Shown here: positions 1 to 20,000 of the stretch, one piece after another
Layout of the letters: every line of letters starts with the position of its first letter
Position numbering within the stretch: position 1 is the stretch's first letter
Origin: Folioceros fuciformis
Lineage: Eukaryota
Length of the DNA stretch: 20,000 nucleotides
Assembly: GCA_049999805.1 (NCBI GenBank)
Contig: JBNGIO010006285.1
Span: 277,248-297,247, forward strand
Direction of reading: 5' to 3'
Notes under the pieces: generated by a model
What the model was told of the DNA's origin: nothing
What the model saw: the letters and a program-made list of their open reading frames with translations, nothing else
Database searches by the model: none
Made by a program: the position numbers and the translations under genes

Positions 1-370
1 CAAACACGGTAATGAAGAAATTCCTGCAACCGAACATGAGCTGTGTTACTGTACAATTTCTAGCGGAAGCTGGTGAGGACGTCTTCCTCAAGCTTCACTA
101 GAAACCAATTTCTGGCGAATTCCTGAGGACCTCACGCTGAAACATGCCGTGACAAGGTTACCTGATCTGAAGTGCGAACATAATAAACCAAACCGCATTC
201 ATCGTTGTTAAAGACGCCGAAAGAGCCGCATATGTATGAACAAAAGCCGGGATGGCAATGTCTCTCATAGCTAACACAGCTAGGGCCAAGTTTATCACTG
301 AGAACCCGAAATACATTGATCCATTTGATCCTATCATGGCGCAGTCCAGGAAACATTCACAACTCGACAT
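1..370 (-). CDS. Putative 5' part of an unknown spliced membrane-protein gene (exon 370..162, intron 161..24, exon 23..<1)
   Basis: Two hydrophobic segments (YFGFSVINLALAVLAM, AALSASLTTMNAVWFIMFAL) lie in ORF 158..646. The ORF 'stop' falls inside a strong AG|GTAAC donor at 161. A TGCAG| acceptor at 24 restores phase (AG+G=R) and continues as hydrophobic NFFITVF. No family recognised. Confidence 0.3.
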
Positions 371-903
371 ACTGTCAGTACAGACTGGTTCACTCCTGAG
401 AGACACGAACGTGTGCGTAGAGGAAGAGGACGACAACGGTTTGTGAAGGATACAAACCGGACCTAAAGTGATTATGAAATGCAAACCCCGTGTCCTGTTC
501 CCTCTGACTACGATAGATAGCGGAGAGAATATAATGGACGCGCTCGCTTTGTTGTGTTTGCTGGCTTGAGAGAGCCTAACGTGTCCTTCAATCTGAAATG
601 TATACCATGAGAAAAATGATAAAACATTGGAAAACAGACAAGCCAAAAATCAACGCATTCAAACCGTGTTTCCATGCGTCTTATTCTTTTTTCGTGCGCG
701 GTTCGTTAGGAGTCGTGATTGTTTATGACCCCGATTTGTGCCAAGTCCTATGGTTATGAGGGGCCCTTCTTAGAATGAACCATGCCTTATAAACCATGAT
801 ATTTTGAGCGACACTTTTCACAAATAGATAGGAGAAGGGAAGGAAAGAGGATGGGACTAAGAATCCTGGTGATGGCTAATGCTGAAACGTTGTAGTTTAG
901 AGT

Positions 904-912
904 CTCCCCCTC
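904..912 (-). other. Polypurine tract of the Copia element
   Basis: GAGGGGGAG on the minus strand, shortly after the RNase H remnant; typical Copia PPT. Confidence 0.65.
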
Positions 913-1546
913 ACAATGGAGCTAAGGAAGTTTAGCGTCTATCTCCCAAGTGAGCTTCCTTGCTAATGAGTCCAATGTTGCGAACGTGCTTCTCATGCAA
1001 GGGCTTGAGCAAACCCTTACTCTAGAGGTCTGATGTGTTGTCCATGGTGTTCACGTACTTCACTAGGACTTGTTTGTTTGCTACTACCTAACCAAAGAAA
1101 TGATACTAAATTTCCAAGTGTTTTGTCTTGGTGTGGAGAATAGGGTTGTGGATCATGGCAATTGCGGATTGATTGTCGAAGAGCAGCTCGGTTGGTTCAT
1201 CACCAATGTCCTACAGGAACTATTGAATCCACATGATCTCTTTAGCTGCAAGTGAAGTGGCAGCATACTCTGTTTCGCTGCTTAACAGAACAAATTGTTT
1301 GCATCTTCCTCAAGATATGGATGAGTAATTGATAATCATGTAGTTTGAAGCTGTGGATTTCCTTGCATTTAGATCTCCTACTCAATCTGCATATGAGAAT
1401 GAGGTCAACTTGAGCTTGTTTCCTAGTGTTATCTGTTGACTAATCCCAAGGACTTCGTACCCTTCAAATAATGAAAAGTCACTTAACATAGGTTTAATCG
1501 ATACGTCCAAGATTAGACAAATATCTAGAAGCAATGTTCATGGGCC

Positions 1547-1559
1547 TAAGCTACGTCGG
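1547..1559. repeat. Left copy of LINE target-site duplication (partner at 4140..4152)
   Basis: TAAGCTACGTCGG here versus TAAGCTATGTTAG at 4140-4152. The three differences are C>T/G>A at CpG positions. Both copies encode the same Copia RT 'PD(I/V)A' segment on the minus strand. Confidence 0.75.
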
Positions 1560-4139
1560 CGATGTGTGAGAAGCTTTGGGCTAGGTAACAACTTTTGTAG
1601 ATGGATTGCAATGCTTTGTGAGGATGCAGGTGCAATGGTCTCTATGAGCGGATCCTTTACCGATAGGATTGATATCAAGAGGTCGGTACGTCAAGGATGC
1701 CCTCTAGCCCTGTTCATGTTCATCATTGTCACTGACTTTCTTCTGCAAGCAATTAAGTAGGACTTAAGGATTGAAGGCATTCAGAATCCCGACGACTCGC
1801 AGCTATGCATCTCGGCCTTTGCTGATGATACCCTGTTATTCTCATCTGCAGATACGACGTCCTTAACGGCCTTGCTCTCCAAGGTTCAGATTTTTGGTCA
1901 GCTATCAGGGTGCAATGTGAATTGGAGCAAGATTAGGATTATGTGCGTTAACATGCAGGAGGAGCCACCCGACTACATTAGACACATTATGCGGGTCCAG
2001 CCCAGCTCGTCACACAAGTACCTAGGCCTGTCATTCCAAGAAGAGGATGAGAATGCTGAGATTGGTAAATATGTCTGCCTCAGGTTCATTCAGAAAGCAA
2101 TCAGCTTATGCCTTTTGGATCTTAGTCTTGCAAGCAGAATCGTGGTCATAATCCATATTTTGACCACTTCCTTGTGGTACTATTTGTTCTTATGGGCCCC
2201 CAGGAAGGTGGACCTGATAAGGCTGCAACAGATTATTTCCAACTTCTTGTGGAGTAAGTCGAAGGAGCTGCTCTCCCCTTCCCATGAGATGGTGTGGCAT
2301 CATATAATACAGAGCAAGCGTTTGGGTGGGCTTGGACTAGTGGATCCCACTTGCAAAATGAAGATCCTTCATGCGCAATGGGTTCTGAAGGCAGCTGGCC
2401 CAATGGGCTACCCCCGGAAAAGTTGGTTAACCCAACACTTGCAGCAAACTCAAGCGGTGGTCCCGGGGTGGAGGTCTATTGACAACTTATTGGCGAATAG
2501 ACCCTTGCTTGACACTAGGGAGTGCTCTCCACTCTTTATCTCAATTTGGCGCAGCTTCTTGGAAGTTAAAACCTTCCTTAACTCAGTCCTGCCCAGGAAT
2601 AGGGATGATGCACTGGGCCTCCCTCTCCAAGGGTTCAAGGGGCTTTGGTCATAGGAATTCCGTTCGCGGGTGTGTCGATCCCAGATTTTTGTTTCCGCTG
2701 GTAGAAGAGGCATTGTGCAACTCGGGCACCTATGGAACCGAGTAGAAGAAGGATGGAAAACAGTGGAGAAGGTTCGAGAAGAGTTTGGGACTCCGGTTAG
2801 ACATGTGAGACTAATGCTTTCATGGCTACAAAAAGGGATGGCAGAAGAGGTGAAGCAAGCGTTATTACGGCAGGCCCAGGTGGGCATTCACACCCTATGG
2901 AAGATAGGCTGAGAGATTCCGACTAGAAGGGGGATGCAGCCATTCCAGACTTTGACAGGGCAGTGCTTGTATCATCTCTGACAGACGACAATGGGAATCT
3001 ATCCTACAGGACTTTGAGCACAGAGGGGCTTCTGGAGGTTATAGGCAGAGAAGAAGGTATGATCGGTGGAGTGTGCTTGAGGGGGATTACCACGCTTTAC
3101 AAGGCGAGGCGAGCGGGTCATTGGCTTACCCAAGAACAGCATGATAGCAAGAAACAACCTCCGTATCGAAGTCCTGTAAGATGTTGGTTTCGCTTGACGG
3201 AGAATTGGAAGTTAGTGATGAGACATGACCTCTATACGTGGCTTGTGACCTCTGGAAGTATACAGAAGAATGCGAGGTCACTCTTCAACTTTCCTTCGAG
3301 CACCATCTACCTTTGGTTGGTGCGCACACAAAAATCTCCTTAGCGAGGTCAACTGGCTCCTAGGTTGAGGCTCTCCTAGTGTCGCCAAAGGGCAACGATC
3401 AAACTCTTGTGGTCGACCATTGGGTTAGTCCCCAAGGTGCGGATTACCATCAAGTGTTTCTTCCAAGCTTGTTTGCCTAACGTGGATCGCCGGGATGGGT
3501 TGTTGGCGGCCACGGGGGAGGAGTAGTGCAGGCTTTGTACTGTTGACGCCCCGCACAAAAGCCAACATATCTTCTTCCAATGTGACTATGCCCAAGGTGT
3601 CTAGATTGAAGTTGGCAGATGGCTCCAAAGTCTTCTCCCGGAGAGAACCATTGTGGTTGCAAAGCAAACTGCCCTATTCGGGCTACATGCGCTGACAGGA
3701 GAGCCGCTCGTTCAGAAGCAATGGTGGGGAGTGGTGTGGTCTCTATCTCTTTGCGCCCTATGACAAAATTGGACAGCTATGGTCTATGGCGGGAGTAACC
3801 CGATATCAAGGAAAGCTCTGCTTTGGCATATCTGGGAACAAGTCCTAGTGATGGCGGAGAGCATTCGTACTTCCGCTCCCAACAAGTTCAGACGGACAGA
3901 GTGGAAGGCAGCTGGATTCCTCAGGCATAATGGCCAGTGAAATCACTCCTGCCCGTGGGAAAGGTAAGCCACACATTGACGAGAGATCTCTCGCTTGCAC
4001 GATAGATCAGATTTGTTCACCTCTGCAGTCTAGAAATTTGCAAATAGACTAACGCCTTACACAATTGCGCGTGCAAGCGCTGTACTCTGGATGTAGCTTG
4101 AGCTACGGATAATCAAATTTTTTTCTTCGCGAAAAAAAT
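1560..4139 (+). mobile_element. 5'-truncated, degenerate non-LTR retrotransposon (LINE, L1/Tx1-like ORF2: RT plus zf-RVT-like knuckle)
   Basis: One frame from 1566 to 2654 (single in-frame TAG at 1758) reads 'FG....FCRWIAML..SVRQGCPL...AFADDTL..FGQLSGCNVNWSK..KYLGL..FLW..GGLGL'. A Cys/His knuckle 'CRLC...SQHIFFQCDYAQ' lies at ~3525-3600. An A-tract at 4132-4138 is followed by the TSD. Confidence 0.9.
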
Positions 4140-4831
4140 TAAGCTATGTTAGGTCATGTCCAGATTATTAAGAGATATACAACATTGCCAACTACTTCAT
4201 TGTAAGGTACTTGCTGCATCTTCTTTACTTCCTCGAGAAGCGTTAGTTTTCTCCAAAAACTTTTTCTCGTGTAGCAATACAAGTTGATACTGGTTTGGTG
4301 TACTTTAGATTAAACCTATCCCATTGATTATTTACTTAGTGTTCTTGATGAATAAGTATGAATGATTTGTAGGGTATATCGATGTCATATTTAGTGGCCA
4401 TCTCCATGTGAAGGGAGGATACAATAGTAGAGTAGTCGTGGATACTAGGCATAGGTTAGGGGTTATCAATAAGAGTGGCGTGGTAGATAGATGTAAAGGG
4501 GGTGAGCTTGGTTAAAATGGACATTGTGAGAGAAGAGCGTGTGAGATTTCTTATGGTTTTATTAGCAATGTGGGAAAAAGCCAGACTTTCGAAGATGCAG
4601 AGATGAAAAATATTAGGTTTATGTCTACTCCAATGCTCAAAAGGAGTGGTATTAGGCAAGTCTTTTGTAGGAAGTCAGTTCTTCAAGTAATTAGAGGTAG
4701 ACAAACGCAGCTTCTGCATAGTAGCCTTTGGAGAGGTCGGCTAGCTTGAGCAAGAAGTAGGAGATTTCTTGCAAAAAGTGGTTAAGTCATTCGGCAAAGG
4801 GATTCTGAGAGGGGTACTGAACAATGAGTTG

Positions 4832-5098
4832 TTATTGACTACCTTTGGATTTGCAGAAAGTAGTGCTAGTACACTTACCCTTGTTGTCTGTTCGTAGGGC
4901 GGTAACCTGAAAACTGATGTGGTGTTCTATTGTAAGGATGAAGTCTTGGAACCATAAAAGGACTTCATCTTTGTGGCGTAAGAAATAGAAATGATAACAA
5001 TATAAGCTCCACTCATCTAGAAAATTGATGAAATATGATTGACTACCAATAGATATAATATTCATAGGGCCATACATATCAGAATGAACTATCTCCAA
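4832..5098 (-). pseudogene. Copia integrase core (rve) fragment
   Basis: HSDMYGP and RTDNKG motifs match Copia integrase H(S/T)DxxGP and RSDNGGE; flanked by stops and frameshifts. Confidence 0.85.
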
Positions 5099-6292
5099 AA
5101 GTCAAAGGGTATGAGCTGATGAAGAGTCGTTGAAGGGTGATTAATGTAACTTAGTGTATTTGAAGATTTCGCTAAAGACATCATGTGTACCTTGACTTTT
5201 ATTAGATCTCGACACCTGTTAGGGCTACCTAGTATGTTAAGGTACGTAGGATTCATGTCTTACTCTCTAGTGCTAAAGAAGTGATTCATTTGCTGAAATA
5301 TGTTGGAAGTAACCCCGTTAGGGTTAGCTTCTTATAAACGTTGCAGCTGTTAGGTGGTTTAATAGCTAATTATGAAAGGTCATGACTCTTGGAGAGTTTT
5401 TTTTGTATATAAGCACTTTATTATTCATAAATAAATATAACATGAGAACAACTTTGAGTATGTTAGATCCTCAAATGTTTCACAAAATAAGAGGGGTGCT
5501 ATCATCGAAGAGAGGATGTAGACTAGATAGTAAGGAGGTACATGTCGTTGAAAGGTAGACCATGTGTTAGGGTTGTCTGGCTAGGGTCCTTAGAGTGATT
5601 GATAATGTAGTGAATTATGATGTTGAGCATCATTCATGTCTTATGTGTATTGAAGCGTACTTTTGTCCAGTGCATAAATCTAGATGAGAACATTGTGTGC
5701 GCACTTATCCCTCTTGTTCTAGGCTGTGATTGTGTTAGATGTTCCAATGAGATTGGAAGTAGGCCCTGGCACTAGGAGTATACCATCAACAATCTCCATT
5801 AGATCATGCTCTTCTAACAAAGCTATGACCCTCGTGTTCCACACAACAAAATCAGTTTTGTTACACTAGTCTCAATTACAAAACTTAATATGGGTGGTAT
5901 TGACTACAATGAGGGCTAGCATACCCATGATTGATGGTGTCTTAGTTTTTCTCTTATAGTTCTTAAGAGAATCAAAATCTAACATACATGTCTTCTAAGG
6001 GCCATGGATGAGATGGTAATGATGATGGTCCTAAGTAGATTACACAACATGTTGGAGTGAGTGCATGTTGAGGTTTGAATCCGATGCGACACATCATTTC
6101 TCAATGACTTGCCTTGGAAATGAGGGTCGGCCCATAAGTGAGTAACATGGAGAGGTATGCTACCTAGCCATATTGTCCATTTCAAGATCATTGGTGCTGA
6201 TTGCCTTTCGTTTTGTGCAACGCCATGACGACTAATCCTGAAAGACTGGATGTAAGGCGCACTCGATGCACCAAACGGTTGAGAGCATTTAG

Positions 6293-6304
6293 GCTTTGAT
6301 ACCA
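6293..6304 (-). other. Primer-binding site complementary to initiator tRNA-Met
   Basis: TGGTATCAAAGC on the minus strand, one mismatch from canonical TGGTATCAGAGC, upstream of gag. Confidence 0.75.
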
Positions 6305-6681
6305 TAAAGCGAGGGCCAGTTCAAGGATTAGTATTTTATTAATAGAGTGCACGGGTATTTATACATATAGATTATTTGATTCCAACAACCTAACAGCAAT
6401 TTTGTAGTTTTTCTCTAATGGCCATAGTTTTAGATTAGGTTAGAACTCAAACTCTATTTAATGCGAAACGTGCCTTAAAAACACAACATCCACGAGCGCT
6501 AAGACACGTGATGCCGCAACACCTATCCCCAACGACAAGATTGTTGGTCTTGCCCTTTCGGTATTCTGTCTTTTGTATGTTGTCCATGAGTGCACAATGC
6601 ACCAACTCCTCCTCGTTGCATTTAGGCTATGAGTTTGAGTGTTTCTATAGCCAAGCTCTTAAGCGGATATCCATGACACCT

Positions 6682-6784
6682 CCTAGGCTTAGAAGTCATT
6701 TGATCTCAATAGAGACCTAGGCTTAGAANNNNNNNNNNTCTCAATAGAGACCTAGGCTTAGAAGTCATTTGATCTCAATAGAGA
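6682..6784. repeat. 34-bp tandem repeat (~3 copies) spanning a 10-N assembly gap (6729-6738)
   Basis: The unit CCTAGGCTTAGAAGTCATTTGATCTCAATAGAGA is identical on both sides of the Ns. Confidence 0.85.
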
Positions 6785-7701
6785 CTTTGAGAAAATACAT
6801 GTCTTATCGTGATTGTGTACAACCCAATTCCTAGCCATGTTCGTATTTGTGTCTTCTTCGCATGTATGTCAACTTGTGTGTCTTTAACTATGTCACCTTG
6901 AGTGTGGTTGTTGGTACCAAAAGACCATCAAAGGATACCATTCAAAAGGCAAGAAGTATTATTGAATAACTCCCATGGCATCATAGGTGGTTGTGTGGAT
7001 AAGTAGTTCATAGGAGTCACAACTCCTAACAGGCTCTTAGCATAAGTTGCAGTGCATGACAATGGACTATGGCTCTTCTTAGCTTTGTCTAATATGACTT
7101 CTATGATAGTGCTTTGTAAGGCATGATGAAGACAACAAAAGCTGGCTACCTTCTTTCACAACACAAACATACACAACTTTTGTTGGCTCCAGTGCTAGAA
7201 GGAACTATACCCCTTAGTAAAGAGAACATATTGTTGGAAGGGCAAACAAGCGAATGTTTACAAAACACTCTCTACTCTTTCATACGCGAACGACATTACT
7301 CAACTCCCTCGCTGCTTTTACTTGCTAAACTAAGCATCCTACATACTAGGCACACATAGGCCCTCATTCTCACATGTGCCTCTTGCTCACTTTGGGCTAG
7401 AGGTGCCCATGAGGGCTTGCACATAGGCACCTATAACCTGAAATTGGCTAGAGGCATCAACACAATCACGTACTCATCCCAAGTATCTTCAGCTGAGCTC
7501 TGAAATCTAATCAATGCTTCACACTATAGGCCCTAACATAGCTATGCCCAAGCTGTCACCCTCATGAGAGCCTCTATCTCATTTCGAGGCTGTAGTTTGC
7601 ATGTGAAATTTTCCGGCCACCTATAGCCCATGCAATCACTTATTCATCAAGGATCCTCAGCACTGCTTCAAAATATGCTCAATGCTTCATGAGACAACTC
7701 A

Positions 7702-7853
7702 AAGACACTGGGTTGCTAGCTTTGCATGTGAGCCCTTCTTCCCCTAAGTGTGTAAGAAGAATGGATCGTAAGGTAGTAAGACACTGGGTTGCTAGCTTTG
7801 CATGTGAGCCCTTCTTCCCCTAAGTGTGTAAGAAGAATGGATCGTAAGGTGGT
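7702..7853. repeat. 76-bp tandem duplication (2 copies)
   Basis: AAGACACTGGGTTGCTAGC...GGATCGTAAGGT starts at 7702 and 7778; one mismatch near the unit end. Confidence 0.9.
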
Positions 7854-8756
7854 AATCGGTGAACAAAAACAGTATAGGTGATAACAAGCCAAAGGTTGAT
7901 GATTCACACTACAACGTTGTTGATCATGAAAATTTTCGAGAAGAATCAATATTTCGAGTAGACAGGAAGGGGGCTAGAAATAAGTGCTGATGGCAGCTCT
8001 CTACATTGTGCACACCCTTAACACTGGTGGCTTTATACAAAACAACATTATGGGCTTATCTCTTGGGCTAAGTCACTTTTGTGATTTTTTCTGGATTTGC
8101 GCTTAGATGTTCTGGTTAAGATTTGGCTTTGATGATTATTTTCATAGTAGTACAGTAAAATAAAAATTTAATGTATGTGTTTCTTCCTAAACCCTAATTT
8201 GATACATACAATTATTTTATCAAAAGTTTTCACCCTGCGACAAAAGTCTCACTGACCTGCTGAGAACCTTGGAGAGAGTTAGCATCATAGCAATACTTGA
8301 AGCCTCTCCGTCTAAGAGGTTATGCTGCAAGTCAGGCCCTGATGGTGAAATAAGAACGACCTTATATATAGGCATCGTTGTCCAAGAGTGACTTTTGCAC
8401 TTACCACCGTCCGTTCACTCCGTGGGTGAGTATCATCTTGCTTCACTGATTTGCCCAGAATGATCCTGCTCCATTCCCTCGACGGATGGGCCAGCATACT
8501 TAGGTAACTGCGGATGGAAGCTCCAGCTGCATCGCCGTCCTGACCAATTTACATCCACGTCTATACAATTCAGACACAGACCAACCACAATGAGCTTTAT
8601 CTGGCAGCGAACGCGATCAAAATTTGTGATTGAATCACATGCCTGTGAGTGTCCTACAAAACAACCATGGACTTGAGATGAACATGGGGAACTAACCCAC
8701 AACACTTATGCTGTTGAAGCTGTTGGCGGTTCAAAAGATGCACATGTTGAAAGTTT

Positions 8757-8873
8757 TTAGTCAGCTTGAACGTCCTGCAACAACTTGAGAGTGTGTGGCA
8801 CAAGGTCCACGCCTTTGTTTCGACCAGAAGATCCCGTAACTTCACATATGTATCTTGGCTGTCACAATGTTTT
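8757..8873 (-). pseudogene. Frameshifted remnant of the proximal DYW domain downstream of the PPR stop
   Basis: Removing one A from the run at 8870-8873 gives GDQK-HCDSQDTYVKLRDLLVETK (consensus GDxxHPxSxxIYxKLxxL). The original frame then reads GVDLVPHTLKLLQDV (consensus GYVPDT..L.DV) up to TAA at 8757. No HxE or CxxC follows. Confidence 0.65.
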
Positions 8874-11800
8874 CTGATCCCCAACAACGAACACGTGTGC
8901 ATTTCCATTCAAGTCCATCCACCAGGTGCGTCCTGCTTCTTTCCAAGCTTGTGACTCTACTCTCATTTCCTGAACCTTCTTCGCCTCCTGTGGAATGTGA
9001 GCAGCGGCATAGATATTTGACATCAAAATGTATGCTGCAGCGTCACTTTTGTCCAGCTTCACAGCGAATTCAAATGCCTGCCTCCCAAGCTCCACATTGC
9101 CCCAATTTCGACAGGCAGCCAAAAGGCATTTCCACACTCCACTGTCAGGTTGGATAGGCATTGTCTTCACCATGTCCATTGCATCATGGATTCTGCCCGC
9201 ACGGCCAAGAAGATCAACCATGCAATTGTAGTGCTGCATCGTTGGGGTAATGCTATACTCCCTGCTCATGGCCAGAAACAATGCCTGGCCCCTGTCTACT
9301 AAACCACCGTGACTGCATGCGATTAGGAGACCAACAAATGTTACGTCGTTTGGCTGCAAGCCTTGCTTCTCCATCCTCCTGAACAGGTCAAAGACAATTT
9401 CACCCTCCCCTTGACGGGCGTATCCCCCTAGCAAGGCATTCCATGCTGTAATATCTTTACTGGGCACTCTGTCGAACACTTGCTGTGCATCCACCATGCT
9501 TGAACATTTGCCATACATGTCAATCAGACTGTTGGGTATAAATGAGCCAAGCTCTAAGCCAGCGTTCAAAATCTGGCCGTGAATCTCTCTCCCTTTCTCC
9601 AGACCGGCTACATTGCTGCACGCGTTGAGTGCACCAACATAGGTTCGCTCGTTAGGGATGACACCCTCCTGCTGCATTCGTGTGAACAACTGCAAAGCCT
9701 CTTCACCCTTGTCCATTTGAGCATACCCCAAGATCATGGAATTCCACGACACCACGTCACGCCTGGGCATTTTCTCAAACATCTCCCTGGCATCTTCCAG
9801 ACTGCCACACTTTGCATACGCATCGACAAGCATGTTCCCTACAAACAGATTTAACTCAAAGTCGTCCTTTCTGACATTCGCATGGATGGCTCTCACAGAT
9901 TCCAGACACAGCTTTCTAAGCTTTATCAAATCACCACCATTTCTCTCCGCTGACTCTACAATGGCAGTGCAAGCTTTAATTGCACCAACGTATGTTCGAT
10001 CATTTGGGACTACCCCTTCCTCTTGCATACGCGCATACAATTGCAAGGCCTCCTCACCCTTCGCCATCGTGGCATACCCCAAGACCATGGAGTTCCATGA
10101 CACCACAGAACGAACAGGCATATCTTCAAACACCTTCCTGGCATCCTCCAGGCTCCCACATTTCGAGTAAGCATCTACTAGCTTATTCGCCACAAACAGG
10201 TTCCCTTGAAAATTCCCCTTGACAACATTGGCATGGATGGCTCTCACAGTTTTGAGGTACTGTACTTTGTCCCCATCATCGTTGTTTCCTTCTCTGAGTT
10301 CTCCAATGGTACTGCAAGCTTTCAGTGCGCCAATATACGTTCTACTATTTGGCAACACACCATCCTCTTGCATCTGTGCATACAATCTTAGAGCCTCCTC
10401 ACCCTTCTCCATCTCAGCATACCCCAAGATCATTGCAGTCCATGACACCACATCCCGATCAGATAGATTCTCAAACACGTGCCTAGCATCCTCCAGACTC
10501 CCACACTTCGCATACGCATCCACAAGCATTGTCCCCAAGAATCTATCCAACGCCTTCCCCCCCTGTCCAATATCTGTATGGACGCTTCTGACAACCTCAA
10601 GGCATCGCTCTTTCCCACGTGTTCCATGACCAACATTTATGTCCACCAGTTCTCCGACAATACTACAAGCTTTGAGCACAAGAAGATGCGTCTGGTCGTT
10701 CGGAACCGTACCAACCTCCCTCATCTGTGTGTACAACTGCAAAGCCTCTTCAGACTTCTCCGTCTGGGAGTGCCCCGAGATGATGGAATTCCACGAACCA
10801 ACATCCCGACGAGGCATTTCGTCAAAGACCCGCCGAGCGTCCTCCAGGCTCCCACATCGTGAGTAAGCTTCTACAAGCATGTTCCCCACAATCACACTTG
10901 ATGAAACGTTCCCACCTCCAAAGTCTGTGTGTATGGCTCTCACAGTTTCCAAACACTGTCTGCTAACAGCTACCACGTCACACCCGTTTCTGTGCCCCCA
11001 TTCCGCAACGGCAATACAAGCCGTAAGGGCACCAACACAAGCTCGCTCATCGGGAAGCACACCTTCCAGCCGCATTTTCCTGAACATAAGCAAAGCATCT
11101 TCAGCCCTACCCATCTGAGCGCACCCAAATATCATGACAGTCCAGGAAACCACAGTACGAACAGGCATACGCTCGAAGACCAGTCTAGCATCCTCGAAGC
11201 TTCCACAGTTTGAATACGCATCCACCAACGTGTTTCCCACAAACACATTCCCCTCACAGTTCGACTTCCTCACATCCGCATGGATGGCTCTCACGGTGTC
11301 GAGGTATCGTCCTTTGGCAACACAGTCATCACCATCCACCGATCCTAAAACAGCAGTGCAAGCTTTGAGTGCAGCCACGTACACCCGATCGTTAGGAACC
11401 ACACCCTCCTGGTGCATGCGTTTATACAATTCCAAGGCCGCTTCGCCCTTTCCCATCTGTGCGTAACCCGAAATCATGGAGTTCCAAGAGACAACATCCC
11501 GGTGAGGCATCTCCTCAAACACCCTCCTAGCATTATCCAAGCTCCCACATTTCGCATAAGCGTTCACAAGCATGGTTCCCACATAGATATCAGTCTCCAA
11601 GCCATTCCTAACCACTTCTGCGTGAATATACTTGGCAGTACTCAGGTCCTGCAGGCCACTGCACGCCTTCAAGAGAAGGACAAAGGTATGTTGCCCTGGT
11701 TCCACCCCATGCTCCCGCATATCCTGATACAGCTTGAGAGCCTGCCTACCGTGCCCAGACTTGCTTTGCTGCGCTATCAATGTCGTCCAGGAACTTTCCC

Positions 11801-11987
11801 CTCCCTGGTGTCTGAACTGCCCATCACAACTGGAGCTACTTGTCCAGCTGCCCCTGCCAAACAGTGCGTCCTCCCGCAGAGCATTTGTCACACAATTCAG
11901 CTCCCTGACGCCCTCAGTGCTCGATCTAACGACTCCCACAGGACATTCTAATCCAAACAAGCCAGAGACTCTGTGAGAGGTGAGCAT
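8862..11987 (-). CDS. PLS-class pentatricopeptide repeat protein (24 motifs including five LL), E1-E2 plus truncated DYW:WW domain; organellar RNA editing specificity factor
   Basis: Intronless ORF with the first in-frame ATG at 11987 (the track starts at a TTG at 12038). Array P-L-S,(P-LL-S)x5,P-L-S,P2-L2-S2 (VVSWNSMI.GY, LKAC, YAKCGSLEDAR.VF, ACSHGGLV, HYNCMVDLLGRAG). E domains follow, and the protein ends in KEAGRTWWMD...HVFVVGD. Confidence 0.95.
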   Translation of the reverse strand: MLTSHRVSGLFGLECPVGVVRSSTEGVRELNCVTNALREDALFGRGSWTSSSSCDGQFRHQGGESSWTTLIAQQSKSGHGRQALKLYQDMREHGVEPGQHTFVLLLKACSGLQDLSTAKYIHAEVVRNGLETDIYVGTMLVNAYAKCGSLDNARRVFEEMPHRDVVSWNSMISGYAQMGKGEAALELYKRMHQEGVVPNDRVYVAALKACTAVLGSVDGDDCVAKGRYLDTVRAIHADVRKSNCEGNVFVGNTLVDAYSNCGSFEDARLVFERMPVRTVVSWTVMIFGCAQMGRAEDALLMFRKMRLEGVLPDERACVGALTACIAVAEWGHRNGCDVVAVSRQCLETVRAIHTDFGGGNVSSSVIVGNMLVEAYSRCGSLEDARRVFDEMPRRDVGSWNSIISGHSQTEKSEEALQLYTQMREVGTVPNDQTHLLVLKACSIVGELVDINVGHGTRGKERCLEVVRSVHTDIGQGGKALDRFLGTMLVDAYAKCGSLEDARHVFENLSDRDVVSWTAMILGYAEMEKGEEALRLYAQMQEDGVLPNSRTYIGALKACSTIGELREGNNDDGDKVQYLKTVRAIHANVVKGNFQGNLFVANKLVDAYSKCGSLEDARKVFEDMPVRSVVSWNSMVLGYATMAKGEEALQLYARMQEEGVVPNDRTYVGAIKACTAIVESAERNGGDLIKLRKLCLESVRAIHANVRKDDFELNLFVGNMLVDAYAKCGSLEDAREMFEKMPRRDVVSWNSMILGYAQMDKGEEALQLFTRMQQEGVIPNERTYVGALNACSNVAGLEKGREIHGQILNAGLELGSFIPNSLIDMYGKCSSMVDAQQVFDRVPSKDITAWNALLGGYARQGEGEIVFDLFRRMEKQGLQPNDVTFVGLLIACSHGGLVDRGQALFLAMSREYSITPTMQHYNCMVDLLGRAGRIHDAMDMVKTMPIQPDSGVWKCLLAACRNWGNVELGRQAFEFAVKLDKSDAAAYILMSNIYAAAHIPQEAKKVQEMRVESQAWKEAGRTWWMDLNGNAHVFVVGDQKTL

Positions 11988-12501
11988 ATCGCCACAAAGG
12001 TCAGACCAAGCCACATAGCAGCCCAAATCTACCGCCAAGGAACCGAATGCTTCAAAGATTTTTCAGTCACCTCCATCTCTTTTCAGTGTTGGCCGTAGCT
12101 CCAAATTCTCAGGGTCTCAAAAAAAAGATCGCTCCAGAATGCCTGCAGCATCACATGACAAGAGGACATGCAACGCATTATCCAACACTACATGACCTTG
12201 CTACCTACATAAGCACACCTAACCTACCATACATGAACTGACATATATTTATAATGCTCAAATAAATATAATAATATCAATCAATATTTTATTTAAAATT
12301 TTACAAGCTTCATGTAATCATTTTGGTGTAACCTTTATAAATTTTTTATTAGATATTTCAAACTCATATGTGTTATTCACATTTTTAAAAGAGACTCTAT
12401 GCATACTTTGATTAGAAGCTAGAAAGATCCAACTATCCACCTTCGTAGTATTACCATACCCTAATATTTTGCTCTAAAGTAGAAGCTTTACGTCTACTTA
12501 A

Positions 12502-13623
12502 TTACTTACTGCTATAATACTCTAATATTCTACCATAAAGTAACTGCTTTAATTCATGTTGGGACAAATCGGCTAATCCAAGAATCTCAAACTGGGACCA
12601 CACCTTGGACCAAGCATCTACACCACAAGTTTTTTGTTCTTGAGCTCCCACTTCAAAACAAGATTGTAACAAAACCTCTTTAGCTATGATGACTAAGTTG
12701 GAACTACAAGTCTTCAGTCCTTCCTTCTTTCCAAAAAAGGGATGTCTCAAAGCTTCTTCAGCTGTGATAGCTTTTTGCTTACTTTTCACAGAAAGAAGAT
12801 GGAGTAGTGATACAACCATAGGATCAGCTACACGACATCTATCTTTATGATATCTTGTAATGTTTGTCTTCAAATCTACTTCAACTGGATATGCACTTGA
12901 TAATATTTCCTCGAAGATGCTAGCTACATCCCAAATATCAATGAAGGAGTGTTTTAAAGACGTCTTTGGCACACCATAAGCTTGAGGTCCTAAGTGAAAA
13001 TCTAGTGATGGATGGAGATAGTACCCATTAGTTGGCATGGCTCGAGCTAACCCAAAATCACATATTTTAAGTAAACCGTTAGAGTTTACTAGTATGTTGC
13101 TGGACTTCAAATCTATGTGGACAACATTCATGGAATGCAAATACTGTACTCCTGAAAGGATTTGGTAGAGGAAATCTCGTTGTTCATCTGTAGATAAATT
13201 TGAGTCGTTTAGCACTGCAGAAAGATCATTAGCCATGAGTTCCGTCACTATGTACACATCATCAAAATCTTCGTTTGGTGGAAGAAATACATCTTTGAAT
13301 TGAACAACATGTTCGTGTCTTAATGATTGAAGTAAGGCTAGTTCTCGGAAGGTGCTTAGAATTATGTCTCGATTGTTGAAGAGATGTATGCGTTTGATGG
13401 CCACATTTTCTCCTCTTGTCAAGTCTTCAGCAGCATATACCATTCCGAAAGCTCCCTGACCTAAATATTTCATCACATGGTATGATGATTGAATACCATA
13501 ATTAGGAAAATAAGAACCAATTGGTTCGCTGTAATTACTCATCACCTTTCCAGTAACAAGCATATGATTAAGAAAGAGTGCAGTATATGCAATAACAATC
13601 GTCAGCATGTAAAAACCCTTCAT
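12502..13623 (-). CDS. Divergent intronless MAPK-like Ser/Thr protein kinase (group D/TDY-lineage-like) with hydrophobic N-terminus, lacking TxY and APE
   Basis: Intact 373-aa ORF with GQGAFG, VAIK, RE(L), 'LPP..DFDDVYIVTELM.NDL', 'FLYQIL', HIDLKSSN, KICDFGLAR, IDIW, 'ADP', 'TAEEALRHPFF' and a MAPK-type tail 'LKQLLYGRILEY'. Confidence 0.85.
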   Translation of the reverse strand: MKGFYMLTIVIAYTALFLNHMLVTGKVMSNYSEPIGSYFPNYGIQSSYHVMKYLGQGAFGMVYAAEDLTRGENVAIKRIHLFNNRDIILSTFRELALLQSLRHEHVVQFKDVFLPPNEDFDDVYIVTELMANDLSAVLNDSNLSTDEQRDFLYQILSGVQYLHSMNVVHIDLKSSNILVNSNGLLKICDFGLARAMPTNGYYLHPSLDFHLGPQAYGVPKTSLKHSFIDIWDVASIFEEILSSAYPVEVDLKTNITRYHKDRCRVADPMVVSLLHLLSVKSKQKAITAEEALRHPFFGKKEGLKTCSSNLVIIAKEVLLQSCFEVGAQEQKTCGVDAWSKVWSQFEILGLADLSQHELKQLLYGRILEYYSSK

Positions 13624-13668
13624 TTTAATAAGTGAACTTTAGACTTGAGAAGACAAAGTTTTAACTAG

Positions 13669-13677
13669 TTTTATATA
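13669..13677 (-). promoter_or_regulatory. Candidate TATA box of the kinase gene
   Basis: TATATAAAA on the minus strand, 46-54 nt upstream of the ATG at 13623. Confidence 0.4.
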
Positions 13678-13710
13678 AAGGGATTCAAGCGAGGTAGGAA
13701 ACGGCACAAT

Positions 13711-13757
13711 ACCAATGGGCCATATATACTATACACCAATGGTCCATATATAGTATA
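13711..13757. repeat. 24-bp-period direct repeat containing CCAAT and TATATA
   Basis: ACCAATGGGCCATATATACTATA at 13711 and ACCAATGGTCCATATATAGTATA at 13735. Confidence 0.7.
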
Positions 13758-13811
13758 TAATAATTCTTGAATTCGAATGATTTGTATAGGCAGGATTCAC
13801 GCGATTTCCAA

Positions 13812-13839
13812 CCCTAAACTCTAAACCATAAACCCTAAA
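13812..13839 (+). repeat. Short interstitial plant telomere-like tract (4 degenerate CCCTAAA units)
   Basis: CCCTAAA CTCTAAA CCATAAA CCCTAAA. Confidence 0.75.
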
Positions 13840-13917
13840 TTCGAGCCTGTGCCTTTATGGCTTCCTGCGCCTAAGGAGTCTAGCAGAAAAGCAGTTAAGT
13901 GGATTTGAGGACTGTCT

Positions 13918-16479
13918 TCAGTGCCGGTCCATACAAGAACAGAACCCGCCCAGGAATCGATGAACTCGATGTGCATCCCTCACTATGATCTCCCGCTTCT
14001 CAAGCCGTGACATGATCTTGGTGCTGCTATGGCAGTCATCACACATGCGAAGATTTTTGGTAACTAGTAAAGTGGCGCCGTCTGCTGTATGCAGCAGGCC
14101 GTACGCCAACGCCAGTTTCTCGGCATGTCCACAGAGGGCATTCTCCTTTACCTGCTCACACCATGCGTTCAACACTAGCTCTGTTTGTGGCACATGGCCT
14201 CCTTCCTCCTTCAGCCTCGCATTCACACTCCTCGACTTACACACAACGTCAGGCCTTCCTTCTCCTACTGTGAACTCATGCACCTCGTTCTTCACTTCGA
14301 TGCATGCCTTTGCAGGCTTCTTCATGGCACCTGCCGACTTTCTCAAGCTCTCTATCCTTTCTGCATCGTGCCACCTGCCTGCTCTGGCATAGATGCTCCC
14401 CAGTAGGATGTACGCACTCGCATCATCTGCTTCCAGTTCTACAAGACGGTCGAAGCATCGTCTTCCACGCTCTACATCACCGTAGCTTTTGCAAGCACTC
14501 AGCAAAGCTGTCCAGGCAACAACGTCGTTCACAAATAGCCTGCTTCGCACCATGTTTTCAGCCTCACGCAGTTTTCCTGACCGCCCAAGAAGATCAACCA
14601 TGCAGCTGTGGTGATAATCAGTAGGCACAATCCCGCCGCGTTCTACCATCATCTTGAAATAATGCTGGCCTTCGTGCACCAGGCCCGCGTGACTGCATGC
14701 CACAAAGAGACAGATGTAGGTAGTCTCATCGGGCTCGACACCTTGGTTGAGCATCTCCTCAAAACACCAGATTGCCATGAGGCCGTCGCCATGTTCTGCA
14801 TACCCATTCAGCATGGATGTCCACGTCACCAAATCTTTGCTGGCTAATCCGTCAAACACGATGCGAGCATTTTCCAGACTCCCACACTTCGCATACAAGT
14901 CCACAAGGCTGCTGCCCAGAGACATGTCAGAGTCAAGGCCCTGTTCACGAATCTGAGCATGCAGTTGCTTTCCCTGATGAAGGGCTCCCACTTCGGCACA
15001 CGCTTTCAGAAGGCACATATAAGTGACGTTGTCAGCCGGAGTGATGCCCTCCTGCTGCATACTTGCGTACAGAGCCAGGGCATCCTGACTGAGTCCATGC
15101 TGTGTGTATCCCGTGAGCATAGTATTCCATGTAACCACATCCCTAGCGGGCAATGTGTCAAAAACTCTGCGAGCATCTTGCAGGCTCCCACACTTGGAAT
15201 ACATGTCCACGAGACAATTGCCAATCACTGGATCGCTTGCCAGTCCACATTTCTGAATTTGATCATGGAGCTGCTTACCCTGCTCCAAATCTCTCACACT
15301 GGCACATGCTTGAAGCAGGCACACAAACAGGGCACGACCAGTTGGAGTCATGCCCTCACGTTGCATCTGTGCATACAGAGCCAGAGCTTCTCGACCCAGC
15401 CCATGCTGAATATATCCTGCTATCATGGCAGTCCATGTCACATCATCTCTCGTGTGCAATCGGCAGAAAACACTATGCGCCTCCTCCAAACTCCCACACT
15501 TTGCATACATGGTAACCAAGCTGTTGGCAACGAAGACATCAACCTGCAGTTCACTGGCCAAAATATGGGCATGCACCTCCTTCCCAGAAGTCAGATCCTT
15601 TGCGGTGGCACAAGCCTTCAGAACTGCCACAAATAATCGATTGTCAGGCTTCAATGTAGAGTCTCTCATTTGTCGATAGAGCTGTATAGCCTGCGTGGGC
15701 TGCCCATGTCGAACATGCGCCAGAATGATGGTGGCCCACATATACACGTTTGGAGAAGTCACTCTGGTGAACACATGTATTGCGTCCTTCAATTTCGCAT
15801 GAGCAGCATACATAGCAATCAGGTGGTTTGCTAAGAAGGCGTTACACTCGAACCCACTCTTGACAGCAAGGGCATGAAGGCGCCTGCCTAGAACCAGATC
15901 CTTGTGAGCGATGCACCTCTTGAGACAAGCATAGAAGAGGAGAGGGTGAATATAACATCCAAGGTGAAGCAGTAGGTCCAAGGATTGCAGGGCATCTTCC
16001 AGTTGTCCCTCCTCGCAGCACTTGCTCATAACTTCAAATACAGAATCAATTCCAGATGCACATCCATGCCCAGCATCCCACTTGGCTAGTTGAGCGTCAA
16101 CCCACCCAGGCTTTCGACTGCTGTCCAGCCAGAGGGGTTCTTTCGATCCCTTGTGCCTGAAGTCAGGATGGCGGGAACTTCTCTTATCCCGCCTGTTGTC
16201 CCACCACCGTGCAGGATCTTGAAAAAAGACATGCCACAACAGCTCCTGTCGCTCTTTAGTGTGCCGGACTTCTTCGACCCTCGAAGAAGCACCTTCAGGT
16301 GTCCCTACACATCCTGGTTTGGCCGATGCGTGTCCATTCACACACAAGCTGGCTGAGGTGCGCGCAGAACCCCATAAGGATCCAGATCTTGGCTGCACCC
16401 TGTCCAGCACCCGGCGATGCTGAATCCAAAAAAATTGCGGATCCGAAGATGCCGGATGCGAGAGCGGCCGCTCCAACAT
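13918..16479 (-). CDS. PLS-class PPR protein with N-terminal OSB-type PDF motif and C-terminal DYW:KP (DRH-type) domain; candidate U-to-C organellar RNA editing factor
   Basis: Intronless 853-aa ORF. Residues ~80-131 read 'LW..FF.DP.RWWDNR.DK....HPDF.HK...EPLWL...P.WV..QL'. About 15 PLS motifs and E1-E2 follow. 'KKPAKACIEV' replaces the PG box, then CGHAEKLA, KNLRMCDDCH, IIVRDAHRVHRF and CSC-M-DRH. Confidence 0.95.
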   Translation of the reverse strand: MLERPLSHPASSDPQFFWIQHRRVLDRVQPRSGSLWGSARTSASLCVNGHASAKPGCVGTPEGASSRVEEVRHTKERQELLWHVFFQDPARWWDNRRDKRSSRHPDFRHKGSKEPLWLDSSRKPGWVDAQLAKWDAGHGCASGIDSVFEVMSKCCEEGQLEDALQSLDLLLHLGCYIHPLLFYACLKRCIAHKDLVLGRRLHALAVKSGFECNAFLANHLIAMYAAHAKLKDAIHVFTRVTSPNVYMWATIILAHVRHGQPTQAIQLYRQMRDSTLKPDNRLFVAVLKACATAKDLTSGKEVHAHILASELQVDVFVANSLVTMYAKCGSLEEAHSVFCRLHTRDDVTWTAMIAGYIQHGLGREALALYAQMQREGMTPTGRALFVCLLQACASVRDLEQGKQLHDQIQKCGLASDPVIGNCLVDMYSKCGSLQDARRVFDTLPARDVVTWNTMLTGYTQHGLSQDALALYASMQQEGITPADNVTYMCLLKACAEVGALHQGKQLHAQIREQGLDSDMSLGSSLVDLYAKCGSLENARIVFDGLASKDLVTWTSMLNGYAEHGDGLMAIWCFEEMLNQGVEPDETTYICLFVACSHAGLVHEGQHYFKMMVERGGIVPTDYHHSCMVDLLGRSGKLREAENMVRSRLFVNDVVAWTALLSACKSYGDVERGRRCFDRLVELEADDASAYILLGSIYARAGRWHDAERIESLRKSAGAMKKPAKACIEVKNEVHEFTVGEGRPDVVCKSRSVNARLKEEGGHVPQTELVLNAWCEQVKENALCGHAEKLALAYGLLHTADGATLLVTKNLRMCDDCHSSTKIMSRLEKREIIVRDAHRVHRFLGGFCSCMDRH

Positions 16480-17933
16480 CGCTATGCCAACTCCACTTCA
16501 CACCTGCACCAACTGGTATCCAGCTCCATGTTCATGCGGGCACTTCGCTGTAAGCGAATGCACGCCCGGGCATGCACCAGGACCCCGGATAGGGTAGGGC
16601 AGCCTTCTCCATACTAGGGGATCTCTGTTGCACCTCCATTTCGTCCTTCCCAACCGGATAACATAGCTTGGCAAACAGTTGCTCGTAGTACGAGCCTGAT
16701 GCCGACGATGTAAGATCCGGATTCCAAGTGCTCGCTTGATGCCTTGCTGCAGTGGGAGAAATCATTGCCTGCAGCATCGTTTCCTGGAAACCGATTTGAA
16801 GGTGCCACATGACTTGCTTAGGCTGGCCGGGGGCTTGCTCAACAACATTTACGTGCCTTTCCAGTCGTGTCGGAGTAGAAACGCGGCACTCAACATAGCT
16901 CTGAAAGTGCAACTTTTTTTTCAGGAGCCGTGAGAAGACATCTAGATGCTTGGATATTCGAGTCCTGGAGAATCCGACCACATCTGTCCCGTCCTGTACT
17001 CCCAGCACTTGCTGCGTCCACAGAAGAAGCCAATCGATCCCTCACAGTTTGCTCTTCCTTCCGACACACCAGTTGCGGTTGCCCCTGGCTGGAGCGTGCA
17101 TGTGGTTACCGCCCGAACACGCCATCCTTCACACTCCTACATGCACCTGTTATGGATAGTAACCAAAAACCTAATTCTGCGACAATGATCCTTTAGCAGA
17201 TCGTGTTCAAATCCCTGGCCCTGGTCTCAGCAGACTTCTCAGTGGTCAGTGTCCCATGGATGCTCCCTTTTCCGTCTCTTCCGGATGGATGCAGAGTATG
17301 AACATGCAAGACCAGCCCTCCATCTTGCGATTTCTTAGTTTAAAGGTCAAGCATTTGCAGCGTAAACGGAAAACAGAATTTTTTAGCCGGCGGTGGTGAC
17401 GTGAGAAATAGAAAGCTCCCCTCGTTGCAGAAATGTGAGAAGGCCTTCAGGAGCGAGTCTCAACAAGTCGGAACAAACTGTTAGGAAGCCTGGCAGGAGC
17501 GAAGGAACGTTGTCCTTGCCTGCTGCAGGCGATTCGATAAGATGACTGAACAAATTCTAGTATTGCCTACTGAATGGCCGGCCCCTGGGGGCCAAGGAAG
17601 CAGAGGCATGGAGGTGGGTTCAGCGACCAGCTCATGACCAACTGAAACAGGGCATCAAACCGCAAGAAGATGAGACCCATCTTCCACCAGTTGAGGCTAC
17701 GCAGTTGCATGGCCTCATCTTGTATAATAGCAAAGAATTTTGATATAGATACATCGAGTTTTTTAATTCGTCATAATGATAGATATGTGACCTGAACTAC
17801 TTGTTCTAGTACAACAGACTATAATATAATTTCCAAAATTGTCAAGACTAGACATAATGCAAGGAGAGCAGTACCAGCGCTGTCGAGGATACCCATGGCT
17901 TTTGTCTCGAAGGAAGAAGTAGAGCACGCTCTG

Positions 17934-18012
17934 CTACGACCTGACTGCGCTGCAGCTGCCTGTGCTAGCATCTGACAAAATTGTGATCCGCCTTACAGAC
18001 TTCATGAAATCC
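17934..18012 (-). CDS. ARF: Class C auxin response factor, last exon (end of PB1 domain)
   Basis: TGCAG| acceptor at 18013. The phase-2 join gives ...EQYR-DFMKSVRRITILSD...; TAG at 17934. Confidence 0.85.
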
Positions 18013-18134
18013 CTGCATGCACACGCAACCACATGCTCAGTGACATGTTTATAGCGACGATGTCTAAGACAGGAGAGAGTAGTATGCGCCAAGACTAGCA
18101 CAAATGTATGGTAAGGATGCGCATCTTCCAATAC

Positions 18135-19252
18135 CTGTACTGCTCGACCCCAACGTGAATAGGGGAGCCTTCGGCATCTCTGCACACCAGATTCTTTTGC
18201 AACTCCATCTTGTCCATGCCAAACATCGCAGACAATTTGGCAAACAAGTCGTCGTAGCTGGTGAAAAGTGCAAGATCAACCGTGCGACCCACCTCCTCGC
18301 TTTCCTTGAAAACCTTGCAGTGGGAGTAAGCATCGGATGAGGGATCTTTAGGCGCACTAGCACCACTTTGTTCCTTCATCCAAATCATGCTAGGAAAGTG
18401 GACTCCAGAGTCCACACTCCCACCCGGGAGCTGCTGATAATTGGCGTCCTCCCTTCCACTGCTGTCAGAGTAAAATCGCTGCAACCCTTCCCTAGTGTCA
18501 CCGTGGTACCCATCAGAGCCCCTACTGCTGGAACGGCGCTTCCGGCCCAAATCTTCACTGAAATGCAGATGAGAGTGGTCATCAGACGAGCTGCCACCCG
18601 AATGCTGCTGCTGTTGTTGCTGTTGCTGACGTTGATGTTGGTGCTGAGGCTTGGGCATGGTGGGGGTGACATTCTTGTCCGCTGGGTCAATAGCCTGACC
18701 GAAGAGCAGAAAAGGAGCAGTCTTGGGCACCGAGCTTGCCCCACAGCTAGGAGCCCCGTTGCTGGAGGGGTCACTGTTGTGCGAGACACTCCCCATCCCA
18801 ATCCAACCCGATGCCTTGCTGGTCACCCCCGACCAGTCCTGGTGCGAACTTGTATTCCTATTAGGCAGTGGCAAGCCGGCCACTTGCTCCTGGCGGTAGG
18901 CATTATCTAGGTGCATCCCTGTTCGACCTTTATTAGGACGGAAAGCTGACAATGCGAGCCCACAGATTCTTTCTTGCCTGGCTCCCTGCATGCCTGCAGG
19001 AACATCTTCCACAAGACCATGCCAAGGAGACATCTGCCTGAGCATATCGTTGGCCAGAGCTGCCATGGGCATCGCCATCATAGGAGTTTGACCTTGGACT
19101 TGGAGGGGAAGATCTGAAGGTTGCGAAGCTCGAAGTTTCTTCTTGGACAGGGAGAAGGGAGGGAGTTGCATGGGCAGGGTCGATACTACCTCCACCTGCC
19201 AGGGACTAACTCTGCTCACGCCTTGCAACAGGTCGGGTTCGTCCCAGCTCAC
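18135..19252 (-). CDS. ARF: Class C auxin response factor (ARF10/16/17-like), penultimate exon (end of DBD, middle region, PB1)
   Basis: VSWDEPDLLQGVSRVSPWQVE, PPFS..KKKLR, PAGMQGARQ (miR160 site), FLLFGQ (B3-repression-domain-like), poly-Q, HCKVF.ESEEVGRTVDL. Bounded by an AG acceptor (19253) and a GT donor (18134). Confidence 0.93.
18975..18995 (-). promoter_or_regulatory. miR160 target site in ARF mRNA
   Basis: The plus strand reads TGCCTGGCTCCCTGCATGCCT versus miR160 UGCCUGGCUCCCUGUAUGCCA (19/21; the internal difference gives a G:U pair). It lies in the AGMQGAR-coding segment. Confidence 0.92.
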
Positions 19253-19415
19253 CTGTACCCATCCATCATCATCCCGCCCAATCATCAGGCAACAGTGGCC
19301 AACACTGAGGAAGGTGCACTCACTACCCAGAATAGGGTTAAGCTTGCACACAACAGCAACAGCAACAGGAATCGAAACCGAAACAACCACAAGCTGCACG
19401 AAGCAAGAAACGGAC

Positions 19416-20000
19416 CTGGAGAACCCTCCAAGGAGACTTGGGCCAGAGATGCGGATCCGCTGGCTGCACCGCCTGGATAGTACCCATGAACCAGCTGATC
19501 CTGGACGAGTCTTCCGTCTCGAACGCCATCTTGAAACGCATCCCAGCGTACCAGGCATGATCCAAAGCTGCCTTCACCACATGAGCCTTGACACAGAATT
19601 CCGCAGTGCTGGCCCGGGGATAGTACACCACCTCGAACTGGTGCCCAGCCACAGCCAAAGACGCCGCTTCCATGACTGACTTGGCAGTGACCCGTGCCCG
19701 GTTCCGCGCGAAGCTGCTGCTACTGCTGCTGCTGTTGCTGCTGGAGAGAGCATTCTCTCCGAGAAATTCCGCCATGCCATTGTTGGCGCCGCCGTCGTTG
19801 CCCTTCACCTCCCACCTCGAGGGCCGGTGGGACGGCGGCACAGAAGAGGAAGACGAGGAGTGCCAGGAGGAGGAATCCCCGGGCCCGCTCGTCCCCCGCA
19901 TAGACCTGCGTACACCGACACAGAGCTCCCCGGTGGCGCTCCGCAGGAAGACGATGGCGTCCCCGGCCACCAGCTTCTTCTGGTTCACAAAGTTGCTCCA
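19416..20000 (-). CDS. ARF: Class C auxin response factor, exon with end of B3 domain and Auxin_resp region (gene continues beyond the window)
   Basis: WSNFVNQKKLVAGDAIVFLRS..GELCVGVRR, FEVVYYPRASTAEFCV, GMRFKMAFETEDSSRISWFMGTI, WPKSPWRVLQ, then a GT donor at 19415 (163-nt intron, phase 0). Confidence 0.95.

Follow-up and report, generated by a model that had tools for sequence, protein, structure and literature searches.

A diverged, intronless MAP kinase derivative with a signal-peptide-like N-terminus in Folioceros fuciformis

The kinase gene and its neighborhood

We analyzed a window of 20,000 nucleotides of Folioceros fuciformis DNA (contig JBNGIO010006285.1). An intronless ORF on the minus strand (12502..13623; 373 codons and a stop codon) encodes a kinase-like protein derived from a MAP kinase (MAPK). 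It is flanked by two PPR genes of the same orientation, one with an E motif (8862..12038) and the other with E and DYW domains (13918..16479), both recognized with Pfam. An auxin-response-factor gene is found at approximately 18.1-20 kb. Together with its flanks, the kinase gene makes up an AT-rich island (12100..13850) with a GC content of 0.24-0.39, between the GC-richer PPR genes (0.50-0.52).

The ORF is a MAP kinase derivative, as the first-pass annotation had proposed. Residues 48-297 match the Pfam profile PF00069 (Pkinase) at 1.3e-42, and the match covers profile positions 1-263 of 263. A word-indexed protein search returned 886 matches. Among the 120 matches listed, identities range from 31 to 48% with scores of at most 165 bits, all proteins with a specific family name are MAPKs or the related kinase NLK, and the organisms span plants, fungi, animals and protists. 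The best matches in a sequence search of the PDB are ERK1 and ERK2 (5e-40). The AF2 model, calculated with 125 sequences, has a mean pLDDT of 78.4 and a pTM of 0.79, with pLDDT above 90 in the core. In Foldseek, the model is closest to ERK2 and Fus3 (E 3.5e-20, TM 0.68). When the whole protein was used to query the ESM Atlas, generic CMGC clusters of mixed families were returned (CDK-type, MAPK and GSK3).

None of these relatives is close. When 1.84 billion cluster representatives were searched exhaustively with HMMER, 254 matches were obtained at E<=1e-30, none of them close over the full length. The top-ranking proteins are long and contain several matched stretches, and the best matches of MAPK length (~370 amino acids) score ~162 bits and are aligned only over residues ~42-243. 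The derived C-terminal half is common to no other protein, and no close relative was found among ~15 billion proteins. Exact look-ups in the 15-billion-protein collection with the full ORF, the forms starting at M6, M21 and M28, and the PPR neighbor returned none of the five.

The gene is colinear with MAPKs. In tblastn comparisons with four MAPKs, residues 15-360 of P0144 map onto approximately 13512..12514 in a single frame, with zero frameshifts and no intron-sized gap. Matches of the four MAPKs in other frames have E-values of at least 0.49, and these comparisons revealed no frame-shifted or intron-hidden remnants of the TxY and APE segment.

Kinase core and activation segment

MAPKs are cytosolic or nuclear relay enzymes defined by the TxY switch. 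An alignment of 124 MAPKs contains 84 columns with at least 90% conservation, and the query was compared at these positions; at four of them it has a gap. Across the N-lobe and the catalytic core, 39 of 48 conserved columns are retained. The protein kinase domain (residues 48-297; 12733..13482, minus strand) aligns with MAPKs at the GQGAFG and VAIK motifs, the alpha-C Glu (E94), HID-LKSSN, DFG, DIW in helix F and ITAEEALRHPFF. The catalytic residues Lys77, Glu94, Asp171, Lys173, Asn176 and the DFG Asp are all present.

The activation segment keeps only 2 of 10 conserved columns. The TxY dual-phosphorylation motif is absent, with the substitutions T208D and Y210H in a loop that reads PTNGYYLHPSLDFHLGPQAYGVPK. 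Loss of the MAPKK phosphorylation motif had been noticed in the first-pass annotation, and the alignment revealed that additional parts of the activation apparatus are gone too. The HRD arginine is lost (R170I), which changes the motif to HID. TRWYRAPE is replaced by GPQAYGVPK, with the substitutions R214Q, R217G, A218V and E220K, and the partner of the APE Glu is substituted as well (R285A). In the MAPK activation module, T208 and Y210 are the phospho-acceptors, R170 is the HRD arginine, R214 and R217 are loop arginines and R285 pairs with the APE Glu. The remodelled activation segment and P+1 loop (residues 200-228; 12940..13026, minus strand), from which TxY, two arginines and APE have been lost, are modeled with pLDDT of 52-54.

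The C-lobe keeps 9 of 18 conserved columns. The MAPK insert in this lobe is missing, with gaps in the query covering ~40 residues of the region. Compared to MAPKs, ~28 additional residues precede the last helix. This C-terminal helix (residues 355-372; 12508..12561, minus strand; pLDDT ~92) aligns with the MAPK C-terminal extension and ends in ...LKQLLYGRILEYY, compared to ...IRELIFQEILEYH in P0144. Of the conserved columns at the termini, the query retains one of three within the C-terminal extension and loses the single N-terminal one. Where an acidic common-docking motif would follow the kinase domain, the sequence reads GKKEGLKTCSS; E316 is kept and P317 is lost in one alignment, and two alignments place this segment differently.

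The pattern of substitutions suggests that the losses are a single module, in which most of the phospho-activation apparatus is gone and the core is kept. Judged from these motifs, the protein appears to be a real cascade-uncoupled MAPK derivative. Since the motifs that couple a MAPK to its cascade are lost, the product most likely acts as a MAPKK-independent kinase or an ATP-binding pseudokinase, and would not be a member of the cascade. A protein of this kind, whose core is kept while the switch and its reader arginines are gone along with the MAPK insert and the loop that positions the substrate, would illustrate how a cascade kinase may turn into a decoy, a scaffold that binds ATP or a constitutive non-RD kinase.

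Several known kinases offer comparisons. Non-RD kinases need no activation-loop phosphorylation. The Folioceros protein is similar to non-RD kinases and pseudokinases in having lost the HRD arginine and the loop phospho-acceptors. Unlike a classical dead pseudokinase, it contains Lys77, Asp171, Asn176 and the DFG Asp, and it is not one by motif. The plant TDY-type (group D) MAPKs resemble it in the kinase core, in the N-terminal YF..YG..SY spacing and in a C-terminal helix ending with ILEY (P0144). However, compared to these MAPKs it is intronless and lacks TDY, HRD (here HID), APE, the MAPK insert and the long C-terminal tail. Departures from TxY have been described in plants. The variant activation loops reported for plant MAPK paralogues include MEY, TEM, TQM and others (PMC4363184), and tobacco MPK4L is described as a MAPK paralogue that departs from TxY (PMC4892734). 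In the variants described in these sources single residues of the triplet are changed, whereas in the Folioceros protein replacement or deletion has affected the activation segment as a whole as well as the insert.

The hydrophobic N-terminal extension

The ORF begins with a hydrophobic leader, MKGFYMLTIVIAYTALFLNHMLVTG (codons 1-25; 13549..13623, minus strand). The N-terminus reads MKG-FYMLTIVIAYTALFL-NHMLVTG followed by KV, exactly as the first-pass annotation had described it, and is composed of MKG, a 15-residue core (F4-L18) and NHMLVTG. On the Kyte-Doolittle scale, residues 4-18 have a mean of 2.11 over 15 residues, and the top 19-residue window reaches 1.72. By inspection, K2 forms a basic n-region, and V23 and G25 suit the -3 and -1 positions. 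By these simple classical criteria, inspection and a hydropathy scale, residues 1-25 look like a signal peptide. N19 and H20 break the hydrophobic run, so a signal-peptide core would be likelier than a stable membrane span of 20 residues. The leader is modeled by AF2 as a lone helix (residues 2-24, pLDDT 60-68). A query of the ESM Atlas with residues 1-40 alone gave no usable match.

An in-frame TAA (13639..13641, minus strand) closes the frame five codons upstream of the ATG at 13623, so that the frame has no earlier ATG. Within the initial 84 bases, the only further ATGs are those of M6, M21 and M28, all of them in frame. The Met28 ATG (13540..13542, minus strand) lies approximately where ordinary MAPKs start: in the alignment it is 11 residues ahead of the YF-PNYG motif, compared to 14 in the TDY MAPK P0144. 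No aligned MAPK has a counterpart of residues 1-27, suggesting that the leader is a non-homologous add-on ahead of Met28. A TATA-box-like motif, TATATAAAA (13669..13677, minus strand), is located 46-54 nucleotides upstream of the ATG at 13623 and is a candidate promoter element. Zero ATGs are found between the motif and the ATG at 13623, which has an A at -3. A transcript directed by this motif would thus put the leader first.

To what extent chance accounts for the leader was estimated by drawing, per base composition, 5000 random extensions of 26 codons without stops and scoring them for hydrophobicity. Extensions as hydrophobic as the leader make up 4.1% with the upstream intergenic composition, 4.7% with the downstream composition and 2.2% with that of the remaining ORF; the leader's own composition raises the fraction to 11.5%. 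The leader DNA is 40% T, and T-rich DNA tends to encode hydrophobic residues. Random 26-codon extensions stay open in 11-19% of draws. The AT-rich non-genic parts of the window (1-1800, 3500-8800, 12039-12501 and 13624-13917, both strands) contain 82 ATG-started open stretches of 27 codons, two of which reach the hydrophobicity of the leader and overlap each other. The leader is moderately more than chance would give, at approximately 1 in 25 to 1 in 50 per gene, which is not rare genome-wide.

Relatives of the kinase generally have no such start. Among 268 homologues, two pass the 19-residue threshold and one has an equally hydrophobic stretch in its first 40 residues; the latter is a protein of 2327 amino acids with an obvious signal-like N-terminus. 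This is in line with the statement in the first-pass annotation that MAPKs have no signal peptides. The same annotation looked to homologues for retention of the leader. Of the distant ones, 267 of 268 are without the leader, and no close homologue was found among the ~15 billion proteins. It had also pointed to four N-glycosylation sequons. All four N-x-S/T sites are present in the 373-residue protein (NYS30, NDS139, NLS142 and NIT254). However, they lend no support to secretion, as shuffled sequences contain 2.02 +/- 1.32 and P(>=4) is 0.131 in 5000 shuffles. The homologues have a mean of 1.31 per 373 residues, and the higher count in the query tracks its own residue composition.

These observations bear on a tentative alternative to a cytosolic product, in which translation starts at the ATG at 13623 and the leader is a cleavable ER signal, cut after VTG25, or a type II anchor. 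The MAPK-derived kinase or pseudokinase would then reside in the ER lumen, the apoplast or at the lumenal face of a membrane. K2, the strongly hydrophobic core, V and G at -3 and -1, the predicted lone helix, a start of this kind in only 1 of 268 MAPK-like homologues and chance estimates of 2-5% are consistent with it, as is the TATA-like motif with the ATG at 13623 as the next ATG. The charge is +2 before the core and net 0 after it, which would orient the kinase domain toward the lumen. Loss of TxY, the MAPK insert and the P+1 loop suits life apart from cytosolic partners. On the other hand, the ~15 billion proteins yielded no orthologues that would show conservation of the leader, the sequons are not enriched (P=0.13), and Met28 is close to the usual MAPK start. 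The 27 codons ahead of it, at 40% T, would encode hydrophobic residues by default, and open extensions of this length are common in random draws. The mature part contains an odd number of cysteines (five) and appears to show no sign of adaptation to an oxidising compartment. A fuller version of this alternative appears doubtful, namely that a retrocopy gained a signal peptide de novo from upstream non-coding DNA, dropped its cascade contacts and now serves in the lumen or apoplast as a kinase or an ATP-binding pseudokinase.

Fam20C and VLK are secretory-pathway kinases of other kinase-like families. If the leader is real, the Folioceros protein would resemble them in having a kinase fold behind a signal peptide. 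We know of no MAPK-family member in a secretory role. Literature searches on MAPK signal peptides and on MAPK-like pseudokinases lacking TxY, which did not ask the question directly, surfaced no secreted MAPK derivative. PTEN-alpha/beta illustrate how an upstream start can extend a cytosolic enzyme N-terminally so that the longer form leaves the cell (PMC9170693). PTEN is an animal phosphatase with a different type of extension, and the analogy concerns the mechanism only. Signal peptides called by a predictor in ordinary MAPKs mean little alone. In a study of Fagopyrum (buckwheat) MAPKs, they are reported for 2 of 16 proteins, without follow-up in the account given there (PMC8815160).

If the leader is used, the gene would provide a rarely documented example of non-coding DNA giving a signal peptide to a cytosolic signaling fold, and a MAPK relative would be at work outside the cytosol. 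If it is unused, the locus is a caution, as reading ORFs from the first ATG in T-rich DNA readily yields signal-peptide look-alikes.

Retention and origin of the gene

The lack of introns suggests how the gene arose. Plant MAPK family members nearly always contain introns, and an intronless copy is most simply a retrocopy. In one survey, group D plant MAPK genes are listed with 7-14 introns, and only 7 intronless MAPK genes are reported (PMC4363184). No poly(A) remnant or target-site duplication was found among 10 direct-repeat families in 11900-14000. An old copy may have lost both.

On balance we favor, at about even confidence, a lineage-restricted, intronless and very diverged MAPK copy, likely a retrocopy, that has been kept by selection and uncoupled from the cascade. 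A MAPK copy would have been inserted, most simply by retroposition, into an AT-rich gap between two PPR genes. Selection would have retained the nucleotide-binding and catalytic core, including the Gly loop, Lys77, Glu94, Asp171/Lys173/Asn176 and DFG. The couplings to the cascade may have been shed together: the TxY acceptor, the HRD arginine, the loop arginines, the APE Glu with its Arg partner and the MAPK insert. Residues 1-27 would be a young extension drawn from the upstream T-rich DNA. If translation starts at Met28, or reaches it by leaky scanning, the product would be an ordinary soluble cytosolic protein. In this leading reading the secretory role of the leader is unproven, and the safest description appears to be a lineage-restricted MAPK derivative, uncoupled from the cascade, that carries a young and hydrophobic N-terminal extension, which may or may not be used. 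The position of the TATA-like motif ahead of the ATG at 13623, with its A at -3, sits less easily with a cytosolic product.

Alternatively, the gene could be a dead or dying copy, an unexpressed retro-pseudogene in which the frame is still open and the leader and the altered motifs have no function. We regard this as unlikely. The composition of the ORF (GC 0.37, GC3 0.31, CpG o/e 0.44) is like that of AT-rich non-genic DNA, the terminal branch in a quick tree is extremely long (3.45 changes per column), many family-invariant residues are gone, and a 61-nucleotide imperfect duplication spans the stop codon. The absence of the full ORF and its M6, M21 and M28 forms from the 15-billion-protein collection is also in keeping with a silent copy. 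However, the base composition of the ORF predicts, by simple arithmetic, ~7% stop codons, and yet all 373 codons are open, which is very unlikely without selection given the extent of the divergence; the longest stop-to-stop frame lying wholly inside the AT-rich region 3300-8800 has 113 codons. There is no frameshift relative to MAPKs. Uniform decay would be expected to differ from the observed pattern, in which the losses are in one functional module and 39 of 48 core columns are kept. Together with the confidently modeled kinase core, the open frame and the clustering of the losses suggest that the protein has been under selection, and we infer that selection has kept the ORF open as a protein.

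The base composition was compared with that of the surroundings. GC3 in the ORF is 0.31, compared to 0.54 in both PPR genes. CpG o/e is 0.44 in the ORF, 0.43-0.53 in AT-rich intergenic DNA and ~0.6 in the neighboring genes. In both GC3 and CpG o/e the ORF resembles AT-rich non-genic DNA, as a silent copy might. CpG depletion was dropped as a mark of silencing, as the contrast is too small to decide.

Phylogenetic analysis did not place the gene in one subfamily. In the quick tree, the query is located on the TDY side of a split with an SH-aLRT support of 95. In the AU test, however, grouping the query with TGY kinases of the Hog1/p38 type is not rejected (p 0.712), and the tree constrained in this way is 5.07 log-likelihood units better. 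A group D (TDY) origin, and with it a strictly plant one, is therefore not claimed, despite the quick tree.

It is highly improbable that the AT-rich island came from another eukaryote, such as an AT-rich fungus, or from a large DNA virus, bringing the MAPK-like gene of the donor: the island is sharp (GC 0.24-0.39 compared to at least 0.49 on either side; GC3 0.31 compared to 0.54), the gene is intronless, the AU test permits a clade with fungal-type TGY kinases and the highest identity in the tree set is with a chytrid Hog1 (39% over 298 columns), but other non-genic DNA in the window is about equally AT-rich, no donor stands out among the matches listed (31-48% identity to plants, fungi, animals and protists alike), a scan of viral contigs with the protein gave three pattern matches, one tblastn-positive stretch and 0 loci, neither convincing terminal inverted repeats around the island nor target duplications were found, and the terminal motifs lean to TDY MAPKs, which make up 10 of the 15 top matches to the N-terminal segment though only 52 of the 268 rows.

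Elsewhere in the window, ORF fragments in 4456-6320 have only a sub-threshold retroviral SH3-like match in Pfam (E 0.0086). Among named organisms, the lycophyte Diphasiastrum complanatum supplies the best relatives of the DYW PPR protein (35-50% identity), with ferns and gymnosperms next, as would fit a host among the seed-free vascular plants or close to them; the top identity, to proteins from unnamed assemblies, is 64%.

The neighbouring PPR gene

The upstream neighbour of the MAPK-derived kinase ORF encodes a PPR protein with E and DYW domains (13918-16479, minus strand), whose motifs were read by eye on the translation. At the position compared, usual DYW domains carry a PG box. In this protein, KPAKACIEV occupies that position. 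Further DYW motifs are HAE...CDDCH and the C-terminus ...CSCMDRH. Judged from its sequence, the protein looks like the DYW:KP type. Two papers (PMC11845758, PMC4915041) connect this type with U-to-C editing of RNA in hornworts, some lycophytes and ferns.

Repeats flanking the kinase ORF

A 35-nt direct repeat with 77% identity is found at the 3' end of the kinase ORF, its copies located 61 nt apart (12456-12490 and 12517-12551). One copy is part of the coding sequence and specifies the kinase's last residues; its partner sits in the 3' flank. The repeat is the mark of a small duplication spanning the stop codon.

Additional repeats are found on the 5' side of the kinase ORF. AAACCCT-like units of the plant telomere type form a degenerate run (13803-13842; direct-repeat family D8) about 180-220 nt upstream of its ATG, shortly past the PPR stop codon. 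This run may be a telo-box-like promoter element. The same upstream region contains a 24-nt tandem duplication with 88% identity (13711-13758), within which TATATA motifs are present.

Other features of the window

Short open frames on the minus strand (4456-5101), within an AT-rich stretch, look by eye like a decayed retrotransposon integrase. The sole Pfam match to these frames was a sub-threshold retroviral SH3-like domain (E 0.0086; 16.4 bits, cut-off 27). A run of 10 Ns at 6729-6738 is probably an assembly gap. Toward the other end, minus-strand exons (18095-20000) were assigned by domain matches to an auxin response factor gene. They match the ARF ancillary domain (5.4e-23), the final part of a B3 domain and, weakly, AUX/IAA. 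The gene extends past the window end.

What the first reader, a model, noticed from the sequence alone, without database searches (positions are those of the whole stretch)
16087..16245. OSB-type PDF ssDNA-binding motif fused to the N-terminus of a PPR U-to-C editing candidate
Seen: residues ~80-131 of the 853-aa ORF read LWHVFFQDPARWWDNRRDKRSSRHPDFRHKGSKEPLWLDSSRKPGWVDAQL, in frame and intronless with a PLS array and a DRH domain. Known: this is the ~50-aa PDF motif that confers ssDNA binding on plant organellar OSB proteins, and standard PLS-E-DYW architectures lack it. Inference: the result is a three-part enzyme (non-specific single-stranded nucleic acid binder + sequence reader + base-converting domain). 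It might be tethered to nucleoids or transcription bubbles for co-transcriptional editing, melt structured RNA, or act on ssDNA. Similar fusions may be common in hornwort and fern proteomes; I know of no assigned function and cannot check prior description.
Basis: partly seen in the sequence, partly recalled or inferred. Interest (0 to 1): 0.8.

Follow-up and report, generated by a model that had tools for sequence, protein, structure and literature searches.

The report
PDF motif fused to editing PPR

Summary
Window 16087-16245, minus strand, encodes residues 79-131 of an intronless 853-aa ORF (13918-16479).

The ORF is a PLS-class PPR protein with an E motif and a DYW deaminase domain. That domain is the KP/DRH subtype: 133 aa, KPAKA box, HAE, Lys88, C-terminal DRH.

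The 53-aa stretch is a true PDF motif:
- phmmer over 1.84 billion proteins gave 583 hits at E<=1e-3.
- 37 of the best 150 carry an SSB domain, upstream of the motif copies in 36.
- Named OSB1-like proteins are among the hits; one is 55% identical without gaps.

AlphaFold2 folds it as a discrete mini-domain (pLDDT 92.8) with no solved relative.

The fusion is not unique and not KP-specific. Of 42 PDF-PPR proteins classed, 20 are PG-type, 3 KP-type and 19 lack a DYW domain. Named sources are lycophyte, liverwort and Sphagnum there, and ferns.

Spliced contigs of one run cover the motif. No description was found in print.

Function is inferred only: most likely an unspecific single-strand clamp 5' of the PPR footprint.

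The parts
13918..16479 (-). Intronless ORF of 853 aa plus stop codon: presequence, PDF module, PLS array with E motifs, DYW:KP domain
   Evidence: ORF and translation. (in-frame stop 6 codons upstream of the ATG). (Pfam PPR 3e-63, E_motif 4.4e-16, DYW_deaminase 2e-31).
16246..16479 (-). Residues 1-78: unstructured N-terminal region, presumed organelle-targeting presequence (inferred)
   Evidence: pLDDT below 50 for residues 1-72 in the full-length model. 11 Ser, 9 Arg and net charge +4 over residues 1-78. No targeting predictor was available.
16087..16245 (-). Residues 79-131: single PDF module (OSB-type). Core residues W82, P89, W92, W93, D94, R96, K99, P105-D106-F107, H109, K110, L116-W117, P124, W126
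   Evidence: translation. (583 library hits). (SSB-bearing and OSB1-named partners). (invariant columns). (core kept in both PPR-linked and SSB-linked copies). (folds as a unit: pLDDT 92.8 alone, block means of 74-89 over residues 71-130 in context).
16033..16086 (-). Residues 132-149: short hinge between the PDF module and the first PPR-like helix pair
   Evidence: translation. Residues 136-145 have pLDDT below 50 in the full-length model.
14320..16032 (-). Residues 150-720: PLS-type PPR array ending in E1/E2. My own segmentation gives about 17 helix-pair motifs: a degenerate first P motif, then L-S, three P-L-S triplets, P2-L2-S2, E1 and E2
   Evidence: 8 PPR and 5 PPR_2 stretches; E_motif at 666-727. 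(continuous helix pairs from 142 to 716, mostly pLDDT above 90). The motif-by-motif segmentation was read from the sequence by me and is not a tool result.
13921..14319 (-). Residues 721-853: DYW:KP domain of 133 aa, DRH variant. K1-P2 (KPAKA), H65-A66-E67, K88, C93-x-x-C96-H97, C-terminal DRH
   Evidence: positions. (DYW_deaminase 761-851). (closest solved chains are PG-type DYW domains 9kfx, 7o4e and 7w86, with gaps at the sHP site). Papers PMC9478123 and PMC11845758 for the subtype criteria.
16480..17132 (-). Upstream stretch present in contigs of run X1, contiguous with the ORF start. Possibly the 5' UTR; strand and ends are not shown
   Evidence: table 8: X1 record 4 covers 16476-17132 and record 3 covers 15494-16501, both with 0 other letters.

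Best explanation
Architecture. This is a nuclear, intronless gene for a PLS-class pentatricopeptide-repeat editing factor. Its C-terminal domain is the DYW:KP type, DRH variant, the class shown with designer proteins to convert U to C. Between an unstructured N-terminal presequence and the first PPR motif sits one copy of the ~50-aa PDF module. This is the same module that follows the OB-like domain in plant organellar ssDNA-binding (OSB) proteins. The protein is not an OSB, because it has no SSB/OB domain. It belongs to a large and apparently undescribed subfamily of PDF-PPR proteins of spore-bearing land plants, in which one to three PDF modules always precede the PPR array, whatever the C-terminus (E only, DYW:PG or DYW:KP).

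Most likely mechanism (inferred). The PDF module is a small, autonomously folded, Trp- and Lys/Arg-rich binder of single-stranded nucleic acid. It is tethered by a hinge of about 10-20 residues to the N-terminal end of the PPR solenoid. PPR tracts bind RNA with their N-terminus towards the RNA 5' end. The module would therefore grip the strand just 5' of the sequence-specific footprint, adding unspecific affinity or keeping the site unfolded, while the PPR array sets the address and the DYW:KP domain acts on the target U at the 3' end.

Shown here: the architecture, the homology, the fold confidence, the conservation of the core, the wide distribution, and the presence of the motif region in spliced-run contigs.

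Inferred: organelle targeting, what the module binds in this context, and U-to-C activity of this particular protein.
For: Identity of the module
- phmmer with the 53 aa gave 583 hits at E<=1e-3 in 1.84 billion proteins.
- 37 of the 150 best carry Pfam SSB: 22 of 75 at E<=1e-3 and 15 of 75 at E<=1e-4. All motif copies lie C-terminal to SSB in 36 of 37.
- P0128 is named 'OSB1, mitochondrial-like', and the cluster of P0119 holds a 'protein osb1 mitochondrial'.
- BLASTP of the motif against P0128 gives 29/53 identities, no gaps, E 1e-19.

Conservation and fold
- 15 core positions, among them W4, W14, D16, R18, K21, P27-D28-F29, L38-W39 and W48, are at least 85% conserved in both 62 PPR-linked and 85 SSB-linked copies. 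No position has a fixed difference between the groups.
- Folded alone with 21 sequences, the module reaches pLDDT 92.8.
- In the full-length model residues 1-72 are below pLDDT 50, the 10-residue blocks over 71-130, which hold the module, have mean pLDDT 74-89, the hinge 136-145 is below 50, and the solenoid runs from 142.

Carrier
- Pfam PPR, E_motif and DYW_deaminase.
- The last 133 aa start at KP, with HAE at 65-67, K88, CxxCH and a DRH end. This fits the DYW:KP and DRH descriptions in PMC9478123 and PMC11845758.

Recurrence
- 9 of the 150 best motif hits are PPR proteins.
- 40 of the 120 best full-length relatives carry the motif at 35 bits or more.
- The motif is N-terminal to the array in the 11 PPR proteins mapped, and its first copy starts within the first 190 residues in all 42 proteins tabulated.
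- Two further KP-type proteins carry it: P0252 (GRP end) and P0277 (DRH end).

Biochemistry of the module
- From reviews only: the PDF motif of AtOSB1 suffices for ssDNA binding, while its OB fold does not contribute (PMC6963530, PMC6451138, passages read).

Expression
- Contigs of run X1 match the window with 0 differences. They join across GT..AG-bounded gaps in the neighbouring ARF gene (18011/18134 and 19250/19414).
- They cover 14485-15508, 15494-16501 and 16476-17132, so the motif is included.
Against: - No binding data exist for any PPR-linked PDF module.
- The one review statement on specificity says that OSB1 and OSB2 prefer ssDNA over dsDNA or RNA (PMC4166229). This favours a DNA-tether reading over an RNA clamp.
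- The closest full-length relative, P0277 (56% identity, DRH end), has a partly degenerate copy: WQDCR in place of WWDNR, no Trp at position 48, and 60.6 bits against 83.2 for the window's copy. The module may therefore be dispensable in some lineages.
- No fold relative was found that would indicate a binding mode.
- Run X1 is not on record as RNA, and contigs cannot show transcript ends or strand. Translation from Met1 rather than Met151 is therefore not proven.
- Organelle targeting was not tested.
- U-to-C activity has been shown only for consensus designer KP proteins, not for this protein.
Confidence: 0.55

Rival explanations
1. Nucleoid or ssDNA tether. The PDF module keeps its OSB function and binds single-stranded organellar DNA, such as the non-template strand of transcription bubbles, R-loops or replication intermediates. 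This would concentrate the editing factor at the nucleoid, so that editing happens co-transcriptionally.
For: - The only biochemical statements available say that PDF motifs bind ssDNA and that OSB1 and OSB2 prefer ssDNA over dsDNA or RNA (review passages).
- The core residues are the same in PPR-linked and SSB-linked copies.
Against: - No localisation or binding data exist for any PDF-PPR protein.
- A module on a short hinge beside an RNA-binding solenoid is placed equally well to touch the same RNA strand.
- All evidence here is by homology.
Confidence: 0.25
2. Protein-protein module. In PPR proteins the PDF unit serves as a docking or oligomerisation surface rather than a nucleic-acid binder. 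Partners could be other PDF-bearing proteins, OSBs, or the protein's own PPR or DYW part. It might stand in for helper proteins in lineages without MORF-type partners.
For: - The module occurs with very different partners: SSB, PPR and one kinesin model, P0045.
- It occurs in tandem arrays of up to 13 copies.
- Named PDF-PPR proteins all come from non-seed plants, and 0 of the 19 entries I counted as seed-plant PPRs in the list carry it. Sixteen of those are 'Gb_' entries read as Ginkgo from the prefix alone.
- That MORF proteins belong to seed plants is recalled; it is only touched on in a passage of PMC13386178.
Against: - No interaction was tested; complex prediction was not run.
- The conserved core is rich in Trp, Arg and Lys, as expected for nucleic-acid contact.
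- Reviews attribute ssDNA binding to the motif itself.
Confidence: 0.12
3. Relic or non-mature sequence. The module is a leftover of an ancient fusion with no present role in this protein. It is removed with the presequence, or bypassed by translation from Met151.
For: - The closest relative, P0277, has a degenerate copy.
- The next in-frame Met is at 151, just before the first PPR motif.
- Contigs cannot define the transcript start.
Against: - The window's copy keeps all 12 columns that are invariant across the 21 sequences of alignment A1 and scores 83.2 bits, among the highest.
- The core is conserved in 62 PPR-linked copies from distant plant lineages.
- Contigs of a spliced run extend 650 bases upstream of Met1.
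- A start at Met151 would leave no presequence.
Confidence: 0.06
4. DNA editor. The ssDNA-binding module redirects the DYW:KP domain to single-stranded organellar DNA, so that the protein changes bases in DNA rather than RNA.
For: Only the ssDNA preference reported for OSB PDF motifs and the presence of a base-converting domain in the same chain.
Against: - The same module sits on 19 PPR proteins in which my pattern search found no DYW domain, and on 20 ordinary PG-type factors. It is therefore not coupled to a special catalytic role.
- The PPR array is an RNA reader (established knowledge).
- No data support DNA as a substrate.
Confidence: 0.02

Closest known systems
[quoted passage not shown] 2006, known to me only through reviews PMC6963530, PMC4166229 and PMC6451138)
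   Same: A module of about 50 aa with the P-D-F signature and the W..F..P..WWDNR..K....PDF.HK.....LW.....P.W pattern. It is 55% identical and gapless to the motif of an OSB1-like protein. The conserved core is the same.
   Different: Here the module is N-terminal, single, and followed by a PPR array instead of lying C-terminal to an SSB-like OB fold. The protein has no SSB domain, so it is not an OSB family member. Nucleic-acid binding of this copy is untested.
DYW:KP PPR proteins, DRH variant (hornwort candidates of Gerke et al. 2020; designer KP1-KP6 of Ichinose et al. 2022, PMC9478123)
   Same: PLS array, E1/E2, and a 133-aa domain with KP in place of PG, HAE in place of HSE, no sHP, Lys88, zinc ligands and a DRH end.
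   Different: It carries an N-terminal PDF module. The passages I read of the designer-protein papers do not mention one. The designs start with the PLS domain behind a Trx/His tag.
PDF-PPR proteins of other spore-bearing plants found here (for example Diphasiastrum complanatum KAJ7517631.1, Ceratopteris richardii KAH7429238.1, Adiantum capillus-veneris KAI5061374.1, Sphagnum compactum CAM6033764.1 and the Calypogeia fissa entries)
   Same: One to three PDF modules precede a PLS array, with a short linker of about 15-35 aa to the first PPR-like motif (read from the sequences). All 17 PPR-linked motif copies fall in one 37-leaf subtree of 377 copies.
   Different: Most end in an E motif or a canonical PG/HSE/DYW domain. 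All are annotated only as hypothetical or PPR proteins.
Solved DYW domains: synthetic PPR-DYW 9kfx, OTP86 (At3g63370) 7o4e, DYW1 7w86
   Same: Deaminase-like domain with HxE and CxxCH; E 1.6e-32 to 2e-28.
   Different: These are PG-type domains. The window's domain aligns with gaps where they have the sHP segment, and it has Ala instead of Ser before the catalytic Glu.

Membership tests
PDF motif (as in OSB proteins) | About 50-aa motif with a conserved Pro-Asp-Phe signature | tested here: met
   PDF at motif positions 27-29 (residues 105-107). P27 and D28 are invariant and F29 nearly invariant in 21 sequences. All three are 96-100% conserved in 147 copies. The definition is taken from the review passage.
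PDF motif (as in OSB proteins) | Significant sequence similarity to PDF motifs of proteins with the OSB architecture or name | tested here: met
   (E 1.1e-10 library-wide to P0128). (P0128 is named OSB1, mitochondrial-like). (55% identity, gapless). (37 of 150 hits carry SSB, with the motif C-terminal to it in 36 of 37).
PDF motif (as in OSB proteins) | Binds single-stranded DNA | not testable with these tools
   Known only from review statements about AtOSB1 and AtOSB2. The original paper is not held.
OSB protein family | SSB-like OB-fold domain followed by one or more PDF motifs | tested here: not met
   P0001 has no SSB hit even at E<=1. The motif is followed by PPR repeats. The protein shares a module with OSBs but is not an OSB.
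PLS-class PPR editing factor | Tandem PPR motifs followed by E motifs and a DYW deaminase-like domain | tested here: met
   PPR 3e-63, PPR_2 7.4e-62, E_motif 4.4e-16 (666-727), DYW_deaminase 2e-31 (761-851); helix-pair solenoid from 142 to 716.
DYW:KP subclass | Lys-Pro instead of Pro-Gly at the N-terminal box of the domain | tested here: met
   KPAKACIEV at residues 721-729. The criterion comes from PMC11845758 and PMC11332814.
DYW:KP subclass | Hydrophobic residue, usually Ala, before the catalytic Glu (HAE rather than HSE), with the zinc ligands kept | tested here: met
   HAE at domain positions 65-67 and CDDCH at 93-97.
DYW:KP subclass | Domain of 132-133 aa lacking the xHP segment, with conserved Lys88 | tested here: met
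   There are 133 aa from K721 to the end, and position 88 is K. Gaps lie at the sHP site relative to 9kfx.
DYW:KP subclass, DRH variant | Last three residues are D-R-H | tested here: met
   The protein ends in MDRH. The variant is named in PMC9478123 as a hornwort subgroup.
DYW:KP subclass | Catalyses U-to-C conversion at a site set by the PPR code | not testable with these tools
   Activity is shown in print only for consensus designer proteins. The organelle genome and editome of this organism were not available.
Organelle-targeted protein | Cleavable N-terminal targeting peptide | not tested
   No predictor was on hand. The only indirect signs are pLDDT below 50 for residues 1-72 and a Ser/Arg-rich composition with net charge +4.

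The most novel reading that the evidence does not exclude
PDF-PPR proteins are an ancient class of editing factors of spore-bearing land plants, in bryophyte, lycophyte and fern lineages. In them, a module borrowed from the organellar ssDNA-binding machinery anchors the factor on single-stranded DNA of the active nucleoid, such as the displaced strand of transcription bubbles or R-loops. Both C-to-U and U-to-C editing would then be coupled to transcription. This would be a helper principle different from the MORF/RIP partners of seed plants, and one lost in seed plants.
Probability: 0.15. Interest if true: 0.8.

Novelty: new variant of a known kind. Interest (0 to 1): 0.55.

Why it matters
Natural U-to-C editing factors are being turned into programmable base editors. 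The designs I read about start at the PLS array and leave out native N-terminal parts. A conserved, autonomously folding accessory module on natural KP and PG factors is therefore an obvious part to test for affinity, processivity or target access.

Biologically, the fusion links a module of organellar DNA maintenance (OSB) to RNA editing. It does so in the plant lineages with the heaviest editing loads. One lycophyte alone has 29 such proteins among the 41 listed in one biased sample.

No Pfam-A family matched the motif, and I know of no model for it in Pfam or InterPro (recalled). Domain-based surveys of editing factors would therefore miss it. The 2026 kingdom-wide survey does not contain the terms OSB or PDF.

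The module also has no solved structure and no fold relative. A structure with bound nucleic acid would be new for OSBs as well.

Tried and rejected
Searches that found nothing
- Word-indexed search of the motif region among shorter proteins found nothing. Among near-length proteins it found only P0003. The index needs shared 5-mers, so OSBs were missed there, and the exhaustive search was needed.
- The ESM Atlas gave no usable hit for residues 60-140.
- A PDB sequence search with the motif gave only a chance match at E 0.92.
- Foldseek against the PDB gave nothing at E<=0.001. VIA-align wide gave a best Z of 2.4. This does not show that the fold is new.
- Pfam has no family on the motif.

Resources that were unavailable
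- No whole genome is held for this window, so paralogues in the same genome could not be counted.

Sequencing runs
- No RNA holder is listed for the stretch.
- In X1 some bins of the window had no cover (table 2). I draw nothing from that.
- Contigs of X2, X3 and X7 (other organisms, 90-95% alike) covered parts of the PPR-coding region, but none of the listed pieces reached 16087-16245 (table 8). This is no evidence either way.
- An A>G at 14041 seen in all four runs lies in high-depth contigs. I take these to be conserved DYW-coding paralogues, so I did not read it as editing.

Tree of motif copies
- Branch supports are weak with 57 columns. I use the tree only for clustering, not for an order of events.

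Literature
- Zaegel 2006 and Gerke 2020 are not held.
- Gutmann 2020 was not looked up.
- Supplements were not consulted.

Not attempted
- No PPR-code target prediction was attempted, because no organelle genome of the source organism was at hand.
Full report
**Observation**

The finding's coordinates are correct, but the gene is on the minus strand.
- Window:16087-16245:- translates to 53 residues that contain the quoted peptide. The + strand reading begins with a stop.
- They are residues 79-131 of an uninterrupted 853-aa ORF, 13918..16479 (-).
- An in-frame stop lies six codons upstream of the first ATG.
- The next in-frame Met is residue 151, downstream of the motif.
- Unless the protein starts without any presequence, the motif is therefore part of the translated product.

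**Anatomy of the gene product**

Pfam finds PPR repeats (3e-63), PPR_2 (7.4e-62), an E motif (residues 666-727, 4.4e-16) and a DYW_deaminase domain (761-851, 2e-31). It finds nothing on the motif, whether in the whole protein or alone.

A full-length AlphaFold2 model made with 21 aligned relatives (mean pLDDT 83.6) shows four parts:
- residues 1-72 below pLDDT 50;
- a folded unit, with 10-residue blocks over 71-130 at mean pLDDT 74-89;
- a low-confidence hinge at 136-145;
- an unbroken helix-pair solenoid from 142 to 716, followed by the mixed alpha/beta C-terminal domain.

My own reading of the sequence gives about 17 PPR-like motifs: a degenerate first P motif, then L-S, three P-L-S triplets, P2-L2-S2, E1 and E2. 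This segmentation is not a tool result.

**The C-terminal domain is DYW:KP, DRH variant**

- The last 133 residues begin exactly with Lys-Pro (KPAKACIEV).
- HAE sits at positions 65-67, Lys at position 88 and CDDCH at 93-97, and the domain ends in DRH.
[quoted passage not shown] They also state that hornworts have two KP variants named DRH and GRP, and that most KP domains lack the xHP residues.
- Passages of PMC11332814 give the KP and Ala criteria.
- The closest solved chains are PG-type domains (9kfx 1.6e-32, 7o4e, 7w86). The alignment to 9kfx has gaps at its sHP segment.
- Every sequence criterion I could find for this subclass is met. Enzymatic activity is not testable here.
- The DRH end suggests a hornwort source. 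This is an inference, and I did not try to identify the source.

**The motif is a genuine PDF motif**

phmmer with the 53 residues alone against 1,835,955,588 representative proteins gave 583 hits at E<=1e-3, 123 at E<=1e-10 and 14 at E<=1e-30. I scanned the 150 listed hits against Pfam.
- 22 of the first 75 (at E<=1e-3) and 15 of the second 75 (at E<=1e-4) carry the SSB family. That is 37 of 150.
- In 36 of these 37, all motif copies lie C-terminal to the SSB domain. The exception is a 1160-aa model with 13 copies. This is the OSB architecture as reviews describe it.
- P0128 is annotated 'OSB1, mitochondrial-like protein'. The cluster of P0119 holds a 'protein osb1 mitochondrial'.
- BLASTP of the window's motif against P0128 aligns all 53 residues without a gap: 29 identities, E 1e-19. 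The aligned part lies behind P0128's SSB domain.
- An alignment of 21 short hits has 12 invariant columns, all present in the window's copy.

**Fold**

With that alignment the motif folds on its own with pLDDT 92.8: a helix at 2-9, short strands at 14-16 and 29-31, and a helix at 48-52. Foldseek against the PDB gave nothing at E<=0.001, and VIA-align over 48,161 chains gave a best Z of 2.4. A PDB sequence search gave only a chance hit. The module therefore has no solved relative that I could find. This does not prove that the fold is new.

**The fusion is widespread and not KP-specific**

- Nine of the 150 best motif hits are PPR proteins. Named ones come from Ceratopteris richardii, Adiantum capillus-veneris, Pteridium aquilinum, Diphasiastrum complanatum and Sphagnum compactum.
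- In the 11 PPR proteins mapped, the window's included, the one to three motif copies lie N-terminal to the array.
- A full-length search listed 120 relatives. An HMM built from the 21-sequence motif alignment hits 40 of them at 35 bits or more:

| Group in the list | Motif-positive |
|---|---|
| Diphasiastrum entries | 29 of 41 |
| Calypogeia fissa entries | 3 of 3 |
| Sphagnum entries | 1 of 2 |
| Unnamed JGI or ENA entries | 5 |
| Unnamed Logan entries | 2 |
| Entries counted as seed plants (16 'Gb_', 1 Taxus, 2 Cryptomeria) | 0 of 19 |
| Fern entries | 0 of 14 (one weak 23-bit hit) |

- That the 'Gb_' entries are Ginkgo is my reading of the prefix, not a tool result.
- This list is biased. 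Candidates were chosen by shared words from the first 500 residues of the query, which include the motif. The fractions are therefore not frequencies.
- I classed the C-termini of these 40 plus the window's protein and P0132 (42 proteins) with my own pattern search:
  - 17 have PG/HSE/D-Y-W-type domains;
  - 3 more are PG-like (HSE, DYW or DSW ends);
  - 3 are KP-type: the window; P0252 with KPAMA/HAE/GRP; and P0277 with a KA variant of the box, HAE and DRH;
  - 19 show no DYW pattern in that search.
- Pfam on four fern or lycophyte isoforms likewise shows an E motif or PPR/TPR repeats at the end and no DYW.
- The PDF module is thus a general N-terminal accessory of a PLS subfamily. It is not a feature of U-to-C enzymes.

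**Relationship of the copies**

I extracted 400 motif instances from the proteins plus the window's protein P0001 and P0003. Of these, 377 covered at least 40 of the 53 model positions and went into a FastTree tree; 23 were dropped.
- All 17 PPR-linked copies fall in one subtree of 37 leaves: 17 PPR, 17 unclassified (mostly short fragments) and 3 SSB-linked.
- The PPR label needs 9 changes, against a shuffled mean of 16.8; none of 500 shuffles was as low.
- Supports are weak with 57 columns. I read this only as clustering compatible with one old fusion.
- Comparing 62 PPR-linked with 85 SSB-linked copies, 15 core positions are at least 85% conserved in both groups. They include W4, P11, W14, D16, R18, K21, P27-D28-F29, K32, L38-W39, P46 and W48. 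No position has a fixed difference between the groups.
- The window's nearest full-length relative, P0277 (56% identity, 91% coverage), has a partly degenerate copy (60.6 bits). This counts against strict indispensability.

**Expression**

No run is on record as RNA for this stretch. Contigs of run X1 nevertheless match the window with zero differences.
- They join across 18011/18134 and 19250/19414 in the neighbouring ARF gene. The skipped ends read CT..AC, which is GT..AG on the minus strand. Another piece joins 8560/8697 (tables 5 and 8). This is what spliced RNA gives.
- In the same run, pieces with zero differences cover 14485-15508, 15494-16501 and 16476-17132.
- The motif region is thus present, colinear with the genome (no intron), and continuous with at least 650 bases upstream of the ATG.
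- Contigs cannot show strand, ends or level, and a DNA origin of these contigs is not formally excluded.

**How it most likely works**

The following is established knowledge that I recall; no call supports it: PPR tracts bind single-stranded RNA in parallel, one motif per base. In editing factors the E and DYW parts sit over the target a few bases 3' of the footprint.

A folded module on a 10-20-residue hinge at the N-terminal end would then lie at the 5' edge of the bound RNA. Linkers in other PDF-PPR proteins are similarly short, about 15-35 aa as read.

Reviews attribute ssDNA binding of OSB1 to the PDF motif itself. I therefore favour an unspecific single-strand clamp that adds affinity or keeps the site open, at about 0.4. 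The architecture and homology I hold at about 0.95 or more. The stated confidence of 0.55 is for the composite statement.

The main rival is a true ssDNA or nucleoid tether. It is favoured by the one statement that OSB1 and OSB2 prefer ssDNA to RNA. A protein-docking role, a relic, and DNA editing follow with lower odds.

**Comparison and novelty**

The protein is a member of the PLS/DYW:KP (DRH) family, and it carries an OSB-type PDF module. It is not an OSB, because it has no SSB domain.

I found no description of PDF-PPR fusions:
- 'pdf motif' plus 'pentatricopeptide' gave one paper, whose PPR mentions concern RNA polymerases.
- 'osb' + 'ppr' + 'n-terminal' + 'hornwort' gave six papers. I saw only the listing, and none is on this by title or abstract.
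- 'organellar single-stranded dna' + 'dyw' gave none.
- 'pdf domain' + 'ppr' gave none.
- 'wwdnr' gave one unrelated preprint.
- The 2026 kingdom-wide survey of editing-factor domain fusions does not contain the terms OSB or PDF (term search).
- The primary papers of Zaegel 2006 and Gerke 2020 are not held. Gutmann 2020 was not looked up, and no supplements were seen. Prior mention there cannot be excluded.

I rate this a new variant of a known kind: a known module on a known enzyme family, in an arrangement that seems unreported but is common in nature.

Noticed in passing
window 8865-12062 (-), with a contig join 8560/8697: A second PLS-class PPR gene lies 2 kb downstream: a 1066-aa open frame with PPR and E motifs and no PDF motif. 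It ends a few residues after a PG-box-like stretch, so no deaminase domain is in frame. Contigs of run X1 cover 8110-11949 with one skipped segment of 136 bases that lies beyond the stop of this frame.
   Followed up: partly
window 17479-20000 (-): An auxin-response-factor gene (Pfam ARF_AD, 5.4e-23) runs off the window end. Two introns, 18012-18133 and 19251-19413, are supported by spliced contigs in four runs from what appear to be four related organisms.
   Followed up: partly
window 12505-13638 (-) and 1761-2651 (+): An open frame with a complete protein kinase domain (1.4e-42) lies between the two PPR genes. A reverse-transcriptase fragment (RVT_1, 2.6e-07) lies near the window start.
   Followed up: no
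P0004 (Kingdonia uniflora, 1160 aa) and P0045 (Coptis chinensis, 1526 aa): The PDF module also occurs as 13 tandem copies in one angiosperm gene model, 12 of them upstream of its SSB domain. Three copies sit in front of a kinesin motor domain in another model. These could be real architectures or merged gene models.
   Followed up: no
P0003 / P0006 (unnamed transcriptome proteins, ~1370 aa): These PLS-E proteins carry three tandem PDF modules at the N-terminus. Each copy is 55-69% identical to the window's copy. They are the closest motif relatives found.
   Followed up: partly
P0277 (unnamed, 828 aa): The closest full-length relative is also a DRH-type protein (56% identity). Its PDF copy is partly degenerate, and its KP box reads KA instead of KP. 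The module and the box therefore vary within the DRH group.
   Followed up: partly
window 14041: A>G on the + strand (U>C in the sense of the PPR gene) appears in contigs of all four laid runs at high depth. I take these to be conserved DYW-coding paralogues and not evidence of a change in this transcript.
   Followed up: no
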